DNA of 63,985 bases, filler included, from Collodictyon triciliatum (Eukaryota), in NCBI GenBank assembly GCA_043381765.1. It is 4 parts of 4 records of this genome, joined end to end, with 100 filler letters (N's around TTAATTAATTAA, not from the genome) between each part and the next. Parts side by side here need not be neighbours in the genome. Positions count along the whole stretch, not along the records: positions 1 to 20,031 come from JBHJMP010000538.1; 3 more parts are not named here. The stretch is one strand, 5' to 3'. The position numbers and the translations under genes are program-made. A model generated the notes under the pieces. The model was not told the origin of the DNA. It did not search any database and was given only the letters and a program-made list of their open reading frames with translations. How positions within the stretch are numbered: position 1 is the stretch's first letter; every line of letters starts with the position of its first letter. Shown here one piece after another: positions 1-63,985 of the stretch.

Positions 1-52
<52 letters not shown>

Positions 53-63
53 CACACACACAC
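1..63. repeat. (CA)n microsatellite
   Basis: Direct reading; followed by poly-T tracts at about 118-178. Confidence 0.95.
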
Positions 64-144
64 CTTGGGTAAGCAATAGCAGTCCATCAAGTGCAAATAA
101 ACCTACTCTACACATCCTTTTTTTTTTTTTTTTTTTTTTTTTTA

Positions 145-177
<33 letters not shown>

Positions 178-484
178 CGTTAACAGACATATTTTTGCCT
201 TAGGCTCTGGTTGGTGAATAGCTCGTAACTTTTCCTCACGTTGATTCACGCTGAATCACCCTTACGTATTTTTATGAATAATTTTATCCACTTATATATT
301 ACAATTGTTATAAGTCTTCTTTATTTTTTTTTAAAAAAAAAAAGCATGTCTACATGCACTTTTAAAAAAGAAACAACAGTATGTAGCCTATAAGTTCTTC
401 TATGCCTTAAAAAGGCGTTTGTTTATTTATTTTTCCTCCCTAGTTTTATCAATTCCATAAAGCATCCCAAGATTAGTGATGGCT

Positions 485-3400
485 TCAAACTGGGGTATTG
501 TCGGTCTGGTATGTCATCAGTGGATGCGATAGAATGGACTGAAGCAAAGATATCCAAGAAAGCTGCTCGCTCTTTGTCTCTACCTATATTTCAAAAGTTT
601 GTGTATACTTCAATTAGCGAAAGATGTTTCGGCCATATGCTTTCCATGACAGTATTACATAACGAGAAACAATTCCCTGCAAAGTTGGTGCGAAATGGAA
701 TAGGACAAATATGAATACTTTGATAAAGTATAGCTTTCCGTGGATGTGTAAACTAAATCCAAACATATTATCTCCCGTCTCCCACATCATCACCTTTTCA
801 TATGAACATATATGTCGTTAGAATGCATTTATCTTCATTCGAATAAAGAAATAAACAAACATTTCAGTTTTCCTATGTTCATAAATGATGAGAAATAAAA
901 AAAAAATTGTGTGTGCCTTTGTGCATAGACACCTGTATAATATATCAAAAGAAAAAAAAAAGGGGGATTGGTAAATATTAGTAAAATACGAGAAAGTTTA
1001 TGACCTTGAAATTGGTGTCTAGATTAATGCATCCTGTTTCTTCCTGCATAGTCATGTCCTTATACCTGACAAGCTGTTTTGTGTCTCTGTTCAGGACAAA
1101 GTATCGCTTTTCCCAACCTTTGTAAAAGTTTTTTGTTCGGTAGTGCACTTTCCCTTGAAGCCTTGGGATGGATAATGACAGGCCTTTGTCTGATATCGCC
1201 AGTTTTCTGCATTTCGAACACATGAATCGCTTATTCGTAGAAAACAACGTGTACTCTTCCAAGTATTCCTTCCATGAAGACGGTAAATCTAGGGTATTTA
1301 TGAATAGCACAAATTCAGGAACCAAAGATGCCTGGTAATTCACAGGACTTTGCTTCAATTGGTGGTAAACTCTGGCCTCCTTTTCAGATGCAGCGACATC
1401 GGACGGAGCAAATCGTCTCGTAAATTCATCCAATATATTATTCATATATTTTGCGATAATCCCACTCCCTTCCAGCATCACAGATGATATACGGTATCCA
1501 GGATGCGCAGTGCGATGACAGCCATGCGGGCTTTCGCAAAGCAGATGCACAGTTATGGTATTTTGCGATGAAGATGACAAAGATTGAGGCGAGGGGATGG
1601 GTAATTGGGAGAAAGAACGAGATGACTGATAAAGCCTTAACTGTGACGGAGAACTTGGAGGAGAGCTTGGGGGAGAGCTTGAAGGGGACGTTGGAGAGGA
1701 CCCTGGAGATTGATGCACATGAGGGTTGTACGATGAGTATCCACTGACCATCTCGACTTGCAGCATCGACGGAACTGCTTTTAGGATTACAGGACGCATC
1801 ACCGTCCTTGAACGAAGCAAGGCAGGATATCCTCGACCTTGCCAAATGGCTATATCGTGTGATTTTTGCTCAACAGAACAATGGAATTCGGTCGCTTCCG
1901 TTTTGACCAACTCTTGATACGACACTGAGCCACATTTTGATATAACACCATGGCCAACAAAACATTTCGGACACATGATTTTGCGACTTGTAATGATTAC
2001 GCCTTCAAATATTTGTATAGAAGACTGAATTCGAGGTAGAAGATGGCCCAAACATTTCAATGAGTTGTCTCCAAATTTTGTTCTGACGTAAATAGTCATT
2101 TTGTTATCATCTATTCGTGCGTGCAAGTAGGCACGACACGGCATAACTTGCTCGTCCTCTTTGAACAGAAAGTCCCCGACATAGTGATTGCCACTGTAAA
2201 ATGTGGCCGACTCTGAATACAAATCACGCGGAGTCTCCTTGTAAAGCACACATATTAATTGAGCAAAGAGAGCTTTTGGAAAAAGGTTAAAAGTTAGCTC
2301 ACATGTGATTTGTGATGATACATCGTCCCCTGGGAGAAGAGACCAGACTTCTGGGGTAGGAACACCAGGGGCAAGGAGGGAAGGGAAAACTTGAAAACGT
2401 TTGTCGTGGGTTTGAAAAGAAAACCGGTATAATTGAAACAAATCAAACACATCATTCACGTATCCTGGGACATACATTTCAAGATGTTGTACGATATCAT
2501 TATTGGAACAAACGCCAAAGCCTCTGGATTTTTGAATAAACTGGATCAACACGTAGCATATGTGCATTAAGAAGCGAGGGCAACATGTCACTGTGCCCGA
2601 CAACCCAGCTTTCTGACTCCAAATAATGGATCCATTTTCTCGAAGGAAGAGGAGGACAGAGTCCACTTTAGTGGTTTTAGAGATACTTTGTACGAGATCT
2701 TGGAACTCTGTATAAGAGTAAATAGGAAACGTTGCGGAACGAGCACGATTTGCGGCAAGTTCTCTGGCTTCCAAATAGACAACAGGGATAACTTGCTGAG
2801 TACTGGGAAGGTGAGCAATAGCAGTTCCAATCAAATCTCGTAGGTGTGCAATCTTTCTGCCAGTCTCATTGCTTACAAAGACATCTGCAATAAGAACAAA
2901 CTTGTCTCGAAACGGGGATACAATCTCACGTAGATCAGCCACTTCCTGGAGTCGCACAGTTTCATTCCGAAGACGTGGGTGATCACAGTTTGTCCCAACC
3001 ACAATCACCTGTGTACCAGAAACAACAGATGCTACCATGGTGGCCCAAGATGCGAGGCAGGACTTTTTGACACCTTTCCCCATGTCATACACCAAAAGCA
3101 CCACATTGCCGGGTGATAAAAACTGGGTGTAGATTGATTGCAGCTCTAATTGGCCACTAAAGTCCCATGCATCCGTCTCTACCTCGTCACCACCCATCGT
3201 TATTCTCAGAGGAAACGTGTAGGTCTTAAAACCAAACGTGGGCCGGCGCTTCATCTTACATGTGCTCTTGAAAGCCTCTTTTGTGTTAATGAGGGATTTA
3301 ATCAGTGTTGTTTTGCCGCAAGCAATATCTCCAAACACGAGGACACGAGCACGAGGCCAGGAAACAGTTTCGTTTTGTGTTATTCGAAGGTATGTCATGA

Positions 3401-3931
3401 TTGATTCCAGTCCTTTTTGGCATATTTGAGTAGGGGGGAACGATATAGGGTTTCCTGATATGTTGCATTGCGAAAGGTTACTTAGACTTCCAAAAGACAA
3501 TGGAAGCTTGGTTACCTGTGCAGAGGAAAATATATAAATAAAGGGGATGACGAGAATGTTTGTAATGATGGATACGATAAAATGACATTTCCATGGACAA
3601 ATAATCCATATCAATGTAGTTGTAACTTTTGAATATGAGTTAATAAAGAAAACTGATAAAATGAGACAAAAGAATAATAGATGAAAAAATGACTGAATGT
3701 GTACATAGATAAAAAAAAAACAGTTAAATGGATGATAGATAAATCAAAATTACAAGATTCGAAGAAATATCAAGCAAACGGAGATTTGACAACAGTCCTA
3801 TGCTCTCTGGTAGTTTAGAAATCTTTTATAAACATAGGTAACCATTAGCGTAATCACGTAAACCTGAATGGGACATAAATGGATGATAGTAACGAAAGCA
3901 GTACTGAACAAAAGGAAACAAGGCAAAGGAA

Positions 3932-4020
<89 letters not shown>

Positions 4021-7000
4021 ACAAGAAAAGGGGAAAGCCAAATAAACATAAAAACAGAAAAACAGAAAAACAGAAAAACAGAAAAACAGAAAAACAGAAA
4101 AACAGAAAAAGAAAAAAAGAAAAAAAGAAAAAGAAGGATGAACCTGATTCCGAGACAGATCTAGGGACGTTATTTGAGTCATTTTTAGGACGGGGTTTGG
4201 GATGATTTCCCATTCCATACTATGAAAAGTTAGGGATAATGTTGAGGGGTCAAAGTTTTCCCAAAAATCTATGATTGGCTGAGGTATGGGATTATTGGAC
4301 AAATTGATATCCAGTTTACGAAAGATTCCACTGCATTCTGGTGATTCAGTAATCTAGAATTTCCGTGATGATGAATAATGAGCGATTAAGACAAACGATT
4401 TTCATGATGGGATTAAGAAATGAGTCAGGAGGTTTAACTGTCAAAGACTCATGCCGTTTGCAGATTAAGAAAAAAAATTAAACTAGATATAGGAAGGGTA
4501 TATGAATATTGGGCAAAACCTGATTATATGACACGTCTATGTAAGATAAGTTTGTAAGAGAGCTAATCCAATGCGGTATTTTATGGATCTAAAATAATTT
4601 TCGACACAAGTATACAATATGTCATTTTTCAGATTTTTTGAAGCGTATTTTTTTTGTATAGCTTGTAATTAACGTTACCTGATTATGTGAAAGTCGGAGG
4701 TCACACAAGCTGTACATTTCAGAGACGAATTCGGGGATTTCACTTATCTGTGTTACAATGAGACTATGTGTTAGACAAAGAGATATACATATAAACAATT
4801 GTTGATATACCATATTGTTGGCCATATCAATCATCCACAGAGCTGGTAACTTAGAAACAGCAAAAGGTAGTTCTGTCATGCGGCTATCATTCAATTGAAG
4901 GCTTCGTTCCAAAAGATTGAAGGATGACCAAACTGCTCCTTCAAGCGGATCAAGACTCAGATCATTCAAGTTCAAGCACTTGAGTTGAGTCATGGTATTC
5001 ATCCGAGGAATATTTGATATCTTACGCATCAATTTAAATATAAAATTCAATCCATCAGTAGGATGTACAAATTAAAAAAAAAAGTGAAATCTTGGGAAAT
5101 AAATTCATGATCGTAACATATAATCATAATCATACTTTTAGTCGGGATAAGTAAGCAATCGTAATTGTAATAATATAGCTACGATGAAAGCAAATAAGAT
5201 CATACGGGATTATTTGAGCAATCAAGAATGCAAAGGTTTGTCATGTTTGTCATAAAATCCGGTATTTCAATCAGCTGTTATAAATTATTTTGAGTCACGA
5301 TTCAAATTATATATAAAGTTGTGTTGTATGATGATAACATTCGTTTTACCATATTTGATGAAATATTCAACGACGATAAGGGAAATTTCGTAATAAATGA
5401 CGGCAAACTCGAAATCTGTTGCATAATTTCTTTCAAAATTGATAGGTTTGCACAAATAATTCATTTAAAATAACATATGGTGGTTAATGTTTTTATAGCG
5501 AAAAAATATCGTGATATCACCAATTTTAGGCAGGGTCAACTATCACAATTTTGAAAATAATTGACCAACTAGTTAATTCACCCTATTTCCTGAGAAATTT
5601 ATATCTTTAAGCTCACGGACGACGTAAAGCTCCGGATATATATGTTCGATTCCTCGAGATACGATCGATATCGAATCTTTTGTGGTGTTCACAGTTGAAC
5701 AAACAATTTTTATAAATTCGGACAAGGGATTGCCCTCCACTAATAATACACTCATTTTTGTCAAAGGAGATATTTCTGGTATAGAGCTTATCTATTAATT
5801 TATACGTATCATTAATTAACTTATTGGAGTCTAATGCATTGATTTTCATACGTATGGCAAAAAAAAAAATTCTTTGAAATTACCAAATTGTAGGATATAT
5901 CGAGGCTTTGCAGATTTGTCAGCATATTAATTTCCTCTGGAATCTCTTCAATCTGTAATATTTTTTTTTATTAAAGAGTGATATAATGGTTATTATCAAT
6001 ATGATGGACAAAAAAAGAGCTTCAAAATTGTTGGGCACCGCTTGATTTGATAAATGATAAATTAAAATATCTGCTTCCTCAAATAAATGTACCTTATTGT
6101 TCGATATATTGAACACTGCAAGTTCTCGAATGTGGTTAATCGCCGTAGGAATGAAAAAAATCTATAAAAACACGTCGATCAATTTTTAGAAAACTCAGCA
6201 TAAATTTTCCCTTTTTAGCAGTATATAATATATAACCGATAATCATCTAACGTTCGAAATGAAAGTAGCAGAAACAATTTTAATACCTCATTATGGGACA
6301 AATCAAGAGTCTTGATTGTTGAGAGCAAGAAAAAATCCAATGGCAGAGAATTGATCTGATGGTAATAGCGATGCAATATTTAGTTTTATTACTTAAATAT
6401 ATCTGCTGTTATATTTTTGGCAATATATTCAATCACATATTTCCATATTTATTTACCAAATTGTGAGAGAGTGATATGTATGTCAATCCTTGAAGTTCAG
6501 GTATCAGTTTTTCCAACGACCGAACCATTTTCCTGTCCCATAACCCAATCTTTGGATCGATTAGATGAAGACGACGAAGTTCCATATTATTTTGGTAACA
6601 TGGAAGACCAGTAATGCTTTTGATAATACTATGAATCTAATATCAAATTAAAGTTGGCTTAAGGATTTTCGATTGGTATTTGCAAGCACAGGATTTTCAC
6701 TTTCATGCTGATTTTAAACATTTGAATACACTATATTCATTTCTTTTATTTAAAATAATATTTTCATGACACAGCCATCTAATAAGGCGTATAAGGACAA
6801 CTTGTATTATCATTTTGTTTTCTGCAGGAGAATAGTGATACATTTATAGCCAAAAAAAAAACTGCACCAAGCTTTTCAGATCACTTACAGGATTTCCAGT
6901 TATTCGTAGCTTTCTTAGGTTCTTCATAGAAGTTATAGATTCAGGCAACTCGAAAATCTGAAAGAATAGCGTTACAAATTTATATAGAAATATTTAAAAT

Positions 7001-7372
7001 GGCAAGTTCATTGGGGTTCTATAACTGAGATTCCATAAACTGAAGACAATATACCTCATTAAAATGCAATTCAAGCTCAAAAAGTGACTGAAGAACAGAA
7101 ATATTGTAGGGAATCAGCTTCAGCTTTAGATAGTGTAACGATAATTGGTCATTAAGAAATATTGAATTGATTAATATTCCGACCTACTCATATGTAACGC
7201 ACATACAATAATAATTATTTACATTGGTATACGGCTACATCCTGGGTAAAAATTCTTACTTTATTTGATGCCACAGATAGTCTTTCCAGATTAACCAAAC
7301 TCAAAATTACATCTGGGAACGTTGAAAGCTGACCATATTTGCAAAGAAATAAGTAATTTTGATAGTATGACA

Positions 7373-7403
<31 letters not shown>

Positions 7404-7976
7404 CATACATACATACATACATACATACATACATACATACATACATACATACATACATACATACATACATNNNNNNNNNNNNNNNNNNNNNNNNNNNNNN
7501 NNNNNNNNNNNNNNNNNNNNNNNNNNNNNNNNNNNNNNNNNNNNNNNNNNNNNNNNNNNNNNNNNNNNNNACATACATACATACATACATACATACATAC
7601 ATACATACATACATACATACATACATACATACATACATACATACATACATACATACATACATACATAGGCACACATCATGCCAATAGGAATTTAACTTGC
7701 AAAAAAAAATGAGATGAATACGTAGTGGTGCTCCAAATACAGATTCCGCAAAGCTGACAGGAAGACGAGCTGTGGAGGAACTACAGCAATGGTCGGTTCA
7801 GAAGGGCTCAAGTATTCGGCTCTTTGGAGATGATGAAAGCTGCTGTAGCCGCTCCACTCTAGCAGTTCCTTGAAGCGCTGGTTATTTTCCTCCTCCTCCG
7901 GATCTATCTCACAAGACTCTGCCTCGAGGAGATATTCGTCCTCCCACTCCGTAAGACTCTCACTAGGAGAGTCCAT
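485..7976 (-). CDS. Multi-exon Roco-family protein: LRR array - ROC GTPase - COR - Ser/Pro-rich linker - C-terminal PH domain; no kinase
   Basis: Start MDSPSESLTEW (ATG 7976). Many LRR exons (e.g. LSTFPDVILSLVNLERLSVASNK, ISKLPESIGLLSNLRLLDISSNL). Large exon about 3516-1005 has P-loop GDIACGKTT, G3 WDFSGQ, G4 VGTNCD and COR-like sequence. PH: QGKVHYRTKNFYKGWEKRYFVL...FGFSL...EQLSWISLLQSIL, completed by two small exons; stop TGA at 487-485. Confidence 0.88.
7374..7666. repeat. (TACA)n intronic microsatellite containing a 100-N gap
   Basis: Direct reading; lies in intron 1 of the Roco gene. Confidence 0.95.
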
Positions 7977-9635
7977 CCGTATGTCCAGGTGAGGGAAGTA
8001 TGGCGCCTGCAAACCTAGCCTCCCTTCCTGGCAGGGTGAGGTGAGGAGACCGCATTGTTAGTTATGAAGCTTTTGGGATCACTTTTGTTCCGGGCACACG
8101 GTGCGCTTGATAGTAAAGAAAATCACCTCTGTTCCGTTCGACACAAGAAGGTTCTTTATTTTATTTTTTTTGTTTAGTTTTTGGTTTTTTGGTTTTTTTT
8201 GTTTTTTTTTGGTTTTTTTTGGTTTTTTTTGGTTTTNNNNNNNNNNNNNNNNNNNNNNNNNNNNNNNNNNNNNNNNNNNNNNNNNNNNNNNNNNNNNNNN
8301 NNNNNNNNNNNNNNNNNNNNNNNNNNNNNNNNNNNNNNNNNNNNNNNNNNNNNNNNNNNNNNNNNNNNNNNNNNNNNNNNNNNNNNNNNNNNNNNNNNNN
8401 NNNNNNNNNNNNNNNNNNNNNNNNNNNNNNNNNNNNNNNNNNNNNNNNNNNNNNNNNNNNNNNNNNNNNNNNNNNNNNNNNNNNNNNNNNNNNNNNNNNN
8501 NNNNNNNNNNNNNNNNNNNNNNNNNNNNNNNNNNNNNNNNNNNNNNNNNNNNNNNNNNNNNNNNNNNNNNNNNNNNNNNNNNNNNNNNNNNNNNNNNNNN
8601 NNNNNNNNNNNNNNNNNNNNNNNNNNNNNNNNNNNNNNNNNNNNNNNNNNNNNNNNNNNNNNNNNNNNNNNNNNNNNNNNNNNNNNNNNNNNNNNNNNNN
8701 NNNNNNNNNNNNNNNNNNNNNNNNNNNNNNNNNNNNNNNNNNNNNNNNNNNNNNNNNNNNNNNNNNNNNNNNNNNNNNNNNNNNNNNNNNNNNNNNNNNN
8801 NNNNNNNNNNNNNNNNNNNNNNNNNNNNNNNNNNNNNNNNNNNNNNNNNNNNNNNNNNNNNNNNNNNNNNNNNNNNNNNNNNNNNNNNNNNNNNNNNNNN
8901 NNNNNNNNNNNNNNNNNNNNNNNNNNNNNNNNNNNNNNNNNNNNNNNNNNNNNNNNNNNNNNNNNNNNNNNNNNAAGGTAATTTATGAACACTTATTACA
9001 CAGAATACTTACAATATTTTAGAAGACAATGGCAGGCCACAGGCAATCACACAAATTTACGTCACGATAAATCACTGTGGTATTTGGCAGACCGATCGCC
9101 ACAATCAACATCTGATCTTCGATGCGAAATCGGGCGTTTAACGCTATGCAATATCGAAAAACTCAACACAACGCCGCCAGCGAGTTGAAATAAGTCGTAG
9201 ATGGTTGAGGTTGCGTGAGCGTCTGGTTTCTTGTGGAGATCGCGGCTCTCAAGTACAGCGGGGTTCCGATCGGGCCGCTCTTTCTTGTAGTCGGACGGAG
9301 TTTGAAGCTTTGGGTGAGTGGCGAAGGCAACTGTCCAAGAAAGACAGCCACTGGGTCAGCTGAACTGCAGCCTAAAGCGTGTGTTAAAAGAGAGGGAGGG
9401 GGTATATAGGTTATGGGAGACTCTTTCCTTCCTTCCCTTTTTTTTTTGGTCAGAGTTACAGAGTTAATCCTCCACAAACGAGGCTGTCGGCTTTCTTGGC
9501 AGTTTGGTGGGGCCAGTGCCACTTGTTCTTTTCTTTTATTTCGGAGAGGCATAATTATTTATCCCATGCTTCCTGTATTCAGTTAATACATTATCTGAAA
9601 ACGTCAACAACAAATAGTTAAAAGACGCTTTTGGA

Positions 9636-13216
<3,581 letters not shown>

Positions 13217-13518
13217 ACAGAGCCACACACCCCGCCCTGGACTACCGGAAACATTCCATAAAAGGAAAATGACGACATTTCCCATTCTCCACTTTAGTCT
13301 AACAAAAAAAACTCAACCCAGGTAGTTATAGACTCTCCATTCTTCGGTTAGGCTGTTTGATCACACAATCCGCCACGTGGTATTTTTTCCTCATCCACTT
13401 CTGCAGCCGAACACACCGCGCCCAAGCCACTAATCAAAGAGAGATAGAGACAGAAAAAGAGAGGGAAACAAAGCTAACTTATGACCTGATAAACCGTGCC
13501 CTAAAGCGAAGCGAAGAG

Positions 13519-15226
13519 ATGCGTCCCTCTGTTCTATTTGTTGCCCTTGTATCCGCGGCCTTCCTTGTTGCGCCGCTCGTCGCTGCTGCCTCGTCCTCAA
13601 GCTACTCATACAGCACATCCTCGTCCTCGGGTTCGGGTTCCTCTTCCTCCTCGTCTTCCTCGTCCCGCTCGTCCTATTCGTACTCTGCCTCGTCGTCCTC
13701 AGACTCTGGAGCAAAGGCCGCACCAGACCAAGCAGACTCGGAGTCTGATCAGCCTCGACACCTGCCTCTACCCGAAGAGCCATTTCATAATCCGTCGAGT
13801 GTCGCTCACCCTCATGCGCAACACGCCCACCATGAAGAACAACATCACAAGCACTTTCAGCACAATCAAGCCCAGTTCCAGGGACAGTTCCAAGGGCAAA
13901 ACGGCCAGGCTCAATATCAGGCCCAATTCCAAGGCCAGAATGCACCGCGTCGTGATGTTCCCACCGACGGGACCAAGAAACTGGATGGAAACAGAGCACA
14001 ATTCAAGCGCACCTATGCTTCCCAAAATCATCAATCTTCCTCGTCCTCGTCTTCATCTTCCTCGTTCGACTTGAAGCCAAATACACCAGGTGAGACAGTA
14101 ACCCTGATTTCACCATCGCATATATTCTGGAGCCCGTCGGGAACTAGAATCCCTGACTATGGAAGAAATCATTCAATTCTATACCTGCATACCACATTTC
14201 AATATGTTTAAAATCGAAACATATTAGGTGAAAGTGGGGCTGTTGAGGTATAGCTATCCTATCCCATACACGAAATCTATATTACATAATTCGCAGTAAG
14301 GGAGATACAAACGAGGGCTTACAAGCCAAGTCGAAAGCCTCTCGACTTACCCAAATTGATAGGAAGAATAGGAAAATATTCACGCAACTTGATATAGGTG
14401 AATGGAGCTTTCTGCAATTTTAAATATGCAGCCTTCGGTGGGACTGTCGGTTTGTATTATAATATGAAAGATACAATCAGTATAGAGACGGAAAAGTGTC
14501 TCCAATAACGATGAACTTACATCAACATACACGAGAAGAGATCCCACCGTGATACACGTATAAAGTATTCTTCCTCTTCTTAGAAAAATGGCAGATCGAT
14601 GCTGTACAAACGAATGGATTTTACAAGTGCATAATTTCTCGGTAATCTACGTTCCAATTCATACACATTAGTTTCAAAGATAAAGGCTAGTTATCGAGGC
14701 AAACCAAATATATGTACTCACTTCCGTGTATATCAGGCCTCAGGGTCGTACGTATTTAGTTTTTAGCTCCTTTACGGCATCTTTCAAAGGAGTTGGAAAA
14801 TTGACACGTGTGGAGATATGGGTAGCGCTAATATCGCAACCTTTTAGCCCAATAATCATATTACATCCACAATGCTGCGAAACGAATGATGGATTGTAGT
14901 GATATGAATAACTATATTATAGGATGAACAAGGAATTGCGCTGGAGGGAGACACATACATCGTGCGTGGGGAAGAAGGTATGAAGGGGAAGGGGGAAAAA
15001 AGAAAAAGAAAAAGAGCGTAGTATCGCAACAGAATGGTTGCATAACCCCATTTATATATAATCGCGAGACACACATGCCGAAGTCCCTTCTCCCTTTTGT
15101 CTTCTCAAGTTTATCACAATGACCGCAAGCACGATTTAATATTTCTTCCGTTTACTCACAGTCAGCTCTACTACAAAATGGGACGGTCCAGTCTACAAGA
15201 TCGTCCTGGAGAGCAACGTTGATTAG
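13519..15226 (+). CDS. Secreted/ER-lumenal MYDGF (UPF0556/C19orf10)-family protein with long Ser-, His- and Gln-rich N-terminal extension
   Basis: Signal peptide MRPSVLFVALVSAAFLVAPLVAA. Spliced C-terminal domain SFDLKP...FCNFKYAAFGGTVEKWQIDAVQTNGFYKCIISRPQGRTYLVFSSFTASFKG...VYKIVLESNVD* matches the MYDGF pattern (CxFxYAxxGGTxExWQ...CxIxRPQGxxYLxF) with both Cys present. Confidence 0.82.
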
Positions 15227-15419
15227 CACACCCAGACACATATACATAAATCACCATCCTCTCAGGGAAACACAAGACGGACAACGCATCCCACTCGGTC
15301 TTTTTCGTAATGTCTTTATATGACCAATCCTGTGCATGGTTTGCACGGTCTTCATTTCGCTTACAAATGCCAAAGAAATACCCGAAGTTATATCCGACTC
15401 GAGGTCGTTTCCATCCCTA

Positions 15420-18400
15420 TCAAAAAATCGACCGGCGCGAGCTCTGGGTGAGGCTTTCGTTGGGCGCGGCTATATGAGTCGGGAGGCAGATCTGCTTGCC
15501 TGCAACAAGTTCGTCGAGACCCTCGCCAGCGTACGAGACCAGCGGCGATACTTCACACATCCCAGCGGCCTCTTAATGAGGGTAATGGTTGTCAGATATG
15601 ACTGACGAACCACACATCACACATCACACATCACACATCACACATCACACATCACACCACATCAAATCAGGTCAAGATATCAGAGGGCAAACCATCCTCA
15701 ATCACAGCGCCTGCGCTGCGTAAGTAGGACATGTGCAGACGACACAAGGCTGCTCGTGCGGTGTCGGGGGAGTCCTTATTTTCGCCCCACGTTCGCTTCA
15801 CCGGCGCAAATTCCTCTTCTCGCTGGACCTGTGCGGTGTTTGAAATACTGTGATGGAATGGTGATACGACGGAGTGGCGGGTAAGTTGGGCGCACCATCA
15901 AGAGAGCAACTTTCTTCGCTAGTGCCGTGCAGTCAAGCGCAAACTTTACGAACCGATAGCCGTTGGGCTTCTGAGGAACGACTCGTTCGCCTTTCTCATT
16001 GCAGTACGGAATGATGCGCTTGGCGTAGTGATATCTGCCGTGATGCAGGATGTGTGTCGAGTGATGCGAAACGGGAGATGGGTGATGGGGCATGGGAAAT
16101 ATACGCAAGAGATTACTTTGGTTTGAAGTTTCGGACGACTTGGCTGAGAAAATGCTTTGTGTAGAACAAATTCAATATGTTTGCGGCATTGAAAGAAAGC
16201 TCTCCGTTTTCATCATGTTCAGCACAGGACTGTGTCATTGTAGCAGTAAGTTAGAATCATGGCCTTGGAGCTTGGGACATAGAGGGGGTGATGCATATAA
16301 TAATAGTAATAGTAATAATAATAATAATAAACAGAGAAGGAAAAAATATGTGACGATGTCTAGGCTACAACAGAGACGGTTCGCCATCGGTATTTTGTGC
16401 GACTGCACGAGTGCTATGCTTACTTTTGGGAGTTCGGTGTGTTCGACGTAGTCTATCTTGCCAGACCTTTTGCAGACGACACCGGCCGGCTCCATAGGGT
16501 CTGCCTGTTATTTGATGGAGTGGGCACGAAAAGTCAATCAACTCTAGTCAACCCCAGATTGAGAGAGGACCACAAAAGCCGCCGAAAGAAAAGACCAGAG
16601 AGTAATGAATTGTCAGCCATAGGCATCTATATACCTTATTTACCACTTTGTATCCAAAGTCTGCACGTGTGTCGATGCAGTATCCGATATAGAGAGGGTC
16701 TGCGACACGAACGAGAGCGTTGTCCACGGCATATACGAATATGTATTCGATGCCCTTCTGCTCCATCTTTTCGAGTACCTGAGCATCTTGCATAGCGGTG
16801 TAAAGACCACCGTGTCCGTCAGGAGCGCTGGCGACCTTCGTTAGCAATAAGGGCGTACTTGTTAAGTAATGCGCCATCTCCATTATTTTTTTTTTTTATG
16901 TTCTTGCCACTGACGTAGATAGAGTAGATGATTTACAAAGTGGTATTCTGTATAGAATAAAGGAAAAGAAAAAAGGAGAGCAGAGAAGAGCAGAGAAAAG
17001 AAGAGAAGAGAGAAGAGAGAAGAGAGAAGAGAGAAGAGAGAAGAGAGAAGAGAGAAGAGAGAAGAGAGAAGAGAGAAGAGAGAAGAGAGAAGAGAGAAGA
17101 ANNNNNNNNNNNNNNNNNNNNNNNNNNNNNNNNNNNNNNNNNNNNNNNNNNNNNNNNNNNNNNNNNNNNNNNNNNNNNNNNNNNNNNNNNNNNNNNNNNN
17201 NAGAAGAGAGAAGAGAGAAGAGAGAAGAGAGAAGAGAGAAGAGAGAGAAAGAGAAAGAGAAAGAGAAAGAGAAAGAGAAAGAGAAAGAGAAAGAGAAAGA
17301 GAAAGAGAAAGAGAAAGAGAAAGAGAAAGAGAAAGAGAAGAAACAAGTTTTTAAGGATGAAGGATTTAGATGCAAAGTACCTTGCAAGGCGTTTCCAGAA
17401 TGATTTTACCTTCAAAGTTCACACAAGGGAGATTTCTTTGTGCAAAGACTTCGAAACTGCGAGGAGGCAAGCCAAAGAATTCATTATTTTCGAGAAGATC
17501 CGTTACTGATAAAACCATGTCATGGCTGGTCATGATAAAGACCGGGATGCTAACTTCCTGAGCTGATAATGACAAACACAATCATATTCAGATCTTGAAA
17601 AAGGATGAACAAGTGAACACAATTTTAGTCTTGTATTGTCACGAGATGTGCTGTTAAGGGTTATGATTTTCTTCCCGAAGAATTATATAGATGCAAAATA
17701 ATAAAATAATAATAATAGTGTGGAATGAAAACGGGGTGATATGATATTGACCGGATTTTAGTTTGGTAGAGCTAGCTAATACCTGCAGGATTTGCCTTTC
17801 GACATAGTTCTGTTAATTTTGATATCCTTTCAAATTGTAGTTGGAAAAGTGTCTTATGTGATGGTAGTCCGATATCTGAATAAAATTTTTTTAAGTTGAT
17901 TTAGTTGAACATTGCAGAGCCATGACAAATTAAATAAATAAATAAATAGGTAAATAAATAAGTAAATAAACGGAATGGTTCGAGGGTATCACTACCGAGC
18001 ATTCCAATTGACATAGCTGCGCCCATTCTCCAGTACTAAGTGTGCAGTGACACACATACATCAAATATGTTATTGATGTAATTTCATTACTATTTCTTCA
18101 AATATATATATACAAAAATGCATTTTTTTGGGGGGTTGGGTTAATGGAGCAAATTACTAGGGGTATTATTAATTTATTATATCAAAGATAAACTGAATGA
18201 AAAGTAAGAAGGAGAGAAGGAAAGAGTCTCACTTGTCCTCCTGCAAATGCGACTACACCAACTTTCCCCGAGGTAAGGGCATCTAGACCTATCTTTGTCC
18301 ATCTTTCCCTTTGTTCTGCAGATAGTCCTTTGATGTGAGGAATGTCTTTAATTGGTTCCAAATCTTGAGGCTGGATCTCTCTCCCTTGTCCTAAAAGTGA

Positions 18401-19606
18401 GTTCGTTAGATCTTTATTTGTTTACTCCAGTAACTCTAGACATAAACAGGTGAATTATGCTTTAAAAACAACAACAACCAGCATTTATCCCTCTTTATTC
18501 GAATCAACACACTGGTATAAAAAATAAACAAACAAAAAACAAACAAAAAACAAACAAAAAACAAACAAAAAACAAACAAAAAACAAACAAAAANNNNNNN
18601 NNNNNNNNNNNNNNNNNNNNNNNNNNNNNNNNNNNNNNNNNNNNNNNNNNNNNNNNNNNNNNNNNNNNNNNNNNNNNNNNNNNNNNNNNNNNNAGAAAGA
18701 AAAAAGAAAGAAAAAAGAAAGAAAAAAGAAAGAAAAAAGAAAGAAAAAAGAAAGAAAAAAGAAAGAAAAAAGAAAGAAAAAAGAAAGAAAAAAAGAAAGA
18801 AAAAAAGAAAGAAAAAAGAAAGAAAGCAAGGAGGGGGCAGCAAGAGACAGAGGCACCTCGAGATCCTTCTCCAGACTCTCCTTCTCCTTTGTGGAGAGGC
18901 GGTCGAGGAAGCGAAAGACATGCTGCTGGTTGTGGATGGCAAACTTGGGATACTGCGCGCCAAGGACCTGCCTGCCAAGGGCGCCGCCCGGATGGAACTT
19001 GCCAAACTGCATGCGCGTGAAGCACTTGCGGACGGAGAGGGCGATGGCGAGGGCGTCGCCGAGGGCGAGGGTGGCGGTGGACGTGTTTGTGGGGGCGAGG
19101 TTGTGGGGGTCGGCCTCGTGCATGGCGCCGATGAGGAGGGCGACGTCGCTGGCGCGGGCGAGGGGCGAGTCGGGCAGCGCCGTGATGCAGCAGATGCGCG
19201 CGCCGATCAGCCGCAGCGGCCCGATGACGGCCAGCAGCTCGTCCGTGCGCCCGCTGTAGCTGATCGCAAGCACCACGTCGCGGCCCGTCAGCATGCCCAG
19301 GTCCCCGTGCGCAGCCTCCGTGGCGTGCGTGAAGAACGCCGGCGTCCCCGTCGAGGCCAGCGTCGCGGCAATCTTGCGTCCGACGTGCCCGCTCTTGCCG
19401 ATCCCCATCACAACCACGTGGCCCTGCCCGGCCCCCGCAGACGCAAGCAGCTCCACCGCCGCCTCGAAGCGCTCGTCCAGCCCCTCGCTCAGCCGCTCCA
19501 GCGTCGCTGCCTCCGACCGCAGCACCGCACGCCCAACCTCCACCGCGCTCAGCCCGCTGTACGGGCCCGGCTTCTCCCGGTCCTTCTCCTTCTCGTCCAG
19601 GCTCAT
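15420..19606 (-). CDS. Fusion protein: KpsF/GutQ/KdsD-type SIS sugar-phosphate isomerase (no CBS pair) + UDP-N-acetylhexosamine pyrophosphorylase (UAP1)-like domain
   Basis: Exon 1 (19606-18857) has [50 protein letters not shown] and runs straight into [19 protein letters not shown] (UAP N-terminus). Later exons: [75 protein letters not shown]; stop TGA at 15422-15420. Confidence 0.88.
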
Positions 19607-19925
19607 CCTCGTGCTGCAGGCGGCTGCTTCTCTGTCTGACTTGGTCCTTCTCTTTTTATTTTTTTATTTTTATTTTGTGTGTTTCGATAAGTTTTTTTTT
19701 TTTTGATTTATAATGAATCAGGGGGCGCGTGTGGTGTGTGTACGTGCCAGATGATTATGATTATTGCTATTTTCATTCTTGTGTGTCTATTTTCTCTGAT
19801 TCATTTTTTTTTTCTTGGTGAAGTTTTGTTTGTGGATTCCGTTCATCCGAATGGTTGTTTATATATATACTCACACACATGCACACACAAATGAAAGGAA
19901 AAAAAAAAAGGAAAAAAAAAAAGAG

Positions 19926-19977
<52 letters not shown>

Positions 19978-20031
19978 AAAAAAAAAAAGGAAAAAAAAAA
20001 AGGAAATAGGAACTATCTGTTCGACGGTTAC

Positions 20032-20131
20032 NNNNNNNNNNNNNNNNNNNNNNNNNNNNNNNNNNNNNNNNNNNNTTAATTAATTAANNNNNNNNNNNNN
20101 NNNNNNNNNNNNNNNNNNNNNNNNNNNNNNN
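20032..20131. other. Artificial scaffold-joining spacer (N-TTAATTAATTAA-N)
   Basis: 12-mer with stops in all six frames between N runs; the same spacer recurs twice more. Confidence 0.95.
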
Positions 20132-21493
20132 TTCCACTGTCTCGTCCACAGCTCATTTCTTGTCCTAGAGGCGAAGGCGGTTTCCTCGGCTTTGTTTTCT
20201 CTCAATAAACTGTTGAAAAGAAACCAAAAAAAAATAAATTAATCGCATATTCCAATTTGCAATTATGAAGCCATATATTTGGTTTTCTCTAACATCAAGT
20301 CTTTTCAAAACTCGGCCTTCTTTTCTGTTCCTTTAGATTAACAATTTGCTTCATAAAAATCAGTCTCAAACACAGATTTTTTGTTTTCATAATTACTGCT
20401 TTGAATATGCTCCTTTTAGCACGAAAAATATTCACTTTTGCAGTACTTTATCATTTCTGAAGAAAATTATTCATTTCATCCAAACAAAGGACACATGCCG
20501 TCGTAGAATCTCAGCAAAAAACTGAAATTCAATTTCGGTTCTCATTGAGAGTAACTCATCTCTTGTGTACTGACAACCGTTTTTATTACTTAATTTGAAA
20601 CTTCTGTATCAATTATTGAAGTAAATGAAATATATCCTTTATAAGAACCAGTGCAGAGTGCCGATTTAACCATCAAAATAGTGACAAAAGATGAAAATAG
20701 CATATTTCAATTCTTGTGTTTATATGAATTATATAAAAAGCGTGTGGGCGACATGAATTTTGATAAATATTATAATAATTAGATACATGCTGCTGAATGA
20801 AACGAACCCCTTTTACTCAAAAAATTAACTCATATATCCCATCTACAATTTTATTGGATTTTTACATTACTTTTCCATCACTGTTATAATGTGGATATAA
20901 AATCCAATTATTTCATTTTACTGATATTTCTAACCGGATAGCATAAAAATCTACAGATTTCTCTTCTAGAGATCTCAATTGCCCATTTAAAGGTGATCAC
21001 ATCAGAATTTAATTTGCATATTTAATTTTTATATCAGAATTCTAACCATTTTTTGTATCAAATATAATATCTGTAGTTCCTACGAAAAGATCAAGCTTTT
21101 GCATCTTTTTTATGAACATGAATCACATTAAAATGGCATATGGTCATTAATTGATCTCTTTATATTTAATTTTCATGAAATGATTATATTTTTATTTTGA
21201 ATCACTTTCATTACATAGTGATTTCCTTTTCTGAAAACAATTAATTTTAATCATTATGATCCATTTATGCGTAAAAAAATTGCAACTTAAAATATCTACA
21301 TAAATCGAGCAATCAAAAGGAATTTCTTACGTTATGCCCATTCTTAATTTGTGTTATTCGAATTATTTACCAATTTTAAATTACGATGTTCTTTCAAATA
21401 TTGAAACAAATACTAATTTGGTTGGTTAACAGGGTAAGGTCACATAGTTTGACTACTGTGCTTATTAAAGTTTCAAAGTATAGTCCACGCCTG

Positions 21494-22414
21494 ATGGAAA
21501 AACGAGCCGAGACGGGGAGATAGGCGCAAGCCGCGACCCGTCGAATACTTTCAAGTTGCAGCCAGCTCTTCTGGTTCCAGCGTTGGTGCGGAAACCCCCG
21601 AGTTGTATGTAAGTCTAGGAAAAACCGTGCAAGGAAGCCGCCTGCAAGTCTGTCTGAGCGGACAGTATTTTTGCACGGGGTTGAGCAAGTCGTTTACAAC
21701 AAAACAACCCACAATCTCACAGATGCGCTCGCCTCCTTCTTGAAAGCGAACAAACTTTGGGAAGAGTCCATCCAACTGCGCTTACCGGACAGCGAAGGCC
21801 TTAGCCTGATCGCCTTCCGCACTGCAGAAAACGCCAGAAAGCTTCTCGAACTGAAGCAGGTAAGTTTGATCGATATTACGAACAGCTTCAGCAGAAGTAA
21901 ACCAACAGAGACCTCGGAGATGCTCAACCAACTACCGCTGGACGTGTGGCCGCAACTCCTTCGCGAGGAGCTGAAGCCGTTCAGACCGACCCACGTGGAG
22001 ATAAAAAAGGACAAAGGCTTCTTCACAGACACGGCCGTGGTGAAGCTTCTTTGCCATAAGAACCAGCTCCCTGCAAAGTTTACAGTCATGGACAAAAGGT
22101 GTCCAAAGCGCATCCTCAAAGAGCGTTCGCCAGCCACTAGTAACAAACGACAAGTAAAAGCTCCGCAAAAGAATACACCCGCCAAGCAGACAAGCAGCAA
22201 CGGAGTCAAGGAAGCCAAGGCCAGGCAACAACAGAGTCCGCAAGACTCACAGCAGATACGCGCATACAGCGACAGCGACGATGACATGGAAGGAAATCTC
22301 GGTTCCTCTTCAGAATCCTCGCACTCGAGCCCTCCACCGCCAACGCTGGGCAAGCACGCACATCGCAAGACCCAAGAGCAGCGCATCTCCAAACCCCGAG
22401 AGAAATCCTTTTGA
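21494..22414 (+). mobile_element. Probable truncated non-LTR retrotransposon ORF1 (gag-like) relic
   Basis: Intronless, GC-richer island in AT-rich DNA. RRM-like segments (RTVFLHGV...LIAFRTAENARKLL; LNQLPLDVWPQLLREELKPF...GFFTDTAVVKL...LPAKFTV) and a low-complexity tail. The in-frame ATG at 21494 is cut off by TAG at 21521. No ORF2 is visible. Confidence 0.45.
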
Positions 22415-23171
22415 ATTGACAAAATAGAATAATAATTGTGTGATAGGCGATTGAATAGACGCGCTGAAATGGATATTCGAAGTTAGAGCGCTGTGTTGGT
22501 TTGATTGACTAGACAAGTTTATCCACTCTTCTTTCAGTCTCAAACATTTTGGATTAAATTTTTATTTTCAGGACCTGGTTGCTGTAGATTTTTTTCAAAT
22601 TCTACTTCTTTCGTTTTCTTTTTGTTACAAATTAACTATTCTCGCATTATTTTTTCGTCAATTGGGAATTGTCAATCATGTTTAAATAAATACATATTAT
22701 TACCAAATACTAATAGTCCTAAGCATTTACACACGCGATGATGAATCTCCCTCTTTAACCCCAATTATAGCGGTCCAACCAACAAAAAATTCTAGCTCGG
22801 GTTTGTCACAACTTAAAAGCGAGCAGAAAAGCAGTATTATGCCAAAATGTCATTCAAAACCAAACGGCGATATGGCAAGGAATACCCCAGCTTGATATCT
22901 CCAAGACCCAGCAACTGAGTTGGTTAGCTGCAAACCTGCGTACTTACCCATGTCAAAAAGGAGCGATGAAATGAAAAAAGGAGAGCGTGTTTACGTTTCA
23001 TCGGGATTTCCATAAATGATTTCCGTTCCATTCATCCAAGAGATATACAGTGTTTTTTATGGTTAAAGATGGATAATGTCAGGAAAAGAAGAGATTTGAA
23101 ACGAATCTACTATATCAGAGACTGTCGTTTATTACCAGAGGATTTCCAAGTGGTAGCAAATAACTTTAATC

Positions 23172-26100
23172 TCATGCATCGTGATATGACGTCACGATAT
23201 CTGGTAGATGTCGTGCACTCGCGGATATTGCCCTTGGGTGCAGACTCCGGCTCGACTTGAAGATACCTTCATCACCCTCGTTGTTCTTTGGATCTGCATG
23301 TGAAAAGAGCTCTCGCCTGTCCCAGTAAATATATATGAAAACAGTGACCCAACCCATGAGGAGAACGATGTACATCGGTATGATAGGAATTCCGTTATGA
23401 ACCATAAGCGAACACAGGGATGAGAAGCTGGTAATTCCCAAAATGATGGTATGCCACTTGTTGATGGAGCTAACTAGACATGGCTTCATCCTGTGGTTAA
23501 TATAAGCCATTGCTGTGTAAATTACGGTGCATAACGTAAGCATGATATTCGGATACTCTGTGAAATATGCAGCGGAGCCAGCCATTACAAGATTTGCTTG
23601 TGCAAAAATCACGACAAACGTTGGGTCAAATTTTATATCCAGAGCTTGGTCTTGAAACTATTAAGAAAATAAAATAAAATAAAATAAAAAGGTGTGATAA
23701 TATAGATGAGACAAATCCACCTCAAAGCAGCTCATATGAATAAGAGAATGAAGGATAAATACCTGAAGGTTTGGGTACAAAAATGTTGAGACAGGGTAAT
23801 AAAAAAGGATGCCCAAAGACCCTATAACGACATATGGAACATGCTCTTTTGTCCAGCATTCAATCAAAGAGTTTCTAAAATTGATAAGAATTTTACAGCA
23901 AAGATAAATACAGAAGAAGAAAAAAATGAAAAGTCGAGTGAAGCGAAAAAAAGATGAAAGAATAAAAAGTAAAAAATGATGATAATACAGAGAAGAAAAA
24001 AAGGAGGAGATTAGTAATGTAATACCAGACATACCCGTCGAGAATGAGAGTTTTATTTAAATCGCCATTTTCCAAGGTATGAGTCACAACAGTGCATGAT
24101 GTGGTAGATATCAGCGTTTTCATGATGACCGTGTAAAGTGTTGATCCCAGCATGTTCAAGCATTTAAGGTACACGAAGGCCATGCTAAATACAGAGGGCA
24201 ACTTTCCATCTTTTGTTTTTCCCAGAGTACCTTCTTGTGCCTGTCTGATACCTGGAAAGGAGAACGGAGGAAACAATATGGCCAATACAAAGGCTACAGC
24301 AACAGCGACAAGGAAGCCGGAGCTTTCTGAGGGAGTCCCATTTTCTGAATTTCCTGATGAGGTGCTTGGATCAGACTGAAACACATTTATCAAGAAAAAG
24401 TTGTATATTTTGGATATCCCCTTCTCGAACCCCCAAAGAGGTGGCTTTGAAATATATAGGGCGACGCTCATTAAGGAGAAAAACTCAATAACCAAGAGTC
24501 CGACAGCAAACAAATTTGATGGATTGGATATATTGAGCTTAATATCAACATGGTCAAAACGGTTAATATTTCTTCTTAGACTCTCTATAATCGTGGCCGA
24601 AACAATGTACCATGATTCTGGGAGCCCTTCCATTGCTTGTATTTCTCCAGGATGGACAGTTTCTGGGGGTTTCGGAATGGGAATCGGTTTCCACATCTTT
24701 ATCATGCCATCCAAAAACTCAGAACAGCAATCTGCTTGAAAATAAACAAGATTCTTCAAATTTGCCTTCCTTCGCAGCCTGATACCGACACGCTTGACCA
24801 AATTGCAAACAGATAAGCTCAAACGAGGCCTGGAAGCGTCCCACCTTGGACCGATGATTTTCGGTATGTGATGAAGGACGTGGTCTTTGAGGAATTTTTC
24901 GTAAGCGTCCTCTGAATCTTCATATGGATATATGGTCTCGGATATAATTTGAAGAACTTCTATGAAATATGGAAATGTGAGCTCGCTTCTAGTACTATTT
25001 GTAAATAATGCTGAACTTTGGGAGTAGACTTGGTTTGGTTGCTCTGGTTGATTTGCCAAACTTCTCATTTTGACATAAGTGGCCTGTTGGCTGAAAATAA
25101 ATTCCAATGTGTCCGACGGTAAAAAATCCAATAATTTGCAGTCTCTGCAGAAGGCCCAGTATTCATCCCGACTAAGGCGAGCATTTGCAAATAAAAAGCG
25201 AAACTTGATATCGTCTAATCCCAGCGCTCTGTCCAACGTCGCATAGTCTAAAAAAAAATTAATGTTTCCAAAAAAAAATTGATGATGACGATAGTTGGTC
25301 GAATAAGGGAGAAATTATATAGATACTCGTATTATGAAATATACATAGCAAGGCTTTTCAAAATACTCACACTTATAAATTTCTTCTAGAGCTGCCTTGT
25401 TGTTCTTTTCTCGGATGTTTCGAAGTTCAGAGCTCTTTACCAGAACCCAAACACCCTCCATATTCTTTTTTAAGACTTTGAATGCCGATTTCCATCTCAA
25501 TTGTGCAACAGAATTGACCTGGCCGGCTATGTGGTGCGTAACGTTGATGATTTCATTTCGTGTGCTGTCATCCAAAGACTTTAATTTCTCTTCATCATTT
25601 GAACAACAGAAATCGACCAAACCTACATCGTATCCCGTCTTTTCAACCTCAATATCATCTTCTGATTCTGTCTTTTGGTTTGCTGCATGCGTATCTGCAG
25701 TATCCAGCACATGGTTTCGAAATACCAGCCTCAAGAAAGTGTCCGCATTCATCGTAGAAATATCTTGCTCACTATCGAGCCATTCTTCCGTTTCGATCTC
25801 TCCAGATTTCATGTACCGATTGTATATCATAATGAGAGGGTCTTCGTCACTCCTAACGTTGATTTTCATTAAATCTCTCTGAAGTGCGTAAATAGCTGCC
25901 CTACATTTCCTTTCAGCCTCAATGTGCTTGAACTTGATATTGAGTGCAATACTGAATACGGATACACCAAATATGCACACAGCACTGATTATACCAATGA
26001 CCAGCCCAGATATTAAAACAACACTAACTTGAATCCAAGTAATTCCTAGAATGATTGGCAACAAAACTCCAAAAGGAATGAATAAAAACCAACAGCAAAA

Positions 26101-28366
26101 GGCAAAGCTGGATGGAAATACGTACTCGTCTCTAAATATCGCGTGCAATGACCAGAGCAAGAACCAAAATACGCATGCTAACGGACCACCGATGGTGAAA
26201 GTGAGAAGAATGTAGTGAATGTCCTCGAGTCCGTCCATATCAACATATAATAGAACTGGTAGAAATATGCAAAGAGGTATTAAAACTAGTATTAGACTGG
26301 ATACAATGAATTTCTGGTATCCTCTAGCATTTGCAAGGGCAGTTCCCAGCAAGACGAATGCAGGAGCAGCGCAAAATAGGGATAAGATCACAGCAGCGCT
26401 TCCGTCCTTCAATGGTATCACAAACTAAGATAAATGGTTAATCTGATGAATTAAACTGAAGCATACACACTTGAACAAATAATCGATATAAAAAGACAGG
26501 TCAGAAGAAAATTTTAAAAAAAATGGTCTTCCATTACTCTGGGCCAACAATAGCAATAAAAACAAACAAACAAACAAACAAACAAACAAACAAACAAACA
26601 AACAAACAAACAAACAAACAAACAAACAAACAAACAAACAAACAAACAAACAAACAAACAAACNNNNNNNNNNNNNNNNNNNNNNNNNNNNNNNNNNNNN
26701 NNNNNNNNNNNNNNNNNNNNNNNNNNNNNNNNNNNNNNNNNNNNNNNNNNNNNNNNNNNNNNNAAACAAACAAACAAACAAACAAACAAACAAACAAACA
26801 AACAAACAAACAAACAAACAAACAAACAAACAAACAAACAAACAAACAAACAAACAAACAAACAAACAAACAAACAAACAAAATAAAGAAAGATATAAAC
26901 AAGGAAATACTCACAAACACAAGAGTGTAACAAACTGTAGAAGAAAACAATCCCAATCTGGTGATCCACGTGCTCCAGTAATTTGTATCTGAGGGGGAGA
27001 ACAATGCCTGCTGATTTTGGGCCATTTGAAACAAGCGAAATAAAAACATGAAAAACCTGAAAGCCATGTAAGCTAACATAGCGACGGGTAAAAGTAGTGA
27101 GGTGGCAATAGCAAAAGGCTCTATGTCTTGTATGCCCTTGCTCAATATTAACAAAGGACACAAGTAACCCACAGGGAACAAAAGGCAAGTAATGAGAACG
27201 GCACTTGCATACAATAATTGGGGCATGGTCAATTTCTTCTGTCTTAAAATCGAGACGATAGACCATGCAAAGGCGTGCAGAATACATGAAAATAGAGCAA
27301 CATTTGGGATAAAGACAAAATCTGTGTCGATCCATACATTTCTGAGATGTAAGCATACAACAAGAGGCATCTGGATGCCCAGTAATGCAGATAAGGTTAG
27401 CTTTTGCTCAACCCTTATTCTGGATGCTGCAAGAACAGAGCCAACTAGACTGAATAGAGGAAATATGGCTGTGAGGACGGATATAGACACAACTAGCCCA
27501 GTAGAGTGAGTTGAATCTGAGATTACTATGAGGTATCCTAGAGTTGTTGCGATAGTAAATACAATCCATATTGTTAAGGCAGCTGCGCGACAAGGTTTGA
27601 CATACTGAGGCCAATGTTGGGGATGAATTTTCTTTGTGAATGAAACGATGTATATGTAACTTCCAAAAACAGAGAAGCAAACTAGAAAGGGAATGGCGAC
27701 AAAAAGGCCAGCTGCAGTCGGGTTTTCCAGGGATATCGGTCGAATAAAGTCAACACCAGAACCGGCATACATCATCCAGTATGAGATGATTATCCCAACT
27801 GGCACAACCGTACCAAAGCAACAGGCGATGGTGATGAATGGAATATAAGGCACGCCAAAGAACGAGGCTGCTTTCTGACCCAGCGGGGACGTACGTGCGA
27901 ATAATATAAAGGTCCAAAACATAAACGAGGCCACAAGGAGGAAAGAAAGGGTGATCAAAAAAGCCCATATCTTGCTAGAGAAGAGCTCGTGCAGCCGAGA
28001 CTGTGACGAAAAGACTGTCAGCAGAAAGATCAGGGGAATCACCAGCGTTGGAATGGATATGAGGAAGATTTTCCTGCGGGCGACAGACTTTGATAGGAAG
28101 ACAATCTGCACCCCGACAATCAAAAAGATGGGTACAAACGAACCCACCGTCAGCACGGGCACAAAGAAGGGCGATGCTGACAAGTCAGCGTATGGTGTGA
28201 GCGTCAGTGCGACGCATATTGCCGAGAGCGTGATCAAAGCCCCAACAGTTAAGGCGATGATGAGAATGACATCCCAACGGTATAGGATGCCTCGAAAAGA
28301 GGGTAATGTTGTAGCGAAGCGAGTGAGGCGGTGGATGGCTGACTTTCGATCGGCTGGGGGTTGCAT
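23172..28366 (-). CDS. Large (about 1400 aa) polytopic membrane protein of unknown function with a central soluble region containing a TPPP/p25alpha-like segment
   Basis: Long ORFs 26534-28369, 25315-26421, 23893-25236 and 23172-23612 plus a small exon about 23764-23876 are separated by intron-like gaps. Many hydrophobic helices. Soluble motif LSRDEYWAFCRDCKLLD...LEFIFSQ...ELTFPYFIEVLQIISETIYP. C-terminal TM block CWTKEHVPY...LYPNLQFQDQALDIKFDP. Confidence 0.75.
26562..26880. repeat. (AAAC)n intronic microsatellite with a 100-N gap
   Basis: Direct reading. Confidence 0.95.
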
Positions 28367-28737
28367 CACGCCTCTTCCGAAGAATCTCTTGAGAAGATTT
28401 ATGGTGCGTGGGTGTTGTTTCTTTTTTTATTTCTTTTGTTTGTTTGTTTGTTTGTTTGTTTGTTTGTTTGTTTGTTTGTTTGTTTGTTTAGTTGTTTATT
28501 TGTTTGTTTATTTGTTTGTTTGGTTGGTTGTTTGTGTGTTTGTTTATTTGTTTGTTTGTTTGTTTATTTGTTTATTTGTTTGTCTGGTTGGTTGTTTATT
28601 TGTTTGTTTATTTGTTTGTTTGTCATTTTTAAATTACTCTCGACAAGAGGATTCATCAGCTTTGGGTTGCATTGATAACGACGCAGTCGACGGAGCGCAA
28701 AAGTTTTATTGAGCTTTGCGGAAACACGGCAACCGTT

Positions 28738-31700
28738 TCAGAGCTTGGACTCCTGCAGTAGAGAGGTGTTGAAAATCTGCTGGAAAAGTGTCGGCATCTT
28801 GTTTGTGTTGAGGCAGATATGGGCACGGCCGGCAGGAAGTTCTCGCTTAAGCCTTTTGGATTTTCCGTAAGTAAATTCGATACCAATTGCAATCCAATAC
28901 AACTATCACACCATAAAAACCCCAAGTTGTCATAATTATTTTCTTTAAAAAAAAAAAAGGAATGGGGAAGCTAAAGACGAAAAAAAAAAAAGCAAAAGAA
29001 AAAGGGTTTGTTTCCGTTGCATACCGGTCAGCTTCCTCAGATAGAGAAGCTATCAGAATCAAATAAGACTTGACGTTTAGGTTCTTTAAAAGAAGATGGC
29101 CGATCTGTTAAACGATAGAAATTGAAGAAGAAGAAAAAAAGAGACAGGAGATAGAGTGAGATGGTATGAACAAGGTCGAGGGTTGGGTGTGTCTGAGTTC
29201 AAATGAGCGAATGGTTATATCTGTTTTTGGCTACATCTTCTTGAAAGATTATTGAAATGTCATTACAAAAGTACCTGCGAGGGTTGAATCCCGTATCTTG
29301 ATAGATTGGCGTCACTTATCAAAAAAACAAAGTAGTCATCGCCCTCTACTTTGGCAACTTCTTCCACCCCGATTTCCAATGATTTCAGCGTTGAATCCCC
29401 GCTGCTGTTAGATTCCAAATACGCATTTAGCCCAGGGGTTGGATGAATTCTATGGGACAGGCCGACGAGTTAGCTGAAAAAGAAAGAGCAGAACATACTC
29501 GCAATGTTGGGCGTGGGCTTGCATCTTGAGCAAAACGTTGAGCTTTTCCTTTGGGGTCTTTGGGAAGGAGCCTATGATACAGTATTTGGGTCATTGTCTT
29601 CTTTTTTCTTCCTTCTGTGCAAAAAGAAAAGCTATGTGTATCTCCTGAAAACTCATCAGAGGACAAAGTCGATATTACATTATTAAAAAAAAAGAATGTT
29701 GGCCAAAGGAGCATCTATAAAGGAGTATGAAACACAACACAACCGACCATATTCCACGAGAGGTAGCCTAGGTCCATCTCCAGAGTGCCCAACAATACAA
29801 ACATCAAATTTGTGTTGGAACCCATCAAAAGACTCTAGAATCATCAAGACAGATTCCATGGAACGGTCCAAACGGCCGTCCGCCATGTTGTAGCGGTACA
29901 TACTAGTTGGGTTTCAAATTTATTTTCATAACAGGTGCAACTTGGACTGTAGATCTTATTTAAAAGTGTATAGTAATTTGCACAACTCACCTAGCACTCA
30001 AGTCAACCAAAAAATGCATTCTTTTTGGCTTTTCCACCAAGAAACGGTTGGGTGACTGACCTTCTCCTCTTTGTCTATAGACTGTCTTCTCCCCTGTGAT
30101 GGCTTCATTTGACAGGAACAGAAGAAGGTAGTGTGGACAAAAAGAATTATGCTGAGAGTGACTCGGCTTCAGTACATTTTTGTATTCCAGACCCTCTATC
30201 TCCCTCTTCTTTTTTTTCCTTTGTCTGTATTTTTGCATCGGTTCATGTTACCTTCTATAAGCTTTCTGTCATCAAAGTCACCAGACTCTTTGTGAGCCAA
30301 CCATGAACGTTCCTGTTTTTTGGCTTCCAGTCCCTCCAGAATAACCCGTAGCTGGGTGACCTCTTTCTTCACCGCGTTGTGATACCTATTGACATGTGAA
30401 TCATTCTTAAAAAAAGCAAAAAGATAACCGGGATTAAAACACGTATGTCAATAACTGCAAAGTACAAATGTAAACAAATCAAAAAAAAAAAAAAAAGGGA
30501 CTACAAAAGTCAGTTCAGACCTGTCGAATATGGCGGCATCATATTCACTCATTTGTATTTCTTTGAGTCGCCGAGCGAGGGCTTCTTTGGCCATTTCTTT
30601 GGCCTTCTCATGGACTTCCCTGCAACAACAATAAATACAAAGTTTTAGGTAGACAGTAAGAAGATGATGACCTCAGACCACATGAATGTAGTGCTGCTAT
30701 GAATACGCAGAGTAGTTTGAACAATATTCTTAAACATGATATACCGCGATATGTTCTGTTTCTCCTTATCGGATATTTGATGGATGGTCGCTGAGTTAGC
30801 CATACGGAAGGGGCCACCTTTTCCCCCCATTCCGGCAGTGTTTCTTCCTCCTGTTCCTCCGGCAAAGCGACCTCCACCCACATGAATTTCTCCGTCGAAC
30901 TCACCAACTTTTGGTCCAGTTGCCTACTCACGTCAAAGAGTAGTCTTACTAGATGCTACCGTTTCATAAGCCGAGAGTAACTAAAGAGATTATCTCAAGA
31001 AGAAATACAGCAAAAAAAAAAAAAAAGAAGGCGAAATGAAGTCGTACTTCTCCTTCACTCCCATCAGTCATGGGGAGAGTACCTGCGGTCTCTTCATCCA
31101 TATCATCTCCCAGCATCGTTTTCCATCTCGATAAATCCTGCATTAGCTTTTGGCTGTCAAAGTCCCAAATTCGAACCATGCCGTCCATTTGGATGGTGGC
31201 TATTTCGCCGCTCGAAAGCTCTGTTATCGAAACGAAACTCGACTGTCCGGCGCTGAATGTGATTACTTTACCTCTCTTTGAATGAAAGTCGATGATTTCG
31301 AATTGACAAATCCCAGAGGATCTATTGTGGAAGATATTCAAGAGTAGACCAAGTCCGATTAGAGTAGTGCTGTGGACCACTTCCGTATCTTTTCTCTAGT
31401 GGGAATAATGTCAAATTTAGATTTCAAAAAAGTAGCACGGTCGAATTATATGAATTCAGAATACCTATTGTATTTATATATATATTGTCGTTTTTGGTTT
31501 GCTATTGCATTTGCTTTCGATAAAATTCCTTGTGTCTCACAATCTCACCTGAGGCCGAGAGAACATAAAGTATCTAATCTCGATGAGACCTTCCAGTAGA
31601 GAATCTTCATAGCCTGTGACATATTGGCCAAAGGAATATGAAGTTCCTTTGATGAGCTTACTCCAAGGCTGCAACGATAAAGGATCCACTTTTTTCACAT

Positions 31701-34700
31701 CCTGAATTGAACAACACAGTGTTTCATTAAACATCAATTCTGACAGATCTAGAGAGTTCGGCATCGGCACTTTGACGCTGTACATGATAGTTTGTGAACA
31801 CTTGTATGATTTATCTGCAACTTTAAAATTGTCGCCAACAGGGAAATAATAAGATGATTTCTGAGAAAATATTATGATTCCTTGGTTTCCAAGAATTTGG
31901 ATGCTTGAAATACGGATATCTGTAGGCATACGAGTGATATATGCCACTTGGTTGGCACAGTTGAATAAAGCAAAGCGATCGCTAGATTCTTGGTATAAAA
32001 CTAAAAATGTTGTGCTAGGAACCCACGCACTACGTGTGAATCTAGATGGAGTTCCATTGAACCCAATCATAGGAATTTCCACTGGAATGGCATGTCTTTT
32101 AATGTAATCTATGAAAATGATGACACCACCTCCAGGAGAAAACAAAATGACGCGTGATGGTGTGGTTGGGTCTCGAAGAAGCAAAGGAGATGGGTGCGTC
32201 TGAAGTAAAAATGGTAATTGGTCCAGTTCTATAGTTTGACACAGTAGCTGGAGTGGGTTTTCAACGTCCCTTGTATAAGAATGCAAGGTGACGGGGTCAG
32301 CCATCAAAATATGAAAAGATTGGTCCAACAGCGAAGTTGATGCTAGTGCTCTTCCTAAAAGGGCGTAATTTTCCACAAATATGTGTGTGACTCTCAAAAA
32401 TGTATCAAAATGAAAGGATTTACTACAAACATATATTCTCGAATGGGGGTTGATGTCATTTTAAATATGGTGTTTGGTTTTTCTGTTGTAGTTGTATGCA
32501 ATTGACAAGACTCTAGACAAACAACTTCTATGTTCAGTATATAACTATTCAAGTATAAATACCTCTTCTACTAACGAGCCATCTCGAGCGTTCTTCAGTG
32601 AAAGTATCTATTCTTGTCTCTGTCCAATTCGATACGGGTGATGGTTTTGTTGGTTTCCACCACCAACCACCCCTTATTCTACATGACACAGTATCCACTA
32701 CTAAAGAGACAGAACCATAATCCAAGCTGAAATTAATGGAACCAGAGTATTTTCCTTCCGGAATGGTGAACTATGTGACATAAGAATCACTTGGTTTTAG
32801 ATTGTAAAAATTCCTGTAAGAAAAATAAATTACCTCCTCAGCCAAACTGATTGACTTTTGCATTATGTTGCCTAGCAGATTCATACAATATTACCGATGC
32901 AGAAATTTTAAAAACAAAATCATGCCTCAAAACCATATGGATATTGAGGAATCAAAAATATTTCTTTAACTGTTTAATGTGTTGGAGCCATACACACACT
33001 TATGGAAGGATTATATGTGTTTTCATTTTGAAAAAAAAATTGTGATTCTAACCCAAAGGAATTCCATATTTTTGAAACGTCGAAATTACTTCATCGGTAA
33101 TTTCGGGATTGTACGTATCAAAGGCAAAAACGTTCTGCAAGACCTGAACATTTGAACACAAAAAAAAGTAATAATTAATTAATTAACAAATAAAAAAAAT
33201 TCAGGGTCTATGATAGTAAATTGAGCTTTTCTGTATTTTCAATTTGTTTATGAACCATTGACGAGCATAAAAGTACCTTTACAAGGCCATCTTCAGGAAA
33301 TTCCTCGAGATGTCGAACGATATTGACAAGCTCTCTGCAGAATCATATGTTGTTAATTGAAATAAACACTTTTACATCCAAAGATCTGTTTAGAGTTACC
33401 TCGTACTGAAAGGATACGATAAAGACCCGTCGTCTGATTTTGCACGCAGCTCATCAAAAGCAGCCACCAAGGGAAGTAATAAGTCCTCACTTATGGTTGG
33501 TGCATACATTCGAAGCAACACCAGTTCTGAAGCTCGGTCAGGGTTATCAACAACAAGGCTATTTCGATAAGAAACTTTGTTTATTTTTCATCGGAAAATT
33601 TTTTTAAAAAAAAATGTCGTTTTCTCTTTTAGTTGTTTATTACATGACAAACCTACTAAAGACGTCGCCAGTTTCACGAAATAGAGCATTGCCTAAGAAA
33701 GGATAGCTATAAAAGAAATAGCATAAAGTGAACAAAGGCACCTCGATATGGTACATTTAGTGTGTATTATTTTAGACAAATACTTTGAATGTTTTCAAAA
33801 TTGGTATTATCTTTCAACAGGACTAAATAGTTTATACATTATTAGGCTCTTCAAATAAATTTTATTGTACAAAATATTCTAACCCAGGTCTGTTGGCGAG
33901 AACAATCATTCTGAAATCAGAGTGTAAAATAATTAATTCCTCTTGACTATCAGGATACAAAGGAAGCGACTCTAGACGAACTATTCTCTTTCCATTAGTC
34001 AGGAGCATTTCTCCATCTTCAACAAGTCCTACACCATATAAATCATAAAATATTTGCATTATTCTTTACATTTAGAAAAAGATCCATTTTATTTAACTTG
34101 TTCAACTTGTCATCTAGGAGCTTCGAAGCGGAGGGAACACATTGTTGAAATAAAAATGAAATGATATATTAATAATAAACACAAGGTTGGATATTAAAGT
34201 CAAGCAAAAAATGGTTTACCCTTGAGAATAGAAACAACTTCGAGGGGGGCCTTGTCTGCTTCATCGACCTGAATCAAATGACTTTATTACTGCAATCTCT
34301 GTATTTACAAATATAAGTGCAAAGAATGTATATTAAGCCTATCTTGCCACTTGATTTAGGTCGTGTCATATCACATACGACTAGGACATATCCATTCTTG
34401 GCGGCTATGACTAATGGTGAATCATCCCACACAACTACGCCATCTCTGACGCTTGGCTGTAGGGTAAGGCTTTGAACGGTAGTGTCGCGGTGTAGTTGGA
34501 TGTATTGCCTTGGTTTTTGAATTATTTCCAAAAATTTATCCGTAAGTTTGTTCTTTCCCACACCTTGGTTTCCAATGAGCATCAAATGATTCCCTAGAAG
34601 ATATTCTTTCAACATTTGTTTCAATAATTGAATGTGTCTAGGAATCTCGTAGAAGAGGACCTACGCACATGTTAAGTTTGAAATGGATAAGTATGGGGTT

Positions 34701-37451
34701 CTGAAAACTACAGGTTTATTGGAATTGTACTTTTAAAAACACAAAAAAAAATCTATCATCAAAATGGGAATTTGAAAGAAGAAATATGCTACATACTTTC
34801 GGGACAAGTGATATGTCTGCCGGAGGAGAGAAAACAGCTGATATTTCACCAATATCGAGTCTAGAATAAAAATCGAGCGTTATTACAAACCCCGGTTATT
34901 TGAGTAACAGTCGCAGTTTTAGTGGATTTGTTTGACAAATAAAGAATAAATAAAAAAAAAGAATGCACCTGATACAAATTATTATGAATACATCGAAATA
35001 TGCAGTCTTCTTTTTCTTTTTTTTTAACTCTTTTATCTCGTTTTTTCTTACCGACAGAACCCATTCTCAATATTTGTTATGGTAATTTTGCACTTTGGCT
35101 CCATAAATTGTGGAGGATAGAGGTTACACTCCTTCAAAATCCCANNNNNNNNNNNNNNNNNNNNNNNNNNNNNNNNNNNNNNNNNNNNNNNNNNNNNNNN
35201 NNNNNNNNNNNNNNNNNNNNNNNNNNNNNNNNNNNNNNNNNNNNNNNNNNNNNNNNNNNNNNNNNNNNNNNNNNNNNNNNNNNNNNNNNNNNNNNNNNNN
35301 NNNNNNNNNNNNNNNNNNNNNNNNNNNNNNNNNNNNNNNNNNNNNNNNNNNNNNNNNNNNNNNNNNNNNNNNNNNNNNNNNNNNNNNNNNNNNNNNNNNN
35401 NNNNNNNNNNNNNNNNNNNNNNNNNNNNNNNNNNNNNNNNNNNNNNNNNNNNNNNNNNNNNNNNNNNNNNNNNNNNNNNNNNNNNNNNNNNNNNNNNNNN
35501 NNNNNNNNNNNNNNNNNNNNNNNNNGGTTGGCTTCTCTGAGACATTTGGCTACGTGGACAATTTTTGAGAGGACTTCATCATGAACTTCAGGAACAATTT
35601 TTTTTAGCAGCATTTCCTCCTCATTTTTAGGTAAAATCGGTATTGCATGGAAGTTGAATATGGTCATGAGTTCAGATGAAAGCCACCTAAAATTGATAAT
35701 CAAATGAAAAATCTATTATTTCCGTTGCCCGAGAAAGCAAGCGAAGTGAGGAATTTATAGTGCTTTTTTATGATTGGAATATTTACTTATTCTTTACGGA
35801 TGGGGGCTCGCCAAGAGCAATTACTCTGAATGACGCATGGACTGGATATATCTTTGCTCTAGACAAGACATCTTGTCCAATTTTACTGTCGTAATAAAGA
35901 GACCCATCTCAATTTATTGATACCAATCTCTTGGGAAATTGGAAAACATACGCTAGAACGTTTATCTCTTTTGTGGTAAATACCTCGCCAGCAGCAAATA
36001 TCTTTGTGGGTGAATCAAGCGAGAACCGTTAGGTAGTTGAACATCATTGTCAGTAATCAATCTTTGAAGAGCACTCGCTATTGTTCCCTCCTGCATTAGA
36101 AAAAACAGGATAAATTAATTAGCTTTTTTTTCTTTTCTTAAAGTTTTCAAATGCCCAATCGCCAGGGTTTTATGTGAGTAAATTTCCCTCGATGACACTT
36201 AAAGGAAAGAAAGAAATTGAAGAGAACAAAACGATGATTCCATGATTACTTGGAGATGGTGAATGCCGTCTAAAATCAACAAGCGACCAAATTTTGCGGC
36301 TGTGATTAGAGGAGAATCCTCCCATATGGTGTCACCGTTTGTGTTCGTTGACCGACGCTGCAAAAGGTCTCTCGTAGTCATATCTGAGGGAATGGACATC
36401 CGACATGTTTCCGAGGTGATTTATATTCTCTTCAGGAGATGGGACAGAGTGATCTACATGAACGATGCATATATATATGATAAGTGATGAAATTACCTTT
36501 GAAAAGAGGAAATGTTTCAACGGGGTAAGACAACAACTGGGTAAGGTATTTTGCTATGACGGATTTCCCAGCTCCTTTCGTGCCAACCTAATAGGATGAA
36601 ATATGTATCGTGAGCTGAGAAATAGATGAGGGAAATGCTGTATTACTACTGATTGATATTCGACTTTCGGTTTTAAGAGAAAGTGTTCGTTACAATGCAA
36701 ATGTTTTGCCCAACAGACAAATCTAGAAGCATGGAGACTATCATGTCCTCGTGCTGCTGCGTCATCTCGACGTGGATGGTAGGCTGAAACCTGTTAACTA
36801 ATATAGGCACAGACATTATAACGGTAGACATACAAAAATTAACTTAAATTGTTTTTACAAAATAAAAATTCCATTTTAAAAGAGCATCATAATGAAGATA
36901 ATTTTAGTGATACGGTTTAGAGAGAAAGAAAATCGGTTACCTGGTGTTGTATCAATTTGAAATGAAATTATCTCGCCAGGAACTATCTCTTGGTCTATTC
37001 TATTCGCGAGTTGAACAGAAACTTCATGTTTTGCCTGTGTAGAGAATATGAAGGGGAAAATCCATGGTATAAAGTTATCTGAATAATATGTGTTTATTTT
37101 CCATGTCCAAATAAATAAAGGATATTTCAGAGTTGAAGTAACACGCGAACAAAATACAAGGTCATATTTGATTATTATGGTAATGTTGCTGCTGTGGGTA
37201 TGAGAAGAATCAAGATATATATAAGAGAGGTATCACATAAAAATCGAAGATCATGAATATGATCATTCGCGAGGTTCATTTTGTACTTCATTCAGGACCC
37301 GACGAACATCCAGTATCTTGGTGTGTGATATTTGTCCATTAAGAGTAGAAAACCTCTCAAACACCCCCTTTAACATTTCTCTCTGACTGTCAGTATCTAT
37401 AACCAGATGTGCAGGATAAACTCTTTCCATAAGAGACTTCAAAGGCATCCC

Positions 37452-37511
<60 letters not shown>

Positions 37512-39751
37512 TGTGTGTTAGAATGGATAATCATTTCTTTTTTCAAGAGAAAACCTGGAAACAGTTGGAAAGGGGGAAGAAGACCTCTAAAGTATATCAA
37601 GCGCCTTCAATAGGACACGACAGATATTATCAGACATACTCTACCGGGAACAGCTTGCATCAGCTGTCCGATTCGGAGCAACTTGTAGGAAGGAAATTCC
37701 GGCATGGTGGAAACGATATCTTTGGCTATAATGAATCGTTAAACTATAAATTACCCATTATGATGTAGTTTTGAAGATATTGCATGTTCTTTATCTTAAA
37801 TAATGTAGGGCACGCAATAGTCAAAGATAAGGCGGAATCCAAAAATGTATCAGTTTTCTTCCTAGGAAAACATTTTGGTTTGAAAATTACTTGCAGATGT
37901 TAACAATCGAAGTGCTTCGACAAATTGAACAACAGAGACAATGATTTCTCTGGGAACGCTGGGGAAAAGATCGATCATCATAGTCAACTGAGATGGTAAG
38001 GATAGGCCTGAAATGTCTCTGTGGATTATTGTAATATGTTGAATATGAGTTGATTGAAGACATGAGTATAACCTAGCAGTATTTGCCGTCTATCTATATA
38101 TATAAAAAAAATGATTAGCGGCCAAAAGAAATTACCGAGCCTGAAATCGACTTCTCAGTGGAGGGTCAAGCGGATTTCCAGGAAATCTTGGAACCTGTAT
38201 GTTCATTTTGACAGAATACGCCAACAGAATGCAACAAAGACAAATAGGAGTAAGGGGGAAAAACATATTTCCTCGATGAGAGAAAAATATTCTGAATATG
38301 GTTAGAGTAAGAAAAAGCTATTCTGATTGATAACTCAAATTGTTATGGGAAGACAAGGCAAGTGAGCCCACCGGTAATCCAAGTGCGACTACTCGAAAGT
38401 TTGGATGGACTCTCTCGATACGGCGAGACCGCAAGGTTTTTTCGCCAATTTGTTTAGATAGTTCGTCATATCTCGCTGGGGCCATTAAAAATCTACCATC
38501 TTCTAGATTCATCTCTCGATTCTCCAACAGATTATTCAAGACCGGTAGAACTTTGGATATCGCCAGCCATGCGCCATAAATGGGTTGAAATCAGAAATCA
38601 AAATGTGACGCAAACATAAAGTATGATAGAGGAGAGCAAAATAATGGTCAATATTTACCATTTCGTTCCGCTTTTTCGATGCCATCCAGAATCAGAACTC
38701 TTCCATAGAGAGCTGCAGAAACCGCGGGTTGGTCGTAATAAATTGCTGTGCCGTTGACGATTTCTCTGCGCTGCTTCAAGTCGGCCTCGGTGGTGTCTCT
38801 TTTTTTTTTTTTTTTTTTTGACATAGTTTGTAATTTGACACGATGAGAGATATCCATAAAAGTATTTTATCGCATCAACATTATCAAGGATTTAAGTAAA
38901 GGTGAAAACATATGATGATGCAATTATGAAGAAAAATGGAATTATAAGGTGTGATTGAATAAAGGTGTCAACATACAAATGGTGTAGTGTGCATAAATAG
39001 GTTGTGGATATACACACCTTGTCAGAGCGACATACTCGCATTCTCGTTGGGTGAGTTCGCAAAACAAGAGCGAAATATGACGCCGAAGCGGGCCAGGTGG
39101 ACCGATGAGAAAAATGTCTTGCCCAACAAAGTCCTATGTAATATTTAAGATGTGACCTCGAGGGCTAATGATGGGAACAGGATTAAGACGAGGGCGAAGA
39201 ATTATGGAGAGCGAGGCGAATAGGTGATGGGGTTCCAGGGAACTTTTGGAACCAAACCTTTTGCGCCATCCACTTTAGATGCTCTACAACCTCCTTCAAT
39301 TGAGCCATCCGGAAATTTGCGGGAAGGCCTATTCCATCCCACCAGCCGTGCGGAACCTACAAAGGGATGATACTCAATGCAATCCAAACAATAAGGTAGA
39401 CGCTCTGATTGCACGGACAAAGGACTTTGGTAAAGCTTCATCCTGAATCGGGTACTTTTGGGCAGAATGTATTACAGAAATGCCCCGCACAGAAAGAAGG
39501 GGGGAAATGGAGCATGGCTTATGGGGAGAGGAAACAGACTTCCAGCGTCAGGTGGTTGCGTAGGCGCTAAAGTCGGGCGGGTATGGGAACAAAGAAGCAC
39601 AAACCAACTCAAGCCTCTTGGGCTCCAAAAGCTTCGCCGCTTTTTTGTTTGGAAGCAGAGAGCGGATGAAATGCTCTGCGCGGGTGCGGGCGTGGGCGTG
39701 GGCATTGGGGCTGGCGGCTTTGTTGGCTTTGGCGTCGGTCTTTGGCTCCAT
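28738..39751 (-). CDS. VWA8: VWA8 (KIAA0564)-family multi-AAA+ ATPase with C-terminal VWA domain
   Basis: HLKWMAQKDFVGQDIFLIGPPGPLRR, RDTTEADLKQRREI, LNNLLENREMNLEDGRFLM, LIGNQGVGKNKLTDKFL...YIQLHRDTTVQSLT, YPFSTRE, HVGGGRFAGGTGGRNTAGMGGKGGPFR, MYRYNMADGRLDR, IVGHSGDG, LISDANLSRYGI; ends ...LLQESKL* (TGA 28740-28738). The start could lie in an upstream exon (up to about 40030). One gap at 35145-35525. Confidence 0.95.
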
Positions 39752-41093
39752 CGCCTTGTTGGCGTCTGTAAAGCCTTGAGGGAGGAGGACGAAAGTGAAC
39801 GGAAAAAAAAAGACAACAGGCCAAGTGAGGCAGCGCACAAGACGCACACGCCTGGATTCCTGTTTCCTGCTGCCCACACCTCCGCAGCAGCGTGGAATCG
39901 CCCCGGTCTTTGCAGGAAGGGCAGCAGCGCAGAGCGCGATACATCTGACCGGGAGATGTCCACCGCCCACAACGCACTGAGGAGCAGCGCCGTCGGTGGA
40001 TGACGCATTCGCTGTGACTATGCGGTACATGTTGTACCATACTGCTGTGTTAGTGCTGCTGTTTTCGGTTCAAAAATTCAAAGCGGCGACTTTTGCCTGT
40101 GGCGATTTTTCGGCGAGAATGCAGCTCATATCGCGCGAATCTGGGTTCTTTGTCTGATCGCAGAATCCACGGCGTTGAGCGGCATAAGTCTCCCAGGCAG
40201 CGCCGTTGCGGTGGGTGTTTGTTTTGGGTGCGAGCTGTCTAGAAATCGTGGGAATTGATCGCTCGCGCTTGGGAGACCTTGCCCGCCGTGGGCTAATTGT
40301 AGATCTGAAAAGAGAGGATTATCGGGCTCCATCTTTGTTTTCCTTTTTTTCTTTTTTTCTCCTTTTTTTTCTCCTTTTTTTTCTCCTTTTTTTTCTCCTT
40401 TTTTTTCTCCTTTTTTTCTCCTTTTTTTTCTCCTTTTTTTTTTTCTTTTTTTTTTTTTTTTTTNNNNNNNNNNNNNNNNNNNNNNNNNNNNNNNNNNNNN
40501 NNNNNNNNNNNNNNNNNNNNNNNNNNNNNNNNNNNNNNNNNNNNNNNNNNNNNNNNNNNNNNNNNNNNNNNNNNNNNNNNNNNNNNNNNNNNNNNNNNNN
40601 NNNNNNNNNNNNNNNNNNNNNNNNNNNNNNNNNNNNNNNNNNNNNNNNNNNNNNNNNNNNNNNNNNNNNNNNNNNNNNNNNNNNNNNNNNNNNNNNNNNN
40701 NNNNNNNNNNNNNNNNNNNNNNNNNNNNNNNNNNNNNNNNNNNNNNNNNNNNNNNNNNNNNNNNNNNNNNNNNNNNNNNNNNNNNNNNNNNNNNNNNNNN
40801 NNNNNNNNNNNNNNNNNNNNNNNNNNNNNNNNNNNNNNNNNNNNNNNNNNNNNNNNNNNNNNNNNNNNNNNNNNNNNNNNNNNNNNNNNNNNTTTTCTCC
40901 TTTTTTTTCTCCTTTTTTTTCTCCTTTTTTTTCTCCTTTTTTTTCTCCTTTTTTTTCTCCTTTTTTTTCTCCTTTTTTACCCAAGGCTTGGTCGCCCTGC
41001 CCTCGCCTGAAATGTTTGTTTCTCACCATCCGGCAGGCAGAAGTCAATCAAGCACCCACTCGCTCGCTCACAGCACTCAAGACAACTGCCGTA

Positions 41094-44000
41094 ATGAGCA
41101 AGCGCACACTGTCGGAGGCGAACGATCTTTCTTCAGAAAAGTAAATATAACTGAAACATAAAAAAAGGTTTTAAATTACCGTTCTTGTTTTGGGGTCTGC
41201 TTGATTCTGAAAAGTGCTGAGTAGCATAAAGCCTTCTGCTAATAGAGATGCTTACCTTTTTATTCATTCTCCTCTTGTATACATATTGAAGTCGGTCAAA
41301 CTCTACTGTCGGTTTTGTCGGCCAAGGTCTAAGTTCCGAAAGCACCGAATTCACAGCGCAGGTGGGCGCATATAACGCAAAGTCTTGTCGCGCTCTCATC
41401 ACTGCCCCTTTTTATCTGAAAACAGTGAATAATTGAGCATTCTGAGAGTAGGTTCCTGTGCATAGCATTTTCAGCAGAACTAACTATCTGGCTGTAGAAA
41501 GGTAATCAACATGTCGACTCTCGGGACCTTCACAGAAGATTTCTGCAGGAAAGCGGCATCCTATCAGACGATGGGTCTAGTGAGAGTTCCAACCAGTCTC
41601 GCCACATGGTAGATGAGGATCTTCATGCAACGGAGGGAAACACCCAGACCGGCCCATCGGGAAGGGCTGATGACGAGAGAACTGGTAAAGAACCTGCATT
41701 CACGCATGGTAACCACACCAGAGGGTCCAATCAGGCTGCAGAGGCGCATCTGTCTCTCCTTGGTATTTAATTTCATAAATTACTGCTTCTAATCATCAGA
41801 TGGATGGATTCATGAATGAAAATAAGGAAATGAACCGTGTCACTCGACCAGAAATCCCATTCATTCAGCATAATGCCACTTTGAACAAAACACGAATCAA
41901 AAATATAGCATGCGGAGTCTAGTTGTATGGTTCTCTTAAAATTCATCGGCTCCTTGAACTTAAGGTCTCAAAAGAGGCACTGGAGTCTGTCATTTGAAGC
42001 TTCTTAAACAGTAATGCTTTCTTTTGCCTATTTTCCAACTTTACTTTTTAGAAGAATTGTTGAAGCCAGATTGCAGCATCGAAAAAGTCGTCGACGGATG
42101 GGTAAATCGATACCACCGGAATCGGCACGTGGCTCTTGCAGAACTGATTAACTTCATATTGAAAGTATAAAAAAAATCGTCAAGTATCCAATAAGCATAC
42201 ATCTTTCATATGTTAGGACTATACATACATATTGATTGATTCAAAAATACGTTAGCTATTCTAAATCCCACACCAGCCCACCTAGAATCTTATGTATACT
42301 TACATACACTTCTGCATAAATACTTAGATATGTGGGACAACATCAAAAGTACAACCTTCTCAGATAAAAGAGGACGTTGCTGAAGATATCGCCAATGATG
42401 TGTTGGAGAATGGGGCAGATGTTATTTTTATTGGCAATCTCCTTTTTCTTTTTCTTTTTCTTTTTCTTTTTCTTTTTCTTTTTCTTTTTCTTTTTCTTTT
42501 TCTTTTTCTTTTTCTTTNNNNNNNNNNNNNNNNNNNNNNNNNNNNNNNNNNNNNNNNNNNNNNNNNNNNNNNNNNNNNNNNNNNNNNNNNNNNNNNNNNN
42601 NNNNNNNNNNNNNNNNNTTTTTGTCTTTTTGTCTTTTTGTCTTTTTGTCTTTTTGTCTTTTTGTCTTTTTGTCTTTTTGTCTTTTTGTCTTTTTGTCTTT
42701 TTGTCTTTTTGTCTTTTTGTCTTTTGTCTTCTTGTTCCGGTTTTTTTTGTCTCGTTTTTTTGGAAATCAAAAGTAAATGCTGTGGTATGGACCAAATCTT
42801 TTGACTTGAGAAAATCAATTAAAACAGGATCTCGCTGAATTTCTTCTCACATCCAAAGACAAGCACCACAAAAGGTTTTCAAAGTTTTTTCCTGAGTTCT
42901 GGTCAGAACTTATATCTTGTTGTCAGTCGAGCGTCATTTTTGACCGCGAATTTCTGGAGACGCTTCTAATGTGGTTGATTCCCTTTTCGAGGTTTGCATA
43001 TTAATCAAGCATGTATTTCTATATCACTCACACATCAACTGTTTGCCTTGTTCTTGCATCTATGCCTGATACACGTTGTATTTTTTATGAGACGGTTTCT
43101 TTCCTATGCGACAGTAAATTTGGAGCCTAATAAACTATTTGATTTAATGACTTTCTTAACCCTACCTTGTATATATAATGGCGTGCATCTTAACATAATA
43201 ATGCCTTCTTATGATAATAATAGTTGTCCGTTCCGTTCTCTACGTTATGCTTCAACAATTGTCGGTATGGAGATTGCGACCAGTCTGACCAAGGTTCTGG
43301 CATCTTTGAAACAAAACCTGACCACGAAACAACAACAAGCGGAGGCGGAAAAGAAGAAAAGAAATTCTCGAAGGGATTCCACTGCTGCAGATGAAGCAGA
43401 GGAGATCCACCAAAAAATTGTGGACATTGAGAACGAAATATCAGCAAAAATATTCACTGGGTAGGGGAATATGATAAAATATATGTAGCAATACTGTCCC
43501 AACCCGTCCTTATGTATGAAATTTAGAAACGCTTGATGTTCACTGCTCTGTATTTGACTGCCCTGATTCTCTAGGATTTTTGTGCATCGATACCGAGATG
43601 TAGTCCCGGAAATAAGAGCCAGTTCGATTACATCTCTGGGCGCTTGGATAATGAACTACCCTTTCACCTTCCTTCAAGACAATTATCTCAAATACCTAGG
43701 TTGGACCTTGAACGACAAGGTGACCCATTATAAATTTTGTTCTTTGGTCTGAAATATAGATTGTAGGTTACAAAATGGCCACCCATCTAAATATTTTTTT
43801 CTGTCATAGTCGGAGCTAGTTCGCCTTTCATCAATCCAATCGCTTCTACAAATTTTCGAAATTGAAGAGCATGCATCACAACTAGATTCATTTTCAAAGA
43901 GGTTTTCGCCTCGTTTAATCGAGATGACGTTGGATAAGAGCATTGATGTTTCCATTGTCGCAGTTCAAGTTCTGAAGATTTTAGTCAAGTTTGTTTTTAA

Positions 44001-47000
44001 GCAGTGAATACGATAAGCGGAAAAAGAACTGTATTTTGATAATTTACATCTTAACGATACGCATGTCCTTCGCACACAAAATCCTCTACCAATATAACCC
44101 GCCCTTTTATTTGTTTTACCCTAAAAGGAGATTAGATTTCAGTCCAGAGCAAATGAAAAGGGTGTTCTCGTTGCTTAGTGATGAAAGTGCTGCTTTGAGA
44201 TATGAAGTTGGAGACCTGGTTTTCCAAAGTATTTTTGAACGACTCCTATCCAGCTTGAAAACTGGAAAAAAGGGTAAGTTACCAAAAAGCCTCTAAGCTT
44301 GAAATGATGATTCAATCTTAATTCCAAATAAATTATAGGTTCTCAGAAGAAAGGCTATGCGGCTGAGATTGATGTCTTCAAAAGATTTTTGGACCTCTTA
44401 AAAAATTACGACTATTCACTGCAACATGTCACTACTCATGTTGATGTATTTTGGGATAAAATACCTTGCTTTCGGGTATGCTATTTGCCCAAGCGAATGA
44501 ATTAGCCATTTCAATTTTCCCCGCAATCGATGATAATTTAATACGCTAATAATGCCAACCTCATCCAGAATTGGGACGCTGTCGTAGAAATGCTGTTTGT
44601 GGAGCACACAGATGAAGATTCGCATTACGCTCTTGGGTTTTTAAAAGTTCTATGTTACATTATACAGAAAATAGAACAATCTAGTGAATCCAAAATCGAT
44701 AAAAGAGATCGAAGAAAATCAAAGGTATATAGATGGCACTGGCATTCCGTTTTTTAAAAAAACATCAACGATATACATGTTTAATGTGCTTTTTCTTATT
44801 GCTACGACTTTGATTATAGTGGTAAACTATCTCATTTCTTTGCTGGTAATCAACTCTTTTATTTTCATGGGTCCCACCAGTATATGACAGCAAGGCTGTC
44901 CTAACTTATCTGAACCTTTTCTTTTTTCTTTTTTTTTTTTTTTGTGCTCGCAGGGCAAATCTGAAAAAAATTCGGATTTGGTGAAGCTGACAACCATTCT
45001 GTTGCCGAAATTGCCAGAACTCATTTCAAATTATCAGGCTGAAGTGACTTTTGTCATACCCCTTCTCCATATTTGTGAACACCTCGCATTGGGTGACAAC
45101 TTTAACGAAGCGACCCACCAGGTGATAAGATAATACATATGTGCAGATGTTCCTGGGGAACTAACACTACATGATTTACTATGAGCAGTAATTTCATCTT
45201 TCATTCAACCTTAACTGAAGCAGAATTCGAACTAATTGGCCCTTTTTTATTACTATTTCTTCCTCTCTTTTTTTTCGTGACACAGAACACCAAGGAGCTT
45301 TACACTGCTGTGAAAGAAGTGTTTTTTGCCAACTCACAGGCTGAAATTCTGCAGACATGCGCCAAAACTTTGGGCAGGATTCGGACTCTTACAGGAACTA
45401 ACGACGCAAGCATTTATGATGCTGTTCGTGATGTATTCACTCAGACACAATCTCGACTCAGACCGATGGCCACGGCAAGAAATGAAGTGACAAATTCTTC
45501 CTTTTTTTCTCTGATTCGGCCACAAGCGGAACCAACACAGCTTGTGAAAGAACTAGATACATATATAAAATTTTATCCTCCTTCGTCACTACTAGTTCCG
45601 CTAGTAACTTCTGTATTCGCTACATTTAGTTGAGTGAACGCAGAGACAAGGAAAAGATCTATGGGACTGGGCTATCGGCAAAAAGGATGATGTACTTGCT
45701 GCAGCAAATGCCCGCAGATTATGAAAAAGAGTTTATTCCTGAGGTTCGGGTGATTCTGGAAAAGTATATGAATGGTTGGAAACTAGAAGATGAGGTATGC
45801 TTGGATTCAAACAACACCCGTTCACTAAATATTTAAATAGTAGTGTGTTTTTTTCTTTTTTTCTTTTTTCTTTTTTCTTTTTTTCTTTTTTTCTTTTTTT
45901 CTTTTTTTCTTTTTTTCTTTTTTTCTTTTTTTCTTTTTTTCTTTTTTTCTTTTTTTCTTTTTTTCTTTTTTATACAAATCTCAAGAATTTCATCGCTGTA
46001 AGTAATATCCACAATTTCATTCTGTGTATAGACAGCAAAGAACCTGCTCTCCTGTTACATGCTCCATTTGCTTTGGGAGCTTCAAGCCTTCTCAGAAAAA
46101 GATTTAGATGTCGATTTGGATGAGACAGATGCTGCTGAGCACACTAGGAAAAGACTATGGTTTCTTGAGTGTGCTTCGTTTGTCCTGGAAAAAGTTGATA
46201 ATGCAGCACGCCTTACAATATTTCTCGAAGTGTCCGATTTTATATCCGCCTATTCAAACTGTGGCTCTGGGAACTTATCACTTTGCGACTTACCAAAGCA
46301 ATTTGTCGATTCTATACTCTCTGTCTTCTCGTTTGGCATCCAGGGATATATTGAAAGTACTATTGGATTTTTAATCCTCGACATGCATTTCTTTCGTCAT
46401 TTGTCATTTTAATCTCAGATTTGAAGAGCAATTAAGTAAAGACTGAAGTAAACCCTCACAGAAATTGCAAACAGCCATATAATGGAACTTCTTTATTTGC
46501 TCTTTACGATTAGGGACATCACAAAAGTCCACGAAGGGCCGCAATCAAACAAGCGATTCTCTGTCTGTCGAATGCCAGCGCTTGTTGAGAGCCCTTATCG
46601 TCCCTGCGTTGGTGGGTATCGTCTCTATACCAATGGTTGCTGGAGCTGTGGTTTCGTGTGTTGGCTACAACTCCATTCAGGCATGCAAGGATTCGATGAA
46701 GATGATCCGAGGATTCTACACACATGTGACGCAAACCACAGATATCTCCAAGGAGAGTGTATTTGTAGATTCACTCTTTGCGGTCTGTCTTTTATTTTGT
46801 TTGGTTTTTTAGTGTGATTGTTTTGCTTTCATGCTTTCATGCTTTCATGCTTTCATGCTTTCATGCTTTCATGCTTTCATGCTTTCATGCTTTCATGCTT
46901 TCATGCTTTCATGCTTTCATGCTTTCATGCTTTGATGTCTTTGATGTCTTTGGTTTCGAGACACATCAAACTTCAATCAGCAGTCTTACTTAAGTTCATG

Positions 47001-48824
47001 TAAAAAAAAAATCGTCTCTAAATGGTGTGCACCTTTTTGTGTGTGCCCTCGACAACATAGCGGCTATGTTCAACCTATCACATGCAAAACTCAGTCGTTA
47101 TATTAACCAACTAGGCTGTAGAACGCCTGAGAGAATCCAAAAATATGGAAATCGGAATGCAGTGCTGTTTTGAGCTGTCTGGTATGATGAGCGCTTCTCT
47201 TATGAAACATGAGATACTCTTGCGTGAAAAAAGAACTATTCAAAACGCATCCCTCATAATTGTATACAGAGTGGGTAACAAGTGCGCTCCAGCTCCCGAG
47301 CCAACCAGACAAACTGGAATCCCTTGTCGGTGATGTGTTGAAGAGGGCCTTTGAAAACCAGTCTACTGCCATATTCACCTATTGCCTGACCCCGATGCTG
47401 TCAGAGAGCTGTCGCCGCGCGCAAGCGACTCGGCTGTAAGCAAACTCTTAAATCTAACTGCATAATCATCTCTTATCAAATGAAGTCACGGGTTGTTTGC
47501 GACGGCGGTAATGGCAATGACGTTGATTTATTCCCCAGAAAACTAATGCCGTCTCGTTGTTCTTGGGTTTCTGTTTTTCTGTTTTTCCTTTTTTTTTTTC
47601 TTTTTTGATATTGTTATTTTTGTATATATGCGTGTACGTCTTGTCGCTCCTTTGTTTAGCCGTGCCCAAATCAGCGAACGGATCGCTGGAACAGACTACG
47701 AAACTGACCAGGACACCTTGTCGCTGATGGATTTGCTGCTGGAGTATGCAACCAGAGACGAAACCTTGTTTGATGCGAGTAAGTATCCACTTTGTATCTG
47801 CCTATCGTTTGGCTTCCTCTTTGCTGCATTCGGGACCTTTTCTTCCTTTTTTTCTTTCCATCTATTGCTCCGATATTTGGTGCTTCTGTCAGCATGGCAT
47901 GGCATAAGAGCAGTCGTGTCCTCCCCCCTCGCGCTTGGCTGGCTGGCCAGCTGGGTGAGTGATGCCTCTTGCATCAAGGGAATACATGGCAGCGGCTGCT
48001 TGAGACCTTGTCTGTCACGCAGGCCTTGTTCTCCACACACCAGACAGGCCTACTGCACGATTTGATAGCCACGGCTGGCAAAGACTTTCTCCTTACTCCA
48101 CTATTCTCACCAATTCAGAAGAAAAAGAGAAAGAGTGAGAGAAAAAGAGGGGAAAAGAGGGGAGGGGGAACCCATTTGTCTTAGAAATCACCTCACAAAA
48201 ACATGCATAATTCGCAGCAAGCACAGGACCGACAACAAACACTCCACGGTCGTCACGGAAGGCCGGGACAAGGGGAACGGTCGGGGCGCACGGAGGGTCG
48301 AAGGCGGTGCGTCGCATGACCTTTGGGGCGTCCGAGGACTTCTCGAGCGGAGACGACAACGCGACGATGACCACGGCACACACAGGCCACTCGCGCACGA
48401 GAGCCTCTCGCAAGCGGCCGAAGCGGGCCACACGGGACGAGCGCGGCGGTGGAGACGCAGATGAAGATGGAGTTGGGAATGAGGATGGAGTTGGCGATGC
48501 AGAGGCAGAGGCAGAGGCAGAGGCAGAGGGCAGCGAGGGAGACGGCGGGGACGACGAGCTGTCTTCGTCAAGCGACTACCGACCGAGTGGGCGCAGAGGT
48601 GCAGCTGGGTCGGAAACGCGGCGGTCATCGAGGTGTGTTGTCTGTCGAGTCATCTCCTGTCATGTCAACTCATGTCATCTCCTGTCACGGATGAGTTGTC
48701 CTCACACGCAAGCGCCACAACAACACCGCAGGATCGAGAAGAGGCAGCGGACAGCGACGGAGGCATAGGGCTGGCTGCGGAAGCACAGGCGCACGGCACA
48801 CCCGGCGTACCCGTGTCTGTATAA
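41094..48824 (+). CDS. STAG: Cohesin subunit STAG/SA/Scc3 (multi-exon)
   Basis: VVDGWVNRY...[40 protein letters not shown]...[44 protein letters not shown]; acidic low-complexity C-terminus. The final exon frame is uncertain (stop 48768 or 48824). Confidence 0.9.
46824..46933. repeat. (CATGCTTT)n intronic tandem repeat
   Basis: Direct reading; inside a STAG intron. Confidence 0.9.
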
Positions 48825-48999
48825 ACCGGAGGCACAGCCCCGAACCCGGCGCACGGGCGGTTTCCTGCGTTGTTTATTGCGGGAGGCCTTTGCTCCCCCG
48901 TGGCAACCGGGCCCGTGCAGCACCGCGCGGCACAAGGTCCCCGGCGTGGCCACCGGAGAGGGAGGGGTTGGGTGGGACGGACAAGGGCAGCCGCACAGG

Positions 49000-49915
49000 C
49001 TACATGGCTGCAAGGACGACGACGACGGTGACGGCCACGACGAGGGCCACGCACGCGGCAATCCACATCAGCTTCCTGGAGCAGCTGTCGTGGTACTCGG
49101 AGGCCTTGTGCAGCTGCTGGGCGCCCTCCTTGGTGCGGGTCTCTGCCGCGGCGATGTTCTCGTCGATCAGGTCTATGGCGGGCTGCGCGGTCAGTGCGGG
49201 GGGTGGGAAGAGCGGGAGGGTGGGAAGAGCGAAATGTCCCACCAAGCGTCTCCTGCTGCTGCTGCACAAGGATGGCCAGGTCCCGCAGCATCTCGTTGAC
49301 CTCGCCCACGGTGCGCTCTGCACAAAGCCCCGTCAGTACGCCGCAGTGCAAGCAAAGCTATTGGGCACGGTGAGGCAGCCACTAACCCAGTCCCCGGATG
49401 GCCTCCTCGCGCTCGCGGATGCTGGCCTCGTTCGCAGCCATCTCGCTCTCGAACAGGACCAGCTTCTTCCTGCAGGGGGTGTGTGTTGCGTGTTGAGAGT
49501 ATGAGAGTATGAGAGTATGGGAGTGTGAGAGTATGGAATCTTGCTTTTCAGCCGCTTTCTGGATGAGAGCCTCCCGCTCGCCTGCTGTGGTGCCGTCGCT
49601 GTCGCCGTGGCCGTAGCCCGACAGGAACGGAGGCGACCTACTTGGTTGGAGCCCAGTGAGATGCCCTGTGCGAGGGTGTGTGCAGCCTTGGTTGTGGACA
49701 TACCCTGAGAGTTGGGGCTGTGTGCTGTCCGGCTTGTGCCTGCGCTCCTTCTCTGCAGACTCGCGCACAATCTCCTGGAAGGTTCTGGCTACCGCCTGCA
49801 TATCCTTGCTCAGCTTCTGCTGCTCGGCTCTTCGTTTCTGTGTCCAAAGAGGCTAATCGTAAGTAACCTCTTCTTCATTATCGCATTTGTTGCTGGTTGT
49901 TCTTGTTCTCTTCCG

Positions 49916-49960
<45 letters not shown>

Positions 49961-50853
49961 TGTCTTGGCTTTTTCTTGAAAGAAGAGAAGATGGAATGGA
50001 ATCAGTCGGTCGGCAGAAGCATCACACGCGGCATTGCGTTTGATTGGCAGCGGGTCTCCCTCGCATGACCTCTGTGTGGTGGCGTTGCTTGGCGCCCGAA
50101 CGAAAATCTGGGAGTCAGGCAACCCATATGGCCAAGCAGCACAAAGGCAAGGACGCACGCATGTGCATATGTCTGCAATACGTTGGAAGTTTTGATTGGG
50201 GAAATAGAGCAGAGGCGTTTTGTAACCTTGGCTTCGGAGTCGTCTTCGATGTCCTCTCCGTACATCCTGATGAGGGTGCTTGTCTCGCGGATGGACTCCT
50301 TTGTCCGTTGGGTGATGGACGACCTTAAAATTGTGAAAATACTTGTTCGTAGACTTTCCAAGGCATGCACATATGCAGATTATCAGAGAAATCAAGTCAT
50401 GTATGGGGTCTACTTGAACCGAATAAAGGGGAAAAAAAGTCATGTGTGGCGTCTGTGACTGTCAGGTCCAGGCAGAGAGATCGATTTAAGGTAGAAAGAG
50501 AAAGGTGGCCAGCTGGGTGGCTGGCAAAAGTTTCCACCGCACGGTGACAAAGATACACTCACAGCCGACCACGCAGCTCAGAATCGTCCTTGGGGGTCCC
50601 CAGCATTTGCGACATGCGCTTGACTGTGTTTGTGTTGCTGTTGATCTGCTGGATGTTCGTGGCGATTCGATCGTACCTGCTGACCTGCGGATCAACTCCT
50701 GCAACGTCCAGTCGCGGGCTTGGGTCACAGTGACAAAAAGGTGCCTCAACTTATAGTTTCGCAGAATGCACATATGCGAGTCGAAAGGGGAGTACCTGTG
50801 CGGCGGGTCACGAGCTGCACTGAACCACGACCGGAATAGTCATCAAAGGACAT
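49000..50853 (-). CDS. Endosomal/vacuolar Qa-SNARE (syntaxin-7/12, Pep12/SYP2-like)
   Basis: MSFDDY start; Habc region with IQQINSNT...MLGTPKDDSELR; SNARE motif IREREEAIRGLERTVGEVNEMLRDLAILVQQQQETLDLIDENI...GAQQLHKASEY; C-terminal TM anchor. Confidence 0.88.
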
Positions 50854-51170
50854 CTGAAGGAAAGGGTAGCTTGGGTGTGTCGTGCGACAGCCATAGTTTT
50901 ACTGAAAAGTAGTACATATGACTGTATTTTGTTGTTCTCTTTTCTTTTTTTCTTTTTTTACCCTTTTTTTACGTTTTTTACGTTTTTTACGTTTTTTACG
51001 TTTTTTTACGTTTGTGTTTTGTGTTTTGTGTTTTGTGTTTTGTGTTTTGTGTTTTGTGTTTTCTGTGTTTTCTGTGTTTTCTGTGTTTTCTGTGTTTTCT
51101 GTGTTTTCTGTGTTTTCTGTGTTTTCTGTGTTTTCTGTGTTTTCTGTGTTTTCTGTGTTTTCTGTGTTTT

Positions 51171-51270
51171 NNNNNNNNNNNNNNNNNNNNNNNNNNNNNN
51201 NNNNNNNNNNNNNNTTAATTAATTAANNNNNNNNNNNNNNNNNNNNNNNNNNNNNNNNNNNNNNNNNNNN
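51171..51270. other. Artificial scaffold-joining spacer
   Basis: N-TTAATTAATTAA-N. Confidence 0.95.
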
Positions 51271-51296
51271 TTTCGTTTTTTTTTCTTTTTTTTTCT

Positions 51297-51332
<36 letters not shown>

Positions 51333-51892
51333 CGCTGGTGCGCATGAGACAGATGTATATCTCAAAATAATGTTGGTTGTCAATCACATATGGGAATGCA
51401 CCAAATGACCCGAATGAGTTCAGTCAGCGAGGAGAAAAGAAAAAAAAAGAATGAAGACCTTTTTGTTTCCAAAGGGTCGCCATGAAGCTTTCCGTGCGTA
51501 TAAATGTTTCGTCGGGTTTTGAACTCGAGAAGATCACACTTTCTGTCTAAAACTCTATTTGCTAGAGTTCGATCCTTTTTGCGGTTTTTGCCCTTAAATA
51601 TTAGTTCTACATTATGACAAAAGACTTTGTTCTTTCCTTTTCCTTTTCCTTTTCCTTTCGTTTTTTCCTTTCGTTTTTTCCTTTCGTTTTTTCCTCGATA
51701 AGGTTTTTAGCAATTTATTGCCTATGTCTGCCTTTTGTTTGTCCGTCTCTCGTCGTACAACTCCTAAAACAATAGGCCCTCTCCATAATACGGAAACACT
51801 TTTCTTGATTTTTTAATTTAATTACCTGGACAAACAATAATAAAGCCGTAATTATGTTTTCAGTTTTGGTTTGTAGTTTTCTTTTCAGGTCG

Positions 51893-54800
51893 ATGTCTTT
51901 GCCGAATCATATTCCCAGCTTGCCTCTTGTTTCAACTGACTCAGATCAAGGACATAAGAAGGCTCGTTCATGCTCAACCCAGACCGAAACACGAGATCCA
52001 ACCCTGTATGCCTCTCCCTATTCCCTATATTTTATCTGTTTTTATCTGTTTTTATCTGTTTTTATCTGTTTTTTATCTGTTTTTTATCTGTTTTTTATCT
52101 GTTTTTTATCTGTTTTTTATCTGTTTTTTATCTGTTTTTTATCTGTTTTTTATCTGCTTTTTTATCTGTTTTTATTTACTGTATTACAGTGTTTAGAAGA
52201 TTTTACAAATATTTCCGAATGATTTTAACTGTATTTTATTACATACCTTTTAATTTTAAAAAGGAAGACATATTGATTGCACACCTATCGTTTCATTAAA
52301 GGATTCATCCTTTCTGTACTCTATATGAATAAATGATATATCGAGAATCAAATGAAGCAAAAAAAAATCATATGTTCTGAATCACACAACACTATTAAGT
52401 ATTATATGATTAGAACTGATGTTCTGAAGAAAAAGGCTAGAAAAGAAATAAGAAAAATTCGCAACTTTTCTTTTCGAAAGGTTAGTCATATAATGGTTTA
52501 TACATCCCAATAGTTTTATGTAAGCAATATTTTACTTAAGAAGTAAAACAGTTAACAGGGAGGCAAATATCAATATTCCTGCTGTTTTTTGGATTTTCTA
52601 TGGTTGTTTCTGCTATATTCGTTGGTCTTCAGTCTAAAATTTTTCCAAAAGGTACCCATTATTCAATTTTCTATCTCTATTTGTATATGTATGTACATGT
52701 GTCCGTATGTGCGTAAGTGTCCACATTCCGTTCCCAAATTAGAAAAACCTAAAATATCTTACTTTTAACTTTGAAAAAAATTCATAAGACGACAAAATGT
52801 ACTTGACTATGGACGATGTCGGGTCCAGTAGTTTAAATCCAGTCGGATTAGGCTATTATTTTGGTGTTGACCTCGACGGATGTAAAGAGTCATACTCGAG
52901 TTTATGTGTATTTTAGATACTTAAGATGTTAATTAACACCTCACTCTTACGTTTTTATCTCACTAGTAACGTCACTAACCTTCTTTCATCGTAGCCGATT
53001 GCATGATTTCGCCAAATGGGCCTAGAATATTGAAGTATAATCTTCCGTCGCTATCTTATGGCGGAGTTTTATACGACCTAACCAAGTTTAAAGTCAGTTA
53101 TACTTTTTCTGCTTCATATCTTTTATCGTGTGCAATACAAAAAAAAAAAGAATAATGTAGTTGTCTTTGATTTTAATTCCCTCTTTTCTGGAATGGTTGA
53201 TTGCTTCATCTCAATTTCAGAATTGAAAATTATTTTTCAAGCTAACATATCAGCCAAAATAGAATCCTTCGAACGTTCCGCTGATAATGAACTTTTTTCG
53301 TATTGAAATGAACCAAACGTTATATGTGACTGCTGTTGGATATTCAGCTGTATGTATTTATCCCTGGAAACCCGAAAAATTGTGTAAAATTGCTTATTTT
53401 ATCGTCGCATTCACCCCGAGTTGTAATCCTTATGTAGATGATGCCCTTTTATCGAATAGAAACAAATTAAAATTATGTACTAATATTTATTGATTATATA
53501 TCACTTGGCAGATTCCCTACAAATTTGGAAGGTCAAACTACGTCGTGTACGATTCGCTTGATATGACCGCGAGATATGCAACAAGTGCTCTGTTGTATTA
53601 GATTGTATTGAATTGTGTTGAATTGTATTGAATTGTTTTGATTTGTTTTGATTTGTTTTGATTTCGATATTGATATTGATATTGATATTGATATTGATAT
53701 TGATATTTTGGACTTCAAACGACCTGAATTAAGTACTTTATCATTAGATAATGCAACAGATAAGCTGAATTGTATGCGTTTCGCACCTAGTTTTTATCAT
53801 CCTTCAAATACTTTTCCATCATTTTTGAAAAGAAACGGCCAGTACTTCGTCATGGTAGGAAAACCCCTTCACATGGAAAAAAAAAAGTACTTATCATCCA
53901 CATGGAAGGACTATGCGCCTGACCAATCCTTGTATTATACCGATAAAGGCCATAGTTAGGGACTTCAACATCTTCATTCGTGATTATATAAGCAATCGAG
54001 AATATCAGGTTACTTATGGAACAGATCCGGATAATATTAGATACGGGACTTCATTCGGGGTATTTCTTGGGTTTTGAAGTAGTCGAACATCAATACATTT
54101 AAGCAACGATAAAATTTTAAATCCGAAACCTTATACAGTCGAACATGGATTCATGCAATGTATTTTGGAGCCCAGACCAAATATATTTAGCTTTCTACTT
54201 CGTGAATGGAACTTTGACAACAGAATACAACTTATCTTTTTACGATATCAATAACCCATTTATCAGAATTTCGAAAGCAACTTATTCAATTGTAAGTTGG
54301 TAGATTCTCCCATTTTATTAGAATTAGTTTTTTTTTTTTTTTGTATTATTAGATGATCACCTCTGATTGTCCTTTTTTTCTTACCCCCGCTTTCTAGCCT
54401 GGATATCCTCGAACTGCCACTGGAATCGGTGTGCACAACCTACTCAGCAATCAAACGCATTACTTGGTGCTCAGTCTTTTCTCGAAATACATCATATTTA
54501 ATAGAAAAGAAAATATTGATGGAGTAATGAGATGCTGCTTTATTTTTTTATTTCTTAACAAATTAATTTGATTTCATTGATAGAACATTTCATCTATACC
54601 AAATGAGAGTTATTTTCAAGGAGCATCATGGATTAATCGAACTCATTTTTCATTTTTTGCTGTTCCAAGGTAAAATAAACCAGAGTTATCATATAATGAA
54701 AGATTTATTGTGAAAAGCTTGTCTTTTTTCCGAATATTATCCATTGTAATTCTGTACTAGGATTCAAACAAGAGTTTCAAATTGGATTGTATCTGCAGCA

Positions 54801-57800
54801 GACATGAAGCTAACCCTAAACCAGACTATTAACTCTGGAAAAGCATGGCTGCAGCAGGTCTCTTTTCTCTCTTTCATTTTCTTTTATATCTGCTTCTCTT
54901 TTTCTCTCTTTTTCTCTCTTTTTCTCTCTTTTTCTCTCTTTTTCTCTCTTTTTCTCTCTTTTTCTCTCTTTTTCTCTCTTTTTCTCTCTTTTNNNNNNNN
55001 NNNNNNNNNNNNNNNNNNNNNNNNNNNNNNNNNNNNNNNNNNNNNNNNNNNNNNNNNNNNNNNNNNNNNNNNNNNNNNNNNNNNNNNNNNNNTCTTCTTC
55101 TCTCTTCTTCTTCTCTCTTCTTCTTCTCTCTTCTTCTTCTCTCTTCTTCTTCTCTCTTCTTCTTCTCTCTTTCTTCTCTCTTTCTTCTCTCTTTCTTCTC
55201 TCTTCTTTTTTCTCATTTTTATTTTATTTTATTTTATTTTATTTTATTTTATTTTATTTTATTTTATTTTATTTTATTTTATTTTATTTTATTTTATTTT
55301 ATTTTATTTTATTTTATTTTTTATTTATATAAACAAAATGCTCGGAAGATAGCATAGCATATACGTACATAAAGCCTCAATATCTCAATATACAATCCTT
55401 CTTACCAATTATCTTTTTGTAAACAGTTTCCATCCTACGTACAGCCAAATATGAGGACTTACTTTAGATTAACCCCTCATCCTGGCTTCAAATCACATTA
55501 CCACATCGGTATTTTTTTTGTTCGGAGTAATGCAATAGTCAAGTGGGTCACTGAAGGGTTTTATGACGTGACTGAAATAAAGATTTACAGACACCCTGAA
55601 ATGTACGATTATATTATTTAAAAAATATGTAATTTATCCTTCTAATGTCTGCAAAATAAATTTATGCAGGTTTTTTTAAACCCTGACCGTATTTTCCCTT
55701 CTTCTCTTAGAATATTATTCGTTGCGTTATTTGCTAAAAATTCAAAATGCAAATCTAATTTTGTTTATATTGATAATATTTGCAGTTGGTACACTGCAAA
55801 CGACCTTGGGGTATTCGGTGCCGACCTTTATATGTACAAGCTTTCTATGAATCGAAAAAGCATATTTTTTTTTAAAAAAAAAAAACCAGTATACCAATTA
55901 TTTTTTCCTCCTTTATTCGAACCAGTATACTCATTCTTAAACTGTATTAGGCACAATATAGATACAGGAGTCACGAAACGAATTTCATCAGGAAATGGCC
56001 TCTCTGATGCTAGTTTTAGTGTTAATGGAAATTGGTTTCTATTGAGATATCAAGGCCCTGATATTCCTCGTCTTACACTCCATAAACGTGAAGACCCGGG
56101 TTAGTATTACTCATAAATCATAAAGCCTGCTTCATCAAATGTCCTTTCATGCATATTGATTTCTTGTTTTAAAGTAGATTGATTTCGTGTCATTATACCC
56201 ATTAGATTTTTTCTTTATGGAATTCAAAGTACCCATAGCATATAATGATTTTATTATTGTCTATTTGTTATCCCCACGGTCCTGCACAAAATTGAAAGGA
56301 ATAATCATATAAAAAATTATTGTCTATTTGTTCATTTGTTCATAAAGAACCATAACGCCCATTTGATACTAGGGCAATCATGGAGTTTGATAGACAACAA
56401 CCACATCAAAGAAAACATTAATAAATTTCATATACCAGAAAAAAGATACATAACAATACCTACAGACCATGAAGGTAACTCAGTCTAATCTGAGCCACTA
56501 TTAATTTATTTTGATGATTATTTTTAATTTCTTGCATCTATAACCCAAGTAAAACTAAAGTTTGCATCACTCATCAAAAAAAGACTTGTATGGTGTGGAA
56601 ATACGGCCTCCGAATTTTTCTCCTGTTGTGAAGTATCCCGTAATAATATATGTGTAAGTCCTTTTAAATAAAATTTAGAAAAAAAAAAGGCTCTGGCATA
56701 TTGGAAATGACTATTTATATCATGTGTCGATTAGATACAATGGCCCTGAAAGCAGATTGGTAACGTATTCATGGTCTATTGACTATCACGCGTACCTCGC
56801 CACAGAAGGATTTCTGGTTTATATGTTCGACTCTAGGTATCCAAATCCTTTGAATTGTGCGTGCTCACATATATTTTACTTTTTTTTTTCGAATTTTTTT
56901 GATTCCAATATACAACACTTGTCAAGTTTTTTATTGACTAATATACTCATTCATAAGAGGCACAACCGGCCGTGGAGAAAGCTTTCTCAAGGCCGTATAT
57001 GGGAATCTCGGGATATATGAGACGGATGACTTATATTCTCTCATTCGGTACCGCTTAACGGAATGAAAATTATATGTGTTTACGCTCCTTTTGGGAAAAC
57101 TCATTTCACACTCTAAACGCATTAATTTTCAGGTATATCAAAAGCTTTGATTATGTAGATGCTGATAATATAGGTCTTTGGGGTTGGGTAATATATTATT
57201 TTTTCCGCTGTGAAAAATTCGTGTTTATTTTTCTTCTCATTTCTGCAAATTGAGGGTCTGGCTTTGATTTGATAGCCTCCTTTTGCACAGACACTATTTT
57301 TGAATTATTTGGATGCGTTAGTCCTCTTCTTTTTTCTTCTTTTTTTTTCTTTCATAAAGTCTTCGGTTCGTTCGACTTATTTGATTTTTGAACTTGCTGC
57401 GGTTTTGAAGAGTTACGGCGGCTATCTAACTCTGATGGGAGTCTCGGACCCTAGAGGCTCGGCGATAAAAGCCGCCATCGCCATCGCACCGGTCGTGGAT
57501 TGGGGACTTTACCGTAATCATTTCTTCACATTATGGATAATGGATATGCATTTTATCTTTCACACACTCTGTATGAACAATTTTTTTTTATTTTTACCCA
57601 TCTTTTTCTTGGTAATATATTGTTATTCTCTTTTGGTACTTTTCACAAAGAATTTGTTTTCTCCCCTTTATTCGATTCAAAGTTCATAAATAATTGATAA
57701 ATTATTGTCGATTAGAGACAACTTACACTGAACGGTACATGGGTAGCAGCTTTTGGAATGCAGGTGGTTACCAGATGTCTTCGGTTCTTAATAGAGCCCA

Positions 57801-58266
57801 GAACATCCGCTCTAAGTTGTTGATTGCACACGGAACAGGTTATTTTGAACACAGCTATTCTTTATTTTTATAAAATGAGTGCTTATTTGTGTTTGATTTT
57901 GCTCATGATACTTCTTTTCATTCAGGTGACGACAATGTTCACTATCAACACACCGCATTGCTTTTGGAGAAGCTCGTCCAGTTCAACGTGGACTTTGACG
58001 TTTTACCGTACACAAATGTATGTTCTCTTTTTTTTTCTTTTTCAATGCTCGTGAGACAAGTATAATCAACTATATGTGTGAAGAGGATGAGTGCATATGA
58101 CTGCATGCTGCTATATCTGCTCCCTACTTCCCCTCTTTACCAATTTAAATATTTGTGGTTTAATATTAAAAGACTGAAATAATAGGAAAATCATAATCTG
58201 GGATATTCGTATTCGCACGTGTACAAGAAAATGATTCAGTTTTGGCTCAATAATCTACGGCCATAA
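51893..58266 (+). CDS. Dipeptidyl peptidase IV-family (S9B) type II membrane serine peptidase
   Basis: N-terminal TM (ISIFLLFFGFSMVVSAIFVGL). KYPVIIYVYNGP, DSRGTTGRG, nucleophile motif GLWGW|SYGGY split by an intron, IAPVVDWGLY...YTERYMG, AHGTGDDNVH, ENHNL; stop TAA 58264-58266. Confidence 0.92.
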
Positions 58267-58585
58267 CGCCCTATTGACCCCAATATATGGGATTCTATAC
58301 TGAATGGATTTGTTGAACAAATCCTTTGTAATAGGGATGATGTATTCATCACTTTTATATTATACTTTCTTGTTTTCTTCAACTATCGACGAAATATGCC
58401 ACCAAATCACCTTTGCTTTTCCAACCCCTGCTACCCACGCAACCAATCAACCAGTTGGGACGCCCACCTGACCAGCTCGCTATCACTGATTTCTTTCCAG
58501 TGCTAGCCTCTCCACGGTAGTGTCTTCTCCTACTCGCGTTTGCTCTCTCCCATGCGCTCCCATCCCGCCCCTTTGTATGGCATAA

Positions 58586-58685
58586 NNNNNNNNNNNNNNN
58601 NNNNNNNNNNNNNNNNNNNNNNNNNNNNNTTAATTAATTAANNNNNNNNNNNNNNNNNNNNNNNNNNNNNNNNNNNNNNNNNNNN
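58586..58685. other. Artificial scaffold-joining spacer
   Basis: N-TTAATTAATTAA-N. Confidence 0.95.
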
Positions 58686-58970
58686 AAAAACAAATAAAAA
58701 CAAATAAAAACAAATAAAAACAAATAAAAACAAATAAAAAACAAATAAAAAACAAATAAAAAACAAATAAAAAACAAATAAAAAACAAATAAAAAACAAA
58801 TAAAAAACAAATAAAAAACAAATAAAAAACAAATAAAAAAGAATAACTATGTGAACGGTTTTGATATCACTTTTTTTTTTCCATCTCAAACTTGCTTCAA
58901 CCCATCATCAAATTAAGAAAAGACATCGGAGGGTTGGTGGGTAACCTTGTATAAAATACCCTCCTCCTCC

Positions 58971-61900
58971 TCAATTATAACAGATAACATAATAATTGAA
59001 GAGCGAGTCGAAAGCACAACATCATTTTTGGTAAATGGAATGGCATCAATGATCAATTCCTTCAAAGTAAAGGTAAGTCAATATGTAATCAAGAAACGAT
59101 TTTCATGGGTATAATAATTGCAGAGAACTTAATAAGTAAAGTAATCTTAACGAGAAATATCGATGCAGAAATTTACTTCATTTTTGTATACACCCATCAA
59201 TTGAATCTCATATTTAGGTCCTTTTGAAGGATCTGTTTCATCTGCAATTAGATAAAAGAAGGACAAAACACCTTCAACTTTGGCATCTCGGGTTTTCAAG
59301 CTCGATAAAAGCGTGATGATTCTAGAATTAACAGCAGTAGATATTCAGTCATTATCATGCAACACTACACCAAAATATGTAAAAGGCTGGTATTTGGGGT
59401 AGAGAAGATAGCCACGGTGACTATCATTTTAATCAATTTAGTCTTGTGTACTTGCTATCGTGGTATGAAGAGTGTTCCATGAAGAAGAGAGATTTTCCTT
59501 GATGACCAGGGTCAAGAGTCATTCGGTACTGTTCGGTAAACTTCGGCAGCGAGTAAACCACAATCTCAGACTATACGAATCATGGCAAGTACTTGTAAAT
59601 TTGTAAGTTTCGTCCGTTTAGAGTATATGCCATGAATGCAAAACATATACTTCATAATTTATTTCTTCTTCTTCTTTTTTTTTTTTTTTTTGGGGGGGGG
59701 GGGGGGGGAGGTGAACTGCAGCCGCATTTTACCTGAATATTGTCAACTTCTTGCAGTGCGATAATGCAGTTATACTTTTTATTGACTATAAAGGAGCGAA
59801 CTGTTTTATTAACATAAAACTTCTGGAAATTAAGGGCAGGTATGCGGTCAAGGGATCCAAAAGCCATAACTCCATTCTAATTATTATGGAAAGTAAACTT
59901 TAAAACATGAATCATTGTATTTTTTAAGGATGAATAAAGAAGGAAGAAAATAATAACATCTTGCTTTCATGTTAACTTTCATATGTAATTATTTGAGATA
60001 ATATCCAACGTATCTGAATGAAATATAAGCTTGATTAAAAAATTCTCAAAAGGTTAACCTGTCTCGTAATTACAAATGTATTCGGGTGAGACTTTGTGTG
60101 GAATGGAATAACACATGTGATTTCGGTAAGGCCGTGGATAGTCATTAAATTCATTTTCCCTCTCTTTGGTTCATTATAATCCAATATTGCACAAGTATCA
60201 CTGCATGCAAATATTACTAAAGAATATAATTTAGCGATATATGACTATAGGAAAATATTATAGGCTGAGAACAGGTCTAGTATCACATACCTGTGAGTTA
60301 ACATCATGATATAATATCAAGAAAAAACAAAATAAAAACAAAATAAAAACAAAATAAAAACAAAATAAAAACAAAATAAAAACAAAATAAAAACAAAATA
60401 AAAACAAAATAAAAACAAAANNNNNNNNNNNNNNNNNNNNNNNNNNNNNNNNNNNNNNNNNNNNNNNNNNNNNNNNNNNNNNNNNNNNNNNNNNNNNNNN
60501 NNNNNNNNNNNNNNNNNNNNATAAAAGGAGCATTAATGGAGAATAAAAGGAGAATAAAAGGAGAATAAAAGGAGAATAAAAGGAGAATAAAAGGAGAATA
60601 AAAGGAGAATAAAAGGAGAATAAAAGGAGAATAAAAGGAGAATAAAAGGAGAATAAAAGGAGAATAAAAGGAGAATAAAAGGAGAATAAAAGGAGATATT
60701 AATAAATATATAAAAATACGGTTAAAAGAACAATTACATGGAACTCCAGCTTGAGTGTATTCAGTAAGCTTAACGGGCCTTTAGAGGAGTAAATTAAATA
60801 AGTAAACTGAAAAGCAAAATTGAATGACGAAATTGAAGAAAAGAAAGAAAGAGGGACAAAAAAGGGAAAATTTTTGACCACTTGGAAATTTAAGCTATTT
60901 TTTGTTAATAGCGCTGGGATAAGTCGATTAATAATCATGTTGAGTGCAGTGTTAATTTTGTTCTCTAAAAGCAAAATAAGGTACATTTTGCCAATCGAGT
61001 AGATATTGAACGAGACTTCAGGAGATTTGAGCGCGTAAGTTATCTCTACAACACGTCCGTCATACAGACCCATTAAGAGTCTATGGATGCCAATTTGTAG
61101 CTCGTGAAACAACACCGACCTTGAATTTGAGCCTGGGAGTCTCTAATCGAACAGTTAGAGGGTCCTTAGTATTTTACATGTACAAATGTAATGCTAAATA
61201 AAATTCACTGAAAAAAAAGATTATATATATGCTCACTTACAATAGTCTTTTCACATTCCATATTTTCAATATTTAGGATTGTTGCATCGTTGGCAATCCA
61301 AGATGTGAAAACAAGATATTGAGGTATAGTTCCTTGCTAATTGTGCATATAAATGTGTATGAATTTCAGTGGCAATAGGCAAACGATAAGCCGAAAGATA
61401 AACCAAAAGATTTTTTTTCCTTTATTCGATTCAAAGTAGATAAACCAAAAGATAAACCAAAAGAAATATCAAAAGAAATATCAATAGAAATATCAATAGA
61501 AATATCAATAGAAATATCAATAGAAATATCAATAGAAATATCAATAGAAATATCAATAGAAATATCAATAGAAATATCAAAAGAAATATCAAAAGAAATA
61601 TCAAAAGAAATATCAAACGAAATATCAAAAGAAAAAGAAAAATGAATATTTCAAATCCTTAAGAAACAAAACAAAACAACTAAAAGACTGAAAATAATGT
61701 CAAGATTTTTTTTTGAGAGAAAATGTGGGTTTACCCTAGACGGTTGGCATATAGCTATACTGGAAATTTGGTATTGACAACCCTTTCTTTTGATCTGATG
61801 AAATCAATAAAGCAAGAACAGTTTAAATATATGTTGGTAATCATAGTGCGAATGTCAAAAAGTTAAATATGTTTAAAAAGAAAGATATTACCAATTCAAT

Positions 61901-63660
61901 GGAATGAGACGAATTGATTTTTAAAAAGTATATCTCGGTACGGTTTGATGTAATAATCTGAAATATGATTAGGTTAAAATTTGAAATATTTTAAAAATGG
62001 TGTATTTTTTTATTTTGGTTCATATATTAAATATTCCGAAATAATCATAAAAAATAAAGTGCTCTAAAATGGTCCTGGATTTTTCTTTTTACATAAGGAC
62101 CGATGCTTGATGCATGCATCAGAGATGATTTATCTTCTGGAGACCATTTGGATACAAGTTCGTCTTTCCCATTGAAGAGAAATACACCAGCCTCAAAGAC
62201 CTAGAATTAACATGGATTCATTTTATAATCTTTTTCAAACTGTATATTTTAAATTTCATGAAATGCCATCTCACTTGCGAAGAATAAAAAATAACAAATT
62301 AGAGTGTATTTTTTTTATTTCAGCATGATTTTTTATCTCAAAATTAAGCATAAGGTTTACAGCGATTAGAAATCTCTGAAAGTTTCCGTAATAGAGACTG
62401 ACGCCTGTTGGGAAGTCCTTAATAGGAAATGGTAGAAGTAAAAAAAATAATTCACATGCAATTTTTTCCTATAAAATTAGATTTTTAATGACATCTTTTC
62501 TGACAAAAGATGCCTTAAATATCGCTCGTTCCATCGTTCCATTGTCAGGAGCAGTGAGGCAAATGGTTTCTGAGGCGAGGTCGTAAGAAAGAGCAATAAA
62601 CTGATCATATATGTCTTCTGATGTCAATCGTATACTAAAATAATTCTTCGATTAGCTATTATACGATAATCTAGGGTTAATTGACGAGGAAATAAGGAGA
62701 AAAAAAAAGATACAGTCATTAAGATAAACGCGCAATTATCAAAGAAGAGGAAACATGTCAAATGACCGCATACATTTCGAAAATTTCATCCATATAACAT
62801 TAACAAGAAAACTTGAACATGCGTACGATGATATGCTAGAAACGTTTCCTATATTTTGTCCCTCAGATTCGAGCACATTCATTTTTAATGAGTATTGACC
62901 GACAGAAATGGATGCTTCCTGATGTAATCCCGAGGCTATTACATGAATATACGTAAATCTTTAGCTACTCATATCGATATCTGGATCTATATTATGTGAT
63001 GGACATAAGGTACGTATGAATATAATCAAAATGATAATACTTCTACAATTGAAGGTAATATAAATTGCTCTCACTAAACTCTCACCAATAAACATAGTTG
63101 GTCGTCCATCTTGCATCTCTTCGATTTTTGCATCTAGCGTGGGTGCAAGTCCTAAAGAAAAGTCTGGAATCTAGAGTAAAATAATCATCACGCAGTTATT
63201 TTTCTCGCAAAGCACGTGTAAAAAGAGGGCACAAAGATTGAAATGATACATACGACTATAGTCCCCTGTGGGTCTCTTGTGGGGATTTGGCCCAAACTTA
63301 ACCGAAGTATCTTGAGGAATCAAAAGTCATTCATTGCTATTAATATCACTATCTGTGGGTCGAGTTGTTGTCAAATGAAAATGAATATTTATTCAAAGGG
63401 TTTCTTCAATTTAGACGAAATAAGCAAAAATGATAAACCTGAGAAGTTCCACTACTACTGCCGATGAAGATCAGTTTGTTGGCACCGAATTGACACATCG
63501 AATTTGGAGAAGGAAGGCGGCCTGATATTCGAACCTGTGCAATTTTAATAATGAAAAATCTTGGTTTTGCAGTCAAAGGAAAAGTTACTTTTGTGATCCA
63601 GTAACAGGGAATGTTAACGTTATATTACGCGCTGGAATATAAATTGAATATCAGGCGAGT
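58971..63660 (-). CDS. Partial, divergent DDB1/MMS1/CPSF1/SF3B3-family beta-propeller protein (both ends probably outside this scaffold or window)
   Basis: Exons in DDB1-like order: IASGLHQEASISV, FTSWIANDATILNI, LPGSNSRSVLF...LLMGLYDGRVV...SIG, VCDTRP, VMAFGSLDRIPALNFQKFYVNKTVRSF, IVVYSLPKFTEQYRMTL, IIDAIPF...VVLSTRSSIIML. Confidence 0.6.
60538..60697. repeat. (GGAGAATAAAA)n 11-bp intronic tandem repeat
   Basis: Direct reading. Confidence 0.9.
61463..61630. repeat. (GAAATATCAATA)n 12-bp intronic tandem repeat
   Basis: Direct reading. Confidence 0.9.
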
Positions 63661-63985
63661 TTCCTCGAAGACTCATTAAAGACAGAAACCCATTCCTACA
63701 TTTTGAACAGTTTTTTTTAAAGAAAAGAAAAGAAAAGAAAAGAAAAGAAAAGAAAAGAAAAGAAAAGAAAAGAAAAGAAAAGAAAAGAAAAGAAAAAGAA
63801 AAAAGAAAAAGAAAAAGAAAAAGAAAAAGAAAAAGAAAAAGAAAAAGAAAAAGAAAAAGAAAAAGAAAAAGAAAAAGAAAAAAGAAAAGAAAAAGAAAAA
63901 GAAAAAGAAAAGGGGGCGCTTCACTCATTATCTTATCCTTTTGACAGAAAATGACAATATAATATTTAATGATAAGCACCTTTCG

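What the first reader, a model, noticed from the sequence alone, without database searches (positions are those of the whole stretch)
15420..19606. KpsF/GutQ-type sugar-phosphate isomerase fused to a UAP1-like nucleotidyltransferase domain
Seen: exon 1 (19606-18857) encodes a full arabinose-5-phosphate-isomerase-type SIS domain. After [10 protein letters not shown] it continues, in the same gap-free exon and frame, into the UAP N-terminal helices ([19 protein letters not shown]). The remaining UAP exons follow to 15420. Known: KdsD/KpsF/GutQ usually carry a CBS pair at this position and interconvert ribulose-5-P and arabinose-5-P for Kdo synthesis, while UAP1 is normally a stand-alone enzyme. 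Inference: the UAP-like module has replaced the CBS pair. It could be an isomerase-nucleotidyltransferase channel for an unusual sugar nucleotide, or a sugar-nucleotide-sensing regulatory domain. I do not know this architecture from any described protein.
Basis: partly seen in the sequence, partly recalled or inferred. Interest (0 to 1): 0.8.

Follow-up and report, generated by a model that had tools for sequence, protein, structure and literature searches.

The report
Sugar isomerase fused to disabled UAP1 domain
A protist-type gene joins a bacterial-style arabinose-5-phosphate isomerase to a copy of the UDP-GlcNAc-making enzyme whose catalytic loop has been rewritten, a very rare architecture that probably uses the old enzyme as a sensor or scaffold rather than as a catalyst.

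Summary
On the minus strand, 19606-15420, lies an 11-exon eukaryotic gene. All visible introns are GT-AG. Exon 1 (19606-18857) is one gap-free frame. It encodes a KpsF/GutQ-type SIS domain and runs straight into the N-terminal helices of a UAP1/AGX-type domain. The UAP1-type domain stands where bacterial enzymes carry a CBS pair.

A transcriptome protein from a relative (P0002, 76-78% identical) has the same junction, so an assembly artefact is unlikely.

- The assembled gene is incomplete. Exon 1 ends in phase 0 and exon 2 starts in phase 1. About 16 residues present in P0002 are absent from the window and probably lie in the N gap at 18594-18693.
- The UAP-like domain has lost its nucleotidyltransferase signature. 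GGQGTRLG…PKG has become GGQYWRMG…SIG, identically in both species and in none of 148 other UAP-like proteins. The SIS domain keeps the invariant isomerase residues.

Only P0002 shares this architecture in every search that I made.

Best reading: an active arabinose-5-phosphate isomerase whose CBS pair was replaced by a UAP1-derived module that is non-catalytic or weakly catalytic and binds a ligand. A true two-enzyme channel is less likely. No read evidence could be obtained here.

The parts
18857..19606 (-). Exon 1: start codon, KpsF/GutQ-type SIS domain, short linker and the first helices of the UAP1-type domain, in one open frame of 250 codons. GC 0.69.
19040..19426 (-). SIS domain proper (residues 61-189 of exon 1). 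It keeps the residues aligned to E. coli KdsD K59, H88, E111 and E152. The H193 equivalent (FHPGG) lies just downstream.
   Evidence: Pfam; alignment to 2xhz and 5uqi; invariant columns
18857..18967 (-). The fusion junction. The end of the SIS fold (…GGALGRQ) is followed by a linker and by the UAP1 N-terminal helices (residues about 214-250). This is where bacterial enzymes start their CBS pair.
18594..18693 (.). Assembly gap (100 N) in intron 1. It is the probable place of an unseen exon of about 49 nt (16 residues in P0002), which is needed to restore the frame between exon 1 (phase 0) and exon 2 (phase 1).
18233..18390 (-). Exon 2 of the visible model. It ends with …FAGGQ, the first half of the signature loop.
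17996..18035 (-). Exon 3 (40 nt). It encodes [13 protein letters not shown], the rewritten nucleotidyltransferase signature.
17783..17875 (-). Exon 4 ([12 protein letters not shown]…).
17381..17562 (-). Exon 5 (…IMTS… and the conserved Q of the uridine pocket).
17102..17201 (.). Second assembly gap (100 N), inside the intron between exons 5 and 6. The frame and the alignment to P0002 are continuous across it.
16635..16835 (-). Exon 6 (APDGHGG…YAVDN…). On its own it hits PF01704 at E 4.2e-17.
16424..16504 (-). Exon 7 (…EPAGVVC…YVEHTE…).
16117..16229 (-). Exon 8 (…[10 protein letters not shown]…). P0002 diverges from the window right after this exon.
15896..16034 (-). Exon 9, which aligns to AGX1 351-393.
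15693..15828 (-). Exon 10, which aligns to AGX1 398-438. It keeps the Lys equivalent to AGX1 K407 and AfUAP1 K437.
15420..15571 (-). Exon 11, the C-terminal …[11 protein letters not shown]… motif and the TGA stop (15422-15420).

Best explanation
This is one real eukaryotic gene. It encodes a roughly 700-residue protein made of two parts.

The N-terminal part is a bacterial-type KdsD/KpsF/GutQ SIS domain. It most likely still interconverts ribulose-5-phosphate and arabinose-5-phosphate.

The C-terminal part, which replaces the CBS pair, is a complete UAP1/AGX-type fold. It arose by duplication of the lineage's own UDP-GlcNAc pyrophosphorylase. Its triphosphate-binding signature loop has since been rewritten (Gly-Thr to Tyr-Trp, Pro-Lys to Ser-Ile), while most of the uridine and sugar pocket is kept.

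I infer that this module no longer works as an efficient nucleotidyltransferase. I think it serves as a ligand-binding regulatory and/or oligomerisation module for the isomerase, most plausibly binding a UDP-sugar.

Shown: the architecture, its presence in a second species' transcriptome, the residue states and the rarity.
Inferred: isomerase activity, loss of pyrophosphorylase activity and the regulatory role.
For: Architecture is real.
- The junction lies inside one gap-free exon.
- P0002, a Trinity/EukProt transcript protein of another species, has the same junction. It is 76% identical over exon 1 and 78% over 326 columns of the UAP part. It carries PF01380 and PF01704.
- 10 of 10 donor sites are GT and 10 of 10 acceptor sites are AG.

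SIS domain looks intact.
- It aligns to E. coli KdsD (2xhz) at E 1.1e-45, with the residues at KdsD positions 59, 88, 111 and 152 conserved. The FHPGG His aligns in 5uqi.
- K, H, E and H at these places are invariant in 52 aligned sequences.
- Of 84 columns that are at least 90% conserved in 50 bacterial KpsF/GutQ, the window differs at 12. Three of these are in the linker to the missing CBS pair.

UAP module is degenerate at the catalytic loop.
- Of 152 signature instances in 148 UAP-like proteins, none has Tyr-Trp or lacks the loop Lys, apart from 2 badly aligned rows.
- Of 88 columns at least 90% conserved in 100 canonical UAPs, the window differs at 19. These include G113Y, T114W, L116M, P121S, K122I, N223H and Y304H in AGX1 numbering, and K356R, K377R, E379V and N408R.
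- In A. fumigatus UAP1 the equivalents of G139, T140 and K148 contact UTP. K148M lowers kcat/Km for UTP from 0.10 to 0.002 (PMC8386105, passages read). The equivalents of T140, R141 and K148 are reported as essential for binding or catalysis (PMC3888555, passage).

Kept residues: R115, the conserved uridine-pocket Gln, G222, G290, E303, N327 and K407.

The new loop is under constraint. [13 protein letters not shown] is 13 of 13 identical between two species that are 78% identical overall. The stem branch to the fused pair is long (1.26), but the tips are short (0.21 and 0.11).

Origin. The fused pair is sister to P0392, a eukaryotic UAP with a near-canonical loop (SH-aLRT 99).

Precedent for UDP-GlcNAc controlling a SIS enzyme: GFAT binds UDP-GlcNAc on its SIS isomerase domain (PMC7000685, passages).
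Against: - No activity or binding was measured, and no structure was predicted.
- K148M in AfUAP1 keeps about 18% of kcat. R115 and the second catalytic Lys (K407, equal to AfUAP1 K437) are kept, so residual or altered catalysis is not excluded.
- SIS isomerases of this family are often fused to enzymes of their own pathway. Among the 120 longer hits, 11 carry PF00793 (KdsA type), 7 carry PF00702/PF08282 (KdsC type) and 1 carries PF02348 (the CMP-Kdo synthetase nucleotidyltransferase). This base rate favours a catalytic partner.
- In one viral contig a CBS-less SIS gene overlaps the start of a nucleotidyltransferase-kinase gene.
- The window's gene lacks an exon in the assembly. No reads could be laid on it, so expression of this very locus is not shown.
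- Whether the organism has KdsA, KdsB or a canonical UAP1 could not be checked, because no genome is held.
Confidence: 0.45

Rival explanations
1. It is a true bifunctional enzyme. The SIS domain makes arabinose-5-phosphate (or isomerises another sugar phosphate). The rewired UAP-derived domain is still a nucleotidyltransferase with changed substrates. The protein therefore channels towards an unusual sugar nucleotide, for example an activated D-arabinose or a Kdo-pathway product.
For: - API SIS domains are commonly fused to same-pathway enzymes, including a nucleotidyltransferase. In one search, PF00793 occurs in 11, PF00702/PF08282 in 7 and PF02348 in 1 of the 120 listed hits.
- A viral contig has a CBS-less SIS gene overlapping a gene for NTP_transf_3 plus an APH-type kinase.
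- R115 and the K407 (AfUAP1 K437) equivalent, both central to catalysis, are kept. K437 is required for catalysis in AfUAP1.
- The rewritten loop is perfectly conserved between two species, as expected for a new function rather than decay.
- D-Ara-5P is an intermediate on a proposed eukaryotic route to D-arabinose and GDP-D-Arap (PMC11301363, abstract and introduction read).
Against: - The loop Gly, Thr and Lys that hold the NTP phosphates are replaced by Tyr, Trp and Ile. None of 152 signature instances in 148 relatives tolerates this.
- The loop Lys is reported as essential or strongly contributing.
- A5P is not a sugar-1-phosphate, so at least a mutase, or a kinase plus a phosphatase, would be needed between the two domains.
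Confidence: 0.25
2. The UAP-derived domain binds nothing in particular. It is kept only as a folding, solubility or oligomerisation scaffold for the horizontally acquired isomerase, or has an unrelated moonlighting role such as protein-protein interaction.
For: - The CBS pair is dispensable for the fold. Single-domain relatives are solved structures: 5uqi of 198 residues, 3etn of 220 and 3fxa of 201.
- 19 of 88 highly conserved UAP columns are changed.
Against: - Most uridine- and sugar-pocket residues are kept.
- The domain is as conserved between the two species (78%) as the SIS domain (76%). That is more than a mere spacer would need.
Confidence: 0.2
3. It is an artefact: two separate genes (or a contaminant SIS fragment and a host UAP gene) are joined by mis-assembly or scaffolding, or the locus is a dead pseudogene.
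For: - Exon 1 is compositionally odd, with GC3 of 0.93 against 0.50 in the other exons.
- An assembly gap and a frame break lie between exon 1 and exon 2.
- No reads could be laid.
Against: - The SIS-to-UAP junction is inside exon 1, not across the gap.
- The same junction, and the exon missing here, are present in an independent transcript of a species 76-78% identical.
- All visible exons are open with GT-AG borders.
- GC-rich exons are native to this genome. The only other large GC island (48201-49800) holds a syntaxin/SNARE gene.
Confidence: 0.05

Closest known systems
Bacterial arabinose-5-phosphate isomerases KdsD / KpsF / GutQ (SIS domain plus a tandem CBS pair; TIGR00393)
   Same: The SIS domain is 49-60% identical to bacterial members. 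It is collinear with E. coli KdsD (2xhz, E 1.1e-45), and the invariant Lys, His, Glu, Glu and His are kept.
   Different: There is no CBS pair. Only profile positions 1-154 of 268 are matched. The gene is eukaryotic with spliceosomal introns, and a UAP1-type domain of about 450 residues follows instead.
Single-domain API-type SIS proteins without CBS (solved: 5uqi, 3etn, 3fxa)
   Same: They have the same SIS fold and lack CBS, which shows that the isomerase domain can stand without it.
   Different: Those proteins end after the SIS domain. This one continues into another enzyme-derived fold.
Eukaryotic UDP-N-acetylglucosamine pyrophosphorylase UAP1/AGX1 (PF01704)
   Same: The module is collinear from AGX1 residue 13 to the C-terminal motif and about 38-46% identical to eukaryotic UAPs. 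It is sister to a eukaryotic UAP (P0392) in the tree. R115, G222, G290, E303, N327 and K407 are kept.
   Different: The signature GGQGTRLG…PKG reads GGQYWRMG…SIG. N223H, Y304H, K356R, K377R, E379V and N408R are also changed. It is fused behind a SIS domain, and 0 of the 30 UAP-like proteins scanned with Pfam have one: 27 of the 150 representatives plus P0390-P0392.
Bacterial fusions of the API SIS domain with Kdo-pathway enzymes (KdsA-, KdsC- and KdsB-type domains)
   Same: The SIS isomerase is joined to a second enzyme fold, in one case a nucleotidyltransferase (PF02348, P0092). These were seen among the longer hits.
   Different: The partner here is a UDPGP-fold domain of eukaryotic descent with a disabled signature. 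It is not a Kdo-pathway enzyme. Most of those bacterial fusions also keep the CBS pair.
GFAT (glutamine:fructose-6-phosphate amidotransferase)
   Same: It is a SIS-domain isomerase controlled by UDP-GlcNAc, which binds to the isomerase domain (PMC7000685). GFAT can also isomerise Ru5P to A5P (PMC11301363, abstract). It is a functional analogy for a UDP-sugar-gated SIS isomerase.
   Different: It belongs to a different SIS subfamily and architecture. Its UDP-GlcNAc site is part of the SIS domain itself, not a recruited pyrophosphorylase fold. The analogy is inference only.

Membership tests
KpsF/GutQ family sugar-phosphate isomerase (TIGR00393; KdsD/GutQ) | SIS domain of the KpsF/GutQ subfamily | tested here: met
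   PF01380 at E 2.2e-28. TIGR00393 scores 203.2 bits for exon 1 (cut-off 203.7) and 207.4 for P0002, over profile positions 1-154. 2xhz matches at E 1.1e-45.
KpsF/GutQ family sugar-phosphate isomerase (TIGR00393; KdsD/GutQ) | Active-site residues (E. coli KdsD K59, H88, E111, E152, H193).
   All are conserved in the alignment to 2xhz and 5uqi. K, H, E and H are invariant and E152 is nearly invariant in 52 sequences.
KpsF/GutQ family sugar-phosphate isomerase (TIGR00393; KdsD/GutQ) | Tandem CBS pair after the SIS domain | tested here: not met
   There is no PF00571 hit in exon 1 or P0002. Profile positions 155-268 are unmatched. A UDPGP-type domain follows instead.
KpsF/GutQ family sugar-phosphate isomerase (TIGR00393; KdsD/GutQ) | Ru5P/A5P isomerase activity | not testable with these tools
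   This needs an enzyme assay or complementation.
UAP1/AGX UDP-N-acetylhexosamine pyrophosphorylase (PF01704, EC 2.7.7.23) | UDPGP fold domain collinear with UAP1 | tested here: met
   P0002 hits PF01704 at E 6.6e-35. Window exon 6 hits it at E 4.2e-17. 1jv1 matches at E 2.9e-72 over AGX1 13-347. Exons 9 and 10 align to AGX1 351-438.
UAP1/AGX UDP-N-acetylhexosamine pyrophosphorylase (PF01704, EC 2.7.7.23) | Nucleotidyltransferase signature loop GGQG(T/S)RLG…PKG | tested here: not met
   The loop reads GGQYWRMG…SIG in the window and in P0002. None of 152 instances in 148 relatives looks like this. The columns are 95-100% conserved in 100 canonical UAPs.
UAP1/AGX UDP-N-acetylhexosamine pyrophosphorylase (PF01704, EC 2.7.7.23) | Sugar-phosphate and uridine pocket residues (AfUAP1 list in PMC8386105) | tested here: inconclusive
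   Kept: the equivalents of G136, Q138, R141, Q222, G248, G316, E329, N355 and K437. Changed: G139Y, T140W, K148I, C277A, K383R, N249H and Y330H. N249H is shared with the near-canonical P0392.
UAP1/AGX UDP-N-acetylhexosamine pyrophosphorylase (PF01704, EC 2.7.7.23) | UTP + GlcNAc-1-P pyrophosphorylase activity | not testable with these tools
   This needs an enzyme assay.

The most novel reading that the evidence does not exclude
The Tyr-Trp / Ser-Ile loop, perfectly conserved between the two species, is not a scar but a new active site. On this reading the UAP-derived domain is a nucleotidyltransferase of new specificity. Together with the fused isomerase it forms part of a eukaryotic route to a sugar nucleotide made from arabinose-5-phosphate, either an activated D-arabinose or a Kdo-type sugar. 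No enzyme for such a route is known in this part of the eukaryotic tree.
Probability: 0.2. Interest if true: 0.85.

Novelty: new variant of a known kind. Interest (0 to 1): 0.55.

Why it matters
If the reading holds, three things follow.
- This would be a clear natural case of a housekeeping sugar-nucleotide enzyme (UAP1) being duplicated, catalytically disabled and recruited as a domain of another enzyme, in the place that CBS pairs occupy in bacteria.
- It would be a new example of pseudoenzyme-based regulation and a new use of the UDPGP fold.
- It would put a bacterial-type arabinose-5-phosphate isomerase in a eukaryote outside plants. That raises the question of what that organism does with arabinose-5-phosphate: Kdo, D-arabinose or erythroascorbate-type products.

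The protein is small enough to test directly, by isomerase assay with and without UDP-sugars and by a pyrophosphorylase assay. Both the regulatory and the channel reading are therefore quickly decidable.

Tried and rejected
**Read evidence**
- The look-up of sequencing runs listed runs that hold part of exon 1's words. One is guessed to be RNA at 0.65, two are metatranscriptomes at 0.21 and 0.17, and three are freshwater or lake DNA metagenomes at 0.14-0.25.
None of these shares was laid, so they are no evidence of expression or habitat.

**Domain docking**
- Complex prediction of the SIS part against the UAP part was not folded, under a rule of the tool. There is no verdict.
- I did not pursue the question with another tool, and I ran no structure prediction.

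- No whole genome is held, so KdsA, KdsB, KdsC and a second UAP1 could not be sought.

**Searches for further fusions that found none**
Ten match only the first 14-18 residues, which are the bacterial KpsF end. L003 matched residues 1-40 at 35% and was not inspected.
- Viral contigs with P0002: 7 pattern matches, 0 confirmed.
- Viral contigs with the KpsF alignment: 57 loci at 56% identity or less, none reaching the UAP part.
- ESM Atlas: best score 0.77, plain UDPGP clusters only.

**Unused alignment**
- The mixed alignment A3 was wrong, because UAPs were aligned onto the SIS part. It was not used.

**Rejected idea**
- I considered that the high GC of exon 1 proves a recent bacterial transfer. 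A native syntaxin/SNARE gene sits in the only other large GC island, so it does not.

**Not determined**
- The organism was not identified. In the tree the UAP part groups loosely with animal and fungal UAPs (SH-aLRT 93, not starred).
- The paper that defines the KdsD catalytic residues was not found (0 papers).


Full report
**1. What is there**

The window is eukaryotic DNA. It has spliceosomal introns, long low-complexity tracts and 16 runs of N. No whole genome is held for it.

On the minus strand an ATG at 19606 opens a 250-codon frame. The frame ends at 18857 and is followed by GT.
- The translation (P0001) has a Pfam SIS domain at residues 61-189 (E 2.2e-28).
- It matches the SIS half of the NCBIfam kpsF model, profile positions 1-154 of 268, at 203.2 bits against a cut-off of 203.7.
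- After …[10 protein letters not shown] the same exon continues for 37 more codons.

A tblastn with the related protein P0002, together with splice-site inspection, gives ten further exons: 18390-18233, 18035-17996, 17875-17783, 17562-17381, 16835-16635, 16504-16424, 16229-16117, 16034-15896, 15828-15693 and 15571-15420.
- All ten acceptors are AG and all ten donors are GT. The frame ends at TGA 15422-15420.
- Exon 6 alone hits PF01704 (UDPGP) at E 4.2e-17.
- Exons 9 and 10 align to human AGX1 residues 351-393 and 398-438.

**2. Is the fusion real?**

The join between the two folds is inside exon 1, in sequence with no N. The best database hit of exon 1 among longer proteins is P0002.
- P0002 is a 579-residue protein from a Trinity transcriptome in EukProt, 76% identical over 96% of exon 1. 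It is the only one of the 120 listed hits that carries PF01704 with PF01380.
- P0002 reads …[32 protein letters not shown]… across the same junction. From there it aligns to human AGX1 from residue 13 onwards (1jv1, E 2.9e-72).

Two data sets of different kind, from species 76-78% identical, thus share the junction. A chimera is very unlikely.

P0002 stops matching right after the position of the window's exon 8/9 border and ends 18 residues later. This fits a retained intron or a truncated transcript, so it does not document the C-terminal third.

**3.

Exon 1 ends in phase 0, but exon 2 begins in phase 1. P0002 has 16 residues between the two that tblastn does not find anywhere in the window. 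Intron 1 contains a 100-N gap at 18594-18693.

The simplest reading is that an exon of about 49 nt lies in the gap. As assembled, the gene would not translate through. That may be why no protein of the window appeared in any of the three database searches.

**4. The SIS half looks like a working arabinose-5-phosphate isomerase**

- It is 49-60% identical to bacterial KpsF/GutQ proteins.
- It aligns without large gaps to the E. coli KdsD SIS structure 2xhz (E 1.1e-45), with the residues at KdsD positions 59, 88, 111 and 152 conserved. The FHPGG histidine aligns in 5uqi.
- That these five residues are the catalytic set is recalled from the literature. I could not find the paper in the library.
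- Independently of that recollection, these positions are invariant or nearly invariant in an alignment of the two fused proteins with 50 bacterial sequences.
- Of 84 columns at least 90% conserved in the 50 bacterial rows, the window differs at 12. Three of these lie in the linker that normally leads into the CBS pair.
- One change, Cys to Asp in the EACP motif, is also present in the solved homologue 5uqi.

No CBS domain is present. Single-domain relatives without CBS have been solved (5uqi, 3etn, 3fxa).

**5. The UAP half is a complete fold with a rewritten catalytic loop**

The signature that reads GGQG(T/S)RLG…PKG in relatives reads GGQYWRMG…SIG in the window and, letter for letter, in P0002.
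- I examined the 150 best representatives of an exhaustive HMMER search (4099 hits at E ≤ 0.001) plus P0122. The loop region aligned in 148 proteins, giving 152 instances. None has an aromatic pair, and 150 keep the Lys. The two exceptions are poorly aligned rows.
- In an alignment with 100 canonical UAPs, 88 columns are at least 90% conserved. The window differs at 19 of them.
- In AGX1 numbering these include G113Y, T114W, L116M, P121S, K122I, N223H and Y304H, and K356R, K377R, E379V and N408R.
- Kept are G110/G111, Q112, R115, the invariant uridine-pocket Gln, G222, D253/N254, G290, E303, N327 and K407.

For A. fumigatus UAP1 I read the relevant passages of PMC8386105.
- UTP is contacted by G136, Q138, G139, T140, R141, K148, Q222, G248, C277 and K383.
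- GlcNAc-1-P is contacted by N249, G316, E329, Y330, N355 and K437.
- K148M drops kcat/Km for UTP from 0.10 to 0.002. Y330F raises the Km for GlcNAc-1-P sixfold. K437M is inactive.

PMC3888555 (passage) states that the equivalents of T140, R141 and K148 were shown by mutagenesis to be essential for binding or catalysis.

The window has lost the equivalents of G139, T140, K148 and Y330. It keeps R141 and K437. The damage is therefore concentrated on the loop that holds the β and γ phosphates (the leaving pyrophosphate). The uridine and sugar pockets are largely kept.

**6. Constraint and origin**

The UAP part is 78% identical between the window and P0002 over 326 columns, about the same as the SIS part. 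The 13 residues of exon 3 are identical.

In a maximum-likelihood tree (quick search, SH-aLRT only) of 40 sequences:
- The two fused proteins form a pair (support 100).
- The pair sits on a long stem (1.26 changes per column) with short tips (0.21 and 0.11).
- The pair is sister (support 99) to P0392, another EukProt transcript protein with a near-canonical loop (GGQATRLG…PKG). P0392 shares the lineage-specific PDGHGG and [10 protein letters not shown] motifs.

This fits a duplication of the lineage's own UAP1, then fusion, fast change and finally purifying selection. The donor of the SIS part is not identified. Bacterial hits reach 55-60% identity and viral API genes 56% at most.

The very high GC3 of exon 1 is not proof of recent transfer. 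It is 0.93 in the SIS part and 0.78 in the UAP tail of the same exon, against 0.50 in the other exons. The only other large GC island of the window (48201-49800) carries a native syntaxin/SNARE gene.

**7. Rarity**

PF01380 together with PF01704 was seen only in P0002.
- It is 1 of 120 listed hits (longer proteins).
- It is 1 of 120 (similar length; 8000 of 8000 candidates passed, so this list is saturated by KpsF).
- It is 1 of 120 (UAP region only; 1229 hits).

Of the 150 listed representatives, I scanned with Pfam the 27 that are long or have a late match start, plus P0390-P0392. None of these 30 has a SIS domain. The other 123 were not scanned. That library seems not to hold P0002's own cluster, since the best identity was 47%, so it may miss transcriptome-only proteins.

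The junction peptide found no further fusion in JGI metagenome contigs. P0002 and the KpsF alignment found none in viral contigs.

Full-text searches returned no paper for 'arabinose-5-phosphate isomerase' + 'UDP-N-acetylglucosamine pyrophosphorylase' + 'fusion' or for 'SIS domain' + 'UDPGP'.

**8. How it most likely works**

Shown: the architecture, the residue states, the conservation and the rarity. The rest is inferred.

The most economical reading has three steps.
- The SIS domain still makes arabinose-5-phosphate.
- The UAP-derived module cannot handle an NTP in the canonical way.
- It keeps a pocket for a uridine nucleotide or sugar and acts as a ligand-binding or assembly module in the position of the CBS pair.

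A UDP-sugar-controlled SIS isomerase has a precedent in GFAT, where UDP-GlcNAc binds the SIS isomerase domain (PMC7000685, passages). GFAT can itself isomerise Ru5P to A5P (PMC11301363, abstract).

Against this reading:
- API SIS domains are frequently fused to enzymes of their own pathway. In one search the counts are KdsA-type 11, KdsC-type 7 and KdsB-type nucleotidyltransferase 1 of 120.
- One viral contig has a CBS-less SIS gene overlapping a nucleotidyltransferase-kinase gene.
- R115 and the K407 equivalent are kept.
- The new loop is perfectly conserved.

An altered catalytic function therefore remains a serious rival. I put the regulatory or non-catalytic ligand-binding reading at 0.45, a true bifunctional enzyme at 0.25, a mere scaffold at 0.20 and an artefact at 0.05.

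**9. Limits**

- No complex or structure was predicted (one search was not folded, and I left the question there).
- The genome could not be searched for Kdo or D-arabinose pathway genes or for a canonical UAP1.
- The organism is unidentified.

**10. Verdict**

It is a new variant built from two well-known families. It is of moderate to good interest and directly testable.

Noticed in passing
window 48201-49800 (minus strand ORFs 49003-49332 and 49385-49852): This is the only other large GC-rich island of the window, with GC up to 0.69. It holds exons of a syntaxin-type gene (PF05739 SNARE at E 4e-9; PF14523 Syntaxin_2 at E 3e-7). Very GC-rich exons in an otherwise roughly 38% GC region are therefore a feature of native genes here.
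   Followed up: partly
window 978-5071, minus strand: A large ORF of 921 codons (978-3743) has Roc/Ras GTPase and weak COR-B hits. An upstream ORF (4622-5071) has leucine-rich repeats. Together they look like a ROCO-type (LRR-Roc-COR) gene.
   Followed up: partly
protein P0392 (EukProt transcript, 574 aa): This is the nearest relative of the fused UAP module. It is a near-canonical UAP (GGQATRLG…PKG) with an N-terminal DUF4517 (PF15006, E 1.7e-7) extension. It may be the canonical paralogue of the same lineage, or a transcript chimera. Its C-terminus is truncated.
   Followed up: partly
locus L024 2977-5114 (viral contig of 64.7 kb): A 203-residue CBS-less KpsF-like SIS gene (41% identical to P0002) overlaps by 4 bases the start of a 509-residue gene with an NTP_transf_3 nucleotidyltransferase domain and an APH-type kinase domain. 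This is an operon-like link between an API-type isomerase and sugar activation.
   Followed up: partly
proteins P0240, P0241 (representatives) and P0390, P0391 (oomycetes: Pythium oligandrum, Peronosclerospora sorghi): These are very long UAP-like proteins with two or three tandem UDPGP domains. In P0240 and P0241 there are also PH and ADH_N hits. All copies keep the canonical signature loop.
   Followed up: no
protein P0003 (445 aa, ENA metagenome): This is the best non-fused SIS hit. It contains an internal near-duplicate of part of its SIS domain before the CBS pair, probably an assembly or gene-call artefact.
   Followed up: no
window 15600-15665 and the introns at 16950-17340 and 18540-18850: There are long microsatellite-like tracts (GTGTGAT repeats, CT/CTT-rich and T-rich repeats) next to the assembly gaps. 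These repeats probably caused the gaps that interrupt this gene.
   Followed up: no
window 13303-14211, plus strand: A 302-codon ORF just downstream of the gene has only weak, sub-threshold low-complexity Pfam hits (New_glue, 23 bits against a cut-off of 31). Its nature is unknown.
   Followed up: no
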